A stretch of DNA of 64,000 bases from an uncultured Bacilli bacterium. GTDB lineage: Bacteria; Bacillota_I; Bacilli_A; RF39; UBA660. The DNA is taken from contig CANRDU010000002.1 of assembly GCA_947629445.1 (NCBI GenBank), positions 64,047-128,046 of the forward strand, in the 5' to 3' direction. The stretch's first letter is position 1. Each line of letters begins with the position of its first letter. The position numbers and the translations under genes were made by a program. The notes under the pieces were generated by a model that had not been told where the DNA came from, searched no databases, and was given only the letters and a program-made list of their open reading frames with translations. Positions 1 to 64,000 of the stretch are shown here, piece after piece.

Positions 1-1745
1 CCCTTACGAACGACTAGAGGGTTTCCACATTCTGGACAATCCTCCCCTGTTTTTTCAGCCTCTTTCTTCGGCATTTCATGGAAAGCATTTTGAACAGCGG
101 GTTCAAACTCATTATAGAAAGAACGTAGTGTTTCTACCCAATTCGTATTTCCTTCGGCAATCTTATCCAAATCGGTTTCCATATTAGCCGTATATTCTAC
201 ATTGATAATATGACTGAAACATTGTTGTAAGCGATCTGTAATTTCAATACCAACATCTGTTGGAACAAATTTTTTTTCTACTAACGTCGCATAATTTCTT
301 TTCTTTAAAATATCAATCGTTGTTGCATAAGTACTTGGTCTTCCTATTCCTAATTCTTCCATCTCTTTAATCAATTTTGCTTCCGTATAGCGAGCAGGTG
401 GATTGGTAAAGTGTTGTTTCTTTTCGATAGATTGAGATACTACTACCTGAGAATTATAAGTATCAAATGGTGGTAGTTCTTTATTTTCAACATCTTCATA
501 ATCCTTGAACACCTTTAAGTATCCATCAAAAACTACTACCTGACCAGTTGTTTTGAATTGATAATTATGGTTATCCAAAATAACCGTTGTATTTTCTGTT
601 TCAGCGCTCTTCATAAGAGATGCTAAAGCACGATAGTAAATCATACGATAAAGTTTAAATTCATCCGTTGTTAAAAAAGGTTTTACTGCTTCAGGAGTAC
701 GATTAATACTTGTTGGACGAATCGCTTCATGAGCATCCTGAACATTTTCTTTCTTCTTAGCTGCCTTCACACTACCAACATATTCTTTTCCATATTTATT
801 TTCAATAAAAGAATATGCACTGCCAATAAAGTTCTGAGAAAGACGAATAGAATCAGTACGCATATAACTAATAAGTCCGACTGTTTCATCTTCTAGTTCA
901 ATACCTTCATATAACTTTTGAGCAATCTGCATAGTCTTTTTCGCATTAAATCCTAGTTTGTTCGAAGCATCTTGCTGTAGAGTACTCGTGATATAAGGAG
1001 GCTTTGATTGTTTTTGTTTTCTTTTCTTCTCTACACTTTCAATTTTAAAGGAATTAGACAATTTCGATAAAATTTCATTTGCTTCTGCTTCCGTTTTAAC
1101 CTCTATATCTTTATGATTATAGGCAAACATTTCTGCCTCAAATGATGGGAATATTCCAGTAATTGTCCAATACTCTTCCGCCTTAAAATTTTCAATTTCT
1201 CTTTCTCTATCTACAATTAATTTTAAAGCGACAGACTGTACACGTCCTGCACTACTACCATCTGTCTTAGACTGAATTAATTTACTAAGACGAAAACCGA
1301 TAATACGATCTAAAATTCTTCTTGTTTCTTGGCTATTTACTAGATTTTTATCAATTTTTCTAGTGTTTTTAAATGCCTCTACAACAGCATCCTTCGTAAT
1401 CTCATTAAAAACTACTCGGTCGTAATTATCTTCCTTTAGACCTAACGTATCATAAAGATGCCATGAAATAGCTTCTCCTTCACGGTCAGGGTCGGTAGCT
1501 AGAAAAACGCGATCCGCTTTTTTGGCTTCTTTTTTTAATTCGTTAATGACCGCTGTTTTGCCTTTCATTGGCACATAATCTGGTTTAAAATCATTTTCTA
1601 TATCGACACCAAATCCATATTTTCCCTTGGTAGATAAATCTCTTACATGACCTTTAGATGATAAAACTTTGTATCCACTTCCTAAATATTTTTCAATTGG
1701 TTTCGTTTTACTTGGAGACTCCACAATAACTAAATGTTTAGGCAT
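1..1745 (-). CDS. topA: DNA topoisomerase I (C-terminus cut by window edge)
   Basis: Absent from the ORF track because there is no stop inside the window. The minus strand is open from ATG 1745-1743 to base 1. Translation starts MPKHLVIVESPSKTKPIEKYLGSGYKVLSSKGHVRDL...FLATDPDREGEAISWH (Toprim/TopA N-terminus). At the edge it reads ...GEDCPECGNPLVVRKG (TopA zinc ribbon). SD aagaggaag lies upstream. Confidence 0.9.
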   Translation of the reverse strand, partial: MPKHLVIVESPSKTKPIEKYLGSGYKVLSSKGHVRDLSTKGKYGFGVDIENDFKPDYVPMKGKTAVINELKKEAKKADRVFLATDPDREGEAISWHLYDTLGLKEDNYDRVVFNEITKDAVVEAFKNTRKIDKNLVNSQETRRILDRIIGFRLSKLIQSKTDGSSAGRVQSVALKLIVDREREIENFKAEEYWTITGIFPSFEAEMFAYNHKDIEVKTEAEANEILSKLSNSFKIESVEKKRKQKQSKPPYITSTLQQDASNKLGFNAKKTMQIAQKLYEGIELEDETVGLISYMRTDSIRLSQNFIGSAYSFIENKYGKEYVGSVKAAKKKENVQDAHEAIRPTSINRTPEAVKPFLTTDEFKLYRMIYYRALASLMKSAETENTTVILDNHNYQFKTTGQVVVFDGYLKVFKDYEDVENKELPPFDTYNSQVVVSQSIEKKQHFTNPPARYTEAKLIKEMEELGIGRPSTYATTIDILKKRNYATLVEKKFVPTDVGIEITDRLQQCFSHIINVEYTANMETDLDKIAEGNTNWVETLRSFYNEFEPAVQNAFHEMPKKEAEKTGEDCPECGNPLVVRK

Positions 1746-1773
1746 AATCCACTTCCTCTTTGTCTATCCATAA

Positions 1774-1802
1774 TTTATACACTATAAAGTTCTTTTTGTC
1801 AA
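1774..1802 (-). promoter_or_regulatory. sigma-A-type promoter for topA
   Basis: Minus strand reads TTGACA (1802-1797), 17-nt spacer, TATAAA (1779-1774), about 30 nt upstream of the topA ATG. Confidence 0.5.
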
Positions 1803-1892
1803 ATAACACTTTTTTTATTTTACACTCATTAACCTTTCTTTTCTAGATTTTAACAACGTTTTTTTTAGCTTTCGTAAATTTTTTGTCGTGAT

Positions 1893-2822
1893 TTAATATT
1901 TTCCACATTTGCTTCCCCAAGTATCTAATAACTCTCTATCCCTATATATACGAACTAACTCACAGCGATTGGAACATCCCTTACACTCTTCCCCAATCGT
2001 TTTAAATTCAATATTTTGGAAATCTAAAGTATAGTTTCTTGGATTCGGAACTTTTGAAGACAATATCGCAACGCCAAGTGCTCCCATCAAATGACCATTG
2101 TCATCTACTAATACTTTTTCCTTTAGTATTTCCTCAAAATATTTATGGACTCCTACATTTTTAGAAACACCACCTTGAAAAATAATTGGAGATTCTAATC
2201 TTTTACCCTTACATACATTATTTAAATAATTGAGAACAACCGATTTACAAAGTCCCGCAATAATATCCTCCTTTGGATATCCTATTTGTGCTTTATGCAC
2301 TAAATCAGACTCTGCAAAGACCGTACACCTAGCCGCAATATTGGTTGGATTGGTACTTTTTAACGCAATATTTCCAAAATCTTTTACATCGACTCCCAAA
2401 CGTTTTGCTTGACTGGATAAAAAGGAACCTGTTCCTGCCGCACATAATGTATTCATTGCATAATCATGAATCATGCGATTGCGAATACAAATGACTTTGG
2501 AATCTTGACCACCAATTTCCAAGATGGTTTTTACATCAGGATGGTATGTCAAAGTTCCAACCGCATGGGCGGTAATCTCATTCTTGACAACATTCGCATT
2601 CAAAAGTAGTCCAATTAACTTTCTAGCGCTCCCGGTTGTTCCTATTCCTCTTAATTGATATTCAGGGGGAATGGATACCAACTGCAAGGCTTCTTTTACT
2701 GCCACAATGGGATTCCCTTTCGTTTCAATATAACAAGAACTTAGTATTTGATAGGATTTATTAATAATTACCGCTTTGGTTGAAATAGAACCGATATCAA
2801 TTCCTAAATAACATTCTTTCAT
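1893..2822 (-). CDS. BcrAD/BadFG-family ATPase, HgdC/YjiL-like [4Fe-4S] activase
   Basis: Track ORF is 1893..2849. Start refined to ATG 2822 (MKECYLGIDIGSISTK), with a GAGGAA SD and an ATGA overlap with the upstream stop. It has a sugar-kinase/actin-fold N-terminus and cluster-type Cys in LCAAGTGSF and ARCTVFAESD. The C-terminal tail is CKGCSNRC...CGKY. Confidence 0.75.
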   Translation of the reverse strand: MKECYLGIDIGSISTKAVIINKSYQILSSCYIETKGNPIVAVKEALQLVSIPPEYQLRGIGTTGSARKLIGLLLNANVVKNEITAHAVGTLTYHPDVKTILEIGGQDSKVICIRNRMIHDYAMNTLCAAGTGSFLSSQAKRLGVDVKDFGNIALKSTNPTNIAARCTVFAESDLVHKAQIGYPKEDIIAGLCKSVVLNYLNNVCKGKRLESPIIFQGGVSKNVGVHKYFEEILKEKVLVDDNGHLMGALGVAILSSKVPNPRNYTLDFQNIEFKTIGEECKGCSNRCELVRIYRDRELLDTWGSKCGKY

Positions 2823-3865
2823 TGTTTCCTCATTTCTAACATATCGCAAAAAGCTTCTATCCTCGTTAAAAAGCCAGTTTCTGAAGTATTCATATCCATA
2901 CTAAAAAACAAAACAGGAACACCATATTGTTGAGCAGTAGATTCAATAATCGGCATAGCTGCAATCTCCGGTGTACAAAAAGAAGACTTAATATGAATAA
3001 TTCCATCATACTCATCCTCACATAATTCTTTGGTATGATGAATGTTATCTAACGCATCGGCTCCCATTCGATATTTTATAAAAAAATTTTTGAGATATTG
3101 TTTTACCTTTCTCTTCTTTTGAAATAATAAATAAGTGACATCCGTATATCTTTTGACTTCAAAACCATAAGAATTTAATAGTTCTTCTATTTCTTCATTA
3201 GCCTTTGGTTCCATCAAGGTATAAAGTTCTCCTATAAGACCTACTCTAATTCTTTTTGTCGTTTCTCTAAGAGGAACATTTTTCATTCTTTTTAAATACG
3301 TTTTATAAATGTGATACAAATGAATTGGTCCTTTTGCTTCACTCATTTTTAAAAGCATTTCTTCCCGCAACTTATTAAATGCTCCTTTTTCTTTTTCATA
3401 ACAGCGATGAGAGCGAATATAGTGATCAATCTTATCCATATAAATAACCATCTTTTTCGTCGTATAAAGATATTTTAAAAAGCCTCTTTTTTTGAGTTCT
3501 ATCGGATATTCTTTGAATAATTTTCTAATCGATATATGATTTCCACCATTAATCAGATTAATTAACTGAAAGTGATAACCTAAATCCTTTAATATTTGCT
3601 CTTGTAGTTCATGATAATAACCATATCTACATCCTCCACCCATTTGAATGAGAATGTCTGCCCCCATATCTAAAGATTCTATCATCGTTCCCAATGTATA
3701 TTTAAATGGTGTACAAACAAAATCGGGACTATATTTACTCCCTAGTTCCATAGTCTTTTTCGTTATTTCTTTTGGCTTTATAATTTCATTTCTCAATACA
3801 TGAGTTAATAAATAATAAATAGGTACTCCATAACTTCCCAATTGTGGATAACTAATTTTGTTCAA
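2819..3865 (-). CDS. 2-hydroxyacyl-CoA dehydratase D-component-like protein (activase-associated)
   Basis: 348 aa with Cys motifs DFVCTPFKY, GGGCRYGY and SSFCTPE. These resemble the HGD-D-like part of the large Firmicute CoA-substrate-specific enzyme activase proteins. TTG start overlaps the upstream stop by 14 nt. Confidence 0.6.
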   Translation of the reverse strand: MNKISYPQLGSYGVPIYYLLTHVLRNEIIKPKEITKKTMELGSKYSPDFVCTPFKYTLGTMIESLDMGADILIQMGGGCRYGYYHELQEQILKDLGYHFQLINLINGGNHISIRKLFKEYPIELKKRGFLKYLYTTKKMVIYMDKIDHYIRSHRCYEKEKGAFNKLREEMLLKMSEAKGPIHLYHIYKTYLKRMKNVPLRETTKRIRVGLIGELYTLMEPKANEEIEELLNSYGFEVKRYTDVTYLLFQKKRKVKQYLKNFFIKYRMGADALDNIHHTKELCEDEYDGIIHIKSSFCTPEIAAMPIIESTAQQYGVPVLFFSMDMNTSETGFLTRIEAFCDMLEMRKQ

Positions 3866-4739
3866 TTAAATCCACAAAACTTTCTAACCTGGTTTCCAAT
3901 CCTGTTGAAGCAGACATATCATCAATCACAAGATTTAGATACGGTTTTTCCATTTTTCGAATCACTAACTCATGTACTAAAGAATCTAACCCGCAAGGGA
4001 AAGTAGATAGAAAGATAATACCGTCTACCTCTTTACATAAAGGAATAGAACCAATACTATCACGACTATATTTCCAATACAAATCCTGTGACAATTCCTT
4101 TGATAACAAGTTGGTCTTTTTCTCATCAAAATAATCACTATAGAGAATCTGAATATGATTTTCTTTTAATATTTTCACAATAGAGGAACCGATAAAATCA
4201 TCATGAATATTGTAAGCATGAGATACAATTAATACTTTCTTTCCCGAACTATTTAAAATCTGTTGTTGTAAATTTTCCCTTCTACTTTTCATTTCTTTTT
4301 CCTTTTTCATCGCATATTCATAAGCTAAAATACACTGAACTCTAGATAACTTTAATTCTTTCATATTTAAAATGCCATCTAAAAAATCATGTTGGGAATC
4401 AATGTTATAATTCAAAATAGGTGTTTTAAAATAATGCTTTGATATATCGTAGAGCGCTAAAAAATTCGTACAAGTTTGATTTTCCTTATCAAATCGGTCT
4501 ATTCTTGGGATTAAAATATAGTCGCATTTATCTTGCAAATAAGCGATATGACCTAAATAAATTTTCATACTTAAACACATTTCATCTGGTGCTAAATGGC
4601 TACCCATCTCCACTATTTCTTTTGTTGTACTGGGACTATATACCAATTCCATATTACATTTTTTAAAAAAATATTTCCAAAAATTTCCATAATAATAATA
4701 GTATATTCCACGTGGGATTCCTATTTTAACCTTGTCCAT
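3852..4739 (-). CDS. DUF2229-like acyl-CoA dehydratase activase-related protein
   Basis: Motifs KIGIPRGIYYYYYGNFWKYFF, PDEMCLSMKIY, ILIPRI and FPCGLDS are typical of DUF2229 as I recall it. The track start 4751 is GTG. ATG 4739 (MDKVKIG) follows GGTGAT and is preferred. Confidence 0.6.
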   Translation of the reverse strand: MDKVKIGIPRGIYYYYYGNFWKYFFKKCNMELVYSPSTTKEIVEMGSHLAPDEMCLSMKIYLGHIAYLQDKCDYILIPRIDRFDKENQTCTNFLALYDISKHYFKTPILNYNIDSQHDFLDGILNMKELKLSRVQCILAYEYAMKKEKEMKSRRENLQQQILNSSGKKVLIVSHAYNIHDDFIGSSIVKILKENHIQILYSDYFDEKKTNLLSKELSQDLYWKYSRDSIGSIPLCKEVDGIIFLSTFPCGLDSLVHELVIRKMEKPYLNLVIDDMSASTGLETRLESFVDLIEQN

Positions 4740-4805
4740 TTTAATCACCACTACACTATATGTATAAAATTAAAAAATATGAACACTCTAAAAAAGGGTG
4801 AGAAT

Positions 4806-4967
4806 ATGAATGAGCTAAATCAAAAAATAAAATGTGATGTTTTTGATTGTAAACATTGTAATTGTGATGACAAAGTTTGTAACTTAAAAGAAATCAAAGT
4901 ATGTAATTGTAGTCATGATGATACCAAAGAAGCAACAATGTGCTACAGTTTTAAATCTAGAAAATAA
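4806..4967 (+). CDS. DUF1540-like small Cys-rich protein (53 aa)
   Basis: MNELNQKIKCDVFDCKHCNCDDKVCNLKEIKVCNCSHDDTKEATMCYSF has the two-half Cys pattern of DUF1540. SD aagggtgag precedes ATG 4806. The longer track ORF (4596..) runs antisense into the neighbouring gene. Confidence 0.55.
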   Translation: MNELNQKIKCDVFDCKHCNCDDKVCNLKEIKVCNCSHDDTKEATMCYSFKSRK

Positions 4968-4987
4968 AGGAATAGTGATTTTGATGC

Positions 4988-5016
4988 AAATATCCGAATA
5001 TCGGATATTTTTTTTT
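4988..5016 (+). terminator. intrinsic terminator after the DUF1540 gene
   Basis: AAATATCCGA-ata-TCGGATATTT perfect 10-bp stem followed by a T-run. Confidence 0.7.
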
Positions 5017-5044
5017 AGGAAAAGTTCTATTTCTATTGAAAATA

Positions 5045-5073
5045 GTGACAAAATTAGCCATTTGTGATATAAT
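5045..5073 (+). promoter_or_regulatory. sigma-A-type promoter (extended -10) for the FemAB-family gene
   Basis: GTGACA, 17-nt spacer, TATAAT preceded by TGa, about 28 nt before SD gaggagg and ATG 5102. Confidence 0.5.
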
Positions 5074-5101
5074 GATATACTGACTTAAGAGGAGGAGTTC
5101 T

Positions 5102-6352
5102 ATGCGAATCAAAGAATTAACGAATGAAGAGTTTATGGAATTTACCAATCAATATCCTGAATATTCTGTCTTTCAAACACCAGAATATGCAATGGTTATG
5201 AATAAACAAAAGTATGACACCTTCTATCTTGGTATGGTAGATGATTACGGTAAAATGGTAGCCGCTTCCCTATTTCTTGTAGAATTACTAAATAAATTTC
5301 AATATGCATATGCTCCTAGAGGCTTTTTAATAAATTATCATGATGAAAATCTTCTAAGAGAATTTACAGAACAAGTACGTAAATTTTTAAAGAAAAAAAA
5401 TATTATGGCTGTTAAAATTTCTCCTATGATTGTAAAGGCTACTTATAACCGGGATGTCAAAGAAAAAAAGGAATATACAGAGTCAGAAACTATTTTTAAA
5501 TCACTTAAAAAAATGGGATATTATCATTTAGGATATAACCGTTTCTTTGAAGCCTTTAAGCCTCGTTTTGAAGCAGTTATCCCTCTTTATCAAAATACAT
5601 CTATTATGTTTCAAAATATTCGTAAAGAATTTAGAACAAAAATTAGAATGAGTGATCGTAACGGCATTCGTATTTATAAAGGAAGTAGTGAAAATCTATC
5701 TTATTTTTATCAAATGACAAAAAACAAGTATCCTCGTGGCTTAGAATACTTTCAAGATGCCTATAACCAATATCAAAAGCGAGGAATGGTTGATATCTAT
5801 TTCGCTTTGTTAGACTCTAGATATTATTTGGTAAATGCCCAAAAAGAATTTCAAAAGCAAACCACTATCTGTGAAGCTGTAACGGAAGAAATTTTTAAAA
5901 ACCAAGGAAAAGCAAATAACAAAATGGTTACTAGAAAAATAACAGAAGATAATAAATTAGCAAGTTGTAAAAATCAACTGGTGGCAGCTACTTCTCTACT
6001 TCAGAATAATCCAGATGGTGTCATTCTAGCATGTGCGATGATTGTGCGTCACCGAAAAGAAACTTACCTTCTCATGGATGGATATGTTCCAGAATATAAA
6101 CATTTAAATGCTAAACATTTACTCATTTGGAAGTTAATGGAAAAATATGCACTCGAAGGATATGAAACTTTTAACCTCGGGGGAATTGCTGATCCTACTA
6201 ACCCAGAAAATTATAAAGGTTTAAATGATTTTCGTTTAGGATTTGGAGCCAACGCAGTAGAATACTTAGGAGACTTTGAATTAATTGGTAATAAAGCACT
6301 CTATACAATGTATAGAAATACTTCCCCTATTCGTAATCTCATGAAAAAATAA
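5102..6352 (+). CDS. FemAB-family peptidoglycan interpeptide aminoacyltransferase (FemX/MurM-like)
   Basis: 416 aa. N-terminus ...FQTPEYAMVMNKQKYD..YAPRGFLI and C-terminus FNLGGIAD..YKGLNDFRLGFGA match the FemAB fold with a central coiled-coil insert. Confidence 0.75.
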   Translation: MRIKELTNEEFMEFTNQYPEYSVFQTPEYAMVMNKQKYDTFYLGMVDDYGKMVAASLFLVELLNKFQYAYAPRGFLINYHDENLLREFTEQVRKFLKKKNIMAVKISPMIVKATYNRDVKEKKEYTESETIFKSLKKMGYYHLGYNRFFEAFKPRFEAVIPLYQNTSIMFQNIRKEFRTKIRMSDRNGIRIYKGSSENLSYFYQMTKNKYPRGLEYFQDAYNQYQKRGMVDIYFALLDSRYYLVNAQKEFQKQTTICEAVTEEIFKNQGKANNKMVTRKITEDNKLASCKNQLVAATSLLQNNPDGVILACAMIVRHRKETYLLMDGYVPEYKHLNAKHLLIWKLMEKYALEGYETFNLGGIADPTNPENYKGLNDFRLGFGANAVEYLGDFELIGNKALYTMYRNTSPIRNLMKK

Positions 6353-6390
6353 AAGATTAGACATGGAAGATAACCGCTCTAATCTTTTTT
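6353..6390 (+). terminator. putative terminator after the FemAB-family gene
   Basis: AAGATTAGA ... TCTAATCTT 9-bp stem with a 16-nt loop, then TTTT. Confidence 0.45.
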
Positions 6391-6439
6391 ATTTCTTTAT
6401 TTTTATCCAATTCTTGCATTACCAACAATTTATTATCTC

Positions 6440-6470
6440 AAAAAAAAGAAAGGAACTCTCCTTTCTTTTC
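6440..6470 (-). terminator. intrinsic terminator after tuf
   Basis: Minus strand reads GAAAGG-agagtt-CCTTTC followed by T8. Confidence 0.65.
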
Positions 6471-6482
6471 GTTTTGTATTTA

Positions 6483-7667
6483 CTATTTAATAATTTCTGA
6501 AATATTACCAGAACCAACTGTTCTACCACCTTCACGAATTGAGAACTTTGTTCCGTTTTCGATAGCGATTGGAGCAATTAATTCAACAGTCATTTCAACA
6601 TTATCTCCAGGCATAACCATTTCAACACCTTCTGGTAACTCGATAACACCAGTTACATCAGTAGTTCTGAAATAGAATTGTGGACGATAATTTGAGAAGA
6701 ATGGAGTATGACGTCCACCTTCTTCTTTGCTTAAAACATAAACTTGTGCTTTAAACTTAGTATGAGGTGTAACAGTACCTGGTTTAGCAAGTACTTGACC
6801 ACGTTCAACTTCCTCACGAGCAATACCACGTAATAATACTCCGGCATTATCTCCTGATTCAGCATAATCTAATTGTTTACGGAACATTTCAATTCCTGTA
6901 ACAACAGTTTTCTTAGTTTCTTTTAAACCAACGATTTCAACTTCATCATTAAGTTTTAATTGACCACGTTCAACACGTCCTGTAACAACTGTTCCACGAC
7001 CAGTGATTGTGAATACATCCTCAATTGGCATTAAGAATGGTTTATCAGTATCTCTTACTGGAGTTTCAATCCAAGTATCAACAGCATCCATTAAATCTAA
7101 GATACCTTGTTCATATTTAGGATCTCCTTCAAGAGCTTTTAAAGCTGATCCACGAATGATTGGAGTGTTATCTCCATCAAATCCGTACTCATTTAATAAT
7201 TCACGGATTTCCATCTCAACTAAATCTAATAACTCAGCATCGTCAACCATATCACACTTATTCATGAATACAACCATACGAGGTACTCCAACTTGACGTG
7301 ATAATAAGATGTGCTCACGAGTTTGAGCCATAGGTCCATCAGTTGCAGCAATAACTAAGATAGCTCCATCCATTTGAGCCGCACCAGTAATCATGTTCTT
7401 TACATAGTCAGCATGTCCTGGGCAGTCAACGTGTGCATAGTGTCTTTTTTCAGTTTGATATTCAACGTGGGCAGTATTAATAGTGATTCCACGTTCTCTT
7501 TCTTCTGGTGCCTTATCAATGTTTGCATAATCTACGAAATCAGCAAATCCTTTTTTTGATAATACGTTGGTAATAGCAGCTGTTAAAGTTGTTTTACCAT
7601 GGTCTACGTGTCCAATTGTACCAATGTTAACATGTGGTTTGGAACGATCGAATTTTTCTTTTGCCAT
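6483..7667 (-). CDS. tuf: elongation factor Tu
   Basis: 394 aa. [41 protein letters not shown] and NKCD are unmistakable. Confidence 0.98.
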
Positions 7668-7699
7668 ATATATTTCCTCCTTTATTTACATACAACAAT

Positions 7700-7728
7700 A
7701 TTATATATGATTACTTTTAAAATATCAA
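7700..7728 (-). promoter_or_regulatory. internal sigma-A promoter for tuf
   Basis: Minus strand reads TTGATA (7728-7723), 17 nt, TATAAT (7705-7700) in the fusA-tuf spacer. Confidence 0.55.
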
Positions 7729-7748
7729 TAGTTTTTTTGAGTTTCTGG

Positions 7749-7771
7749 GGAAACTAGAAGGTCTAGTTTCC
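7749..7771 (-). promoter_or_regulatory. perfect 10-bp hairpin spanning the fusA stop codon
   Basis: GGAAACTAGA-cct-TCTAGTTTCC on the transcript. The fusA TAG lies in the 5' arm. No U-run follows, so it may be an RNA stability or processing element, or a weak attenuator. Confidence 0.4.
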
Positions 7772-9835
7772 ACCATTTTTCTTAATAATTTCCTCAGAAA
7801 TGTTCTTTGGTACTTCCTCATAATGATCGAATACCATTGTGAAATTTCCACGTCCTTGCGTATTAGAACGCAAACTTGTTGCATAACCAAACATTTCAGA
7901 AAGTGGTACCATTGCATCAATAGCAAGCGCATTTCCACGATGTTCTTGTCCCATTGGACGTCCACGACGAGAAGTAATATCTCCCATAACGTTTCCTAAA
8001 TATTCATCAGGAACAATAACCTGTACTTTCATAATTGGCTCTAACAATACTGGCTTACATTTATTCTTAGCTTCTTTTAAAGCTAGAGAAGCAGCTACCT
8101 TGAAGGCCATTTCTGATGAGTCTACATCATGGTAAGATCCATCAAATAATGTTGCTTTTACATCGACCATTGGGTATCCAGCAAGAACACCAGTCTTCAA
8201 AGCATCTTGTAATCCTTTATCAGTTACTGGAATATATTCACGAGGAACAACTCCACCAACAATAGCATCCACAAATTCATATCCCTTATCAGGATTTGGT
8301 TCAAACTTAATCCATACGTGTCCATATTGTCCACGACCACCAGATTGTTTAATGTATTTACCTTCACAATCCGCAGCTTGGGTAATCGTTTCACGATAAG
8401 AAACTTGAGGTTGACCGATATTGGCCTCTACACCAAACTCTCTTTTCATACGATCAACGATGATATCAAGGTGTAACTCACCCATACCAGCAATAATCGT
8501 TTGACCAGTTTCATGGTTAGTAGAAGCTCTAAAAGTTGGGTCTTCCTCTGATAATTTTTGAAGTGCTAAAGCCATCTTATCTTGATCTGCTTTTGATTTT
8601 GGTTCAACAGCAAGTTCAATAACTGGTTCTGGGAATTCCATAGATTCCAAAATACAAGCACTCTTTTCTTCACATAGAGTATCTCCTGTTGTCGTATTCT
8701 TAAGTCCTACAGCAGCAGCGATATCTCCTGTCCATACTTCCGCAATTTCAGAACGATTATTGGCATGCATAAGTAAGATACGGCCAATTCTCTCTTTTGT
8801 ATTTTTGGTAGCATTTAATACATAAGAACCACTACTTAAATGTCCTGAATAAACTCTGAAGAAAGTTAAACGTCCAACGAATGGATCTGTCATGATTTTA
8901 AATGCTAAAGCACTAAATGGTTCTGTATCTTTTGGATGTCTTTCAATTTCTTTACCATTTAAATCAACACCTTTAATAGATTCAATATCTGTAGGTGCTG
9001 GTAAATAATCAACAACCGCATCAAGAGCAAGTTTTACTCCCATGTTTCCTAAAGCAGTACCACAAAGTACTGGGAAGAATTCAACAGCAAGAGTTCCTTT
9101 ACGAATTGCACGTTTGATAAGGTCAACGCTTACTTCTTCTCCCTCTAAATATTTTTCCATTAATTCATCGTCAAAATCAGCAACTGCCTCAATTAACTCT
9201 GTTCTTTTTTGTTCAACGATATCCTTTAAATCATCTGGAATATCGATAATTTTTGGTTCCTCTACCTGTTCACCATCATATTGATAAGCCGTACGAGTTA
9301 CAAGGTCAATAATACCATTAAACTCATTTTCTGCACCAATAGGCCATTCAATAGGTTTCGCATTAACCCCTAAACGACTATCAATTGTTGATAAACTGTA
9401 TTCAAAGTTAGCACCCATTTTATCCATCTTATTACAGAAGAACATTCTTGGAACTTTGAATTCTGTTGCTTGTCTCCAAACAGTTTCTGTCTGTGGTTCA
9501 ACCCCCGCTTGTGAATCAAGCAACGCGATTGCACCATCAAGTACACGAAGAGATCTTGATACTTCAACAGTAAAGTCTACGTGTCCTGGGGTATCGATAA
9601 TATTTAAACGATGTCCCTTCCAGTATGCCGTAGTAGCCGCTGAAGTAATCGTAATACCACGTTCTTGTTCTTGCTCCATCCAGTCCATTTGAGATTCTCC
9701 ATCGTGAGTTTCTCCAATTTTATGGATTTTACCAGTATGGAATAATACACGTTCTGTAAAAGTGGTTTTTCCAGCATCGATATGAGCCATGATACCAAGG
9801 TTACGAGTATTTTCTAGACTATATTCACGAGCCAT
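7763..9835 (-). CDS. fusA: elongation factor G
   Basis: 690 aa with [23 protein letters not shown] and the full EF-G domain order. Confidence 0.98.
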
Positions 9836-9861
9836 ACTTTTATTTCCTTTCTTATTTTATA

Positions 9862-10329
9862 TTACCAACGGTAATGAGCAAATGCCTTATTAGCTTCTGC
9901 CATTCTGTGAGTATCTTCACGTTTTTTAACTGCTGCTCCAACACCGTTAGAAGCATCAATCATTTCATTTGCAAGATTTTCAGCCATAGAGTGTCCTCCA
10001 CGTAATCTTGAATATTGTACTAACCAACGAAGCGCTAATGCTTGACTACGATCAGCCTTTACTTCAATTGGTACTTGGTAGTTAGCTCCACCAACACGTC
10101 TAGACTTAACTTCTAGAGCTGGTTTAATGTTTTCCATAGCTTTGGCGAAAACTTCCATTGGATCTTGGCTAGTTTTCTCTTTTACCATGTCAAATGCATC
10201 ATATAAAATCTTTTGAGCAACTCCCTTTTTTCCATCTTTCATCAAACTGTTAATTAACTTTGTAACTAATTTTGAATTATAGATTGGATCTGGTAAAACG
10301 TCTCTTTTTACTGCACGTTTTTTACGCAT
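9862..10329 (-). CDS. rpsG: 30S ribosomal protein S7
   Basis: 155 aa, [15 protein letters not shown]...AHYRW. Confidence 0.97.
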
Positions 10330-10362
10330 AATTTATTCCTCCTTTTCTAGTTCATTTTTTTA

Positions 10363-10779
10363 TTATTTGCTTTTTGGTTTTTTAGCGCCGTATTTAGAAC
10401 GTCCTTGACGACGATTCTCAACACCAGCTGTATCTAAAGTACCACGAATGATGTGATAACGAACACCGATAAGGTCCTTAACACGTCCACCACGAATCAT
10501 AACTACACTGTGTTCCTGTAAATTATGTCCTTCTCCTGGAATATAAGCAGTTACTTCCATTCCATTAGAAAGTCTAACACGGGCATACTTACGTAATGCT
10601 GAGTTTGGCTTCTTTGGTGTCATAGTACCAACACGAGTACATACACCACGTCTTTGTGGAGAATTTTGAGCAGTTTGCTTTTTATCTTTGCTGTTATATC
10701 CAATATTTAAAACTGGTGATTTACTCTTTCTTGTTTTCTTAGTTCTGTTCTTTCTAACTAATTGGTTTATAGTTGGCAT
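10363..10779 (-). CDS. rpsL: 30S ribosomal protein S12
   Basis: 138 aa, [10 protein letters not shown]...[10 protein letters not shown]. Confidence 0.97.
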
Positions 10780-10869
10780 AATTGTCTCCTTTCTTTACAC
10801 ACTCCCAGGTGTTTCATTTTTACCCTAATTAAAAATTTGCCAAGGCAAATTTCAATTAAATGCATAAAT

Positions 10870-10898
10870 AATATAACACGTTCTTGTAGGGTTGTCAA
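10870..10898 (-). promoter_or_regulatory. sigma-A promoter of the rpsL-rpsG-fusA(-tuf) operon
   Basis: Minus strand reads TTGACA (10898-10893), 17 nt, TATATT (10875-10870), giving a leader of about 85 nt to rpsL. Confidence 0.55.
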
Positions 10899-10932
10899 TG
10901 ATTTTTTTAAACGATTAAAAATTTTTACAAAC

Positions 10933-11073
10933 TTAAAACTCCGACTCATTTGTTTCGAATAAAAAGTTATCTTGATAATTCTTCTTAAAATCGTGAATCT
11001 CATATAATGCGAAGAAAAATACAAGCAATAAAATCACAAAGTATCTGGTGAATGATGGCACACCCCAATTCAT
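10933..11073 (-). CDS. candidate 46-aa single-TM small protein (not in ORF track)
   Basis: GGAGTGAT SD, 4 nt, then ATG 11073. Product MNWGVPSFTRYFVILLLVFFFALYEIHDFKKNYQDNFLFETNESEF. It starts 12 nt after the stop of the NrtR-like gene. No homology is recognised. Confidence 0.35.
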   Translation of the reverse strand: MNWGVPSFTRYFVILLLVFFFALYEIHDFKKNYQDNFLFETNESEF

Positions 11074-11084
11074 AACGATCACTC

Positions 11085-11729
11085 CTAAAACAATAATTTG
11101 TTTTCAATTTCCTCTTTGAAGCGATATAACTTTGCTGGTCTTCCATTAGTGCCAGGAGACTTATCCCCTGTTTCTTCAATCAAATCGGCTTTCACAAATT
11201 TCTTACGAAAATTTCTTCTATCTAAATCATGACCTAACACTTGTTCATACATCTTTTGAATTTCTGGAAGTGTAAAATCACTTGGGAAAATCTTTTTCAA
11301 GGTTAAGCTATGTCTAATTTTCATTTTAAGAGTTTCAATAGCACTTTCAATTACTTGTGCATGATCATACCCTACTTTTGGCAAATTATCAATTTCAAAC
11401 CAATCGACATTTTCAATATCATCATAAGTTTGATGCAACTCTACCGCACGGAAATCAATAATACTAATAAAAGATACACCAATTACTCTTTTATACGGAT
11501 TACGATTAATCGCACTAAAGGTATCACATTGTTCATAATCGAGTGCAGTAAGCCCTACTTTAGAAGATACACATTCCTCAACTGTTTCTTCTAAGGTCTT
11601 ATCTTTCTCAACCATGGCATTTGGTAACATCCAATAACCTTTATATGGTTCTGTTTTTTTACGAAACATTAACACTTTAAACTTGCCATCTACTATAGTA
11701 AATATGCTAGCTAGGGCTTCAATATTCAT
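11085..11729 (-). CDS. NrtR-like regulator (degenerate Nudix domain + C-terminal winged helix)
   Basis: 214 aa. The Nudix fold region is GYWMLPNAMVEKDKTLEETVEECVSSKVGL, with the REx2EE catalytic box degenerate. The C-terminus LPEIQKMYEQVLGHDLDRRNFRKKF...NGRPAKLYRF is typical of the NrtR wHTH. Confidence 0.6.
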   Translation of the reverse strand: MNIEALASIFTIVDGKFKVLMFRKKTEPYKGYWMLPNAMVEKDKTLEETVEECVSSKVGLTALDYEQCDTFSAINRNPYKRVIGVSFISIIDFRAVELHQTYDDIENVDWFEIDNLPKVGYDHAQVIESAIETLKMKIRHSLTLKKIFPSDFTLPEIQKMYEQVLGHDLDRRNFRKKFVKADLIEETGDKSPGTNGRPAKLYRFKEEIENKLLF

Positions 11730-11755
11730 AAAATCTCTTCCTCTTCAACACCAAC

Positions 11756-11784
11756 ATTATATAGGAATGGCCATAAATTGTCAA
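11756..11784 (-). promoter_or_regulatory. sigma-A promoter for the NrtR-like gene
   Basis: Minus strand reads TTGACA, 17 nt, TATAAT. The spacer contains the palindrome ATGGCCAT. Confidence 0.55.
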
Positions 11785-11797
11785 ATAATGGATACTT

Positions 11798-12298
11798 TTA
11801 AGAATTCTCCTTTAAGTATTTTTTTACTTTTTCTCTTAAAGGATTATAGTCATCACGTAATATTTCTCTTCGAAAAACTAAACCTATTTTATCCCGCTTC
11901 GTAGCTAAGAAAAAATAATTTTTACGGAACTTAGAATAGGAAATCTCTTTCCATTCATAACTAATCTTTTCATCACCAATGATAGATACAATTTTATTCT
12001 TATCAATCTCAATGCGATAAGTTCCGTAAGCTTTAGAAGTTTTTTTATCATTTCGACGTAGTTTTACAAAAACATATATCTTCGTGGCAACCCATAATAG
12101 CACAATTAATAAAAGAACATAAATAGCAAACCCTAGTAGAAGAACTGTCTTATCTACAAAAATATCGGAATAGGCATAATAAGTAATATAATAGAAAAAG
12201 TAAATACCTAGCACTAACAATATAATATTCGGTATTCTTCTTTGTTTATGCAAATACTTTTTTAAGTCATTACGACTCCAGTTACATTCTATCTTCAT
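11798..12298 (-). CDS. YcxB-like membrane protein (two TM + C-terminal domain)
   Basis: 166 aa with two hydrophobic helices followed by a soluble domain. SD gaggatg. The family assignment is tentative. Confidence 0.45.
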   Translation of the reverse strand: MKIECNWSRNDLKKYLHKQRRIPNIILLVLGIYFFYYITYYAYSDIFVDKTVLLLGFAIYVLLLIVLLWVATKIYVFVKLRRNDKKTSKAYGTYRIEIDKNKIVSIIGDEKISYEWKEISYSKFRKNYFFLATKRDKIGLVFRREILRDDYNPLREKVKKYLKENS

Positions 12299-12345
12299 AA
12301 TTCATCCTCTACATAAATTTTATCTAGTTCCTTTATTTTTGTCAA

Positions 12346-12369
12346 CAAAAAAGAAGTAATACTACTTCT
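12346..12369 (-). terminator. intrinsic terminator at the end of uvrA
   Basis: Transcript AGAAGTA-gtat-TACTTCT followed by TTTTTTG. The stem overlaps the uvrA stop. Confidence 0.55.
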
Positions 12370-15172
12370 TTAACATATTTTTTAAAAACTGACCGGTATA
12401 ACTTTCTTTTACTTTAGCGACCTGTTCTGGAGTACCCGTTGCGACAACGGTTCCGCCTAAATCTCCCCCTTCTGGTCCTAAATCAATAATGTAATCGGCA
12501 ACCTTAATAACATCTAGATTATGTTCAATGACAATAACCGTATCCCCATTATCCACAATGCGTTCTAGGATGACTAATAATTTCTTAATATCATCAGAAT
12601 GTAATCCTGTCGTCGGTTCATCTAGAATAAAAACGCTCTTTCCAGTTGGTTTTTTCTGCAATTCTTTAGCAAGTTTTACTCTACCTGCTTCTCCACCACT
12701 CAATGTTGGAGCACTTTGACCTAATTTAATATAAGAAAGACCAACATCACACAACATTTGTAACTTCGATTTTATCTTTGGAAAATTTTCAAAAAAAGTA
12801 AGGGCTTCTTCTACCCGCATCTCTAACACATCATAAATGCTCTTTCCTTTATATTTAATTTGCAAAGTTTCACTATTGTAACGAGTTCCTCCACAGACTT
12901 CACAAGGAACGTAAACATCTGGCAAAAAATGCATTTCAATTCTTTTAACACCGTCTCCCCAGCAAGCTTCACATCGGCCACCCTTGACATTGAAAGAGAA
13001 ACGACTTTTATCATATCCACGCATTTTCGCTTCTTTCGTTTGAGTAAAGACATCTCGAATATCATCAAAAACACCAGTATAAGTAGCAGGATTACTCCGT
13101 GGTGTTCTACCAATAGGAGCTTGACTAATATCGACAACCTTATCGACATACTCTAATCCTTTTACACTTTTATGCATTCCCGGTTTTTCTTTTCCTTTAT
13201 ATATTTTATTAAATAGTAACCGATATAAAATTTGATTTACTAAAGTACTTTTTCCACTTCCTGATACACCAGTAACACAAGTGAAAGTACCGAGAGGAAA
13301 TTTCACATTTAAATTTTGAAGATTGTTTTCTTTCGCTCCCTTAATTTCAATGTATTTTCCATTTCCTTTTCTTCTTTTCGTTGGCACCTCTATTTTTTCA
13401 ATACCAGCTAAGTAACGTCCCGTTAAACTATCTGGATTCTTCATTACTTCTTCAGGTGTTCCTGCTGCCACTATTTTACCACCATGTAATCCTGCACCCG
13501 GTCCAATATCCACTAAATAATCGCAAGCTAACATGGTATCCGTATCATGCTCTACCACGATTAAAGTATTTCCTAAATCACGCATTTCTAGTAAAGAACG
13601 AATTAACATTTCATTATCTCTTTGATGTAACCCAATACTTGGTTCATCTAATACATAAAGTACTCCCGTTAAGTGAGAACCAATCTGAGTCGCTAACCGA
13701 ATACGTTGAGCTTCTCCACCACTTAAAGTTCCCGCACTTCTACTTAAGGTTAAATATTCAATCCCTACATTAATCAAAAAATGGAGGCGATCTTTAATCT
13801 CCTTAATAATCAATCTAGATATTTCTTCTTTTTCTTTTGACAACTTTAAGTTTAAGAAAAATTGATACATATCCCGAATACTCATTTGAGTGAGTTCATA
13901 AATATTTTTCTTACCTACTTTTACAGCAAGAACGAAGTCATCCAACCTAGAGCCATGACAAGTAGGACACTCTGATTCCGTCATATACTGTTCTATCCAA
14001 TCACGGATCCATCCACTTTTGGTCTCCATGTACCTACGTTCTAGATTATTGATAATTCCTTCAAAATAATCGGTTGTATTTCTAGTATTTCCATTATTAG
14101 AAACATAATTAAACTCAAGAGGCGTATCGCTTCCATAAAGAAGGATATCCAACTCTTGTTTTGTCAATTTCGATACTGGTTTATTTAAATCAATATGATA
14201 GTGCTTGGCAACAGCAAGTAATTGGGTACGATTAATAGAGGCATCCAAACTATACGGAACAATCGCTCCTTCTAATATACTCTTACTACGGTCAGGTATT
14301 ACCAAATCTACATCGATTTTTAATTTAACACCCAACCCATTACAATCTTTACAAGCACCATAAGGAGCATTAAATGAAAACATCCTAGGTTCGAGTTCAG
14401 GAATAGAAAAATCGCATTCTGGGCAAGCATACTGTTCACTCATGACAATTTCTTCTCCACCGATAACATCAATAACTACTTTTCCTCTTGATTCACGAGA
14501 AGCAGTTTCAATAGCCTCATATAAACGGCTTCTAATCTCTTCCTTCATGATTAATCTATCAACAATAATCTCAACAGAATGTTTTTTATTTTTATCCAAA
14601 ATAATTTCCTCTGCTAGGTCATATTCTGTACCATCAATACGTACTCTCGCATAACCATTTTTGCGAAGATTATCTAGTAAATCCTTCTGTGTTCCTTTCT
14701 CACCATATACAACCGGGCTTAGAACACGAATTTTCGTTCCGAGTGGTAATCTCAAAATTTGATTCGTCATCTCTTCGATACTTTGACTAGTAATAGGTTT
14801 TCCATGAATTGGACAATACGGAACACCAATTCTAGCATAAAGAAGCCTTAAATAATCATAAATTTCCGTTACTGTTCCGACTGTACTTCTAGGATTCTTA
14901 TTCGTTGTCTTTTGGTCAATACTAATAGCAGGACTTAACCCCTCAATTAAATCGACATCCGGTTTCTCTGTTCCACCTAAAAATTGTCTAGCGTAAGCAC
15001 TTAAAGACTCTACATAGCGTCTTTGTCCCTCTGCATAAATCGTATCGAAGGCTAAACTACTCTTACCACTTCCTGATACTCCTGTCATAACAATTAATTT
15101 GTTTTTTGGCAGTTCAATATTTACATTTTGAAGATTATTTTCACGTGCTCCTTTTACAATAATCTTATCCAT
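12362..15172 (-). CDS. uvrA: excinuclease ABC subunit A
   Basis: MDKIIVKGARENNLQNVNIELPKNKLIVMTGVSGSGKSSLAFDTIYAEGQRRY, with two ABC modules and zinc fingers. The track start 15181 is a GTG inside the SD AGGTGA; ATG 15172 is preferred. Confidence 0.97.
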   Translation of the reverse strand: MDKIIVKGARENNLQNVNIELPKNKLIVMTGVSGSGKSSLAFDTIYAEGQRRYVESLSAYARQFLGGTEKPDVDLIEGLSPAISIDQKTTNKNPRSTVGTVTEIYDYLRLLYARIGVPYCPIHGKPITSQSIEEMTNQILRLPLGTKIRVLSPVVYGEKGTQKDLLDNLRKNGYARVRIDGTEYDLAEEIILDKNKKHSVEIIVDRLIMKEEIRSRLYEAIETASRESRGKVVIDVIGGEEIVMSEQYACPECDFSIPELEPRMFSFNAPYGACKDCNGLGVKLKIDVDLVIPDRSKSILEGAIVPYSLDASINRTQLLAVAKHYHIDLNKPVSKLTKQELDILLYGSDTPLEFNYVSNNGNTRNTTDYFEGIINNLERRYMETKSGWIRDWIEQYMTESECPTCHGSRLDDFVLAVKVGKKNIYELTQMSIRDMYQFFLNLKLSKEKEEISRLIIKEIKDRLHFLINVGIEYLTLSRSAGTLSGGEAQRIRLATQIGSHLTGVLYVLDEPSIGLHQRDNEMLIRSLLEMRDLGNTLIVVEHDTDTMLACDYLVDIGPGAGLHGGKIVAAGTPEEVMKNPDSLTGRYLAGIEKIEVPTKRRKGNGKYIEIKGAKENNLQNLNVKFPLGTFTCVTGVSGSGKSTLVNQILYRLLFNKIYKGKEKPGMHKSVKGLEYVDKVVDISQAPIGRTPRSNPATYTGVFDDIRDVFTQTKEAKMRGYDKSRFSFNVKGGRCEACWGDGVKRIEMHFLPDVYVPCEVCGGTRYNSETLQIKYKGKSIYDVLEMRVEEALTFFENFPKIKSKLQMLCDVGLSYIKLGQSAPTLSGGEAGRVKLAKELQKKPTGKSVFILDEPTTGLHSDDIKKLLVILERIVDNGDTVIVIEHNLDVIKVADYIIDLGPEGGDLGGTVVATGTPEQVAKVKESYTGQFLKNMLKK

Positions 15173-15209
15173 AATAATCACCTACCATAGTTTTCCACTC
15201 ACGATTAAT

Positions 15210-15238
15210 AGTATACAAGAAATACATTTGTTCGTCAA
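15210..15238 (-). promoter_or_regulatory. uvrA promoter with an overlapping LexA(Cheo)-like half-degenerate box
   Basis: Minus strand reads TTGACG (15238-15233), 17 nt, TATACT (15215-15210). CGAACAAATGTATT (15234-15221) overlaps the -35 and spacer. The left half matches the Firmicute CGAAC-N4-GTTCG box; the right half is degenerate. Confidence 0.4.
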
Positions 15239-15243
15239 TAATT

Positions 15244-15276
15244 TTCAAAAAAACATTTGTAATTTTTACAAATGTT
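15244..15276 (-). terminator. intrinsic terminator upstream of uvrA
   Basis: Transcript AACATTTGTAA-aaa-TTACAAATGTT (perfect 11-bp stem) followed by T7. It overlaps the stop of the 142-aa gene. Confidence 0.75.
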
Positions 15277-15703
15277 AAAAATTTCGATTTTGTCCCATAA
15301 ACGGATTTTGATTATGAGAAATAGGCGGTGCGACCGGATTTCTAACGGCATGTTGCTTCCCTAGATTCATTCCTAAATTTTGAGGAGTTTCTAAATGCGA
15401 CATCTCATTCAAATTCTTAGTGAGTGTAGATGGTTTGGAAAACTCCTGACCCGATTCAGGTTTTAACGAAAAGTCCTTAGATTCATCTTTTCTTACTTGT
15501 TTCATAGGAAGAGGAACCGCTCCAATTCCTTCTTCTCGTGAAATAGCACTAGATGAAGGATCGATAGAACTGATTTGTTCTTTCATTTTCTTTAAAGCTT
15601 CTTCTTTTTCCTTCTTCTCTTTTTCTTGTTTTCGAGCTAAAGATGCTAATTCATTACCTAATTTTACATATTCCTGCCTAGTTTCCCAGTGATCTTCAAT
15701 CAT
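15275..15703 (-). CDS. hypothetical, low-complexity/coiled-coil protein (142 aa)
   Basis: Start refined to ATG 15703 (MIEDHWETRQEY): AGGAGA SD 10 nt upstream and an ATGA overlap with the upstream stop. The track start 15748 lies inside the upstream gene. Rich in K/E and then P/N/Q. No family recognised. Confidence 0.6.
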   Translation of the reverse strand: MIEDHWETRQEYVKLGNELASLARKQEKEKKEKEEALKKMKEQISSIDPSSSAISREEGIGAVPLPMKQVRKDESKDFSLKPESGQEFSKPSTLTKNLNEMSHLETPQNLGMNLGKQHAVRNPVAPPISHNQNPFMGQNRNF

Positions 15704-16947
15704 TTTGTCCATTCTCCTTTTACAAAGCAGTAATCTTGATACGAACAATTATTTCTAGAGAAAGTATACTGATAAGTTTTCACCGTATCTTTTCCAGATT
15801 CCAAATACTTCGTAAATGCAGTATTCAACTCTTGTTGATAATTATTAGATGTTAAACTACCTGTAGCAAGAACATTGGTCATCTCAGCATCACTATATAA
15901 TGTATAATTTCCATTACTACCGTTAACGTGTGCGAAAGCTACATAATAACGAGCATAAATCGTCGTATTATTTTCAATTCCTTCCGCATCATAAATACTA
16001 CTTACATCATAATACAAATCGTTTTTCTTAGTTTGATTACTACAAGAACCATAATAAATGTAGCGATTATTTCTCTTATCATATTTCCAAGTTCCTACAT
16101 AAGAAGTATCTTTATTGGTAACGGGAACACTAAAATCGGCATGTTTATACTCTGTTTCTGTCGTAAATAAGTTATTAATTCTCGCATCAATATATTTAGC
16201 ATTAAATGTTTTATGTTGAGTAGCTGATCCACAGAAAGTACCATTGTAACTTCCTACATAATCAGCAATATTTCCATTATATACATGTATAAAGGCATTA
16301 TACAAAATATCGTTATTAGAAAACTCTGACATCGTAACACTACTTCTATTGTAATAAGAAATCTTATCGTATGGCGTATTTCTCATAATTGGATAAGTAA
16401 ATGTCGTTAATTCCTTACTCTCAAGGGTAATTGGATCATACGTTTGCTCATTAGAATTACTAGTAGTATTCGTATTACTTTGTGGTTTTGGAACATTTCG
16501 TTGAAGTCTCCACTCTGATAAGAAACTATCAATTTTTGGAAAAAAGAAAACCGCAATGATAAGTAACACTCCTGCTACACATAGAACAACGAGTGTCGCA
16601 GTACTATTTCCACCTTCAGGGGCCTTTGGAAGTTCTATTTTAGATGGTAATTTATCTTGTTTCTCTGGCAACTTCTTTCCTTTATAAGTTCCTGCTAAAG
16701 GTTGAATAGCATCATCTTTGTAAGAGGCAGAATGAATTTCACTCTTTGGCATCATTACTTTTTTTTCTTCAGAAGCTTCCTCTTTTTTGAAACTATCCAC
16801 ACTTTTCTTATTTTCTACCATGTTTTTAGAATCTACATTATCAGATTTTAATTCATCTAACAACTCTGCCATGATTTCTTTTTTTAATCTGGCTTTCATT
16901 TCTTCTTCTGTTTCAACAGGGGTTTGTTTTTCCTTTTTTTCTTCCAT
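15700..16947 (-). CDS. hypothetical single-pass membrane protein with an N/Y/T-rich extracellular domain
   Basis: 415 aa with an acidic K/E-rich N-terminus, a TM segment ATLVVLCVAGVLLIIAVFFF and a C-terminal domain of about 270 aa. SD gaggagg. No family recognised. Confidence 0.6.
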   Translation of the reverse strand: MEEKKEKQTPVETEEEMKARLKKEIMAELLDELKSDNVDSKNMVENKKSVDSFKKEEASEEKKVMMPKSEIHSASYKDDAIQPLAGTYKGKKLPEKQDKLPSKIELPKAPEGGNSTATLVVLCVAGVLLIIAVFFFPKIDSFLSEWRLQRNVPKPQSNTNTTSNSNEQTYDPITLESKELTTFTYPIMRNTPYDKISYYNRSSVTMSEFSNNDILYNAFIHVYNGNIADYVGSYNGTFCGSATQHKTFNAKYIDARINNLFTTETEYKHADFSVPVTNKDTSYVGTWKYDKRNNRYIYYGSCSNQTKKNDLYYDVSSIYDAEGIENNTTIYARYYVAFAHVNGSNGNYTLYSDAEMTNVLATGSLTSNNYQQELNTAFTKYLESGKDTVKTYQYTFSRNNCSYQDYCFVKGEWTK

Positions 16948-16956
16948 AAATCCTCC

Positions 16957-17949
16957 TCATATAAATGATTTTCTCGTATAAACCTCTACCCCGGGATATA
17001 CATATACAATGAAATTTCCTGGTTTCATCACTTTGAAAAATCCTAATCCATTGATGACAACATCCTCTTTAGAATGTACGGTAATTTCTCTTTTCGTGAA
17101 AGAGGATTCCTCCTCACAAGTTTTCCAAGACCGCTTCACTTCTAACTGATTAGAGATATAAAATACCAAATTATTTTCTGTTTCACAATCTATTCTTGCA
17201 TACTTATCAATAAATATACTTTGTCGTTCTTTTATTTGATAAGAAAGTGGTCGAATTTCTTTTTTAGGATAAATTCTTTTTATTTCATCACCATCTACTA
17301 ACTCTATCAAATTTCCAGTATTTAAAAATCCTGGAGTATCTATCAAAGTTAACTGATTAGAAATGACAATTTCTATCTTTTCCATCGTCGTGTTTGGTAA
17401 CATACTCGTTGTAATCTCTGGAGACTTCTCTGTATAATTCTCAATAATTTTATTAATCAAAGTAGATTTTCCAGCATTGGTATATCCAATGACATATACA
17501 GAGCTACTAGTTTGATATTTCGAAATCTTTTCCATTAACTCATCTAAGTGATAATTCCTAGAAGAACTAATCATAATGGTATCTACAATGTTAGGAGATA
17601 TATCTTGAAAATAATTTTTTAATCTTTCTTCATAAAGAGAAGATGGTAATAAATCCCTTTTTGTCAGTACTAACAAAAGCGGATTTTGATGTAAAGAACT
17701 ATTTAAAAAAGAGAAATCCTGAGGTATTGAAAGAACATCTACTACCAATATTACCAAACTATTTGTATCGCCAATCTCTTTAAGAATAGGTGCAAAATCT
17801 TCTATTTTTTTTTCTACCTTTTGATAATCATTATAGTGTTGAATGCGAAAGCATCTTTCGCAAAAGGAATGATCAAGAGACTTTACGTAGCCATCTTTCA
17901 TTCGATCTTCTGTTTGTAGAACTGCTCCACAACCACGACACTTATTCAT
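16957..17949 (-). CDS. yqeH: ribosome biogenesis GTPase YqeH
   Basis: N-terminal CRGCGAVLQ...CERCFR zinc knuckle and a circularly permuted GTPase (LTKRDLL ... GYTNAGKSTLIN ... DTPG). Confidence 0.85.
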   Translation of the reverse strand: MNKCRGCGAVLQTEDRMKDGYVKSLDHSFCERCFRIQHYNDYQKVEKKIEDFAPILKEIGDTNSLVILVVDVLSIPQDFSFLNSSLHQNPLLLVLTKRDLLPSSLYEERLKNYFQDISPNIVDTIMISSSRNYHLDELMEKISKYQTSSSVYVIGYTNAGKSTLINKIIENYTEKSPEITTSMLPNTTMEKIEIVISNQLTLIDTPGFLNTGNLIELVDGDEIKRIYPKKEIRPLSYQIKERQSIFIDKYARIDCETENNLVFYISNQLEVKRSWKTCEEESSFTKREITVHSKEDVVINGLGFFKVMKPGNFIVYVYPGVEVYTRKSFI

Positions 17950-18463
17950 AGAATCTTCCTCTTGTGAATAAGTCTTTATCTCTTAATTTTTTCACAATCC
18001 TTTTTTCATACTTTCTCTTTAACCAAGCAAGCGGATATTCCTTTTTCGAGAGTCGATTCACTAAAATAGTAGTAATTCCAACTCCGTTACCTCCAGCAAT
18101 ATCATCTATCATAGAATCCCCAATAATCGCAACTTCACTAAAATTATATTTATAAATTTTAATGACAGATAAAAACTTTTTGGGAGATGGCTTTCTTGCA
18201 CAAGAACAACAATCAACTTCTAATTCATCTTTAAAAGGATTTACCCGCATTTTAGGACTATTCGTAAAAATGATAATTTTAAATCCTTTTCTTTTCAATT
18301 TTTTAAATAACTTTTTTACTTTCTCATTTGGTTTCTTTTCACGTAAAGGTGCAATCGTATTGTCCAAATCAAACAATAAGCACTTTATTCCTCTAGAAAG
18401 TAAAGTATCATAATTAATTGTGTAAATGCTTTTTTGATAAATATCTGGAACATATTTTTCCAT
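17942..18463 (-). CDS. yqeG: YqeG-family HAD-IIIA phosphatase
   Basis: LLFDLDNTI, FTNS and IGDSMIDDIAGGN. ATG 18463 follows SD AAGGAGAGG; the track start 18469 is GTG. Bacillus-like yqeG-yqeH order. Confidence 0.8.
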   Translation of the reverse strand: MEKYVPDIYQKSIYTINYDTLLSRGIKCLLFDLDNTIAPLREKKPNEKVKKLFKKLKRKGFKIIIFTNSPKMRVNPFKDELEVDCCSCARKPSPKKFLSVIKIYKYNFSEVAIIGDSMIDDIAGGNGVGITTILVNRLSKKEYPLAWLKRKYEKRIVKKLRDKDLFTRGRFYE

Positions 18464-18525
18464 GGGCACCTCTCCTTATGCTTACAGCCATTTTACCACA
18501 AATCCCCTTTTTTATCAATGATTTA

Positions 18526-18561
18526 CAAAAAAAAGAGAAACAAATTTGTTTCTCCTTTTTT
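18526..18561 (-). terminator. bidirectional-type hairpin terminator
   Basis: GAGAAACAAATTTGTTTCTC is a perfect palindrome flanked by an A-run and a T-run, downstream of the CapA-like gene. Confidence 0.55.
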
Positions 18562-18699
18562 CAATCGTTTAAAGTTAGAAAAATTTTTTCAATAACCTTT
18601 TATGCTTCTTTAGGAAAGACAATCATTATGCAAATAAATGTGAAAGAAAAGTAAATGTCAACAAAATGTTTCATCATATAAGATTTTTCAACAATTATA

Positions 18700-20052
18700 T
18701 TATGAATTTTCTACAATTTCTCCATTTTCTTTAAACTCGCCATTGACAGACCAAGACTTCATTTTCTCAAAGATATCTTTAGCTTCCTCTCCCTCGACGA
18801 TAGACGTTTTTTTATCAGATTGAATAGCTGGAACAAAGTAATAACTGCTCGTTCCATCTTTGGATAATTTCCAAGTTAAAATACCTGTAGGTTTTGTTTC
18901 CTTACTGAAAATAAAGTCACCCAAATTATAGGCAATTAACTTTCCTTTATAAAATTCTACTCCTTGAAGTTCATGAGCATGCGTACCTACAATTAAATCA
19001 GCTCCACTATCAATATAAAGTTTACCGGTTTCTAATACAACATCCTCTAAAACGTGAGAATCTTCCTTCCCCCAGTGGAGGAGAGCTACTACATAATCAC
19101 TATGTTCTTTGGTTTCTTTGATTAAATTCGCATAAGGTTCTGGGTCATAAGCCCGAAATACACCAGGACTATCTTCCGTAGCTTCCGGAGTTAAAATAAA
19201 TTTTTCTGCTCTAGTAGCATTTACAAAGGCAATCTTATAACCATTCACAATATAATAATAGGGCTCCATAGCCTCTTCTATATTTCGACCAGCTCCAATG
19301 TATGGTAGATTCGCTTTTTCTAAAGTATCTAAAGTATCTAAAAAAGCTTCTTCTCCAAAATCATAGATGTGGTTATTAGCAAGCGTCACTAAATCCACAC
19401 CCATTTCATCATAAACGGATACATGTTCTGGATTAGCCCTAAAGGTCCATGTTTTTTTAGGCATCGGTGTACCACGATTACTGAAACAAAATTCATTATT
19501 CACGATCATAATATCCGCATCATTCATATATTTCACGGTATCTTCTGATAAGATACCATAGACACCTTTTTGACGACTAAGATAAAATGGCATAATCTCC
19601 CAATTATCCGCAAGAGAAACATCTCCCGCAAAACTAATATTAATTTCGTCTTTGCTACCCTCTATCAATTGTACACGATCATTATTTTGATAAATACCTT
19701 CTTGTAAATCTTTTAATACAAAATAAGAATTTCCCGTTAACTCGTGCCACATTTCTCTACTATATCCATTTTCTTTTTGAGCATCATACACTTTCTTTAA
19801 AAAATCATCCCCATATGTCTTGACTAACCAATTTAAAAATTCTTGATTTAAATCATCATTTTTAAGTGCTAAAAGGGCTTCTTGATAGTCGATTTTTTCT
19901 TCGGTACGAGGAGTATCATTTTCTACTTTTTTATTTTTCTTTGAAAGAGATTGAATGCCCAAAGATACGGAGAAAGCGACCAGTACTATAGCAATTACTA
20001 AGACGAGTATGCGATCGTAACGTACTTTCCTTTTCTTTACTACCTTTTTCAT
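18700..20052 (-). CDS. CapA/PgsA-family metallophosphoesterase-like membrane-anchored protein
   Basis: 450 aa with an N-terminal TM. ISFAGDVSLADNW, VNNEFCFS, LANNHIYDFGE, HWGKE and GTHAHELQG are CapA (poly-gamma-glutamate/capsule) family motifs. Confidence 0.7.
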   Translation of the reverse strand: MKKVVKKRKVRYDRILVLVIAIVLVAFSVSLGIQSLSKKNKKVENDTPRTEEKIDYQEALLALKNDDLNQEFLNWLVKTYGDDFLKKVYDAQKENGYSREMWHELTGNSYFVLKDLQEGIYQNNDRVQLIEGSKDEINISFAGDVSLADNWEIMPFYLSRQKGVYGILSEDTVKYMNDADIMIVNNEFCFSNRGTPMPKKTWTFRANPEHVSVYDEMGVDLVTLANNHIYDFGEEAFLDTLDTLEKANLPYIGAGRNIEEAMEPYYYIVNGYKIAFVNATRAEKFILTPEATEDSPGVFRAYDPEPYANLIKETKEHSDYVVALLHWGKEDSHVLEDVVLETGKLYIDSGADLIVGTHAHELQGVEFYKGKLIAYNLGDFIFSKETKPTGILTWKLSKDGTSSYYFVPAIQSDKKTSIVEGEEAKDIFEKMKSWSVNGEFKENGEIVENS

Positions 20053-20085
20053 AACTACTCACCTAGTATCATTATATCACATATG

Positions 20086-20111
20086 AAAAAAAAAAGACGA
20101 GTATGCGTCTT
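20086..20111 (-). terminator. intrinsic terminator after the D,D-carboxypeptidase gene
   Basis: Transcript AAGACG-catact-CGTCTT followed by T10. Confidence 0.65.
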
Positions 20112-21265
20112 TAAAAGTGAAGATTTCCCGTAATTAAATCTTTTCCATAACGGAGAAATAAATCGAAAATATTAGCTTTCCTAACACTCGTTGCCACTGT
20201 TAAATCTACTTCACGAATGACCTTTTCTCCATCTAAGATAGAAAGGGTTCCTACCTTATCACCCACTAGAATGCTAGAGGGTATTTTATCATATTCAATT
20301 TCATAAGTTGGGGTTAATTTAACATCCATCTTACGATAGAGTAAACTAACATCTTCTTTGGGAACAATAGCTACTCTTTCTTGTTTTGATTTTTCTAATT
20401 CAATCGTATCCACAATACTATCTTTGGAAAGTAATTTTTGAATGCCATATTGGGCAAAAGCATAATCAAGCATTCCCCCTACTTCTGAATTTCTAGTAGA
20501 ACTACTAGGTTCCCCCATCACTACTGCAATCACACGCATTCCTTCCTTTTTCATCGTCGCTGTAAGACAGTATCCAGAATCTGCTGTATAACCAGTTTTT
20601 AAACCATCTACCCCTTCTTTAAAACGAACTAATTTATTCGTATTGACTAACCAAGTCTGTCTATCTGTTCCTGTTCGCAAATAAGTCTCATAAATAGAAG
20701 AATATTCTAAAATTTTTTCATGTCTAACCAACTCTCTTGCAATCATCGCCATATCATAAGCACTAGAATAATGATTCTCTGTATCTAATCCATGACTATT
20801 TTGAAAATGAGTATCTTTCAGTCCTAATTCTGTTACTTTATCATTCATCATTTTCACAAAATTGGATTCACTTCCACCAATTGCTTCTGCCATAGCAACG
20901 ACCGCATCATTCCCACTAGCAATCGTAATTCCTTTTAATAAATCATCTACAGACATAGTCTCTCCTTCTTCTAAAAGAATTTGTGATCCACCCATATCCG
21001 ATGCATTTTTACTAGCCGTTATTTTGGTATCTAAAGAGATAGAACCTTTTTCTATTGCCTCCATAATCAGAAGCAAACTCATCATCTTTGTCATCGAAGC
21101 AGGCGCTAATTTCTCATGAGAATTAAATTCATAAAGTACTTGCCCTGTTGATACTTCTATTAAAATTGCACTCTTCGCATTAGGTGCGAGTAGATTGCCA
21201 TCTTCTGCTTTTACGCTTGGTATCAAAAGCCATAAAGAAATTATGAATAATAAAACTTTTTTCAT
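20111..21265 (-). CDS. serine-type D-Ala-D-Ala carboxypeptidase (PBP5/DacA-like)
   Basis: Signal peptide, SxxK (ASMTK), SxN (ASGND), KTG (LKTGYT) and a C-terminal PBP5_C-like domain. Confidence 0.85.
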   Translation of the reverse strand: MKKVLLFIISLWLLIPSVKAEDGNLLAPNAKSAILIEVSTGQVLYEFNSHEKLAPASMTKMMSLLLIMEAIEKGSISLDTKITASKNASDMGGSQILLEEGETMSVDDLLKGITIASGNDAVVAMAEAIGGSESNFVKMMNDKVTELGLKDTHFQNSHGLDTENHYSSAYDMAMIARELVRHEKILEYSSIYETYLRTGTDRQTWLVNTNKLVRFKEGVDGLKTGYTADSGYCLTATMKKEGMRVIAVVMGEPSSSTRNSEVGGMLDYAFAQYGIQKLLSKDSIVDTIELEKSKQERVAIVPKEDVSLLYRKMDVKLTPTYEIEYDKIPSSILVGDKVGTLSILDGEKVIREVDLTVATSVRKANIFDLFLRYGKDLITGNLHF

Positions 21266-21305
21266 ATTCCACCTCTATTTAACTTTATGTCATAACAAGA
21301 TAATT

Positions 21306-21335
21306 AAAACAAAAAAAGTACATTGCTGTACTTTT
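21306..21335 (-). terminator. intrinsic terminator after the SPFH gene
   Basis: Transcript AAAAGTACA-gcaa-TGTACTTTT followed by TTTGTTTT. Confidence 0.6.
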
Positions 21336-22137
21336 AATGTCTATCTTTCATCTCAATAACTCTTGCTATATCTTCTAAAGTTGGACTTTTTGGTTCTCCT
21401 GATCTTTCAAATGCTCTTAATACTTCAATTGGTAGAGCAAAAATAATAGTATTAGATTGGTCAGAAGAAACATCATTAATGGTTGCTAAAGTACGTAAAT
21501 GAAGAGCGCCTGGTACTTTACTCATAGTATCAGCAGCTTTCGCTAAGTTAAGGGAAGCTTCTACTTCTCCTGCTGCCTTAGTAATAACAGCCATTTTTTC
21601 ACGTTCTGCTTCTGCAGCTTTCGCAATTACTCTCTTCATCTCTTCTGGTAGAGAAATATCCTTTAATTCTACATTTTCAACTTTAATTCCCCAAGGATCA
21701 GTTGCTTGATCAATAATATTACAAATTTCTGTAGAAATTTTTTCTCTTTCTCCTAATAATTCATCTAGAGAAACAGCTCCTACGGCATTACGCATCGTAG
21801 TTTGTGCTAATTGACTAACTGCATAAAAGTAGTTTTCAACAGCAAGAATACTCTTACTAGCATCAAAAATCTTATAATAAATAACCGCATTAATTTTAAC
21901 AGATACATTATCTCTGGTAATAGCTTCTTGCTCCGGCACGTCTACTGCCTTTGTACGAATATCTACTTTGCTGTAACTTTGAAAAATGGGAATAACAATA
22001 TTCCATCCCGGATTCATAATGGATGAAAATTTACCAAGTGTAAACTTAATTCCCCGCTCATATTCATTAATTTGCTTAACTGAAGGTAAAATAAGACAAA
22101 TTAAGACAATAATCAATAAAACGATAAGACCTTCCAT
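21334..22137 (-). CDS. SPFH/band-7 (stomatin-like) membrane protein
   Basis: Start refined to ATG 22137 (MEGLIVLLIIV) after SD GAGGTGAT. Contains ERGIKFTLGKF...VDIRTKAVDVPEQEAITRDNV...ISLPEEM. The track's 44-codon extension overlaps the divergent promoter region. Confidence 0.85.
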   Translation of the reverse strand: MEGLIVLLIIVLICLILPSVKQINEYERGIKFTLGKFSSIMNPGWNIVIPIFQSYSKVDIRTKAVDVPEQEAITRDNVSVKINAVIYYKIFDASKSILAVENYFYAVSQLAQTTMRNAVGAVSLDELLGEREKISTEICNIIDQATDPWGIKVENVELKDISLPEEMKRVIAKAAEAEREKMAVITKAAGEVEASLNLAKAADTMSKVPGALHLRTLATINDVSSDQSNTIIFALPIEVLRAFERSGEPKSPTLEDIARVIEMKDRH

Positions 22138-22244
22138 AATATCACCTCTGCTTTTATTATAGCATATTCCACCCATTCTCTCAATAGAAGTTTTATTTTT
22201 CAACTTTTTGTGGTAGAATAACAGTAGAATTATAGGAGGAAAAT

Positions 22245-23204
22245 ATGTCAAAATTGAAATTAAAGACAAGAAACATAGTAATTGCGGTTGGCTGTGTTGT
22301 TATTGTTGTAGTACTGGCAGTTGGATTATTTCGTTGGAAGAAAACTTTAGATTATCAAGCAACATATGAGTATAAATTAGAACATCATGGATACTCCGAG
22401 GAAGATACTGCCTATTTCCTAGAAAAACTTTCTAATGAAGAATTAGATGCACTTTTAGCAAGAGATGTTGATGAAAACATTCCTAAATTCATGAAAGAAG
22501 AATACTATCTTAAAAAGAATTTAGATCAATATTTAGCTTATTATCAAGAAAATTCTGATAAAAGTATAACGGATGTCATTGCTACCGTCAATGTAGGCGC
22601 CAATAAAGAATGGTACACCGATTACGTCGATGCCGATACTTCCAAAGATACTTTAGTACTCGCTAATAAATTTCATTTTTTAGGTGAAAATTATGAACCA
22701 AATGATTTAGTAGAAGTTAGTAACTGGTATGCTTATGGAGATGGACCACTACTTAGAAAAATAGCTTATGATGAATTTGTTGGTATGTATAATGCCGCTA
22801 AAGAAGATGGTCAAGATATCATTATTAATTCCTCTTATCGTGACTACCAATATCAATTAGATTTGTACAACGATTATGTTAGTTGGTATGGTCAAACCAA
22901 GACAGATGAGATGGCTGCTCGTCCAGGATTTTCAGAACATCAAACTGGACTTACTATCGATGTAACCACTTATGGAGAAAATGAAAATACCTTTGATAAA
23001 ACGGAAGAATTCGCATGGCTTCAAAATCATGCCCATGAATATGGATTTATCTTACGCTATCCAGAAGGAAAAGAACACTTAACTGGATATGAATATGAAT
23101 CTTGGCATTATCGTTATGTTGGCGTTGAAGTGGCAACTTACATCCACGAACATAATATTACTTATGATGAATATTATGCGTTCTTCCTTGAAGGAGATAA
23201 CTAA
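22245..23204 (+). CDS. VanY/M15B-family D-alanyl-D-alanine carboxypeptidase, membrane anchored
   Basis: SSYRDYQYQ, ARPGFSEHQTGLTIDV, EYGFILRYPEGKEHLTGYEYESWHYRYVG, plus an N-terminal TM. Confidence 0.8.
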   Translation: MSKLKLKTRNIVIAVGCVVIVVVLAVGLFRWKKTLDYQATYEYKLEHHGYSEEDTAYFLEKLSNEELDALLARDVDENIPKFMKEEYYLKKNLDQYLAYYQENSDKSITDVIATVNVGANKEWYTDYVDADTSKDTLVLANKFHFLGENYEPNDLVEVSNWYAYGDGPLLRKIAYDEFVGMYNAAKEDGQDIIINSSYRDYQYQLDLYNDYVSWYGQTKTDEMAARPGFSEHQTGLTIDVTTYGENENTFDKTEEFAWLQNHAHEYGFILRYPEGKEHLTGYEYESWHYRYVGVEVATYIHEHNITYDEYYAFFLEGDN

Positions 23205-23205
23205 T

Positions 23206-24507
23206 ATGAAAAGCAGTACAGAAAAAAATAAACATAGAAAGATAAAATGGAAAAATTTAGGAGTATTACTCCTTTTTCTCTTTATCATCGTATGGATAAT
23301 TATTGGGATTTATCTTTTAAACCATAAATCAGTAGACAAAAAATTAGAAGAACAAGGATATAATAAGAATGAAATACTTTCGATTAGAAAGTATATTTCC
23401 GAAAAAGATTTAGAAATTCTTCTAGATTATTCCTACCACGAAACGATTTTACATATACTAGAAGAAGAGAACTTTCAAGAAGAGAATTTAAAAAAGTATT
23501 TAGACTTTCTAAAACGATATCCTCTAGCAACTAGTGATGACGTTGTCTTTCTTATCAATCGCGATTTAGAAGATATTACCTATACCCCAGATATTCACAC
23601 GATTCTTCATCATAAAGATTTTAAAGAAGAATATTTAAGTCAATATTTAGAATATTATCAAAAAAATGCCGTAGATGGAAATCAAGTAATTCTCGATATC
23701 AATAATAAAAATCAACCAGAAAAGCCAAAAGAACCGGAAGATAAAAATGAGAGTTCTCCAAAGGAGGATGTACCCACTGTGGAAGATAATACTTCTCTCT
23801 TTTTAGGAAGAGAATATACTATTCAAAAGAATTTATCTCGATATAATGCATACTATCAAAAACATAAAGATTTAGATATCGATGAAATCATTACTAGAGT
23901 GAATAGTAATCTTGATAAAGAATTTTATGTAGATACTACCCCTACTGATTTATCAAAAGGTGATTTAATCATCGCCAATAAATACTATTATTTAGGGAAA
24001 GATTACGTTCCTGATAACTTAGTTAGCATTAATTCTACTTATGGAAATGCTGGTCAACAAGTGAAAGAAGTTGCTTATAATGCCTTCATCGAAATGTATA
24101 ATGCTGCCTTAAAAGAAAATCTTCATTTATATATTTCTTCTCCTTACCGGTCCTACTCTAGACAAAGTACATTATATAACAACTATGTTAAAAGAGATGG
24201 AAAGAAAGAAGCAGACACTTACTCTGCCCGTCCAGGATTTTCAGAACACCAAACTGGTCTGGCAATGGATTTATCTACTGCTTCTAATCATAGCATCGAT
24301 GATTTTGAAAAATCAAAAGAATTTACTTGGACAGTAAAACATGCTTATGAATATGGATTTATTCTTCGCTATCCAAAAGGAAAAGAATATATTACGGGAT
24401 ATATCTATGAACCTTGGCATTATCGCTATGTTGGAAAAGAGGTTGCTAAATATATCTATGAACATGATATTACATACGAAGAATACTATGAATTTTTTGT
24501 CAAATAA
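23206..24507 (+). CDS. VanY/M15B-family D-alanyl-D-alanine carboxypeptidase (paralog, longer N-terminal module)
   Basis: Start refined to ATG 23206 (MKSSTEKNKHRKIKW) after SD AAGGAGA, 1 nt after the upstream stop. Contains SPYRSYSRQ, ARPGFSEHQTGLAMDL and EYGFILRYPKGKEYITGYIYEPWHYRYVG. Confidence 0.8.
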   Translation: MKSSTEKNKHRKIKWKNLGVLLLFLFIIVWIIIGIYLLNHKSVDKKLEEQGYNKNEILSIRKYISEKDLEILLDYSYHETILHILEEENFQEENLKKYLDFLKRYPLATSDDVVFLINRDLEDITYTPDIHTILHHKDFKEEYLSQYLEYYQKNAVDGNQVILDINNKNQPEKPKEPEDKNESSPKEDVPTVEDNTSLFLGREYTIQKNLSRYNAYYQKHKDLDIDEIITRVNSNLDKEFYVDTTPTDLSKGDLIIANKYYYLGKDYVPDNLVSINSTYGNAGQQVKEVAYNAFIEMYNAALKENLHLYISSPYRSYSRQSTLYNNYVKRDGKKEADTYSARPGFSEHQTGLAMDLSTASNHSIDDFEKSKEFTWTVKHAYEYGFILRYPKGKEYITGYIYEPWHYRYVGKEVAKYIYEHDITYEEYYEFFVK

Positions 24508-24517
24508 AAGAGATTCC

Positions 24518-25219
24518 TCAAGGAATCTTTTTTTCTAACAATTTATGAATATCTAATTCATGGGGAACAAAATCAGTGATGTGTTGATCTAATTCTTCTA
24601 CTACCTGTTCTATTAACTGTAAACGTTTTTGTTGATAGTCTAAAATATCATCATTTAAAAGAATAAGGACCTCTTCGATTTCCGCTAAGAGCTGTTCATT
24701 TTCAAGAATGGTTGCTTCACAAAACTTTTTCTTTTCCTTTTCTTTTTCTAAACTCTCTTCAATCGCATTTAGTTCATCATCAATATTATCGTGATAGTGA
24801 GCCGTTTTACGGAAAAAATCCTTTGACACATAGCGAAATTCTACTAATCCCATCATACCCGCTATCACAGGAAAAACTTCTATGAAAGAACTGAGTGAAA
24901 TCATTATAGTAGATTTCAGGAATAAATAGCCAATCGCCTCAATTAATAAAATCATCACAATAAAACCAACACCAGAAGCTAAGCCAAATTTAATTGCCTT
25001 TTTCCAATATTCTTTTAATAACGAATGATAGTTTGAGAGATAAAATTTCCTTTGCTTAGAATCCGCTTTTTCTTGCTCTAATAAACTTAACTTTTGATCT
25101 ACTAACTGAATTTCTTTTATTTTCTTTTGATTTTCGTTTTTTAAGGTATCTCTCCTATCTTCCAATTGTTCTTTTTTTATTTGTGATGACTGGATAGCCT
25201 TTAAATATTTATCAGCCAT
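24518..25219 (-). CDS. hypothetical coiled-coil membrane protein
   Basis: 233 aa with an N- and a C-terminal coiled coil flanking 2-3 hydrophobic helices. SD gaggtgatgg. No family recognised. Confidence 0.55.
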   Translation of the reverse strand: MADKYLKAIQSSQIKKEQLEDRRDTLKNENQKKIKEIQLVDQKLSLLEQEKADSKQRKFYLSNYHSLLKEYWKKAIKFGLASGVGFIVMILLIEAIGYLFLKSTIMISLSSFIEVFPVIAGMMGLVEFRYVSKDFFRKTAHYHDNIDDELNAIEESLEKEKEKKKFCEATILENEQLLAEIEEVLILLNDDILDYQQKRLQLIEQVVEELDQHITDFVPHELDIHKLLEKKIP

Positions 25220-25294
25220 ACCATCACCTCGGTGTCATTATTATAACACAAATTTTTCCGATAGAAAAAGATATTCTTTAGAATATCTTTTCTT

Positions 25295-25573
25295 TTAATT
25301 ATTCATAAATCCAGAACATTTTCCACAGTCATTATTAATGATTTGATTTTCTTCTGAACAAGAATATCTCGGTGTATATGTATGATTGTAAATATGTTTG
25401 TTAACTACATGTGTATGAATTGGACAAACATGTGGTACTTCATGTTGAAATACTCTCTCCACACATTTGTTGATGGTTGGTTCTACTACTTCTTGAATTT
25501 GTCTTTGACAGCAACCACCTTGACGTGTTCCAAACATATTGTTATTTCTGTTGCAACAATTTTGATTAAACAT
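25295..25573 (-). CDS. CotD-family spore coat protein-like (92 aa)
   Basis: Start refined to ATG 25573 (MFNQNCCNRNN) after SD AAGGGGGAA. VEPTINKCVERVFQHEVPHVCPIHTHVVNKHIYNHTYTP matches the V.P...C....F...VPH..P.HT..VN.H...H.Y.P pattern of CotD as I recall it. The track extension overlaps ffh. Confidence 0.6.
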   Translation of the reverse strand: MFNQNCCNRNNNMFGTRQGGCCQRQIQEVVEPTINKCVERVFQHEVPHVCPIHTHVVNKHIYNHTYTPRYSCSEENQIINNDCGKCSGFMNN

Positions 25574-25655
25574 ATTGTTTTCCCCCTTATCTAATCTATC
25601 ATATGTACTAAGACAAAAAACGAATAAGCAAATTCCTAGATACAAAAAAAAATAC

Positions 25656-26954
25656 CTAAAAAGGCATTTTTCCATTCTTCATCTGTTTCATCATCACTTT
25701 CATTTGTTCAAACTGTTTAACCAATCGATTAACCTCTTCTACCGTTCTTCCTGAACCATTTGCAATTCTCTGCTTCCGGGTTGCTTTTAAGCAGTCTGGA
25801 TGTCTTCTCTCATAAGGAGTCATCGATAAGATAATTGCTTCGATATGAGCCATATCTTTTGGATCTACCTTAATATTTTTAGCTTCTTTTGGGATACCAG
25901 GAAGCATTTTGATTAAATTTTCTAACGGTCCTAATTTTTTTATTTGCTTTAAGGTACTTAAAAAATCCTCTAAATCAAATTTTCCCTCTTGCATTCTCTT
26001 GGCAGACTTCATCGCTTCATCTTGATCAATTACTTCTTCTGCTTTTTCTATCATGGTCATAATGTCGCCCATACCTAAAATACGAGTAGCCATTCGATCA
26101 GGATAAAATTCATCTAGTCCATCCATTTTTTCACTAATACCAATAAACTTAATTGGAACATTCGTTAAATGGCGAATAGAAAGAGCAGCTCCACCACGAG
26201 TATCACCATCCAATTTGGTTAAAATAGCCCCTGTTAGAGATAATCGATTATTGAATCCCTCAATCACATTGATAGCATCTTGACCGGTCATACTGTCCAC
26301 AACCAACATTACTTCATGAGGGTTAATCTCTGTTTGAATATTATTTAATTCATCCATTAATTCTTCATCGATATGTAAACGCCCCGCTGTATCAATTAGC
26401 ACATAATCATAACGATTTTCTTTAGCATATTGAATTGCATTTTTGGCAATTAAAACAGGATTTCCTTTTCCTTCTTCATATACTTCAATATTGAGTTCTT
26501 TACCAATTTGCTTTAACTGATCAATAGCCGCTGGTCGATAAACATCACAGGCAACCAGAAGCGGATTTTTCTTATATTTCTTACGAAGCATACGAGCAAG
26601 TTTTCCAATTGTTGTTGTTTTACCACTACCTTGAAGTCCAACAAGCATTAAGATTGAAGGATTCCCAGCCGTATAGATATCAGCCTTTTCCCCTCCTAAG
26701 AGTTCAACTAATTCATCTTTTAAAATTTTGACAAACATCTCACCCGGTTTTAAAGATTTGGCAACTTCCTCCCCTAAAGCTTTTTCTTTGACATTATTCA
26801 CAAACTCTTTGACTACTTTATAGTTAACATCTGCTTCTAGTAAAGCAAGACGAATTTCTCTAGTAACATCACTAATATTTTCTTCGGTAATTTTTCCGTA
26901 ACCTTTAATTTTATTTACCGCATTTTGTAATCTTTCTCCTAAGCTTTCAAACAT
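25656..26954 (-). CDS. ffh: signal recognition particle protein Ffh
   Basis: MFESLGERLQ..., GLQGSGKTTTIGKLA, DTAGR, TKLDGD and an M-domain. ATG 26954 follows AGGTGAT; the track start 26963 is a GTG within the SD. Confidence 0.97.
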   Translation of the reverse strand: MFESLGERLQNAVNKIKGYGKITEENISDVTREIRLALLEADVNYKVVKEFVNNVKEKALGEEVAKSLKPGEMFVKILKDELVELLGGEKADIYTAGNPSILMLVGLQGSGKTTTIGKLARMLRKKYKKNPLLVACDVYRPAAIDQLKQIGKELNIEVYEEGKGNPVLIAKNAIQYAKENRYDYVLIDTAGRLHIDEELMDELNNIQTEINPHEVMLVVDSMTGQDAINVIEGFNNRLSLTGAILTKLDGDTRGGAALSIRHLTNVPIKFIGISEKMDGLDEFYPDRMATRILGMGDIMTMIEKAEEVIDQDEAMKSAKRMQEGKFDLEDFLSTLKQIKKLGPLENLIKMLPGIPKEAKNIKVDPKDMAHIEAIILSMTPYERRHPDCLKATRKQRIANGSGRTVEEVNRLVKQFEQMKVMMKQMKNGKMPF

Positions 26955-26972
26955 TTTAATCACCTAGTACTT

Positions 26973-26981
26973 ATTATATCA
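26973..26981 (-). promoter_or_regulatory. extended -10 promoter element for ffh
   Basis: Minus strand reads TGaTATAAT about 20 nt upstream of the ffh SD. The -35 is poor. Confidence 0.4.
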
Positions 26982-27005
26982 TATTCCCTTCCACTTCGTA
27001 TAGAA

Positions 27006-27530
27006 TTGTTTAAAAAAAGCAAACTAATACGGGGTGATACTATCACATATTTATTAATATTTAGTTTAAAAATCATCGAGAATGCTCTTGCTACTCTCCG
27101 TATTATTGTCATTGCGAATGGTAAAAAATTTATCGGTGCTTTTCTTAATTTTCTCATGTCTTTTTCTTGGATTTTTTCCATGTCTTTAGTCCTCGTCAAT
27201 ATTCAAACAGATCCTATTAAAATTATTGCTTATTCTTTTGGAACCTTCTTTGGTTCTTATATGGGTTCTCTGATTGAAGAACGTTTAGCGCTCGGAAACA
27301 ACATGATTATAGCGATTACCGATAAAGAAAAAAATACAGTAATAGATAAATTACGCGAACAACATTATCCTGTCATCTCACTAGAGGGAAAAGAACTAGA
27401 AGAGGAAAAGGACATCCTCCTGATAACGACCACTAGAAAGAAAAAAAGAAATGTCATCCATCTGATTAAAAGAATTGATAAAAAGTGTTCCATTATCATT
27501 GATAATGCCTACTTAGATACCAAAATATAA
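27006..27530 (+). CDS. UPF0316/DUF2179-family membrane protein
   Basis: 174 aa: LKIIENALATLRIIVIANGKK, three TM segments and a C-terminal DUF2179-like domain. The only canonical in-frame start is TTG 27006, which has no clear SD, so the start is uncertain. Confidence 0.65.
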   Translation: MFKKSKLIRGDTITYLLIFSLKIIENALATLRIIVIANGKKFIGAFLNFLMSFSWIFSMSLVLVNIQTDPIKIIAYSFGTFFGSYMGSLIEERLALGNNMIIAITDKEKNTVIDKLREQHYPVISLEGKELEEEKDILLITTTRKKKRNVIHLIKRIDKKCSIIIDNAYLDTKI

Positions 27531-28162
27531 GCTTTATCTGTAATCACTAACATATCATCTGATATGTTTTTTAATTCTTCTTTCCGATTAACAGTCCATA
27601 TCATTTTCTTTTTAGGAGAAGTAATATCAGGGTAAGCTCCTCTAGAAACAGAAAGGAATGTAAAAGGTCTATACTCTTTATTTTTGTTGATAAAATCACT
27701 TACTAATAAACCAACGGGAAAACTCGTTTTTAACTGATAAATATCATATCGAAAACTACAAACAGAAATAAATAGATGCGTATATTTTTCTAATACTTTA
27801 GAAAGTTCCTTCATCACTTCTTCCATGTTAGAACGTTCTTCCTTTACATCTAATAAGATTATTTTATCACTATCTACTGCCTCTAAAAATTCCTCTAAAG
27901 AATTTAAAAAATGAGGTTTATCGAAAGTTCCTAAATTTAAGGATTGTAATGTTTTTAAAGTCTCATTTCTAATACCATAAAAATCAATACCTAAATATAA
28001 AATAGAACTATTATGACTAATGATAAATTTTTTATCTTTTGTCATACGAATATCTAATTCTACCCCATCGATATAATCTTGCTTTAAACACCAAAGAAGT
28101 GCTTCTTTCGTATTCTCGTAAAAAGAATGTTTATCTTTTCCCCGATGAGCGATAAATTTCAT
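27509..28162 (-). CDS. glycerophosphodiester phosphodiesterase (GDPD/PI-PLC-like TIM barrel) family protein
   Basis: 217 aa with FIAHRG, YENTKEAL and GVELDIRMTKDKKFIISHN (HD is replaced by HN). SD GGTGATGAC. The 3' end overlaps the convergent DUF2179 gene by 22 nt. Confidence 0.7.
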   Translation of the reverse strand: MKFIAHRGKDKHSFYENTKEALLWCLKQDYIDGVELDIRMTKDKKFIISHNSSILYLGIDFYGIRNETLKTLQSLNLGTFDKPHFLNSLEEFLEAVDSDKIILLDVKEERSNMEEVMKELSKVLEKYTHLFISVCSFRYDIYQLKTSFPVGLLVSDFINKNKEYRPFTFLSVSRGAYPDITSPKKKMIWTVNRKEELKNISDDMLVITDKAYILVSK

Positions 28163-28193
28163 GTCATCACCAGTTTAATATATGTTGTTATCA

Positions 28194-28224
28194 TCAAAAA
28201 AAGATATAGAAATCTATATCTTTA
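28194..28224 (-). terminator. hairpin plus T-run directly after the HerA-like gene
   Basis: Transcript TAAAGATATAG-attt-CTATATCTTT followed by TTTTTGATG. The stem includes the stop codon. Confidence 0.6.
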
Positions 28225-29979
28225 ATGAGTCCATCTACCAACAACATCAGCATTACTACTATATGGTTCTGGATTTGGAAGTGGCATTCTAACAATCATT
28301 GGTATTTTAAGAGCACGTCCAAATGCTACACAAGTACCAGGCTGTAAACTCTTTTGTTTTTCCATAATTTCCGAACTCATATTTGGTAACATCTTTTTTA
28401 AGTATTCCAAATCCCTTGGATGGGACATCTTAAAAATTAAGAAGTTTGTACACTGTGAAATAACGGTTTCGGATAATTCTACTGGTCTTTGAGAAATCAA
28501 AAGGAGCAACAAACCAAATTTACGTCCTTCCTTCGCAATTCTTTCGAAAATGTTATATCCAAGTAGGAAGTTATCATTATCATTTTGTACATAACGGTGA
28601 GATTCCTCTAGTACAATATGGAATGGAATAGATGCTCTTTCATTTAAACGTTTGGTAAAATCAAATAAAAGTTTAGAATAAATTTTTACAATCGTTTTAG
28701 CAATTCTATCGTCTGCATCCTCCAAGTTAAAGTTAACTAACTGGGCTTTTTTACCATTTTTAGTAACAAGAGAAGCTACATAATTTTCCATATTAATATA
28801 TTGTGGGTAACTAAAGAACTCCTTCGCTTCTCCAATGGCAAGAGAGTGAAGTCTAACCTTTAAAGTAATCGCTTCATCGTAAAGTCTTTCATTACGAAGC
28901 AATCCTTCAGAAATTAAAGTAAATTGAAGGGCCTTCTCCATATCTTCTAATGTGAAGAAATGATCAGCGGTTGGTTCGTATTTTTCTAGATTATCGTCAA
29001 TAAAAGAAGTAATATATTGAGTAATTAAAATACTTTCAGTAAACTGTCCTGACGTATCAATTAAAAAGCACTCTCTAAATTTACGAACATACCCAAGTCC
29101 TTGTACTGGTGCCTCTAAATTAAATTGCTCGGTCGAACAACTTGCTAAAATAGAAAATATATCATTTCGCTTACTAGCAGAAGTTTGATTCGTATACATG
29201 ATATCCATAATAGCTTTGGCAATTAAGTGGTTCTTATAACGAGTACTGACATCCCCCTCTGTTGCGAAAACACGAACTAATTTAATCATTCTTTCAATGA
29301 TTGGTAACTGGGAGTGTCTTTCTGCATTGAGCAAAAGTGCGAAATCATCAATGCTTAAAAGCCATAGAGGAATTCTAAGCAATTCTCCGCCCTCACGCAA
29401 CTGTGCTTTATTCGTCGTATAGAATTTAAAATTGTAGTTAGGATTAATTTGGTTAATGTTTTGAAAAGCATTATGATACTCACCATAAGCATCAAAAATC
29501 ATGAAATTAGACTTAAAAGGAACAAAGTCTGGGTTATAGAATAGACTTTGAATAAATCTAGCAACTCCGTAAGATTTACCACTACCAGTATTACCAAAGA
29601 TAGCCATATGGTTACTACATAATTCATTAATCTCTACCATGACAGGAGTATTCTCGTAAAGGGGACTCATACCTAATAATAGAGATCCTTCTTTTTGCTC
29701 TCCCATAATGATTTTAAGTTCTTCTGGCGTAATGATTCTAGTAGTCGCCGTTAAATTTGGTTTTCTTAAAACACCACCAATAAATTGATTATCGGCTAGT
29801 TCTCCCAAAAAACGGATTTTGATAATTTCATCAGAAACATCTTCTACTTCCCCTAAAATTTTTTTATCCTCGTCCTCAAACACCACATGCATATTCATTA
29901 AATTCATAATGACAGGGGCATCCTTTGGAACAGATACATGCGCAACGTTATCACTAATATACACTATTCTTCCGAACAT
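28222..29979 (-). CDS. HerA/FtsK-superfamily ATPase (DUF87-like, HAS-barrel N-terminus)
   Basis: Walker A IFGNTGSGKSYG, Walker B-like FHIVLEESHRY, ISQRPVELSETVISQCTNFLIFKM, and an N-terminal beta-barrel-like segment FGRIVYISDNVAHVSV...EVEDVSDEIIKIRFLGE. ATG 29979 is preferred (GTG 29988 is also possible). It lies 5-14 nt after ylxM. Confidence 0.75.
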   Translation of the reverse strand: MFGRIVYISDNVAHVSVPKDAPVIMNLMNMHVVFEDEDKKILGEVEDVSDEIIKIRFLGELADNQFIGGVLRKPNLTATTRIITPEELKIIMGEQKEGSLLLGMSPLYENTPVMVEINELCSNHMAIFGNTGSGKSYGVARFIQSLFYNPDFVPFKSNFMIFDAYGEYHNAFQNINQINPNYNFKFYTTNKAQLREGGELLRIPLWLLSIDDFALLLNAERHSQLPIIERMIKLVRVFATEGDVSTRYKNHLIAKAIMDIMYTNQTSASKRNDIFSILASCSTEQFNLEAPVQGLGYVRKFRECFLIDTSGQFTESILITQYITSFIDDNLEKYEPTADHFFTLEDMEKALQFTLISEGLLRNERLYDEAITLKVRLHSLAIGEAKEFFSYPQYINMENYVASLVTKNGKKAQLVNFNLEDADDRIAKTIVKIYSKLLFDFTKRLNERASIPFHIVLEESHRYVQNDNDNFLLGYNIFERIAKEGRKFGLLLLLISQRPVELSETVISQCTNFLIFKMSHPRDLEYLKKMLPNMSSEIMEKQKSLQPGTCVAFGRALKIPMIVRMPLPNPEPYSSNADVVGRWTH

Positions 29980-29993
29980 AATCCTCACCCTTC

Positions 29994-30278
29994 TTATAAT
30001 ATTTCCAAAATTTGTTGTAATAAATCCTCATCTTTTATACATTCTTTTATTTTTTGTGTCTTGACATAAAAACCTAATTTTTGTTCATAATATTTTAATT
30101 TTTCTGATATCGTAGTCAGTGCTTTATGCACAGCATTCCTACTAATACCATGTTGCTCCGCTATTTCCTGTAGTGTTAAATTATCAAAATAATAAGCTTC
30201 AAAAAACTCTCTCTGTTTATCGGTTAATAATTCCCCATAATAGTCATAAAGACCATTTAAGTACACCAATTCTTCCAT
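29994..30278 (-). CDS. ylxM: YlxM (UPF0122) putative HTH protein of the SRP operon
   Basis: 94 aa. LYDYYGELLTDKQREFFEAYYFDNLTLQEIAEQHGISRNAVHKAL aligns with Bacillus YlxM as I recall it. Confidence 0.85.
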   Translation of the reverse strand: MEELVYLNGLYDYYGELLTDKQREFFEAYYFDNLTLQEIAEQHGISRNAVHKALTTISEKLKYYEQKLGFYVKTQKIKECIKDEDLLQQILEIL

Positions 30279-30547
30279 TATAATAACTCCAAAATCATCG
30301 ATACGAAAGTAACAATAGCAAATACAACATAAATTCCTGCTACTATCTTCCTATTCGCTAACTTATAATTATTCCAAGCCATAATTAGTAAAGCAAAACT
30401 TAACATTCCATATAATAATGGCATCCACATATTGGAAAATAAGGACATAACCCCAGAAATTAGGACCGCTACAACCGATACAATTTGTAAAATAACGGTA
30501 AACGGTTGTTTTTTTCCTTTTAATTCAATGATTTTAACAGAATTCAT
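30278..30547 (-). CDS. hypothetical small membrane protein (89 aa, 3 TM)
   Basis: ATG 30547 (MNSVKIIELKGKK) after SD GAGGTG, which overlaps the ftsY stop. Its TAA overlaps the ylxM ATG (TAATG). No family recognised. Confidence 0.6.
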   Translation of the reverse strand: MNSVKIIELKGKKQPFTVILQIVSVVAVLISGVMSLFSNMWMPLLYGMLSFALLIMAWNNYKLANRKIVAGIYVVFAIVTFVSMILELL

Positions 30548-30555
30548 CAGACACC

Positions 30556-31530
30556 TCACATATCTTTGAAGAGACCATAGATATACTTTTCAATATCAAA
30601 TGTACGTAAATCTTTTGCTTGTTCTCCCATCCCGACAAACTTAACAGGAATCCCCAAAGCTTCTTTGATAGCTAGGACAATTCCACCCTTGGCGGTTCCA
30701 TCTAACTTTGTTAAAACAATTCCTGTAATATTCGTAATCTTTTGAAATTCTTTCGCTTGACTAATTCCATTTTGACCAGTAGTTGCATCCACTACTAACA
30801 AGGTCTCATGAGGAGCTTCTGGAATAATGCGTCCAATTACTTTATTCATCTTCTCTAATTCACTCATTAAATTGGCCTTATTTTGAAGACGACCAGCTGT
30901 ATCAATCAACACGACATCATAATCTTCTTCCTTTGCCTTTGTAACACCATCGAAAATAACACTAGCAGGATCTGCTCCCTCTTTATAGACAACAGGAGAA
31001 TTCGTCCTTTCGCCCCATTCTACAATTTGCTCAACGGCTCCAGCACGAAAGGTATCACCAGCCACTAAAAGAACCGTTTTGCCTTCTTCTTTTAATCGAT
31101 AAGCAATCTTACCGATGGTTGTTGTTTTACCAACACCATTAACACCGACGAATAAAACAACGGTTGGTCCACTTTCTGCATATTGAATTTTATTTACCAT
31201 AATACTATTATCAACATAAATAATAAACATTTCATCGACAATAATCTCTCGTAAATCTTCACTATCTTCAATATTCTCTTTTTTTACTCTCTTTTTCAAT
31301 CGATCAATGAAGTCCATGACAGTAGAAACCCCAATATCAGCCATGATGAGAATCTCTTCCAACTCTTCAAAATATTCTGGACTTACTTTTTTATATTTTA
31401 AATTCAAAAGACTAATCTTAGAAACAAATTCTTTCCTTGTTTTCTCTAGTCCTTTATCGTATACTTCTACTTCCTCTTGTTCTTTTTTATTACTACTAAA
31501 AAGACTTTTAAATTTATCAAATAACCCCAT
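30556..31530 (-). CDS. ftsY: signal recognition particle receptor FtsY
   Basis: 324 aa with GVNGVGKTTTIGKIA, DTAGRLQNK and TKLDGTAKGG. Confidence 0.96.
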   Translation of the reverse strand: MGLFDKFKSLFSSNKKEQEEVEVYDKGLEKTRKEFVSKISLLNLKYKKVSPEYFEELEEILIMADIGVSTVMDFIDRLKKRVKKENIEDSEDLREIIVDEMFIIYVDNSIMVNKIQYAESGPTVVLFVGVNGVGKTTTIGKIAYRLKEEGKTVLLVAGDTFRAGAVEQIVEWGERTNSPVVYKEGADPASVIFDGVTKAKEEDYDVVLIDTAGRLQNKANLMSELEKMNKVIGRIIPEAPHETLLVVDATTGQNGISQAKEFQKITNITGIVLTKLDGTAKGGIVLAIKEALGIPVKFVGMGEQAKDLRTFDIEKYIYGLFKDM

Positions 31531-31623
31531 GTAAAAACCTCCTAGTTACGTCTATTACCATTGTATCATAAAAGTCTAAGAATTGGAATTTTTTCCATCA
31601 AAAAAAGAGAAATCCATTCGCTT

Positions 31624-32010
31624 TTAAGCAACTTTCTTTCTCGTTTTCCCTTTCGCCTTTACTACCTCTTTAATTGGTTCTAACTCAATAATCTGATGAC
31701 TAGGAATATGATAGGAAAAATCTAGTTCTAAATGGCGATTTGTAAAGTCATAAAAGGTTTCATATTCCTTCATTTTACAGGCAATAACACTATCTTCTTT
31801 TTCAACAGAAAAGGCATAAAAACGGCTACCTAAAAAGAAATAATAATCGTCTAACTCTTTTCCACCTAATAATCTCTTGGCAATTTCTCGGTTTTTTTTA
31901 GCATATTCACTTTCTAAAACCCAAGCAGGATTATCTCCTATGCAAGAGCGAAAAGCATAAATTAACCGCATCGTATCATCATGTTCAAATAATTCTAATT
32001 TCTTTAACAT
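31624..32010 (-). CDS. hypothetical protein (128 aa)
   Basis: Good SD (taggaggcgcc) and ATG, with a basic C-terminal tail. No family recognised. Confidence 0.55.
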   Translation of the reverse strand: MLKKLELFEHDDTMRLIYAFRSCIGDNPAWVLESEYAKKNREIAKRLLGGKELDDYYFFLGSRFYAFSVEKEDSVIACKMKEYETFYDFTNRHLELDFSYHIPSHQIIELEPIKEVVKAKGKTRKKVA

Positions 32011-32088
32011 AGGCGCCTCCTATTATAGACTTATCGTAGTATATTTTAAAAAATAAGTCAAGACTTTTGTCGGGAAGAAAAACCTAGG

Positions 32089-32117
32089 TAGACAAACACT
32101 TGAAAAAAAGGTATAAT
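32089..32117 (+). promoter_or_regulatory. sigma-A promoter for RNase J
   Basis: TAGACA, 17 nt, TATAAT, about 40 nt upstream of SD aaaggagag and the TTG start at 32160. Confidence 0.55.
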
Positions 32118-32159
32118 GGAATAGTTGAATTTTGGAGATTTTAGAAAGGAGAGAAAATT

Positions 32160-33830
32160 TTGAAAGGTTTCGACGGTGGCGATACGAAAGTATTCGCCCT
32201 AGGTGGACTCGGAGAAGTCGGCAAGAATATGTACTGCATCATGAGCGATAATGAAATTATCATTACCGATGTCGGTATTACCTTCCCTTCTGGTGAGTTA
32301 CCTGGAATAGATTATATTATTCCAGATTTTTCATTTCTCGTAAAAAATGAGAAAAAAATTAAAGCACTTTTTATTACACACGGGCATGAAGATCATATTG
32401 GTGGTATTCCTTACTTACTTCAAACAGTGAATGTTCCAGCAATCTATGCGCCAAATCAGGCCGCTGGTTTGATTAGAAAAAAATTGGAAGACCGTGATAT
32501 TCACTATGATCATTTATATGTATATACGGAAAAAACAAAAGTAAAATTTAAAACGATGGAAGTAGAATTCTTTAGAACAACCCACTCTATTCCAGATTCA
32601 CATGGTATCGTTGTTCATACGCCGAATGGCACTATTGTCACAACGGGTGATTTTAAGTTCGACTTAACCCCTATTGGACCCATGGCTAATCTACAAAAAA
32701 TGGCTATGATTGGAAGTCGTGGTGTTACTTTATTACTAAGCGATAGTACCAATGCTTTAAATCCAGGATTTAGTGTCAGTGAATCTAAGGTAGACGAAGC
32801 TCTATCAGAAATATTTTTGGAACATACAGGACGTATTATTATCGCAACTTTTGCTTCTAATATCTATCGGTTAAAACATATTGTCGATACTTGCAAGAGA
32901 AACAATCGTAAGATTGCTATATTTGGTCGCAGTATGGAAAATAATATTGAAATTTCTTTAAATGAAGGATATATCCATCATCGAGAAATATTTATTACTC
33001 CTGAAGAAGCAAATAGTTTAGAACCCAATAAAGTTTGTCTACTTTGCACAGGTACTCAAGGAGAACCATTAGCGGCTCTATCTCGCATTGCGAATGGTAG
33101 TCATAGGCAAATCAAATTACAACCAGACGATCTTGTTATTTTAAGTTCTTCTGCTATTCCCGGAAATGCTTTAAGTATATCTAAAATTATCAATAAGTTA
33201 TACTTACAAGGAGTAAAAGTATGTACCAATACTTCTCTTAGTGAAGTACATACCTCAGGACATGGTAACCAAGAAGAATTAAAATTAATGTTTCGGCTAT
33301 TTGAACCAAAATATTTTATGCCATTCCACGGTGAATATCGGATGCTTAAAACCCATGCTGATTTAGCAATTGAATGTGGAATGCCAAAAGAAAATACTTT
33401 TGTACTAGAAAATGGTGATGTTCTTTCTATCTATAAAGGAAAAGTAAAAAAAGAAGGAACCGTTCCTGCTGGAGATGTCTATATCGATGGTAATCGTATC
33501 GGCGATATTGGTTCTGCCGTTATGAAAGATAGAAAAATTATGTCTAGTGATGGTATCGTGGTAGTTATTGCCAATATTGATACAAATACCAATCAATTAC
33601 TAGGAAATCCTAATATTACGACAAGAGGTTTTGTTCAAATACAAGAAAATTTAGATCTTATCAAAGAACTAGAAATTATTAGTACTAAGGCTATTACCTC
33701 TAAAATTGATAATCATGTAAATTATAGTGAAATAAAAAGTGAAATTTCAAGTCAGTTATCGACTTACATCTATGAAAAAACGGGAAGAAATCCAATTATT
33801 CTACCCGTTATTATGGATATAAAAAAGTAA
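32160..33830 (+). CDS. rnj: ribonuclease J
   Basis: 556 aa. GGLGEVGKNMY, the ITHGHEDHIGGIPYLL metallo-beta-lactamase motif, a beta-CASP domain and a C-terminal domain. TTG start. Confidence 0.93.
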   Translation: MKGFDGGDTKVFALGGLGEVGKNMYCIMSDNEIIITDVGITFPSGELPGIDYIIPDFSFLVKNEKKIKALFITHGHEDHIGGIPYLLQTVNVPAIYAPNQAAGLIRKKLEDRDIHYDHLYVYTEKTKVKFKTMEVEFFRTTHSIPDSHGIVVHTPNGTIVTTGDFKFDLTPIGPMANLQKMAMIGSRGVTLLLSDSTNALNPGFSVSESKVDEALSEIFLEHTGRIIIATFASNIYRLKHIVDTCKRNNRKIAIFGRSMENNIEISLNEGYIHHREIFITPEEANSLEPNKVCLLCTGTQGEPLAALSRIANGSHRQIKLQPDDLVILSSSAIPGNALSISKIINKLYLQGVKVCTNTSLSEVHTSGHGNQEELKLMFRLFEPKYFMPFHGEYRMLKTHADLAIECGMPKENTFVLENGDVLSIYKGKVKKEGTVPAGDVYIDGNRIGDIGSAVMKDRKIMSSDGIVVVIANIDTNTNQLLGNPNITTRGFVQIQENLDLIKELEIISTKAITSKIDNHVNYSEIKSEISSQLSTYIYEKTGRNPIILPVIMDIKK

Positions 33831-34403
33831 TCACGCTGTGACTACTTTTTTCTTTTTTGCTTTTTTCTTCTTCGCTTTCATTAATTTATTTTTACCATCT
33901 ACTAACAAAATACCAATGTATTGGAAAAAAACAATAATACAAGTTACAAATACCGCATCTAACCAAGGATCGGTATAATCTAGAGATCCATGAGATGTAA
34001 TACCGTATAAATCTAATAAAGCCCAGCGCTTTAATCCTAGAAAAATTAATAGATAAATAAGGAAAAAACTAAACATAATCTGTTTATCTCTAAATTTTTT
34101 AAGAGAATAAAGACACATGGTTGGAAGAATCGTAAAAACAATAAAGGCAATAAACCACACAACTGGTTTTACCTCTAAAATAACCGTTGGAATTAAAAAG
34201 AATAATAAGGCAAAAACAATAATATCTAAAAGAATAACATAACGATACTCTTTTAGTTTTTTCATAAGATATTGCCCGAGAATTAATGCGCCCTCACGGA
34301 TAGGACTATCTACGGTTACTACTTCTTCTGCTTTTTTATGAACTTCTCTCTTGCTTTTTTCTTCTTTCTTTTCATTTTTTGTTTCCGTAACTTCTGTCTT
34401 CAT
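33831..34403 (-). CDS. hypothetical polytopic membrane protein with K-rich termini
   Basis: 190 aa with about 4 TM segments. SD aggtgatag. Convergent with rnj with zero spacing; a hairpin AGTAATCAC/GTGACTACT spans both stops. Confidence 0.55.
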   Translation of the reverse strand: MKTEVTETKNEKKEEKSKREVHKKAEEVVTVDSPIREGALILGQYLMKKLKEYRYVILLDIIVFALLFFLIPTVILEVKPVVWFIAFIVFTILPTMCLYSLKKFRDKQIMFSFFLIYLLIFLGLKRWALLDLYGITSHGSLDYTDPWLDAVFVTCIIVFFQYIGILLVDGKNKLMKAKKKKAKKKKVVTA

Positions 34404-34532
34404 ACTATCACCTATTACTAGTTTACCATATTTTTCACTAAAAGTAATAAAAAAAGAAAAATAATTTTTCTTTTTTTATGGGATATGCCCTATTATAGGT
34501 ATATTATTACTTCCTATACTTTCACAATATAC

Positions 34533-36947
34533 TTATTTAATAACAATATTTACCAACTTTTTAGGAATTACAATCATTTTTACAATTTCATGCCCATCTA
34601 AATAATTTTTAACATTATCAATAGATTGCGCTAATTCTTTCATCTCTTCTTCACTTGCACTCGTAGATACGGTTATCTTTCCTCTTACCTTACCATTAAT
34701 TTGAACAACCATTTCATAGGCATCCTCTACCGTTTTCGCCTCATCATAGGTTGGCCATGGCGAAGTAGCAAGCATTTCTCCTAATCCGCTAATTTCATTA
34801 ATTTCTTCTGTGATATGTGGCGCTATTGGGTTAAGCAAGTGAACCATCGTCCTTAAATCTTGTTTGGTTATAGATTCCTCTTTTTCTAATTCATTTAATA
34901 GAATCATCAAGGCAGATACGGCCGTATTATATTTCATCGTATTTAAATCATTCGTAACTTTACGAATCGTTTGATGAATAAGTGTTTCTTTCGTATATCC
35001 ATCTTTATCATTCAATTTTTCTTGTAATCTCCAAATACGATCTAGGAATTTTTTACATCCCTTAAGACCATTCGTAGACCAAGAGGCATCTTTCTCATAA
35101 TCCCCAATAAACATTTCATAAGTACGAAGGGCATCCGCACCCATTTCCTTTACGATATCATCAGGATTAATGACATTTCCTTTGGATTTACTCATCTTCT
35201 CACCATTAGATCCTAAAATCATACCATGGCTTACACGAGTCCAAATCATTTCCTTGCTTGGTACTAATCCAATGTTATATAAGAATTGTACCCAAAAGCG
35301 TGCATAAAGTAAGTGACGAGCTGTATGCTCCATACCACCATTATACCAGTCTACTCTCTTCCAATATTTCATGGCATCCATACTAGCAAATGCCGAATCA
35401 TTATGAGCATCCATAAACCGAAGGAAATACCAACTAGATCCAGCCCAATTTGGCATCGTATCTGTCTCTCTAACAGCTGGTCCTCCACAGTTTGGACAAG
35501 TCGTATTGACCCAATCCGTAATTTTAGCAAGTGGGCTTTCTCCGGTATCCGTTGGTTCATATTCCGCTACATCTGGAAGTAAAAGTGGTAATTCTTCTTC
35601 CTTCATCGGGACCCATCCACACTTTTCACAATGAATCATAGGAATTGGTTCTCCCCAGAATCTTTGTCTTGAGAAAACCCAGTCTCTCATTTTATAATTA
35701 TTTACTTTACGAGCAATACCCTTACTAGCAAGCATATCTGTAATTGCCACTTTGGCATCCGGTACACTATAACCAGTAAACTCCCCAGAATTAATCAATT
35801 TAGCATCCTTATTTTCTAGGTAATCATATTTCTCATAAGCACATTCTGTAACATCCCTACCACTAATAACGGGAATAATATCTAGATGATGCTCTTGCGC
35901 ATATTCAAAGTCTCTCTGATCATGAGATGGTACAGCCATAACTGCTCCCGTACCATAATCTCCTAAAACAAAATCTCCCAAGAAGATTGGAACTTCCATT
36001 CCATTTACTGGGTTAATAGCGCGGATACCTTTAACTTCGACACCACTCTTACCTTTATTTAATTCTGTTCTATCCATATTCGATTTACGGGCAGTTTCGG
36101 CGATATAAGCTTCTACTTCTTCTTTATTTTCAACTCTAGGCATTAACTCTTGAATTAATTTACCATCTGGTGCGATAACAAAGAAAGTAATACCATAGAT
36201 TGTCTCAATACAGGTGGTAAAGATAGAGAATTTTCCCCCACCTACGATTTCAACATCTACTTCGACTCCTTCTGATTTACCAATCCAATTAATTTGTCCT
36301 AATTTCACTTTTTCAGCAAAGTTAGTATTCTTTAATCCTTCTAGCAAATCCTCGGCATAATTAGACATTCTAAGTAACCATTGTGATTTTTGTTTTTGAA
36401 CAACTGCTTCTCCACATCTTTCACAGACACCACCAGCAGCATCTTCATTAGAAAGAACTGTTTTACATTTTGGACACCAGTTAACAGCAATCGTATCCTT
36501 ATAAGCCATACCATGTTTATAGAATTGTAAAAATTGCCACTGTGTCCATTTATAATATTCTGGATCTGTCGTTGAAAATTCACGACTCCAATCAAATGAA
36601 AATCCTAAAGATTTCATCTGACCTTTAAAAGTTTTAATGTTTTCTCTTACCGCATCTTTTGGATGAATATGGTTTTGAATAGCATACTGCTCCGCTGGAG
36701 CACCAAAAGCATCCCATCCCATTGGATATAAAACATTGAATCCCTGCATTCTTTTCATACGAACAATGGCATCTTGGGCAGTATAACTTCTAACATGTCC
36801 TACATGAAGGCCTGATCCAGATGGATATGGAAATTCTACTAATACATAATAAGGCTCTTTTTCACTACCATTCTTTGCCTCAAAGGTATGATGGTCATCC
36901 CAGTACTTTTGCCATTTTGCTTCTATTTTCTTAAAATCATAATTCAT
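34533..36947 (-). CDS. leuS: leucine--tRNA ligase
   Basis: Start refined to ATG 36947 (MNYDFKKIEAKWQKYW) after SD AAGGAGGAA. Contains HVGH (HIGH), KMSKS and a CP1 editing domain. Confidence 0.97.
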   Translation of the reverse strand: MNYDFKKIEAKWQKYWDDHHTFEAKNGSEKEPYYVLVEFPYPSGSGLHVGHVRSYTAQDAIVRMKRMQGFNVLYPMGWDAFGAPAEQYAIQNHIHPKDAVRENIKTFKGQMKSLGFSFDWSREFSTTDPEYYKWTQWQFLQFYKHGMAYKDTIAVNWCPKCKTVLSNEDAAGGVCERCGEAVVQKQKSQWLLRMSNYAEDLLEGLKNTNFAEKVKLGQINWIGKSEGVEVDVEIVGGGKFSIFTTCIETIYGITFFVIAPDGKLIQELMPRVENKEEVEAYIAETARKSNMDRTELNKGKSGVEVKGIRAINPVNGMEVPIFLGDFVLGDYGTGAVMAVPSHDQRDFEYAQEHHLDIIPVISGRDVTECAYEKYDYLENKDAKLINSGEFTGYSVPDAKVAITDMLASKGIARKVNNYKMRDWVFSRQRFWGEPIPMIHCEKCGWVPMKEEELPLLLPDVAEYEPTDTGESPLAKITDWVNTTCPNCGGPAVRETDTMPNWAGSSWYFLRFMDAHNDSAFASMDAMKYWKRVDWYNGGMEHTARHLLYARFWVQFLYNIGLVPSKEMIWTRVSHGMILGSNGEKMSKSKGNVINPDDIVKEMGADALRTYEMFIGDYEKDASWSTNGLKGCKKFLDRIWRLQEKLNDKDGYTKETLIHQTIRKVTNDLNTMKYNTAVSALMILLNELEKEESITKQDLRTMVHLLNPIAPHITEEINEISGLGEMLATSPWPTYDEAKTVEDAYEMVVQINGKVRGKITVSTSASEEEMKELAQSIDNVKNYLDGHEIVKMIVIPKKLVNIVIK

Positions 36948-36948
36948 T

Positions 36949-37323
36949 TTATTTTCCTCCTTTTTGTTTTTTACTATAATAAATACCAATCCTGCTATAA
37001 AGAATTAAGATAAGAGGAATTAATAGTAAAGTTCCTACTACTAATACCGATATAATCCATAAGAACGAACTCGTAATCCAATTTTGCAGTAAACATACAA
37101 TCATCACTACGGTTGCTATAATAAAAGCATTAGAAAGAGCAACCATTCGTACTAACGATTTCAAATTAATCTTACGATAATCTAAATGGTATTTCTTAGA
37201 TAAAAGGGATAGTTCTTTACCATCCTTCATATTTTCTAGTGCCTTTGGTTTATGGATTACAAATAATTCATAAAACAAATAAATGAGTAAAAACATCCCT
37301 AACCATATCAGCAATTCTTTCAT
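36949..37323 (-). CDS. hypothetical membrane protein (124 aa, 3 TM) between the T-box and leuS
   Basis: SD AAGGAGGAAAAAAAA then ATG 37323. The stop abuts the leuS ATG with a 1-nt gap. No family recognised. Confidence 0.6.
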   Translation of the reverse strand: MKELLIWLGMFLLIYLFYELFVIHKPKALENMKDGKELSLLSKKYHLDYRKINLKSLVRMVALSNAFIIATVVMIVCLLQNWITSSFLWIISVLVVGTLLLIPLILILYSRIGIYYSKKQKGGK

Positions 37324-37340
37324 TTTTTTTCCTCCTTAAC

Positions 37341-37548
37341 AAAAAAAGTATCATGATGAAGGGACGAAAAACCGCGGTACCACCCTTCTTCATAATACTT
37401 TTATTATGCACTTAATCTTTAACGCAGATTACGTCTCTCTATGAGAGAAGCTCCAAAGCGAGTTCATAGTCTTCCATCGAAAGTTTCCACCAACCACTTT
37501 CTCTCTAGTGATTTATAAACTACTACTACTCTTTCTCAACGCCTTATG
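37341..37548 (-). promoter_or_regulatory. T-box leader (Leu specifier) with terminator/antiterminator
   Basis: The minus strand has a stem-I start GCGTTGAGAAAGAGTAGTA, an AGAGAG...GGTTGGTGGAAAC distal region and the T-box sequence GGGTGGTACCGCG (37385-37373). The terminator is ATGAAGAAGGG...CCCTTCATCAT followed by T7. The candidate specifier is CUC (37462-37460) followed by a purine. A TATAAT -10 lies at 37560-37555. Confidence 0.8.
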
Positions 37549-37560
37549 TACCATATTATA

Positions 37561-39984
37561 TTACACTTGACTAATATATTCAAGTAATTTTATAAATAAT
37601 TGAACATATTTTGTTTCAAGGCTATCTTTTCCTTGACCTAGTTTACGAATAGCAATTCTCTTTTTATTAATATCCTCATCCTTAATAAAGATAGCGTAAA
37701 TTTGTTCTTTCATCTTCGTTGGAATTGGAAGATCACTAATGATGGACTCGACATCTTCCATAATAATTCTTATGGCATCCATCTCAATATCTTTACCCTT
37801 ACAGTTAATGGTTAATTGCTGAGTAGTTGGAACATCTTTTACTTCAACAATAAAGTCAGGGCCTTCTACAGAAGTTACACACTCTGTTTTCGCATCACGA
37901 ATGAATGCGGTAACATCAGTAGATCTTTTTGTATTACGGAATCTAAACTTATAGTTACGGGTTTCCGGAATAATACCACTTTTTCCTTCAAGAGGTCTAA
38001 TAATTACCGTATAATTATTCGGTAAATAGTTATAGTCTATTAAAGTAAGTAAATAATATCCTTTTAAGTATAGGTCACTAACTCCGTCATCCTCATAGAG
38101 ACGATAATTATTACTTTCCCCAGGGAAAATGTGAATTTCCATATCTTTTGGAGGAGTTGTATCATTTAAATTCTCATTATGAGCAAGTGGAATAATCGCT
38201 CCTGCTTTCGCAAATACTGGATAATCTTGATCACGGAAGAATGATACATATTTATGACCACCTGGGAATTTTTTACCCGTTACGAAATCATACCAAATTC
38301 CTTCTGGTAAGAAGAATTTTTGAATAACACGATTCATGACAAGTTCTTTCTTTGTCGTAATTGGACAAATAAAGAATTGGCTTCCAAAATAATATTCATT
38401 GCGATATAAAGAATCATCATATAATTCTGGATAACGATAATAAATTGGTTGAATAAGAGGAATTCCATACTTGTAATACTTATAGGCTTCCGAATATAAA
38501 TATGGAATTAACTTATGACGTAACTGAAGATAATCCTTTGCAATCGCATAGGTTTTCATATCCCAACGCCATGGTTCTCTCTTGTAAAATCTTCCTACAT
38601 CTGCACTTAACTTCAAAATAGGAGAAAAAGTACCTAATTGAACAAATCTTTCATATAATTCATTATCTTCTGTTCCATAGAAGAACCCACCAATATCATG
38701 ACTCCACCAACTAACACCAATATTCGTAGCTTTTCCATTATAGAACGGAATAGCTTTCAACGTATCCCAACTAACCGTCGATTTTCCGGCATATAATACA
38801 GGATAACGATGGGCAGCTACGGCTGAATTATATCCATATACCATTGGTCTACGTTTATAATTTCTCATCATATCGTAAAAATGATAATGTTTAAGAAGCG
38901 TCAATTCTGGAGTTCTATCTTTATCATACCAGTCAATCCAGAAGAAATCGATTCCGAAATTATCCAATGGATGGATAAAAATTTTTAAATATACGTCTAC
39001 GGTTTTCGCATCATAGACATTAAATGGAATGACACCATTTGGAAGTGATGCTAAATATTTTTTGGCCTCTTCATAATAAGCATCAATAGGATAAAAACCT
39101 TCTATTGGATTAATATTAAGTCCAATACGAATTCCTTTTGTATGCATTAGTTCCACTAATCCTGTTGGGTTTTGGATATATTCCCCATTAAAAGTGAATC
39201 CTGTCTTTAAATGACGTTCTCCATCTTTTAAACGAATATGCCAATCCTTATCTAACATAATAATAGACATCGGAATTTCATTTGTTTCAAAATCGGTAAT
39301 TAACTCTTCTAATTTTTCCTCTGTATAACTATCATTCCTACTCCACCAGTTTCCTAAAGCATATCTTGGAATAAGAGCAGGATATCCGGTTAACATATAA
39401 TAATCTTTTAAGCACAAAGAGAAATCCCTAAAATACATAAATAGATAGATATCTGTCTCTGGATTTTCCCTTTCTAGACAATTTCCACGAGCATTAAAGA
39501 CTTTAGAATTAGAATCATCAATAGAAGCAAAACCATCAATGGAATAAAGACCTTTCATATTGTATCTAGCATCATCTTCTTTACTATCAGTAGCTTGAAG
39601 CAAAGGCGCTAAATAATTACGAACCTCTGGATGTCCATAATACCATACACGATCAGTACCCTTTAACTCTACTTTTAAATTAGAAGTCTTATTCATACTT
39701 GACCCTTTGAATGGTGCCTCTTTTACATATGTCAAAATAAAATACTTAGTCTCTAAAACGATAGTTGTATCCGTATTACTAACATTTACTTCTACTTGTG
39801 GAAAATTTCTACAAAATACAAGTTCTGTTGGTCTATCCTCAAAAACACCATTAGGACTATATTCTAATCTTACTAGCCTCTCCGTCAATACGGTAATACG
39901 ATATTTTGCACCAGTTAACACACTATAAGGATTCGCTTTTGCTTTTCCTAAATCGAGCGCAAATTGATCTCCTAAATCATACAT
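37561..39984 (-). CDS. glycoside hydrolase family 31 (alpha-glucosidase/alpha-xylosidase-like)
   Basis: 807 aa with IMLDKDWH, FFWIDWYDKD and WSHDIGGF signatures of GH31, plus a C-terminal extension of about 120 aa. Confidence 0.8.
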   Translation of the reverse strand: MYDLGDQFALDLGKAKANPYSVLTGAKYRITVLTERLVRLEYSPNGVFEDRPTELVFCRNFPQVEVNVSNTDTTIVLETKYFILTYVKEAPFKGSSMNKTSNLKVELKGTDRVWYYGHPEVRNYLAPLLQATDSKEDDARYNMKGLYSIDGFASIDDSNSKVFNARGNCLERENPETDIYLFMYFRDFSLCLKDYYMLTGYPALIPRYALGNWWSRNDSYTEEKLEELITDFETNEIPMSIIMLDKDWHIRLKDGERHLKTGFTFNGEYIQNPTGLVELMHTKGIRIGLNINPIEGFYPIDAYYEEAKKYLASLPNGVIPFNVYDAKTVDVYLKIFIHPLDNFGIDFFWIDWYDKDRTPELTLLKHYHFYDMMRNYKRRPMVYGYNSAVAAHRYPVLYAGKSTVSWDTLKAIPFYNGKATNIGVSWWSHDIGGFFYGTEDNELYERFVQLGTFSPILKLSADVGRFYKREPWRWDMKTYAIAKDYLQLRHKLIPYLYSEAYKYYKYGIPLIQPIYYRYPELYDDSLYRNEYYFGSQFFICPITTKKELVMNRVIQKFFLPEGIWYDFVTGKKFPGGHKYVSFFRDQDYPVFAKAGAIIPLAHNENLNDTTPPKDMEIHIFPGESNNYRLYEDDGVSDLYLKGYYLLTLIDYNYLPNNYTVIIRPLEGKSGIIPETRNYKFRFRNTKRSTDVTAFIRDAKTECVTSVEGPDFIVEVKDVPTTQQLTINCKGKDIEMDAIRIIMEDVESIISDLPIPTKMKEQIYAIFIKDEDINKKRIAIRKLGQGKDSLETKYVQLFIKLLEYISQV

Positions 39985-39999
39985 ATTATCACCCTTTTT

Positions 40000-41415
40000 C
40001 TATAATTCTTCTATTTTCATAAAGTTAGTACTTTTCACTTCTTTAAATGGATATCCACCAGTAATAATAATTTTATCGCCTGGTTTTGTCGAAATTAAAT
40101 CAAATGTGACTTTCTTAGATACCTCAATAATTTTATCAAAATCTTTTAATTCTTCTATCAATACGGGATTAACAGCAAAATGAAGTTGTAAAGATTTTAC
40201 TGTTGATGGATTAGGACTCACCGCAATAATTGGACAACTTGGTCTACAATTACTCATCTTACGTGCCGTATACCCACTCATAGTGGGAGCAATGATACTG
40301 GAACAATTTAACTTACTGGCACATTCTGCAACACTACGAGAAATCATTCCGGTAATATCTTTATCTTTTTCTTCATGTCTCTCTAAGAATTCTAAATAAT
40401 CAATATCTTTTTCAGCAGAATTAATAATTTTTTCCATCATATTCAGTGTTTCAATTGGAAACTTACCAACGGTTGTTTCATTACTTAACATAACGGCATC
40501 GGCACCATCTAGTACCGCATTCGCAACATCACTAACTTCTGCTCTTGTCGGACGAATGGTCGTTTCCATAGAAGATAATAATTCTGTTGCCACAATACTG
40601 ACAATTCCTGCTCTATGACATTTATCAATAATTTTCTTCTGCACTCCCGGTACTCTTTCTAGGGGAATATCCACCCCTAAGTCACCACGAGCTACCATAA
40701 GACCATCACTGACTCGAATAATTTCATCTAAATTATTTACCGCATCCTCATTTTCTATTTTAGAAATAATACCGATGTGGTCATTTTTAAGTCCTATTAA
40801 AATATCACTAGCAGCGAGGACATCTTCCTGACAACTAACGTGAGAAAGCGCTAGAAAGTCAACATTCATTTTATGAGCAAAAACAATGTCTGTTTCATCT
40901 TTCTTAGTCATTCTTGGTAAATGTAATTTCACACCCTCTACCGCAACACTTTGTTTATCCTCAATAATACCATCTGTTAGTACTTCGCATAAAAGAAAAT
41001 CTTTTTCGATACTAATCACTTCAAAAAGCATAAGTCCATCTTTTACTTTGATAATACTGTTATACTGAACTTCTTTTATCAAATCACTATAGTTAACAGA
41101 AAATTTGGTACTATCTCCTTCTACAGAATCCATATAAATGCGTACTTTATCTCCTTTTCGGAAATAAGCTTGTCCATTGGTAAAAGTTCCTGTACGTACC
41201 TCTGGTCCCATTAAATCGACCATAACCGCAATACTCAAATGAAGTTCTTCATTTAGTTCTTGTATTTTTTCTATTACATCAGTACAAAAATTATAACTAG
41301 CATGACTCATATTAAGCCTAGCAACATCCATACCATTTTGCATTAACCGTTTAATCTGTTCCTTTTCCATAGTTGCTGGTCCAATGGTAACTACCACCTT
41401 AGTCTTATTCAACAT
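40000..41415 (-). CDS. pyk: pyruvate kinase
   Basis: KTKVVVTIGPA, ARLNMSH, MVARGDLGVDIP and SNETTVGKFP. ATG 41415 follows AGGTGA; the track start 41424 is a GTG inside the SD. Confidence 0.95.
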   Translation of the reverse strand: MLNKTKVVVTIGPATMEKEQIKRLMQNGMDVARLNMSHASYNFCTDVIEKIQELNEELHLSIAVMVDLMGPEVRTGTFTNGQAYFRKGDKVRIYMDSVEGDSTKFSVNYSDLIKEVQYNSIIKVKDGLMLFEVISIEKDFLLCEVLTDGIIEDKQSVAVEGVKLHLPRMTKKDETDIVFAHKMNVDFLALSHVSCQEDVLAASDILIGLKNDHIGIISKIENEDAVNNLDEIIRVSDGLMVARGDLGVDIPLERVPGVQKKIIDKCHRAGIVSIVATELLSSMETTIRPTRAEVSDVANAVLDGADAVMLSNETTVGKFPIETLNMMEKIINSAEKDIDYLEFLERHEEKDKDITGMISRSVAECASKLNCSSIIAPTMSGYTARKMSNCRPSCPIIAVSPNPSTVKSLQLHFAVNPVLIEELKDFDKIIEVSKKVTFDLISTKPGDKIIITGGYPFKEVKSTNFMKIEEL

Positions 41416-41480
41416 ACTATTCACCTATTATCAATTATATCATAATAATGAAAATTTACAATAAAAAAAGCATATAATCC

Positions 41481-43388
41481 CTATATGCTTCTTAAACTTT
41501 TTAACAATTTTATAGATCCCATAATACAAAGGGTACTAATTCCTAACATCATAATCATCATCATCGTATCATCATAAGTATTTGGTGTTTTCATAGACGT
41601 ATCATCAGTGAGAATTAAAGGAGGCTCAAGTCCACATGCGGAATAGCCTACCCGATAAGGATCTTCTGCAGTTCCTGTACCAGCACAAATTTCTGTATTC
41701 TTTAAGGAAACTGTTGGTAAAACAGCGGAATTAGCCTTACATTCACTAATTGGAGCAACAGAATTATTTATTGTTGATTCCTCATCATTACTAACTGTCC
41801 AATCTTTAAACGGGAGTTTTTGCTCATACAACTCTCTAGAAGAAACTGATGACATAGAAGTTACCGCATAACCAGGACACCATGATTGATGTGTTGTTCC
41901 CATATACATCATCTCATCAGATGTTAATAATCCAACTGGATATTTTAACTTTTTGTTTCCCTGAGAATTATTAACGGTAAAAGAATCTGCCTTTCTAGAA
42001 CATTCTAAAGTTGGTTTTCCTTCTTCAAGACGTTGATAGGTTGAAAAGGCGGATTCATTAACAAAATATCCATAGCCAAAACGAAAATTTGTATTTATAT
42101 CAAAATTGCCAAAGTTAGTAGTTCGATCATTACACCAAACAGTATCTTCTAATAAATGTGTATAAGGAACTAGATTTTTTTGGTACCAAGTATCGACTAT
42201 AGATTTTCTATCTGAATCAATATCATTAGCGGGATTAATATATTTTTGATAGAATTTATAAAGTTTCGCTAGGGCTGTTTCTATCATCGCTCCATTTCGA
42301 AGTAATACATAATGTACATAAGTATCTCCACCAGAATAAGCATATAAATCATAAAGGTAATATACCTCTTTACAAGTATTATCATCACTTAAACAAACAT
42401 AATGTCTCTTTCCGATATTCTTTTCCTTCGTTAATACTGTTTCAACCGTATCTAAGTTTTCTAATGGATAAGTTACGGTGTCCAATAAAGTATATTTTCC
42501 ATTCTTATACTTTACATCATGACCTAAGACCAACTTTTTTCCTTCTAATTCAGCCATCGTACTTTCATAAGTATCTCCGTTATGATAAATGGTATAAGGA
42601 ATCCAATAATCATCATCTGAGAAATTTTCCTCAATATGGTATATGGATTCACAACTCTCTTCATTATTCTTACAAGTGTACTTATTTTTTAACTCATTTT
42701 TAGACATGGACTGATAACTTTCTGGATTTTCCAAATAATATTTTCCATCTTTAAAAGTTACTTCATCAGCAAATAAGAAATTCTCATAATCACGCAAAGA
42801 ATCACTTTCGACTGATAGAAAAGTATTCCATTCCAACTCAGCTTGAGTGTTAACATAATTTCCTTCAGGACTATAATCCCAAGACCAATCTAAGAAACTA
42901 GAATCGCCTTTTTCTTCCATGTAACCTCTCTCACTACCGTCTTCAAAACCATACCATTTTAATAAACTAGGATCAAAAGTAGTATTAACGCAAGTTCCAT
43001 CACTTCCTGCTTTTCCATCATACATGATTTTAACTCCACCAGTATCCGTTGTTCTGACAATTAAATAGCAATTTCCTTCTAATAACACATGGTTGTTATC
43101 TACGGCACCACGATAATAATGGATTGGATATTTATCCTTTAATGTAGATGCGATAGTATATACTCCTTTTCCATTAGCAATCGTATGGTCATAGTTATAA
43201 CTACCATAATATTCCCATGGCTCCGAAAAATCAATTCCTTTATCACTCTCTACAAATTCACTTTTGATGTCATCTCTAACTGCTTGCTCTGCTATTGCTT
43301 CATACAAAGTTTTACTTTTGGCACTTACTGGCATTATCATGCTAAATAACATAGCAAATGCTAATATAAAATTTATACTTCTCTTCAC
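41481..43388 (-). CDS. secreted Cys-rich surface protein with a C-terminal TM anchor (no LPXTG)
   Basis: Start refined to GTG 43388, giving the signal peptide (M)KRSINFILAFAMLFSMIMPVSA/KS. An AGGAG SD lies 8 nt upstream. The track's TTG 43442 coincides with the -35 of the promoter. The C-terminus MMMIMMLGISTLCIMGSIKLLKSLRSI is hydrophobic then basic. No family recognised with confidence. Confidence 0.6.
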   Translation of the reverse strand: MKRSINFILAFAMLFSMIMPVSAKSKTLYEAIAEQAVRDDIKSEFVESDKGIDFSEPWEYYGSYNYDHTIANGKGVYTIASTLKDKYPIHYYRGAVDNNHVLLEGNCYLIVRTTDTGGVKIMYDGKAGSDGTCVNTTFDPSLLKWYGFEDGSERGYMEEKGDSSFLDWSWDYSPEGNYVNTQAELEWNTFLSVESDSLRDYENFLFADEVTFKDGKYYLENPESYQSMSKNELKNKYTCKNNEESCESIYHIEENFSDDDYWIPYTIYHNGDTYESTMAELEGKKLVLGHDVKYKNGKYTLLDTVTYPLENLDTVETVLTKEKNIGKRHYVCLSDDNTCKEVYYLYDLYAYSGGDTYVHYVLLRNGAMIETALAKLYKFYQKYINPANDIDSDRKSIVDTWYQKNLVPYTHLLEDTVWCNDRTTNFGNFDINTNFRFGYGYFVNESAFSTYQRLEEGKPTLECSRKADSFTVNNSQGNKKLKYPVGLLTSDEMMYMGTTHQSWCPGYAVTSMSSVSSRELYEQKLPFKDWTVSNDEESTINNSVAPISECKANSAVLPTVSLKNTEICAGTGTAEDPYRVGYSACGLEPPLILTDDTSMKTPNTYDDTMMMIMMLGISTLCIMGSIKLLKSLRSI

Positions 43389-43413
43389 TTCACATACTCC
43401 TATCCTACTAATC

Positions 43414-43442
43414 ATTATAGCACCGTTTCCCCTCCTTTTCAA
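43414..43442 (-). promoter_or_regulatory. sigma-A promoter for the surface-protein gene
   Basis: Minus strand reads TTGAAA (43442-43437), 17 nt, TATAAT (43419-43414). Confidence 0.55.
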
Positions 43443-43477
43443 TTAAAAAAGCACTCTATCAAATAATGCTTTTCCCA

Positions 43478-43503
43478 TAAAAAAAGGAAAAAATATTTTT
43501 TCC
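43478..43503 (-). terminator. intrinsic terminator after mraY
   Basis: Transcript GGAAAAAAT/ATTTTTTCC hairpin followed by T8. Confidence 0.55.
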
Positions 43504-43505
43504 TC

Positions 43506-44495
43506 TTAAATCCATACTCCAAAAATAATCGCTGACATACTTAAAATTAAACCAATTACCCAAAAAAATTTCACGATATCTCTCTCATCCCATCCTAGTT
43601 TTTCTAAGTGGTGATGAAAAGGTGTCATTAAAAATACTTTTCTATGGAAGTAAACCATACTAATAATTTGGATAATACATACTAAAGTTTCAAAAATAAA
43701 AACTCCGGCAACGACTAATAATGTGATTTCATGTTGAGAGATAATGGCAACAGATGCCAAAGTAGCCCCCAACGAAAGGGAACCGGTATCTCCCATAAAT
43801 ACTTTCGCAGGATGCGTATTATAAACCAAAAAGCCAAGTAATGATCCTACTAATACAAAGCAGAAAATAGCAATATCTTCTGTTCCTGCTATCGCACTAC
43901 TATTCCAACTAATAAGGGCGAAAGCTAAAAATGCCATTACGGATAATCCACCAGCTAAACCATCCAGCCCATCAGTAATATTAACAGCATTACTACTAGC
44001 TACTAATACAAATAACAAAAATACGCCATAAAACCAACCCATATCAATTCGTATTCCTAATGTATAAATATCTAAGACAGGTTCTGCTCCTCCTCGCATA
44101 TAAATAGCAAAGAAAACTAGCGCAATGAATAATTGACCTGCTAACTTTTGAAATTCCGTAAGTCCAACATTGTTATGTCTTTTTATAATCAGGAAGTCAT
44201 CTATAAATCCCAAAGCGGCATAAGCCAGAAAGACAAAGATGACAATTAGCAAGTTATAGGAAAATTCTACTTTCCCCATCAATAATAAAATAATAATAGC
44301 TGTAATGGTTGGAATAATAAAAATAATCCCCCCCATCGTCGGTGTGCCATCTTTATCATGATGGCTTTTTTCCAAATAAGTGCTTACCTTTTGATGTGCC
44401 AATTTCTTCAGTAAAGGAACTGCAATAAGTCCAAAAATAACCGCAATGATAAAACCAATCATCATCGCTAACATGGCTTTGGTTATTACAAGCAT
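43506..44495 (-). CDS. mraY: phospho-N-acetylmuramoyl-pentapeptide transferase
   Basis: 329 aa, polytopic. Contains GTPTMGGIIF, FIDDFLIIK, NAVNITDGLDGLA and MGDTGSLSLG. Confidence 0.95.
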   Translation of the reverse strand: MLVITKAMLAMMIGFIIAVIFGLIAVPLLKKLAHQKVSTYLEKSHHDKDGTPTMGGIIFIIPTITAIIILLLMGKVEFSYNLLIVIFVFLAYAALGFIDDFLIIKRHNNVGLTEFQKLAGQLFIALVFFAIYMRGGAEPVLDIYTLGIRIDMGWFYGVFLLFVLVASSNAVNITDGLDGLAGGLSVMAFLAFALISWNSSAIAGTEDIAIFCFVLVGSLLGFLVYNTHPAKVFMGDTGSLSLGATLASVAIISQHEITLLVVAGVFIFETLVCIIQIISMVYFHRKVFLMTPFHHHLEKLGWDERDIVKFFWVIGLILSMSAIIFGVWI

Positions 44496-44499
44496 TTAA

Positions 44500-45810
44500 T
44501 CATCCCCTAATATAATCGGAAACCACCTTTTTATCATCAAAAAATATTTTTTCATTTCCTATAATTTGATACTTTTCGTGGCCTTTTCCAAGCACTAATA
44601 GTATATCATTTTTTGTCAATAGTTGTATACCCTTTTTGATAGCAATCTCACGATTTGACTCTATTTCATAATTGATATTGTCAAGATTAGAAGTGATATC
44701 TTTCAAAATGCGCATAGGATTCTCACTTCTAGGATTATCACTTGTAAAAATAACATAATCTGATTTTCTGGTAGCAATTTCTCCCATTACCGGTCTTTTA
44801 GATTTATCTCTATCGCCACCACAACCAATAATCGTAATAATTTTATGGTAATCCATCTCACGAACGGCATCTAAAATATTCTCTAAGGCATCCGGGGTAT
44901 GAGCATAATCAATAACGATATCATTTTCACCATAAGAGATGGAATCCATCCTTCCTTCTGGGGAATGACAATTTAAAATGGAATCTTTTAAATCATGATA
45001 GGTATATCCCATTTGATAAAATAAGCAAATAGCAGCCGTCATATTATAAACATTATAATTCCCTAAAAGTTTCATTTGATACTCTTCTTCATTGATTTTA
45101 AATCCTTTCGGTAATATCTCTATTTCATAATCCGTATGGGAACAACCGTAGGTAACATAATTGTTTTTCTCAAAGAACGAAGCACAAGGGTCATCCCCAT
45201 TAATAATGGATACTCCCCCTTCTTTCACTTTTTCAAATAATTTTTGCTTTGCTTTTAAATAATTCTCCATCGTCAAATGGTAATCTAAATGATCTTGCGT
45301 AAGATTTGTAAATATTGCATAATCAAAAGTTAAAAAATCTACTCTTCCTTGATCTAATGCTTGACTACTTACTTCCATTACTGCCATTTTGCAGCCTTCT
45401 TCATAACTCTGTTGAAATAGTTCTAACAATTCTTCTTCCCCTGGTGTTGTATTTGTTAAATCTTTGACTTTTTCTTTGGTATAAAATCCTAATGTTCCAA
45501 TATAACTACAAGGAATACCAAGTTGCCAACAAAGTTGCCATATTAAAAAGCAGGTAGTCGTCTTACCATTCGTACCTGTTACCCCAATTACTGGAAGTGG
45601 TACCATATTTTTTTTCGCATACTCTGTCAAATATTTCTTCGTACTAGGAACAATTTCTGTTTCTACTTCGTATTCTCCATATTCGGCGATAATTTTAGTC
45701 GCACCTGCCGCAATGGCTTCTTTGATAAAATTATGGCCATCATAATGGGTACCTTTCATCGCTAAAAAGGTATCTCCCTCCACTACTTTTCTAGAATCAC
45801 ATTTTAACAT
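44500..45810 (-). CDS. murE: UDP-MurNAc-L-Ala-D-Glu:diamino-acid ligase MurE (DNPR motif, meso-DAP type)
   Basis: 436 aa with GVTGTNGKTTT, FTNLTQDHLDYH, GCGGDRDKSKRP and FTSDNPRSENP. Lies 4 nt upstream of mraY. Confidence 0.85.
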   Translation of the reverse strand: MLKCDSRKVVEGDTFLAMKGTHYDGHNFIKEAIAAGATKIIAEYGEYEVETEIVPSTKKYLTEYAKKNMVPLPVIGVTGTNGKTTTCFLIWQLCWQLGIPCSYIGTLGFYTKEKVKDLTNTTPGEEELLELFQQSYEEGCKMAVMEVSSQALDQGRVDFLTFDYAIFTNLTQDHLDYHLTMENYLKAKQKLFEKVKEGGVSIINGDDPCASFFEKNNYVTYGCSHTDYEIEILPKGFKINEEEYQMKLLGNYNVYNMTAAICLFYQMGYTYHDLKDSILNCHSPEGRMDSISYGENDIVIDYAHTPDALENILDAVREMDYHKIITIIGCGGDRDKSKRPVMGEIATRKSDYVIFTSDNPRSENPMRILKDITSNLDNINYEIESNREIAIKKGIQLLTKNDILLVLGKGHEKYQIIGNEKIFFDDKKVVSDYIRG

Positions 45811-45853
45811 AAGAACACCTCAGTATATCTTATGAGAAATATGTCCTAACGTG

Positions 45854-45879
45854 AAAAAAGAGTTGACTAATCAACTCTT
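45854..45879 (-). terminator. hairpin plus T-run between the two murE paralogs
   Basis: Transcript AAGAGTTGA-ttag-TCAACTCTT followed by TTTTTCACG. It overlaps the stop of the upstream paralog. Confidence 0.5.
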
Positions 45880-47237
45880 AACATTTCCCTTTTTCTCTCT
45901 TCGATTAACTGTTCTACTGCCTTCCGGTCGTTATAAGGAATTCTATCATCTTTCACAATGATAAACTCCTCATGACCTTTTCCTAAAATTAGTAAAATGT
46001 CTTGTTCTTTTAATAATTTTGTCGCATAACGAACAGCTTCCATTCGGTTTGGTTCTACCATATAATGGTTAGAAGTTACACCTTCTAACATATCCGCTAC
46101 AATATCCTCAAATCGTTCTTCATGTAAATCATCACTCGTAACAACAACATAATCAGCATTTTGTAATGCTAAAGACATCATAATAGGTCTTTTTTTAGCA
46201 TCCCTACTTCCCGTACATCCAAAAACAACATACGTCTTATTATGCGGTATTTCTTGAACTGTCCGAAAGATATTTTCCATCGCATCTGGAGTATGAGCAT
46301 AGTCCACGATAACGGTATTTCCAAAAAAAGGAATAATATCCATTCTACCTGGTGGTGGCGTTAATGTTGGCATGACACTCTCAATAGTATTCTTATCAAT
46401 TCCTAATAAATCTAAAATAATCACACCACAAAGGACATTATAAACATTGTATCTTCCGATAAGTGAGGTATGAATATGTAAATCATTTACTGTAAATTCA
46501 CTGCCATATTTTTGTAAAGATACGTTCTGTAATTGATAATCACTTTTTTGAAATCCATAAGTGATAACATCGCCAATTTCAAATCGTTCATGATAAGGAT
46601 CATCTATATTAATAATAGATTTTCCACCCTCTTTTACTTGATAAAATAACTGTTCTTTTGCTTTCGCATAATTATCCATTGTCTTATGATAATCTAAATG
46701 ATCCTGTGTAAGATTCGTAAATATGGCATAATCAAAAGGAATACCATTTAGCCTCCCATAGGATAATCCTTGACTGCTTACTTCCATAACAACGTATTTA
46801 CATCCTGTTTCATAGGATTCTACTAACATGTCATACATATCACAGATATCGGGAGAAGTATTCGGTAAATCTTTCATTTTCTTTTCTTTATAAAATCCTA
46901 TAGTGCCTATATAAGATGCTTTTCTACCAATGGCACGTAATGCTTCATATAATAGATAAGCGGAAGTAGTTTTTCCATTGGTACCAGTAATTCCGATAAT
47001 AGTTAACTGATTTAATACCCCTTGATACGTTTCCTTTAAATAATTTTCTAAATAAATACGAGTGTCTGGAACAATTTCTGTCTCTACGGAATAGGATCCT
47101 TCTTCTGCTACTATTTTAGTCGCACCATTATGGATAGCTTTTTCTATGTAGTCATGTCCATCACTAGAAATGCCCCTTAAAGCAACAAAGGTATCTCCTG
47201 CCACTACTTTTCTAGAATCTGTTTTCAACTGTATCAT
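45867..47237 (-). CDS. MurE-family Mur ligase paralog with a divergent specificity motif
   Basis: Start refined to ATG 47237 (MIQLKTDSRKV) after SD GGAGGTG. Contains GITGTNGKTTS, FTNLTQDHLDYH, GCTGSRDAKKRP and VTSDDLHEERF in place of DNPR. Confidence 0.75.
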   Translation of the reverse strand: MIQLKTDSRKVVAGDTFVALRGISSDGHDYIEKAIHNGATKIVAEEGSYSVETEIVPDTRIYLENYLKETYQGVLNQLTIIGITGTNGKTTSAYLLYEALRAIGRKASYIGTIGFYKEKKMKDLPNTSPDICDMYDMLVESYETGCKYVVMEVSSQGLSYGRLNGIPFDYAIFTNLTQDHLDYHKTMDNYAKAKEQLFYQVKEGGKSIINIDDPYHERFEIGDVITYGFQKSDYQLQNVSLQKYGSEFTVNDLHIHTSLIGRYNVYNVLCGVIILDLLGIDKNTIESVMPTLTPPPGRMDIIPFFGNTVIVDYAHTPDAMENIFRTVQEIPHNKTYVVFGCTGSRDAKKRPIMMSLALQNADYVVVTSDDLHEERFEDIVADMLEGVTSNHYMVEPNRMEAVRYATKLLKEQDILLILGKGHEEFIIVKDDRIPYNDRKAVEQLIEERKREMLRVD

Positions 47238-47943
47238 CTTCCACCTCCACTTTTTGATATTGATCATAATTTTTAGAATATGACATTAAATTGTTAATTT
47301 CACTATAAGTAATATCTACTTTAAAAGAAGAATAAACCATATTTTTAGACATTAAATAATTGGTTAAATCTAATTCTACTTCTTGAATTTCATAGTCCTC
47401 CTCTAATACAGTTAATAAGATTTCCGAACCGGCTTCAATTTCATAGCGATAAGTTGTTTTTATCCTACCATCTTTATATTTCATCTGTTCTTCTAAAGTA
47501 CCATTTTGAATCCAAAGAGAGATGGTAGAAGGAGATAATTCTTTTATCGATAATTGAATGAAAAAAGGTCTTTCTTCTTTTAATGTTTGCAAAGCACTAT
47601 CCACTACATAAGATATTCCATCTTCCACAAAATACTCTTTATTTGCATAAGTAATATAATTCTTCTTTTCATAATAAGTTCCTTCTAGTAGCTGCGTATT
47701 CTCATTATATGTGAATGTCATGTGATATTGGAAATTCTCTCTAGACTGATAATTTTCTAGGAAGTCATCACTCTTAGTAGAAGAACTACTGTAACTGACA
47801 GGAGCTTTCGGTAATATAAAGAAGGCCATATAAACACATAGAAAAAACAATATCCAGAGTCCTAATTGTAAAAAAGCATGTTTTCGTGGATTATTCTTCT
47901 TAATATCTTTATATGCATGATAAAGTTTTTTAATTTTCCCCAT
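47212..47943 (-). CDS. hypothetical N-terminally anchored membrane protein
   Basis: 243 aa with TM LQLGLWILFFLCVYMAFFIL. Starts 3 nt after the fmt stop and overlaps the murE-paralog start by 26 nt. No family recognised. Confidence 0.55.
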   Translation of the reverse strand: MGKIKKLYHAYKDIKKNNPRKHAFLQLGLWILFFLCVYMAFFILPKAPVSYSSSSTKSDDFLENYQSRENFQYHMTFTYNENTQLLEGTYYEKKNYITYANKEYFVEDGISYVVDSALQTLKEERPFFIQLSIKELSPSTISLWIQNGTLEEQMKYKDGRIKTTYRYEIEAGSEILLTVLEEDYEIQEVELDLTNYLMSKNMVYSSFKVDITYSEINNLMSYSKNYDQYQKVEVEDDTVENRF

Positions 47944-47946
47944 ACA

Positions 47947-48888
47947 CTACCCCAATATTTTTCCTACAAGTTCTTCTTTATTTGGATAACCATTCATATA
48001 ATCTTGTGCTTTCATTCTCTTTTTTCCTTCTGGCTGAATCAATGTCAAAATAATTTCGCCATCTTTAACCGCTACATGAATTCCTTCTTTTCCAACTTGG
48101 ATAATCTCTCCTGGTATCTTACCTGTATACTCTTTTCCTATTTTAGATTCCCATATCTTCATACGACTGCCATTCAATAATGTGTACGCACCTGGAAAAC
48201 TATTTAAACCGCGTATTTGATTATAGACTTCTCTTCTCGTTTTCGTAAAATCTACTTTTTCTTCTTCCTTTGTAATATTATATGAAAAAGTAGCTTCCTC
48301 TTCGCTTTGTTTAATTCTTTCAATATTTCCACTAATAATATCTGGTAACGTTTCTTTTAATAAATCTCTTCCTAGTATACTCAATTTCTCGAATAATGAC
48401 TCTGCGGTATCCACATCTTCTATAGGAATTTCTCGTTGTCTAATAATATCCCCATCATCCATTCCTACATCCATATACATGATTGTCACACCAGTTTTCG
48501 TATCTCCTTCTAAAATAGCATGGTGAATCGGTGCCCCTCCACGATGTTTTGGAAGCAAAGAAGCATGAACATTAATGCATCCATATTTCGGAGAATCTAG
48601 TACTTCTTTTGGAATAATTTGTCCATAAGCACAAGTAACGATGATATCTGGATTTAACTTTAAAATATCTTCATACTCTTTTCGTATCTTTACTGGTTGA
48701 TAAATAGGGATATGATATTCTAGTGCCACTTGTTTGACTGGCGAGATACCAAGTTTTCCTGAACGTCCAACTGGTTTATCAGGTTGTGCGACCACTCCTA
48801 CTACCTCATAATTTTCAATTAACATTTTTAACACCGGTACACTAAAGTCCGGCGTTCCCATAAATACAACTGTTATTTTAGAATGCAT
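47947..48888 (-). CDS. fmt: methionyl-tRNA formyltransferase
   Basis: 313 aa with VVFMGTPDFSVPVL, INVHASLLPKHRGGAPI and a C-terminal Fmt domain. Confidence 0.95.
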   Translation of the reverse strand: MHSKITVVFMGTPDFSVPVLKMLIENYEVVGVVAQPDKPVGRSGKLGISPVKQVALEYHIPIYQPVKIRKEYEDILKLNPDIIVTCAYGQIIPKEVLDSPKYGCINVHASLLPKHRGGAPIHHAILEGDTKTGVTIMYMDVGMDDGDIIRQREIPIEDVDTAESLFEKLSILGRDLLKETLPDIISGNIERIKQSEEEATFSYNITKEEEKVDFTKTRREVYNQIRGLNSFPGAYTLLNGSRMKIWESKIGKEYTGKIPGEIIQVGKEGIHVAVKDGEIILTLIQPEGKKRMKAQDYMNGYPNKEELVGKILG

Positions 48889-48982
48889 ATCATCACCTAA
48901 AACTATTATAATATGTTTTCCATGTTTTTTCCACTCATAAACTTGCCATTGTTATTTTCACAAAAATATTTTACAATAAAAA

Positions 48983-49008
48983 TGCAATAAAAAGGCATTT
49001 ACCTGCGT
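48983..49008 (+). promoter_or_regulatory. candidate ECF-type autoregulated promoter
   Basis: TGCAAT, 17 nt, CGT(TA) loosely resembles the TGAAAC-N16/17-CGTA class, about 25 nt upstream of the sigma gene. Weak. Confidence 0.25.
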
Positions 49009-49032
49009 TATTATAGTGAGAGGGGCAAAATC

Positions 49033-49566
49033 ATGAAGCAATCACAAGGTTTAAATTTTCATGCTTCTTTTTTAGAAACATTACTTTCCAACATCAAGGA
49101 TGAGGAATCCTTCCATGAGTTATATATTCATCTAAAGGCACCTATTTATGCCTACAGCCTATCTCTATTAAAAAATAAAGAGGATGCTCTAGACAATGTC
49201 CAAGATGTCTTTATCACTCTTTACCGAGAAATAGATTCTTATCAACCAAATCAAAAGCCAATGAACTGGATATTTACTATCACTAGAAATGCCGCCCTTA
49301 CCAAGCTGCGGAAAAAAAGAATAACCGTAGAACTGGAAGGAAATGAAAATAGTATCCCATTTTCTAAAAAAGAAGATCAACTCGTATTTCAATTTTTCAT
49401 GGAACAACTAAAAGAAGAAGAACGAAACATTATTTTACTACATCTATTATGGGGATTTAAACACCGTGAGATTGCAACTCTTTTAAATAGTAATTTATCG
49501 ACTGTTCTATCAAAGTATCATCGTGCGATTAAAAAATTAAAAGAAATGGAGGAAGAACATGAATAA
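49033..49566 (+). CDS. ECF-family RNA polymerase sigma-70 factor
   Basis: 177 aa. Region 2 (DALDNVQDVFITLYREIDSY...WIFTITRNAALTKLRKK) and region 4 (LLHLLWGFKHREIATLLNSNLSTVLSKYHRAIKKLK). Confidence 0.85.
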   Translation: MKQSQGLNFHASFLETLLSNIKDEESFHELYIHLKAPIYAYSLSLLKNKEDALDNVQDVFITLYREIDSYQPNQKPMNWIFTITRNAALTKLRKKRITVELEGNENSIPFSKKEDQLVFQFFMEQLKEEERNIILLHLLWGFKHREIATLLNSNLSTVLSKYHRAIKKLKEMEEEHE

Positions 49567-50992
49567 AGAGGAAATACAAAAAAAATTATTTAACTTATTC
49601 GATGAACAGGTTCCCGATCAATTTGCTCAAATTCTCTCAAAAAGTCAAAAAGAAGAAAGGAATTATGATATGGAAAAAAATAAAAAAAATCAGGGTTGGT
49701 GGTGGAAACTTTCTATTGCATTTACATTCTTATTAATGTTTAGCGGATTTTTCTATGTTTATCAAGGAAATCACGCAGTTGACTCTATTATTGAAATTGA
49801 TGTTAACCCTAGTATTCAACTAGAAGTTAATAAACATGAAAAAGTAGTAAAATGGAGTGCCTTAAATGAAGATGCCGAAGAAATTCTAAAGGATATGGAT
49901 TTAAAAAATGTCGATATAGATGTCGCTTTAAACGCTATTATCGGATCTATGGTTACCAAAGGTTATCTAGACGACCTATCCAATTCTATTTTAATTTCTG
50001 TTGATAATGATGATCCAAAAAAGGCAGAGGAACTTCGTCAAGAATTAGCCCAAAAAATTAATCAGATTTTAAATACGGATAAAATAGAAGGTTCTATTCT
50101 AAGTCAAACCTTATCAGAAACTTCTAATAAAGAAAAGAAATCAGAGATAGATGCCTTAGCGCAAAAATACCATATCTCTACTGGAAAAGCAAAATTAATC
50201 CTTGAGGTGGTTGCTAATAATCCACTTCTAACAGTAGAAGACTTAGTAGATTTATCAATTAATGAAATTAATATTCTTACCCAAGGTAAGGAAAGTAGTT
50301 TATCAAGCATAGAAAAGCAAGGAAATGCTAGTACAAAAGCTTATATTGGCGAAGAAAAAGCAAAAGAAATAGCTTTCAATCATGCTGGAGTAAAAAATCC
50401 TCAATATGTCGAAATCGAATTCGATACGGAAAATGGTATTATCCTTTATGAAATAGAATTTTATGAAAATAATAACGAATATGAATATGAAATTAATGCT
50501 TTAACAGGAGATATCATCACGAATAAAAAAGAAGAAGAAAAAACAAACACTCCTTCTAACAATTCTGATAGCTTAATCTCTACAGAAAAAGCAAAAGAAA
50601 TTGCCCTTAATCATGCTGGTATCAAAAATCCTCAAAATTTAAAAGTTGAACTTGATAGAGAAGATCAAGAATATAGTGTTGAATTTACTTACAATGGATA
50701 CGAATATGAATATGAAATTAATGCTGTTACTGGTAAAATTATCAAATCAGAAAAAGAATTAGACGAATCGGCAAGTCGAAATAGTAATACTAATTTTATT
50801 TCTTCTGACAAAGCAAAAGAAATTGCTCTTAACCATGCCGGTATCAAAAATCCTCAAAATTTAAAAGTTGAACTTGATAGAGATGACCAGGAATATAGTG
50901 TGGAATTTCTCTATAACGGATACGAATACGAATATGAAATTAATGCTACTACTGGTAAAATTATCAAATCAGAAAAAGAAAGAGATGACTAA
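49559..50992 (+). CDS. putative anti-sigma factor: single TM plus three PepSY-like repeats
   Basis: Overlaps the sigma gene by 8 nt. TM WWWKLSIAFTFLLMFSGFFYVY. There are three copies of AKEIALNHAGIKNPQN..VELD....EYSVEF.YNGYEYEYEINA.TGKIIKSEKE (PepSY-type). Confidence 0.65.
   Translation: MNKEEIQKKLFNLFDEQVPDQFAQILSKSQKEERNYDMEKNKKNQGWWWKLSIAFTFLLMFSGFFYVYQGNHAVDSIIEIDVNPSIQLEVNKHEKVVKWSALNEDAEEILKDMDLKNVDIDVALNAIIGSMVTKGYLDDLSNSILISVDNDDPKKAEELRQELAQKINQILNTDKIEGSILSQTLSETSNKEKKSEIDALAQKYHISTGKAKLILEVVANNPLLTVEDLVDLSINEINILTQGKESSLSSIEKQGNASTKAYIGEEKAKEIAFNHAGVKNPQYVEIEFDTENGIILYEIEFYENNNEYEYEINALTGDIITNKKEEEKTNTPSNNSDSLISTEKAKEIALNHAGIKNPQNLKVELDREDQEYSVEFTYNGYEYEYEINAVTGKIIKSEKELDESASRNSNTNFISSDKAKEIALNHAGIKNPQNLKVELDRDDQEYSVEFLYNGYEYEYEINATTGKIIKSEKERDD
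50591..50980 (+). repeat. near-identical 168-bp direct repeats (222-bp period) encoding PepSY repeats 2 and 3
   Basis: 50591-50758 and 50813-50980 differ at only scattered positions by eye. A more diverged copy starts near 50360. Confidence 0.85.
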
Positions 50993-51008
50993 ACATCATC
51001 TCTTTTCT

Positions 51009-51572
51009 TTATACATATAGTCCCATATTCTCGTATCTGCCACGGTTAGAATTCGTATCTACATCATCCACCATAGCAATTACTACTTTTTGTTTTTTCA
51101 AGCTAGCTTTCACATCGATAATTCTCTGATTACTAGATCCTCTAAATTTTAAATTGTAACTATGTTTTGCCATGATAAATCTTCCATCTACTAAGATATC
51201 AATCTGTTTCAAGAAATCCATAATAGCTGGATTTTTTTTACTCATATCAAGCAATTCTTCAAAGGTAAATCCCGTATAACACCATACATCCATTTTATAT
51301 TTATGAACAGCACGAGCAATCAACGCACATGCTTCCGGTTGATAAAACGGATCTCCCCCACTAAAAGTTACTCCATCTTGAGCTTCTAGTTCAGAGATTT
51401 CTTCGATCATTTCATCGACATCTTTCTCAAAACCACCATCAAAATCATGTGTAGAAGGATTATGACAGCCAGGACAATTATGGAGACATCCCTGTGTCCA
51501 AACTACCGTCCTAATCCCCGTTCCATCTACCACACTATCTAATTGTAACTCACTCGCTAATCGAATTACCAT
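51009..51572 (-). CDS. nrdG: anaerobic ribonucleoside-triphosphate reductase activating protein (radical SAM)
   Basis: 187 aa with DGTGIRTVVWTQGCLHNCPGCHNP (CxxxCxxC). Confidence 0.93.
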   Translation of the reverse strand: MVIRLASELQLDSVVDGTGIRTVVWTQGCLHNCPGCHNPSTHDFDGGFEKDVDEMIEEISELEAQDGVTFSGGDPFYQPEACALIARAVHKYKMDVWCYTGFTFEELLDMSKKNPAIMDFLKQIDILVDGRFIMAKHSYNLKFRGSSNQRIIDVKASLKKQKVVIAMVDDVDTNSNRGRYENMGLYV

Positions 51573-51748
51573 TATTTTGCTTCAGCAGTTTTAATAGAGC
51601 ATTTAATTTCTTTGATTCCAGTATGTTTTACTCTATCTCTTTCCTCTGCTCTCTTTCCATTGTTAAAACGTTTTACATCTCCTGAAAGATATCCTGTCAC
51701 TCTTCTAATTCTTTCAAATCCTACACCTTCACCAACTAATTTTTCCAT
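51572..51748 (-). CDS. stand-alone NrdD glycyl-radical domain peptide (58 aa; not in ORF track)
   Basis: AGGAGG SD (51763-51758), 9 nt, ATG 51748. Product MEKLVGEGVGFERIRRVTGYLSGDVKRFNNGKRAEERDRVKHTGIKEIKCSIKTAEAK. RRVTGYL...FNNGK..E..DRVKH matches the NrdD C-terminal glycyl-radical motif. Its TAA overlaps the nrdG ATG (TAATG). Confidence 0.8.
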   Translation of the reverse strand: MEKLVGEGVGFERIRRVTGYLSGDVKRFNNGKRAEERDRVKHTGIKEIKCSIKTAEAK

Positions 51749-51769
51749 ATTTTTTATCCTCCTTCTTTA

Positions 51770-54082
51770 TTAACAGCCACAATTAAGGCTTTTTATTTCT
51801 TCTAGTGGTACGCTATCAAATTCTTTGCGTCCACATCCTGGGCAGACATCGTTGATAACACCAACATATCCACAAACAGGATCACGATCTACTGGATGGT
51901 TAATAGCTCCATAACCAATACCAGATTCTTTCATTAAGCGAATAACGCTTTCGAAAGCTTCTACATTTTGAACAGTATCTCCATCTAACTCTATATAAGA
52001 GATATGTCCACCATTCGTTAAAGCATGATATGGTGCCTCTAAGGCAATCTTATTTTTAATACTAATGTTGAAATAAACGGGAATGTGGAAAGAGTTCGTA
52101 TAATAACTTCTATCCGTTACTCCTTTGATATTTCCATAAATGGCTTTATCGATTCCTACAAAACGTCCTGACAAACCTTCTGCAGGGGTTGCAATTAACG
52201 TAAAGTTCAAATTATATTTCTGGCAATACTCATTGCATCTTTTTCTCATAAAGGTAATAATTTCAAGTCCCAATTTTTGAGCCTCTTCACTTTCCCCATG
52301 ATGTTTTCCAATTAAGGCTTTTAACGTTTCTGCCAATCCAATAAATCCAATCGTTAAAGTTCCATGTTTTAAAATTTTTCTTAAACGGTCCGTTGGTTTT
52401 AACTTATCTCCATCCGTCCATACACCAGAAGCAAGTAAGAATGGAAAGTTATATACTCTCTTATTACATTGAACCTCAAATCTTTCAAGTAATTGATCAC
52501 GAACCAAATCCATCATTTCTCCCAAATCTTCATAGAAGCCTTTCATATCTGCTTTTTCTCTTTCTTTCAAGCAAATACCATGCTTAATACCAAGTCTTGG
52601 TAAGTTAATAGAAGTAAATGATAAATTTCCACGTCCACCTGTTGTTTGATTATCTGGGTCGGTAACATCTGCCATAACACGTGTACGACAACCCATATAA
52701 CCAACTTCTGTTCTAAAATCTCCTTCTTTATAGTACTCTAAATTAAATGGAGCATCTAAGAATGAGAAATTTGGGAATAATCTCTTTGCAGATACCTTAC
52801 AAGCTAATTTAAACAAATCATAGTTAGGATCCTCTGGATTATAATTGACACCCTCTTTTACTTTAAAGATAGAAACTGGGAAAATTGGTGTTTCGCCTTT
52901 TCCAAGTCCAGCTTCCGTTGCTTCTAAGAAATTCTTAATAACCATTCTTCCTTCTGCTGAAGTATCCGTACCTAAGTTAATACTTGAAAACGGTACTTGA
53001 GCTCCTGCTCTAGAATGCATCGTATTTAAATTATGAACAAAAGCTTCCATTGCTTGATAAGTTTGACGATTCGTCTTAGCTAGTGCGCGATCATACGATT
53101 TTACAAATAGTCTTTTGATGGTAGAAGAATCTCCATAAATATGCTGAAATCTTTCAATATCAAATTCTATGGTTGTCAATTTATCAATTTCTTTTGCAAT
53201 TTTATCCATATTGATAAAATCAAATAAATCACAATAATCTAGCAAATCAAATATTTGTTGTTTAAATTCTTTCTTGAATGTTTTTAGTACACCAGGTGCT
53301 AAATAATAATCAAAAGCAGGAATACTTTGACCACCATGTTGATCATTTTGGTTAGATTGAATAGCGATAGCTGCAAGAGCACTGTAAGAACCAATTCCTT
53401 TTGGTGTTCTCAAATGTCCATGCCCAGTCGAAAATCCATTTTTGAATAGACGATCTAATTCAATCTGCATACAAGTAGTGGTTCCCATTGCTAAGAAGTC
53501 CATATCATGAATATGAATATCTCCTTCATCATGAGCCTGACTGAATCTTTTCTTCATCAAATAAGCTTTTGCAAACTCTTTAGATACCGTACTTCCATAC
53601 TGAAGCATAGTACCCATGGCACTATCTCCATCAATATTGGCATTTTCTCTTTTAGTATCATCTTCATTAGCTGACTTTAATCCAAGACCCTCTAATGTTT
53701 TTAAAAACTTATGTAGACGCTTATCATCGGAAAATAATTCTCTTGATTGATTTCTTCTTTCCCTATATTCAGAAAATGAAGTTCTAACATCATTATATCC
53801 TTGTTTTCCAAGCTCTTCTTCAATTAAATCCTGAATTTCTTCAATTTTTATTTTCGTTTCATTTTTGTATTTTTTCTCAATTGTTTTAATAACGCCAAGA
53901 TATACTTTATTAATATCTTTCTCCGTATAAACTTTGCATTCTTCTTCTTGTTCGTTTGTTTTTGTAACTACACTATCAAAACCTTTTTTAATAGCGATTG
54001 CAATTTTACTAGCATCAAACGTGACTTTTTTTCCATTTCTCTTGATGACGTCAAGAGTTATTTTTGTGTAAGTGTCTGACAT
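51770..54082 (-). CDS. nrdD: anaerobic ribonucleoside-triphosphate reductase large fragment (ATP-cone + barrel + Zn region, no glycyl-radical motif)
   Basis: 770 aa with an ATP-cone (VIKRNGKKVTFDASKIAIAIKKGF) and class III barrel motifs. It ends ...NHPVDRDPVCGYVGVINDVCPGCGRKEFDSVPLEEIKSLNCGC followed by TAA TAA. Confidence 0.9.
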   Translation of the reverse strand: MSDTYTKITLDVIKRNGKKVTFDASKIAIAIKKGFDSVVTKTNEQEEECKVYTEKDINKVYLGVIKTIEKKYKNETKIKIEEIQDLIEEELGKQGYNDVRTSFSEYRERRNQSRELFSDDKRLHKFLKTLEGLGLKSANEDDTKRENANIDGDSAMGTMLQYGSTVSKEFAKAYLMKKRFSQAHDEGDIHIHDMDFLAMGTTTCMQIELDRLFKNGFSTGHGHLRTPKGIGSYSALAAIAIQSNQNDQHGGQSIPAFDYYLAPGVLKTFKKEFKQQIFDLLDYCDLFDFINMDKIAKEIDKLTTIEFDIERFQHIYGDSSTIKRLFVKSYDRALAKTNRQTYQAMEAFVHNLNTMHSRAGAQVPFSSINLGTDTSAEGRMVIKNFLEATEAGLGKGETPIFPVSIFKVKEGVNYNPEDPNYDLFKLACKVSAKRLFPNFSFLDAPFNLEYYKEGDFRTEVGYMGCRTRVMADVTDPDNQTTGGRGNLSFTSINLPRLGIKHGICLKEREKADMKGFYEDLGEMMDLVRDQLLERFEVQCNKRVYNFPFLLASGVWTDGDKLKPTDRLRKILKHGTLTIGFIGLAETLKALIGKHHGESEEAQKLGLEIITFMRKRCNEYCQKYNLNFTLIATPAEGLSGRFVGIDKAIYGNIKGVTDRSYYTNSFHIPVYFNISIKNKIALEAPYHALTNGGHISYIELDGDTVQNVEAFESVIRLMKESGIGYGAINHPVDRDPVCGYVGVINDVCPGCGRKEFDSVPLEEIKSLNCGC

Positions 54083-54111
54083 CTTGATTTCCTCCTACTT
54101 TCTACACTTTG

Positions 54112-54141
54112 ATTATACTCTTCTTTTTTTGCAGAAATCAA
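54112..54141 (-). promoter_or_regulatory. candidate proximal sigma-A promoter for nrdD
   Basis: Minus strand reads TTGATT, 18 nt, TATAAT, about 30 nt upstream of the ATG (SD taggagga). Confidence 0.4.
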
Positions 54142-54505
54142 TACTTTTGGAACACTTTTTGAGTGGTTTTTGCATTATATTCCCTTTTGCCTTTATTTAT
54201 CAATTTTTTACTTTTCAAAAAATTTACATTTTTTATTTTTTGCTTTTTTTATTTTTTTGATGTTCGTGTTTTTAGAACACTTAATCGCCAGTTATCCTTT
54301 TGTTTACAATGAATTTGTATAATATATGTATATTTTTTACACATTTGATTTTTTTCTTATTTTTTTAATTTTTCATTTTTTTATTTTTTTACAAAAATCA
54401 ATTTTTCAACTTTTTTTATTTTTACTAAATCAAGGAAAAATAAGGGCGAACAACTGTTTTGAATGTATAAAAAAATAAGAATACTTTTTGGTTAAATATT
54501 CTTAT

Positions 54506-55324
54506 TTATTTTTTTTGACAATTTTGACAAAAATAGGTACTTCTTCCTCCTACAAAAATTCTCTCCACATTACTACCACATGTTGCACACACTTTTTGAT
54601 TATGAATTTTTAAATTTTGTTGGAATTTACCATGTACACCTTTTTCTGATTCATAACTACGAATGGTTGTCCCACCCATAGATATAGCCTCTTCTAATAT
54701 TTCTCTAGTAGCATTCCTTATCTTTTCACATTTTTGTTTAGTAAGACTAGATGCAATAGTTAAAGGATGAATATGTGCTTTAAACAATATTTCATCTGCA
54801 TAGATATTTCCAATACCCGTGATAACAGACTGGTCCAATAAAACAGTTTTAATCGGAATATTTCTCTTTTGAAACTGTTCCATTAAATATTTGGATGTTA
54901 ACGTATCATCCCACGGTTCTTTTCCTAACTTAGAAAGTGGCTCTTGTTGAAGGCAAGTATCTTTTGGAAATAAATACATCCTTCCAAACTTGCGTGTATC
55001 ATGGTACCGTAATTCTCTACCATCACTTAAAAGAAAAACGACATGCTCATGTTTACTCCGTTCCTCATCTGGTAGCTTAAAAAAATATTTTCCTTCCATG
55101 CGCAAATGACTAATGAAATCATAATCATCCAATTCAAAAATCAACCATTTACCCCTTCTACCCATTTTTCGGATTGTCTGTCCTTTTAATTTTTCCTGTA
55201 AACTTTTTTTCGTTTCATTAGCAAGAATTTTATCGTAATGTACCTTTACACCTTCGATACGGACATCTTGCAAATATCTCTCTAGCGTTCTTCTAACCGT
55301 TTCTACTTCTGGTAATTCTGGCAC
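54506..55324 (-). CDS. mutM: formamidopyrimidine-DNA glycosylase
   Basis: MPELPEVETVRRTL and a C-terminal CxxC...CxxC zinc finger (CATCGSNV...YFCQNCQ). Confidence 0.93.
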   Translation of the reverse strand: MPELPEVETVRRTLERYLQDVRIEGVKVHYDKILANETKKSLQEKLKGQTIRKMGRRGKWLIFELDDYDFISHLRMEGKYFFKLPDEERSKHEHVVFLLSDGRELRYHDTRKFGRMYLFPKDTCLQQEPLSKLGKEPWDDTLTSKYLMEQFQKRNIPIKTVLLDQSVITGIGNIYADEILFKAHIHPLTIASSLTKQKCEKIRNATREILEEAISMGGTTIRSYESEKGVHGKFQQNLKIHNQKVCATCGSNVERIFVGGRSTYFCQNCQKK

Positions 55325-55328
55325 TTTA

Positions 55329-55973
55329 TCACTTCACTTTTTTCTTAATATCTTCTTTTAACATCGTTCCTGCCATATCGTTTCCATCTAAAGCTTCTAA
55401 AACTCTTTTCACAGGATCCATAGAAGTTCCATATAAATAATTATAAACTTCATTTTCTTCTATCTCAAATTCACTCATACCATTATAAATTAGTTCTTGA
55501 ACGTAATACCGAAATAGTTGTTCATTTCTTTTTTTAACCATTTCCGATTCATTTTCATAGCATTGAATTCGATAGGTTCCATCAAACACTAAGTTTTTTT
55601 CTCTTGAATAAGAAGCATAGTATGGCATATATCCTAAATCATAACCTAATGAAGATAACATTAATAATTCTTTTCTCATATTCTCTAACGATTGCTTTAA
55701 TCGTGATCCTCCCCCAGTAAGGGAGAAAAGCCAATCATCATCTATCCATGGGGTTGCACATCCAACATACTTTCCATCCTGATAAACAGGATAACGAGGT
55801 AATAAAATGGATTTGGTTCGTACTTTCGATAATGCAATACAATTTTTTTCACTAATAAATTCTTTGGTAGTAGGAAAAATTCTAATTTTATCTTTGCCAA
55901 TATGATATACATCGATATCTCCTATACAATAATGTGATTTTATTCTTTCTAATGTTAATTCTCTCTTTTCCAT
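55329..55973 (-). CDS. hypothetical protein (214 aa)
   Basis: Start refined to ATG 55973 (MEKRELTLERIK) after SD GGGAGGA. No family recognised. Confidence 0.5.
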   Translation of the reverse strand: MEKRELTLERIKSHYCIGDIDVYHIGKDKIRIFPTTKEFISEKNCIALSKVRTKSILLPRYPVYQDGKYVGCATPWIDDDWLFSLTGGGSRLKQSLENMRKELLMLSSLGYDLGYMPYYASYSREKNLVFDGTYRIQCYENESEMVKKRNEQLFRYYVQELIYNGMSEFEIEENEVYNYLYGTSMDPVKRVLEALDGNDMAGTMLKEDIKKKVK

Positions 55974-56038
55974 AAAATCCTCCCGCAAAATTATTTCATT
56001 ATATAACAAATCGCATAGTCTAGTCAACCCCTTTGTGC

Positions 56039-56062
56039 AAAAAAAATAGGCTTTCGCCTATT
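56039..56062 (-). terminator. intrinsic terminator after rpmA
   Basis: Transcript AATAGGC-gaaa-GCCTATT followed by T8. Confidence 0.7.
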
Positions 56063-56064
56063 TA

Positions 56065-56352
56065 TTATGCCTCTGGATAGACACTCACTTGTTTTCTATC
56101 TTTTCCAACACGTTCAAATTTTACATATCCACTAATTTTTGCATAAACAGTATCATCTTTACCAATACCTACATTTGTACCTGGATAAATTTTAGTTCCT
56201 CTTTGACGATAAAGAATAGATCCACCTGAAACATATTCTCCATCTGCTGCTTTAGCACCTAATCTCTTAGAGATAGAGTCACGTCCATTTTTGGTGGAAC
56301 CTTGACCTTTTTTATGAGCGAATAATTGGATATTTAATGTCATCAATTTCAT
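56065..56352 (-). CDS. rpmA: 50S ribosomal protein L27 (with a cleavable N-terminal extension)
   Basis: [26 protein letters not shown]: the Firmicute pro-peptide ending in F/A, before AHKKG. Confidence 0.96.
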
Positions 56353-56366
56353 GTGATGAGCACCTC

Positions 56367-56672
56367 CTATCTTATAATTTTAATATACTTTTTATAATCA
56401 TGAGCCAAATTATCTAATAGACTAATCATATTCTCTACCAGTTTATCAATAATAGTATCATGCTTCATAATTCCTACTTCTAGAAAACCATCAGCTTCAC
56501 TATATACAACACATTCCTCATCAATACTTATTAAAGCATTAATGGTTGTAATACAAATACAAGATACAGAAGCACATACAATATCAAAACCAGGTTCTGC
56601 ATATTCCGCATGTCCTTCTACCTTAATATAGTGATACTTATCTTCTTTTTTTTTCAAAGTAATTGTTATCAT
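56367..56672 (-). CDS. prp: ribosomal-processing cysteine protease Prp (YsxB)
   Basis: 101 aa with [20 protein letters not shown] (His/Cys dyad), located between rplU and rpmA. Confidence 0.88.
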
Positions 56673-56673
56673 A

Positions 56674-56976
56674 CTATTTTACTTTAATACTTTTAATCTC
56701 TACTTTGGTGTATGGTTGACGGTGACCTTGTGTTCTATGGTAATTTTTCTTTTGATTGTATTTATAAACAATAACTTTCTTTGTCTTACCATGCTTTACT
56801 ACAGTACCAGTAACTTCAGCACCTGCAACATAAGGTTGACCAACTTTTCCATCTGCCATTAAAACTTTGTCAAACGTTACAGTTTTTCCTGCCTCTACAT
56901 CAAGTTTTTCAACGTAAAGTACAGTTCCTTCTTCTACATAGTACTGTTTTCCACCAGTCTCAATAACTGCTTTCAT
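56674..56976 (-). CDS. rplU: 50S ribosomal protein L21
   Basis: [17 protein letters not shown]... Confidence 0.96.
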
Positions 56977-57066
56977 ATTTTCCTCCTTTATAAATCTCAG
57001 ACTCGCCTTTCAGGTTCTTCTCATACTCTGCCTTGCCGTGCGGTTGTAGAATGAGGCTCTACACAG
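56977..57066 (-). promoter_or_regulatory. structured 5' UTR consistent with the Firmicute L21 leader
   Basis: A GC-enriched, stem-rich segment of about 90 nt (e.g. CTCAT...ATGAG, CCGcaCGG, CCTgaaAGG) between the promoter and the rplU SD. No covariance model was run. Confidence 0.5.
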
Positions 57067-57072
57067 TTATAA

Positions 57073-57101
57073 ATTTTAACATACATCCCCTCTTTTGTCA
57101 A
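57073..57101 (-). promoter_or_regulatory. sigma-A promoter for rplU-prp-rpmA
   Basis: Minus strand reads TTGACA (57101-57096), 17 nt, TAAAAT (57078-57073). The -35 overlaps the upstream stop. Confidence 0.55.
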
Positions 57102-57853
57102 CTAAAATAAGTGTTTTTATCGTTTCTTTCTCTTTTTTGACGTTCCTCAAAGTATTCTTGTAAGATTTCTTCTTCCTTGTGCCAATTCCCCTTATAAAAA
57201 AAGTGATGATAACGACTTCGTTTCATTTTCAATAGTTTTTTACCTACAATCTTCTTTTTCCGGTAATAAGAATACTGATGTTGGTAGCGTTCAAAGAGAA
57301 AATGAAGAAAAATACTAGAAATATTTTTTTTCATTCGAAAACATTGAACAGCAAGGTAACTAAAAAATAAAAACGCATAAAGGGTTTTATTACTAAGAAA
57401 AAGAAGAGCTAGTACAATACTAGAAAAGCCAAAAAGGATTTGATAGCTATGGTAATAAGAAACAAAAACATTACTAAGTAAAAATAAAAATTTCGATCCA
57501 TCTAAAGGATAAATAGGAAGCAAATTAAAATATAATAGTGGATAATGAAATGGCGTTTTATAAAAGGTATAAAGTAACATTTGAAAAATAGGTCCTAAAG
57601 AGGCAATAATCATCTCTTGATAAATTGGTCGATTTAATTTTTCTTGAAACTCTGTCATTCCTCCAAAAGGGAGAATTAGAATCCGTTTAATATGCCAGTG
57701 GAAGAAAACCGCACCACTAATATGCCCCAATTCATGAAAGAGAATGACAATCATAAAAGATAAAAAATCATGAAAATGAGCGGTTAATACGGATAATAGG
57801 GCAAAAAAATAAAAAAGTGGATGAAATTCCACTTTAGAAAGGATATTTTTCAT
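57098..57853 (-). CDS. spoIVFB: M50 site-2 protease, SpoIVFB-like
   Basis: HELGH in TM (ILFHELGHISGA) and LLPIYPLDGSKF (NPDG-type). Bacillus-like position upstream of rplU. No obvious CBS domain in the basic C-terminus. Confidence 0.6.
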   Translation of the reverse strand: MKNILSKVEFHPLFYFFALLSVLTAHFHDFLSFMIVILFHELGHISGAVFFHWHIKRILILPFGGMTEFQEKLNRPIYQEMIIASLGPIFQMLLYTFYKTPFHYPLLYFNLLPIYPLDGSKFLFLLSNVFVSYYHSYQILFGFSSIVLALLFLSNKTLYAFLFFSYLAVQCFRMKKNISSIFLHFLFERYQHQYSYYRKKKIVGKKLLKMKRSRYHHFFYKGNWHKEEEILQEYFEERQKRERNDKNTYFS

Positions 57854-58364
57854 AGGGAATAATCTCTCCTTCTTCTTTATATACTAGATACAAATATTGC
57901 TTGGATATCCCCAATAATGTTCCGGCTTCAATGTAGTCATAAAGTTTCACATCCACTTGTGTTAAATTCCCATACCAGCAGTCCAAACCATCCAATTGTT
58001 CTACAATGACAACATTACCATATCCTTCTTTTTCCCCTACAAAAATAACTAATCCTGTTTCCAAAACTGGAACGGGATAAGTATCTTCTACTTTCAATTT
58101 TACACCATCTAAATAAGGTTCTTTCGATTGATAAGTGAGGGTTTCCTGAAATACTGGTTTGGTATCTATATATTTACTGAAAGGAAATGTTGTTCCAAAT
58201 AAGTTTTGGTACCATTTTCCAATTTCTAGAAAAGGTAAATGTTCACTATAAACCTTCTCATAAACCCACTCTTTCCACCTACTATCTTTTTTGATGCCAA
58301 TGAGTAATAATAGACTAATGAGAATGGAAATTAAAGTTCGTTCTATAGTAGAAAGTATATGCAC
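57834..58364 (-). CDS. spoIVFA: degenerate M23/LytM-domain membrane protein, SpoIVFA-like
   Basis: 176 aa with an N-terminal TM. GLVIFVGEKEGYGNVVIVEQLDGLDCWYGNL..VDVKLYDYIEAGTLLG has an M23 fold without the metal-binding His residues. GTG start. Overlaps the next gene by 20 nt. Confidence 0.5.
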   Translation of the reverse strand: MHILSTIERTLISILISLLLLIGIKKDSRWKEWVYEKVYSEHLPFLEIGKWYQNLFGTTFPFSKYIDTKPVFQETLTYQSKEPYLDGVKLKVEDTYPVPVLETGLVIFVGEKEGYGNVVIVEQLDGLDCWYGNLTQVDVKLYDYIEAGTLLGISKQYLYLVYKEEGEIIPYEKYPF

Positions 58365-58419
58365 GGTACCACCTATTAATTACTATGCAATGCTTTCTTT
58401 TTTAGAACAAAAAAAAGAT

Positions 58420-59043
58420 TTATTGTTCAAACAACAAATCTTTGTTCATCATATAATATTGGAAACAAGATATCAAAGATAAAATAGCTGCTAAAAATAG
58501 TAAAAAGTCAGCTACCCGCAAATTGAATAATTCAAATGGTAAATTGTAAAATAGTGTAAGCGTAATACCAGTCATTAAACACATCGTTTTTAATTTACCA
58601 GATTTGATAGCCGCTACTACTTTTCCTTTACTTCCTGCTACCATCTTAATAGAATTTACAATACTATCTCTCATAACAATAATAACAGGAATGATAGGAT
58701 GAATAAATCCAGTCGCTGCTAAAATAATCAATACGGAATTAACAAGCATTTTATCAGCAATAGCATCTATCATCTTTCCAAAATCGGTAATCAAGTTTCT
58801 ACTACGAGCAATATGCCCATCTAAAAAGTCTGTAACAGAAGCAATAATAAAGAATACTCCCGCAACAAAATATTTTACATCCACTACTATCTTTTCAGAG
58901 ATAAATAATTTTGGAATATGAATTCCCATCATATCAAATGGTAGTACCAATATAATGACAATTAAGAAAGATAATAAAATTCTAGTAATTGTAATTTTAT
59001 TTGGCAAATTCCAAATTGTATTTTGTTTTACTTTTCTCTTCAT
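58420..59043 (-). CDS. pgsA: CDP-diacylglycerol--glycerol-3-phosphate 3-phosphatidyltransferase
   Basis: LPNKITITRILL and DFLDGHIARSRNLITDFGKMIDAIADK (CDP-alcohol phosphatidyltransferase motif). Confidence 0.9.
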   Translation of the reverse strand: MKRKVKQNTIWNLPNKITITRILLSFLIVIILVLPFDMMGIHIPKLFISEKIVVDVKYFVAGVFFIIASVTDFLDGHIARSRNLITDFGKMIDAIADKMLVNSVLIILAATGFIHPIIPVIIVMRDSIVNSIKMVAGSKGKVVAAIKSGKLKTMCLMTGITLTLFYNLPFELFNLRVADFLLFLAAILSLISCFQYYMMNKDLLFEQ

Positions 59044-59543
59044 TCACTAACCACCAATCCGTAAGAAACTTCTTTCTTAGAATTAATACCTTTTGTTTCA
59101 CTTGGATCTTCATCATCCTTAGATACCATTAAGAAAATAAAAATAGCAATGCATATAATGATAATAATACCAGCTACTATTAAGAATTTCTTAAGAGAAT
59201 GATTTTCCTTTTCTTCTACTGTATAAGGGGAAGTAACTTTCTTCACTTGTTTCTTATCATTTTTTTTATTTGCTTTCTTAATGTCTTCTAGGGAAATTTT
59301 AGAAGTATAGTCAAAGACAAACTCATTAAAGTCTTCCACTATCTCTTCATAATCCAATCCCAAATATTTTGCATAATCCCTAATAAAGTATTTTAAGTAA
59401 AAAATATCTTTAAAAGCCTCCCTATTGCCAGCTTCAATATTTTCGAGTTGAGAAGGCTTCAGTTTTAAATCTTCGGCTGCTTCCTCGATAGATATTCCCA
59501 TACTTTCTCGAGTTTCCTTCAGTTTCTCTCCTATCTCTTTCAT
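59040..59543 (-). CDS. rodZ: RodZ-like XRE-HTH membrane protein
   Basis: N-terminal HTH (IGEKLKETRESMGISIEEAAEDLKLKPSQLENIE) and a TM. Has a 4-nt overlap with pgsA, as in Bacillus ymfM-pgsA. Confidence 0.6.
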   Translation of the reverse strand: MKEIGEKLKETRESMGISIEEAAEDLKLKPSQLENIEAGNREAFKDIFYLKYFIRDYAKYLGLDYEEIVEDFNEFVFDYTSKISLEDIKKANKKNDKKQVKKVTSPYTVEEKENHSLKKFLIVAGIIIIICIAIFIFLMVSKDDEDPSETKGINSKKEVSYGLVVSE

Positions 59544-59567
59544 ATGAAAACCTCAATTCTAAAAATA

Positions 59568-59921
59568 AATAACACTTTATAAGCCATGTTCTGTACCACA
59601 AGGGTGGCAAACATTTATCTACCAATTACTTGGTCCTTAACTCCGTTTGATTCCTTTGTTAAAGCTCCCCTACCAAAATTTGGGTTTCTCGCTCGTGGGG
59701 TTTACCACGTTCCACTCTTTCTATTTCTAAAAAGCATCGTCACTATGGCACTTTTACACTATACTAAACCATATCCGAAGACTTAGGTTATTCTAGAGCC
59801 GTTAGTAAAAACTACTAGGGGTTATTTTTTCCCCCTACACGAACACTACAATCATCGCAGACTGTGCGAGCATGGACTTTCCTCTATATATAAATATACA
59901 GCGTTTGCCCAAAGTATTATT
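59568..59921 (-). ncRNA. rnpB: RNase P RNA, Bacillus (type B) class
   Basis: The minus strand contains GAGGAAAGTCCATGCTCGCACAGTCTGCGATGATTGTAGTGTTCGTG, GAACGTGGTAAACCCCACGAGCGAGAAACCCAAATTTTGGTAGGGG and ...GGTACAGAACATGGCTTA. These are near-identical to B. subtilis rnpB segments as I recall them. P1 pairing AATAATACTTT/AAAGTGTTATT sets approximate ends. Confidence 0.9.
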
Positions 59922-60246
59922 CTTTTCCGTATATTATTTTTTCTAGATTCGATAAACGACGAAGTAAATCAGCATTCGCACCGCTTGCACCTTGTCCCTC
60001 TGATTCACTTAACACCTCAATCTTTGTGCGGAGACTTCTTACTTCCTTTTTAAGACGGATGTTATCTTCTAACAACTCTTTTTTATCTTCCTCTAGTTCA
60101 TGAATCATAGAAGTCATTTCATCATAATCCTTAATAATCATATCTAGAAAACGATCAACTTCCTGTGGTCGATAACCTCTTGTATCAATTTTAAAATCTT
60201 TTTCTAATATATCCTTGCTAGTAAGCACTACCCTATCTTGATACAT
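59917..60246 (-). CDS. gpsB: cell-cycle protein GpsB (DivIVA-domain)
   Basis: LTSKDILEKDFKIDTRGYRPQEVDRFLDMIIKDYDEM. ATG 60246 follows GGTGGA; the track start 60255 is GTG. Confidence 0.88.
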   Translation of the reverse strand: MYQDRVVLTSKDILEKDFKIDTRGYRPQEVDRFLDMIIKDYDEMTSMIHELEEDKKELLEDNIRLKKEVRSLRTKIEVLSESEGQGASGANADLLRRLSNLEKIIYGKE

Positions 60247-60299
60247 GTAATCCACCTCTCTTTATTTCAGTCATATTATCTCAAAAAAAAGAAGGTTTG

Positions 60300-60413
60300 T
60301 CAAACATTCCCCTTCCTTTGCTTAGACCCAATTTGATACGTATTTAACTTGATATAATTTACATCGTTAATCATCGTACTAAACATTTCTTCAACGTGCT
60401 TCTTCCTATCCAT
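60300..60413 (-). CDS. candidate 37-aa ORF (not in ORF track)
   Basis: SD GAGGTGAG then ATG 60413. Product MDRKKHVEEMFSTMINDVNYIKLNTYQIGSKQRKGNV. The stop is followed by a hairpin (GTTTGaCAAAC core) and T8. No homology recognised. Confidence 0.35.
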   Translation of the reverse strand: MDRKKHVEEMFSTMINDVNYIKLNTYQIGSKQRKGNV

Positions 60414-60523
60414 TTTCTCACCTCATTATCACTATATCGTAGTAGAGTGTTAAGATTTGTCGAATTAGACTTGCGAAGTAGCATTAAATTGAAAATTATA
60501 GTATAATATCTCTAGGTGACGTT

Positions 60524-61090
60524 ATGAAATATCCAAATGGGATTAAGAAGACCTATGAAAGTAAAGTATCCTATGGAAATAGAGGAATGACACTAGAAGA
60601 AGACTTAAATATTAGCAATGAATACTATAGAGATACGAATGAGGCTATTATTTATAAAAAACCTACTCCCATTACGATTCATAAGGTAGACTTTCCTTCT
60701 AGAAGAGAAGCTATCATCAGGGATGCTCGTTTCGGTATTCCTTCGACTACGGATTATAACGGTATCTATCGAGGAAAATATATCGACTTTGAGGCAAAAG
60801 AAACAACGAATAAAACAAGTTTCCCCCTTTCTAATATTCATGCTCATCAAATTACTCATTTGTGTAGAATTATAGAACATGGAGGGATTGGTTTTCTCAT
60901 CGTTCGTTTCACTAGTTTTAATGAAACTTACTTATTAGAAGGAAAAGATTTTTTTCAGTTCATAGATAATGAAAAAAGAAAATCCATTCCTAGGACTTAT
61001 TTCCAAAAAGTTGGGAAATTGATTCCCATTGGACTTCGTCCTAGATTAGATTACTTAAAATATATTGAGGTGAATAATGAAAACAAATAA
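60524..61090 (+). CDS. recU: Holliday junction resolvase RecU
   Basis: YGNRGMTLEEDLNISNEYY, DYNGIYRGKYIDFEAKET. Overlaps ponA as in Bacillus. Confidence 0.92.
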   Translation: MKYPNGIKKTYESKVSYGNRGMTLEEDLNISNEYYRDTNEAIIYKKPTPITIHKVDFPSRREAIIRDARFGIPSTTDYNGIYRGKYIDFEAKETTNKTSFPLSNIHAHQITHLCRIIEHGGIGFLIVRFTSFNETYLLEGKDFFQFIDNEKRKSIPRTYFQKVGKLIPIGLRPRLDYLKYIEVNNENK

Positions 61091-63953
61091 TAAGCAAAAA
61101 ATCAGTTCCATGACCATATGCGTACTGATTATTAGTTTAATAATTCTGATTGTAGGCATTCTGGCCGTAGGGTTTCTTCCTAGTTTTTTAACAGTGGCTA
61201 TCCTAGATATTATCTATTTTAAAAAGGAACTTTCCATAGCTTATCGAAATATTAAAAAAATGATAAAAAAATCGAAGGCTCAAAAGGAAAGCGCCAAAAT
61301 TCCAAAAACGAAAGAAGCCATTTATGAATATAAAAAAGGTGATGAAATTATCACGACCAAGGAGGATAGTATGAAAAAGAAAAAAAAGAACACATCTTCC
61401 CAAAAATCGAATAATACGCAAAAGAAGAATAAGCCTAAGAAAAAAGTAGGAGTAATTATCTTTGAATGTTTCCTACTATTCTGTTGCTTCTGTTTCATGG
61501 TAGGAATGTCTGCAGTACTAGCCTTCTGTACTTACATCGTAACGAGTGCTCCTAAATTTGATCCTGAAAAATTGTACTCTGTTGAACCATCCACCCTCTA
61601 TTGGTCTGATGGTTCCGTTATGGCAGTTGTCGGTACGGAAAAGCGTGATATTATCACTTATGATGAATTACCGGAAGTATATATTAATGCTTTAGTAGCT
61701 ACTGAGGATGCTAATTTCTTCCAGCACAATGGAATTGATTTAAAAAGATTCTTAGTAGCATCCGTAAAACAAGTACTAGGACAAGATGATGCAGGTGGTG
61801 CTTCTACTCTTACTATGCAATTATCTAAAAATACCTATACTAGTAAAACAGCAACAGGATGGAAAGGTATCGTTCGTAAATTTACCGATGTATACTTATC
61901 TGTCTTTAAAATTGAACCAACTTACACAAAAGAACAAATTATTGAATTCTATGCGAATACCAACCAATTAGGTAGTACTTATGGAGTAGAATCTGCATCC
62001 AAAATGTATTTTGGAAAGAGTGCTAAAGATATGAATATTTCAGAAGCAGCTCTTTTAGTTGGTATGTATAAAGCACCTTCTGCTTACAATCCTTTTCTTC
62101 ATCCTGAAGCAGCAGAAGAGCGAAGACAAACCGTTCTTTACCTGCTTAGAAGACACAATTATATTACCGATAAAGAATATGAAATTGCAAAAAAAATGAC
62201 CGTTGATAAAATTGTTACCCAAACAGCTGATGATTGGACCGGTGCCGATGAGATGGATGATTGGAAACGTTCTGCTGTTGATACCGCTGTTTCTGAAGTT
62301 ATTAAAAGAACTGGGGATAACCCTCGTGAAACACCAATGAAAGTCTACACGACATTCAATAAAAAATATCAAGAGCATGTTGGTAAAATCATGACAGGAG
62401 AAACTTATAAATGGGAACATGAAAATTCACAAGCTGGTATTGCGGTTGTAGATGTTCATAATGGAGCTTTAGTTGCCGTTGGTGGTAACCGTGATAATAG
62501 TTCTGATAACAATCTTAACCATGCTACCCAAATCAATTATCAAATTGGTTCTACCGCTAAACCGCTATATGATTATGGTCCAGCTTTTGAATACTTAAAC
62601 TGGAGTACCGCAACCGTTCTAGCCGATGAACCAATGGATTATAGTGATGGAACAAAGATTGGTAACTGGGACGGTAGTTATTGGGGATTTAGAAGTATTC
62701 GTGAACAACTTGCAGGTTCTAGAAATATTCCAGCACTAAAAACATTCCAATTACTAGATAAAGATAAAATTCGTTCCTTCGTAGAAAGTCTTGGTCTACA
62801 TCCAGAAAATTATCTTCATGAAGCTCACTCTATCGGTGGTTATGGAGGAAAAGAAGAAGATGGTATCAAACGTGGTGAGAACCCACTATCCATGGCTGGT
62901 GCTTATGCTGCATTTGCTAATGGTGGTTATTACACAGAGCCTTATTCCGTTACTAAAATTGTTTATGCTGATGGAGAAACCGTTAATGTTCAAATGGAAA
63001 CAAAACAGGTTATGAGTAGTGCAACAGCATACATGATTACTAGTATCTTACAAGACTGTGCCGAAGACATGGTTGTTCCAAGAAAACAAATTAACAATGT
63101 TCCATATGCTGGTAAAACAGGAACTACTAACTACGATTCAAAGACAATGAAAGCAAATAAATTACCTTCTAATGCCGCTAAAGACTTATGGGTTGCCGCC
63201 TATAATACAGATTATGCAATATCGGTTTGGTACGGTTTTGACTCCTTAAAAGAAGGATATAATAGAATGGGTACAAAACCACATCGAAATTTGTTCCAGG
63301 CCGTAGCTAAGAAAATATTTACCAATAAAGCAAACTTTAAAATGCCAGATACTGTTACGAAAGTCAAAATTGAAACAGACTCAGCAACTTTAATGCTACC
63401 TAGTGAATTTACTCCTAAAAAATACATTAAAGAAGAATTATTTATCGCAGGTACAGAGCCATCACAAGTTTCTACTAGATTCTCTAAATTAAATGATGTA
63501 AGTGATTTAGTAGCTACTGTAAATGGTGGTACAGTAACCTTATCATGGAGCCCAATTGCTACTCCAGATCCATTCAATAAAACACTATTAAAAGAGCAAA
63601 ATAAGAGTGCTTTCGTTAGTGAAAGTAGATTAAATTCTTATGTCAATACACTCTATAAAAAGAATGTTTCCGATTTAGGAGAAGTTGGATATAATGTCTA
63701 TGTTCAAACAGAGGTTGGACTTACTCTTCTAGGATGGACTCCAAATACAAGTTACACAGTAAGTGGGCAATCGGGCAATGTAACCTTTATTGTAAAAACG
63801 TGTTATTCCAAATTTAAAAACAATATCGCAGATGGAAAGAGTGTTACGATTGATGCAGGTGATGCGCCAATCACTCCTACCGATCCAACCGATCCAACCG
63901 ATCCAACAACACCTGATGTAGATAATCCTGAAAATCCGGATGACACGATATAG
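61077..63953 (+). CDS. ponA: class A penicillin-binding protein 1A (glycosyltransferase + transpeptidase)
   Basis: GT51 motifs (ATEDANFFQHNGID, GGASTLTMQL) and TP motifs (STAKP, SRN, KTGTT). The long form starts at ATG 61077 (SD GAGGTGA). An in-frame ATG at 61371 after AAGGAGG gives a Bacillus-like N-terminus. Confidence 0.93.
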   Translation: MKTNNKQKISSMTICVLIISLIILIVGILAVGFLPSFLTVAILDIIYFKKELSIAYRNIKKMIKKSKAQKESAKIPKTKEAIYEYKKGDEIITTKEDSMKKKKKNTSSQKSNNTQKKNKPKKKVGVIIFECFLLFCCFCFMVGMSAVLAFCTYIVTSAPKFDPEKLYSVEPSTLYWSDGSVMAVVGTEKRDIITYDELPEVYINALVATEDANFFQHNGIDLKRFLVASVKQVLGQDDAGGASTLTMQLSKNTYTSKTATGWKGIVRKFTDVYLSVFKIEPTYTKEQIIEFYANTNQLGSTYGVESASKMYFGKSAKDMNISEAALLVGMYKAPSAYNPFLHPEAAEERRQTVLYLLRRHNYITDKEYEIAKKMTVDKIVTQTADDWTGADEMDDWKRSAVDTAVSEVIKRTGDNPRETPMKVYTTFNKKYQEHVGKIMTGETYKWEHENSQAGIAVVDVHNGALVAVGGNRDNSSDNNLNHATQINYQIGSTAKPLYDYGPAFEYLNWSTATVLADEPMDYSDGTKIGNWDGSYWGFRSIREQLAGSRNIPALKTFQLLDKDKIRSFVESLGLHPENYLHEAHSIGGYGGKEEDGIKRGENPLSMAGAYAAFANGGYYTEPYSVTKIVYADGETVNVQMETKQVMSSATAYMITSILQDCAEDMVVPRKQINNVPYAGKTGTTNYDSKTMKANKLPSNAAKDLWVAAYNTDYAISVWYGFDSLKEGYNRMGTKPHRNLFQAVAKKIFTNKANFKMPDTVTKVKIETDSATLMLPSEFTPKKYIKEELFIAGTEPSQVSTRFSKLNDVSDLVATVNGGTVTLSWSPIATPDPFNKTLLKEQNKSAFVSESRLNSYVNTLYKKNVSDLGEVGYNVYVQTEVGLTLLGWTPNTSYTVSGQSGNVTFIVKTCYSKFKNNIADGKSVTIDAGDAPITPTDPTDPTDPTTPDVDNPENPDDTI
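63879..63905 (+). repeat. 3 x 9-bp tandem repeat (ACCGATCCA) encoding PTDPTDPTD
   Basis: Read directly in the C-terminal low-complexity tail of PBP1A. Confidence 0.9.
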
Positions 63954-64000
63954 CAAAAAGAGAACTAAGTAAATATCTTTGAAGTGATAAAGTAAAAGTA

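Follow-up and report, generated by a model that had tools for sequence, protein, structure and literature searches.

What is a gene for a HerA-type ATPase doing between ylxM and ffh, and with which partner, if any, does its product work? To our knowledge, bacterial HerA is known in two settings, DNA end resection with NurA and as a motor that assembles or activates SIR2 or DUF4297 effectors. The window (the whole 64,000-nucleotide stretch of DNA that was analysed) comes from a member of an order of uncultured gut Bacilli with small genomes (0.6-1.8 Mb). Along its minus strand lie ftsY, a gene for a three-TM protein of 89-93 aa, ylxM, a gene for a HerA/DUF87 ATPase of 585-588 aa, a GDPD gene and, beyond a convergent UPF0316 gene, ffh; all genes were found where the preliminary description of this DNA had placed them. 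The first of these, ftsY (30556..31530, minus strand), encodes the 324-aa SRP receptor (SRP54 GTPase domain, 1.4e-76, plus SRP54_N) and is 84-94% identical within the genus. SRP54 domains occur likewise in the product of ffh (25656..26963, minus strand; probable start ATG 26954, alternative 26963), together with SRP_SPB and SRP54_N. The product of ylxM (29994..30278, minus strand) is a UPF0122 HTH SRP accessory protein of 94 aa (PF04297, 3.2e-22; 87.4 bits against the NCBIfam YlxM model, cut-off 80). The small TM protein (30278..30559, minus strand; 89 aa from ATG 30547 or 93 aa from GTG 30559) has no match in Pfam, NCBIfam or PADLOC. The herA gene (28222..29988, minus strand) codes for 585 aa from ATG 29979 or 588 aa from GTG 29988.

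The junctions between these genes are as tight as had been described, with a Shine-Dalgarno sequence over the ftsY stop, a TAATG and a gap of 5-14 nt. The motif TGAGGTG overlies the ftsY stop, 8 nt 5′ of the ATG of the small TM gene; the latter and ylxM share the TAATG overlap; and the spacer between ylxM and herA, which is 5 or 14 nt long according to the start chosen, includes GGGTGAGG. Reading the sequence for promoters yielded an extended −10 element, TGATACAAT (31560..31568, minus strand), located 29 nt 5′ of the ftsY ATG and downstream of a T-run trailing the preceding gene. This element is the predicted ftsY promoter and the predicted start of an ftsY-TM-ylxM-herA unit, the four genes forming a single transcription unit by prediction. 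The unit would end at a predicted intrinsic terminator after herA (28196..28221, minus strand; 8-bp stem AGATATAG/CTATATCT, loop ATTT, T-run), which corresponds to the hairpin and T-run already reported there. A second extended −10 element, TGATATAAT (26973..26981, minus strand), is the predicted promoter of ffh itself, again in agreement with the preliminary description.

We identified the ATPase by profile, motif and structure comparisons, which concur with its initial assignment to HerA. It matches Pfam DUF87 (PF01935) at 5e-23 and 82.8 bits, above the cut-off of 23.2, and the PADLOC HerA model PDLC04102 at 1.5e-107 over almost the entire protein. The previously noted Walker A (GNTGSGKS), LEESH (Walker B) and ISQRP motifs are all present; residues G132, G135, G137, K138, E461, E462, R489, K490, Q500 and R501 are invariant or at least 90% conserved across 65-107 homologues, and the catalytic motifs are invariant among 107 homologues. 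An AlphaFold2 monomer model (pLDDT 89) displays an N-terminal beta-barrel, its strands lying within residues 8-119, and then an alpha/beta core, and Foldseek aligned it over its full length with solved HerAs, the best matches being DUF4297-HerA and SIR2-HerA (E 1e-29, TM up to 0.77). By sequence, the PDB matches are the HerA chains of DUF4297-HerA, SIR2-HerA and archaeal HerA, and they span only residues 54-220 and about 400-587, missing a conserved, family-specific helical insert at residues 213-410. DUF87, the HAS barrel with its RecA-like core and the Walker and arginine motifs place the protein in the HerA clade of the FtsK-HerA P-loop superfamily. In our best reading, gene 29979..28222 codes for a bona fide HerA-type ring ATPase with HAS beta-barrel, RecA-like core and intact motifs, which would presumably assemble as a hexamer.

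How herA came to lie in this operon can be read from relatives. Nine genomes of the class that serve as outgroups, including G025 and G030, have ftsY-ylxM-ffh contiguous, with neither a TM gene nor herA between, and both genes are therefore insertions. The proposal that herA was wedged into the SRP operon is borne out by these intact ylxM-ffh junctions; the wording that it stands in place of ffh has to be corrected, herA having been inserted ahead of ffh without replacing it. Sister genera show the order ftsY-TM-ylxM-herA-ffh, and in G020 and G021 ffh comes straight after herA. A hairpin and T-run lie downstream of herA in 12 of 12 species of the genus, with species-specific stem sequences whose pairing is kept by compensatory changes; they also follow herA where the next gene is ffh, and in other genera a TATAAT box is likewise found downstream of the herA terminator, before ffh. 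Relative to the canonical Bacillota ftsY-ylxM-ffh operon, the three genes are present, co-oriented and in unchanged order, but the TM gene and herA have been inserted, ffh is now parted from ylxM by a terminator and a new promoter, and GDPD and UPF0316 genes have been added in this genus. The TM gene is a lineage-specific insertion between ftsY and ylxM that is not found in the outgroup operons.

Across the order, 284 of 301 genomes, representing 120 of 127 genera, encode HerA (E<=1e-130), mostly in one or two copies, and so do 20/20 genomes of the genus, at 82-95% identity. The dN amounts to 0.067 for herA, 0.073 for ftsY, 0.036 for ffh, 0.383 for the GDPD gene and 0.386 for the fast-evolving TM gene; dN/dS values are approximate because dS is saturated (about 1.3-1.5). 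To judge from these comparisons, herA is a core gene, as constrained as ftsY. The protein tree has two deep paralogue clades and indicates vertical inheritance, and genomic context follows it closely (14 changes vs 59.9 in shuffles). SRP-context herA genes form one clade, all 35 loci of which, in many genera, keep ftsY-(TM)-ylxM-herA with gaps of 5-20 nt. A sister subclade lies in a tcdA/rarA/xerD context, another HerA-1 subclade sits at the rnpA-yidC-jag/dnaA locus, and the entire HerA-2 paralogue clade occupies housekeeping loci unrelated to SRP. The partnerless family as a whole forms a single clade with support 100, whose stem is long, at 1.1 changes per column. Just outside it are its nearest relatives, P0133 and P0136 (34-38% identity), whose genes lie directly 3′ of a SIR2_2 gene in defence islands.

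We searched for partners with profiles over 41 relatives and surveyed the neighbourhoods of 108 HerA loci. NurA (PF09376) was found in 0/41 genomes while controls were positive, which rejects a HerA-NurA machine. SIR2_2 (PF13289) occurs in 2/41 genomes, none in the genus, being absent from G000 and all 20 genus genomes; Cap4/DUF4297 (PF14130) occurs in one relative of 41, outside the family and genus. These searches uphold the reported absence of NurA, Sir2 and DUF4297 partners, and reveal none of SIR2 or DUF4297 type hidden at a distance from herA in the genus. Among these 41 relatives only one true SIR2-HerA pair occurs (G021:C6); it is sporadic, and its HerA is only 26% identical. Clustering of 1381 neighbouring ORFs from the 108 loci revealed no recurrent effector beside HerA, only housekeeping clusters (yqeG/yqeH, sepF, DivIVA-like, tcdA-like, gpsA, rarA, xerD, dnaA, rnpA, ltaS, recG); no neighbour cluster was common to different clades, which excludes a conserved neighbour as partner. 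The TM protein was rejected as an obligate partner, its gene, whose product has 2-3 hydrophobic segments, being present in 30/35 SRP-context loci and lost from 5/35 that retain HerA, including lineages nested among TM-positive ones. Nor does HerA replace FtsK, given a canonical 766-aa FtsK at G000:C15 (215.9 bits) and FtsK in 40/41 relatives. We saw no complementary pattern suggesting compensation for missing AddAB or RuvAB, an AddA-like protein of 1044 aa and RuvB being present. FtsK, the AddA-like helicase-nuclease, RuvB and RecG all being there, HerA therefore fills no obvious gap. Our literature search found neither a link between HerA and ylxM or SRP nor a housekeeping HerA in Bacilli.

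Comparison with characterized systems found resemblances to each of them, and differences. With SIR2-HerA (Nezha; PDB 8wld, 8yhx, 8j4u, 8sub) it shares a three-part fold, namely the beta-barrel, the RecA-like core carrying a helical insert, and the PNPxP...W tail at the C terminus (Foldseek TM up to 0.77, E about 1e-28), but it has no SIR2 in the genus, its adjoining genes are ylxM and GDPD, it lies a long stem branch away, and it is fixed and syntenic across the order rather than patchy and island-borne. DUF4297-HerA (PDB 9c1m, 9c1n, 8ziq, 8xau) provides the best PDB sequence match (9c1m, 4.9e-41) and the best Foldseek matches, although identity in the structural alignments is only about 20-22%, no nuclease gene is adjacent and the genus has no DUF4297/Cap4-type nuclease. 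HerA-NurA (PDB 4d2i, 9x1m), known from archaea and some bacteria, has the HerA fold and offers the closest functional analogy, housekeeping and not defence; in Deinococcus, NurA-HerA is a DNA end-resection complex (PMC9960219). The protein studied here differs in lacking NurA among the 41 relatives, in a sequence similarity weaker than that to defence HerAs and in the presence of an AddA-like enzyme, and does not belong to the end-resection family. FtsK/SpoIIIE proteins share the ASCE P-loop superfamily and a weak PF01580 match confined to the Walker A region (residues 100-156, 30.9 bits), but our protein has a HAS barrel and neither the full motor domain, a TM anchor nor a gamma domain.

The gene next to herA raises the possibility of a two-gene defence or lipid-remodelling system, in which the motor controls a phosphodiesterase effector, as the preliminary description had suggested. 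The 217-aa product (27509..28162, minus strand) is predicted to be cytoplasmic and matched the GDPD family (PF03009, 5.6e-10, 40.2 bits, cut-off 23.6), just as herA matched DUF87, these being two of the profile searches proposed at the outset. Alignment with T. maritima GDPD (1o1z) retains H6, E16, E35, D37 and H50 and has SHN in place of SHD, confirming the motifs noted earlier (HRG, ENT, ELD, and HN for HD), and by sequence the protein is a putative GDPD phosphodiesterase. In this genus the two genes are adjacent, co-oriented and 59 bp apart, and HerA relatives do act with adjacent effectors. The adjacency is nevertheless confined to the genus: GDPD orthologues of sister genera lie on other contigs (G020:C6, G021:C53), G018, G022, G025 and G030 retain HerA and have none, and no GDPD gene lies within five genes of herA in about 90 of the 108 loci, so that the co-occurrence survey proposed at the outset went against the pair. 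The GDPD gene also changes its amino acids about six times faster than herA (dN 0.38 vs 0.07), and its product has no PADLOC match. Between the two genes stands, in addition to the conserved terminator, a −10-like box, TATATT (28177..28182, minus strand), where the spacer had been thought to have none; it precedes a GGTGAT Shine-Dalgarno sequence, is conserved as CATATACT in most of 12 species compared and is a probable GDPD promoter by prediction. The GDPD gene is accompanied by the convergent UPF0316 gene (27006..27530, plus strand), whose 3′ end overlaps its own by 22 bp and which encodes a 174-aa membrane protein with DUF5698 and DUF2179 (PF18955, 3.7e-11; PF10035, 1.9e-4; NCBIfam PRK04164 models). 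This pair travels together, adjoins HerA only within this genus, and in L071 and L085 is found upstream of a HerA paralogue, at a distance of four genes, a placement that speaks for an association. On balance we regard a HerA-phosphodiesterase system as very improbable; the GDPD gene is most probably an unrelated later arrival outside the HerA unit.

That HerA was recruited to work with FtsY, YlxM and/or the TM protein in the SRP-dependent biogenesis of membrane proteins, for instance as a membrane-associated, ATP-driven unfoldase or translocase, has more in its favour and still appears quite unlikely. Protein-secretion ATPases belong to the FtsK-HerA superfamily, the order ftsY-(TM)-ylxM-herA is kept in 35/35 loci of one clade, co-transcription with ftsY and ylxM is predicted, and a further subclade sits beside yidC; that the linkage to ftsY-ylxM has lasted in many genera could stem from a functional connection with protein targeting. 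Against it, the sister subclade and the whole HerA-2 clade reside in loci unrelated to SRP, ffh is set apart by a terminator and its own promoter, HerA has no TM segment, and its solved relatives all handle DNA. The repeated loss of the TM gene while HerA was kept further weakens the earlier suggestion of recruitment together with the 89-aa protein. The remaining alternative, a fixed, constitutive anti-phage HerA with an effector that is unlinked, has escaped recognition or is provided in trans, strikes us as unlikely, if worth some weight. In favour of it, the protein is matched best, by profile and by structure, by HerAs of defence systems, SIR2-linked proteins are its closest kin outside the family, a partner is required for defence HerAs to be active, and the well-conserved helical insert and beta-barrel could mark a docking surface. 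Defence genes are patchy, whereas this gene occurs almost throughout the order, keeps its synteny and experiences strong purifying selection, with two ancient paralogues embedded in housekeeping operons; the one true SIR2-HerA pair is sporadic and divergent, the genus has no SIR2, DUF4297 or NurA genes, and scores fall far under the NCBIfam anti-phage cut-offs (NF042944, 165.5 vs 850 bits; NF042943, 157.6 vs 800 bits).

We favour, as somewhat likelier than its negation, a partnerless, domesticated and constitutively expressed core HerA ring motor that ends the ftsY operon and has a housekeeping role, probably on DNA. One HerA copy inserted exactly at the ylxM-ffh junction of a contiguous ftsY-ylxM-ffh operon in an ancestor of a family-level lineage, and the predicted unit now consists of ftsY promoter, ftsY, small TM protein, ylxM, herA and terminator, with ffh served by its own promoter; GDPD and UPF0316, a separate two-gene unit, came in between herA and ffh in this genus alone. 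The HerA hexamer would be produced constitutively alongside FtsY and YlxM and would need no NurA, SIR2 or DUF4297 effector to act as a translocase or helicase powered by ATP. Its substrate would most likely be DNA, the setting being chromosome maintenance (handling of replication forks, recombination or segregation), as suggested by the known substrates of its relatives and by loose neighbourhood themes, family members adjoining dnaA, recG, rarA/xerD, sepF/divIVA-like and parA-like genes, which are weak hints. The defence HerAs solved so far are poor ATPases without helicase activity in the absence of their partner, and the HerA of SIR2-HerA alone is almost inactive (PMC11472057); a motor that really needs no partner would therefore be out of the ordinary, and a partner that is unlinked and has escaped recognition may exist.

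FtsY-like constraint, presence in about 94% of genomes, an early duplication and no adjacent effector together point to an undescribed housekeeping use of HerA. The motor probably arose by domestication of a SIR2-HerA-type motor, although whether the transition ran from defence to core or from core to defence hangs on the rooting of one quick tree. Tentatively, and with rather less than even confidence, we suggest that HerA shed a SIR2-type effector and became a core cell-cycle or chromosome-maintenance ATPase, or conversely that it represents the housekeeping source of SIR2-HerA motors. In either case this clade may link immune and core machinery in evolution. Such genes will be labelled HerA-type defence components by automated defence finders, probably wrongly in this lineage. 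The locus also illustrates how an operon conserved as universally as ftsY-ylxM-ffh can be broken up by an insertion with a terminator and a new promoter behind it. If the favoured reading is true, these abundant but uncultured gut Bacilli would hold the first partner-independent housekeeping HerA in bacteria, an immune motor made into a core gene, or the reverse.

The small gene for a protein with three transmembrane segments (TM gene; 30559/30547..30278) lies on the reverse strand together with ftsY (31530..30556), ylxM (30278..29994), the gene of a HerA/DUF87 ATPase of 585-588 amino acids (29988/29979..28222), a GDPD-family phosphodiesterase gene of 217 codons (28162..27509) and ffh (26963/26954..25656), and a convergent DUF5698+DUF2179 (UPF0316) gene occupies 27006..27530 of the forward strand. 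ORF mapping and domain scans bear out every gene of the preliminary description, and its junctions are likewise as reported: TGAGGTG overlies the ftsY stop codon, a TAATG overlap joins the TM gene to ylxM, and a 14-nt spacer containing GGGTGAGG precedes the herA ATG. Extended −10 elements on the reverse strand precede ftsY (TGATACAAT, 31568..31560) and, as had been proposed, ffh (TGATATAAT, 26981..26973). We predict a transcript shared by ftsY, ylxM and herA. Two small genes flank the region. Upstream of ftsY, a 128-aa ORF (31624..32010, reverse strand) with a strong predicted promoter region (TTGACT-17-TACGAT / TATAAT) has no family match and a weak homologue in the relative genome G018. On the 3′ side of ffh, a protein rich in Cys, His and Asn, about 100-126 aa long (25295..25675, reverse strand), occupies the position of rpsP in Bacillus and has counterparts in further genera of the family (cluster 20 of the neighbour analysis; loci L013, 11331-11681, and L014, 5192-5491).

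The SRP operon is uninterrupted in relatives. In nine genomes of the same class from outside the family, including G030 and G025 (same order as the window genome), ftsY, ylxM and ffh are contiguous with no gene between them, at gaps of a few nt up to about 300 nt; herA and the TM gene are therefore insertions. The insertion of herA, already suspected from the sequence, is real and old, and its site is exactly the former ylxM-ffh junction. G025 and G030 carry a HerA homologue elsewhere in the genome. The TM gene is missing from five of 35 loci with the SRP context, some of which are nested among TM-positive relatives, indicating that it was lost repeatedly while herA stayed.

The preliminary description had considered HerA and GDPD a possible functional pair. 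The order ftsY-TM-ylxM-herA-GDPD-UPF0316(convergent)-ffh is indeed common to the 12 species of the genus that were compared in full. The linkage does not extend further: among 108 HerA-family loci, GDPD lies within five genes of HerA only in this genus and in L071 and L085. In two other genera of the family, ffh is directly 3′ of herA (G020) or separated from it by one short unrelated ORF (G021), and their GDPD orthologues (37% identity) are on other contigs. GDPD is 6 kb from HerA in the relative genome G006 and absent from G018, and none was found in G022, G025 or G030, all of which keep HerA. Substitution rates within the genus also speak against a pair, dN being 0.383 for GDPD versus 0.067 for herA; ftsY (0.073) and ffh (0.036) have low values, and the TM gene (0.386), ylxM (0.24) and UPF0316 (0.27) higher ones, with dS saturated at about 1.3-1.5 so that dN/dS ratios are approximate. 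The anticipated hairpin and T-run 3′ of herA (28221..28196, reverse strand) are present in 12 of 12 species, with differing stem sequences and preserved pairing, and are followed in most of these by a conserved CATATACT box (CATATATT in the window), a GGTGAT Shine-Dalgarno sequence and GDPD. We predict that herA ends one transcript and that GDPD begins another. Where ffh is directly 3′ of herA, six of the seven distinct spacers compared contain a hairpin and T-run, then a TATAAT-type box. The GDPD and UPF0316 genes, whose 3′ ends overlap by 22 bp (27509..27530), are a unit of their own because the same convergent pair recurs in L071 and L085, upstream of yqeG-yqeH. GDPD retains HRG, ENT and ELD, with SHN instead of SHD in an alignment to Thermotoga maritima GDPD (1o1z), and looks like an ordinary cytoplasmic enzyme.

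Profile searches and structure prediction uphold the assignment of the ATPase to HerA. It matches Pfam DUF87 (5e-23) and, end to end, the PADLOC HerA model (1.5e-107). Against the NCBIfam models of anti-phage and archaeal HerA equivalogs, its scores fall far short of the cut-offs. Among solved structures, the closest in sequence are the HerA chains of DUF4297-HerA (9c1m, 5e-41), SIR2-HerA and Sulfolobus HerA, in alignments limited to residues 54-220 and about 400-587. A confident AlphaFold2 model built from 65 homologues (pLDDT 89.2, pTM 0.86) comprises an N-terminal β-barrel, a RecA-like core and a helical insert; its top Foldseek matches are DUF4297-HerA and SIR2-HerA structures (E ~1e-29, TM up to 0.77), HerA-NurA ranking later. 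Across 107 homologues there is little or no variation at the Walker A, Walker B, EGRK and SQRP residues. We can state with confidence that the ATPase is an intact HerA-type motor.

All 20 genomes sampled from the genus encode HerA (82-95% identity), most of them alongside a second copy (47-49% identity), and at E≤1e-130 at least one copy occurs in 284 of 301 genomes and 120 of 127 genera sampled from the order, mostly one or two per genome and in tandem in a few. A scan of species-representative genomes returned 589 relatives, the best 80 of which all come from uncultured gut Bacilli, “Tenericutes” or misbinned MAGs, among them Candidatus Onthousia, Coprobacillus sp. CAG:605 and Firmicutes bacterium CAG:321. 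Maximum-likelihood analysis of 107 members, run as a quick search, gives a tree with two deep clades, HerA-1 (SRP, tcdA/rarA/xerD and rnpA/dnaA contexts) and HerA-2 (yqeG-yqeH, sepF/DivIVA-like and ltaS/recG contexts). Genes with the SRP context group in a single clade. On this tree, context requires 14 changes versus 59.9 for shuffled labels, so that it tracks descent. This is the signature of vertical inheritance with rare relocations, unlike that of a mobile defence gene.

Several members have distinctive settings. The second paralogue of the window genome (47% identity; G000:C14:31799-33550, L019 7000-8769) is flanked by genes for an LtaS-like sulfatase and a membrane-anchored protein of 224 aa and, at its other end, by a gene for a multi-TM protein of 171 aa and recG, an order repeated in L020, L021 and L074. 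The gene of one HerA-1 subclade (L016 of G022, L050, L051 and L056) belongs to the origin region, where it is flanked by rnpA-yidC-jag and dnaA-dnaN and has the same orientation as dnaA. Head-to-tail HerA-1 duplicates (G180:C7:10152-13674 and G163:C6:9638-13161; 53-57% identity to the query) hint at hetero-oligomers or ongoing duplication. SRP-clade proteins of several genera bear a long Pro/Gln/Ala-rich low-complexity C-terminal tail, lacking in this genus, that brings them to 724-940 aa (L015 2145-4319 of G023, P0121 and P0122; many order-scan frames span 650-900 aa).

As the preliminary description had noted, the known partners are missing: NurA was found in none of 41 relatives, SIR2_2 in two and Cap4/DUF4297 in one, none of the latter within this genus, and clustering of 1381 neighbouring ORFs at 108 loci revealed no shared effector beside HerA. 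G021 provides an internal contrast, as it encodes a genuine SIR2_2 and HerA pair (C6:48147-50589; L133 region) besides two core copies, but the HerA of that pair is only 26% identical to core HerA. The closest full-length relatives outside the lineage, P0133 (38% identity) and P0136 (34%), each have a SIR2_2 gene immediately 5′ of their own, in islands that also contain restriction and PLD genes. More divergent partnerless proteins also exist, such as P0132, whose gene has a ParA-like gene on one side and HIT/CotE genes on the other. With distant HerAs as the root, a single clade unites all partnerless members; its stem is long (1.1 changes per column, support 100), and SIR2-linked proteins branch just outside. 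This topology fits core HerA being a domesticated SIR2-HerA-type motor, although a single quick tree is not enough to settle the direction. In the solved SIR2-HerA system of Paenibacillus, HerA on its own is a weak ATPase and lacks helicase activity, and its β-barrels are the docking site of SIR2 (PMC11472057). Within the SRP clade, mean identity is higher in the family-specific helical insert (residues 213-410; 68%) than in the barrel (58%), which could mark the insert as self-activating or as the place where an unlinked partner docks.

Genes for replication, recombination, segregation or cell division (dnaA, recG, rarA, xerD, sepF, parA-like) repeatedly adjoin family members, though it is never the same gene. 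To our knowledge, characterised HerA relatives all act on DNA. HerA fills no obvious functional gap, FtsK, an AddA-like enzyme, RuvB and RecG being present. Taken as a whole, the protein is very probably a core, vertically inherited HerA, partnerless by neighbourhood and unrelated to GDPD, that ends the ftsY operon. It would be a motor made with FtsY and YlxM and acting on DNA, a substrate suggested by its characterised relatives and its neighbourhoods; a role in DNA maintenance is a tentative proposal, to which we give somewhat less than even weight.
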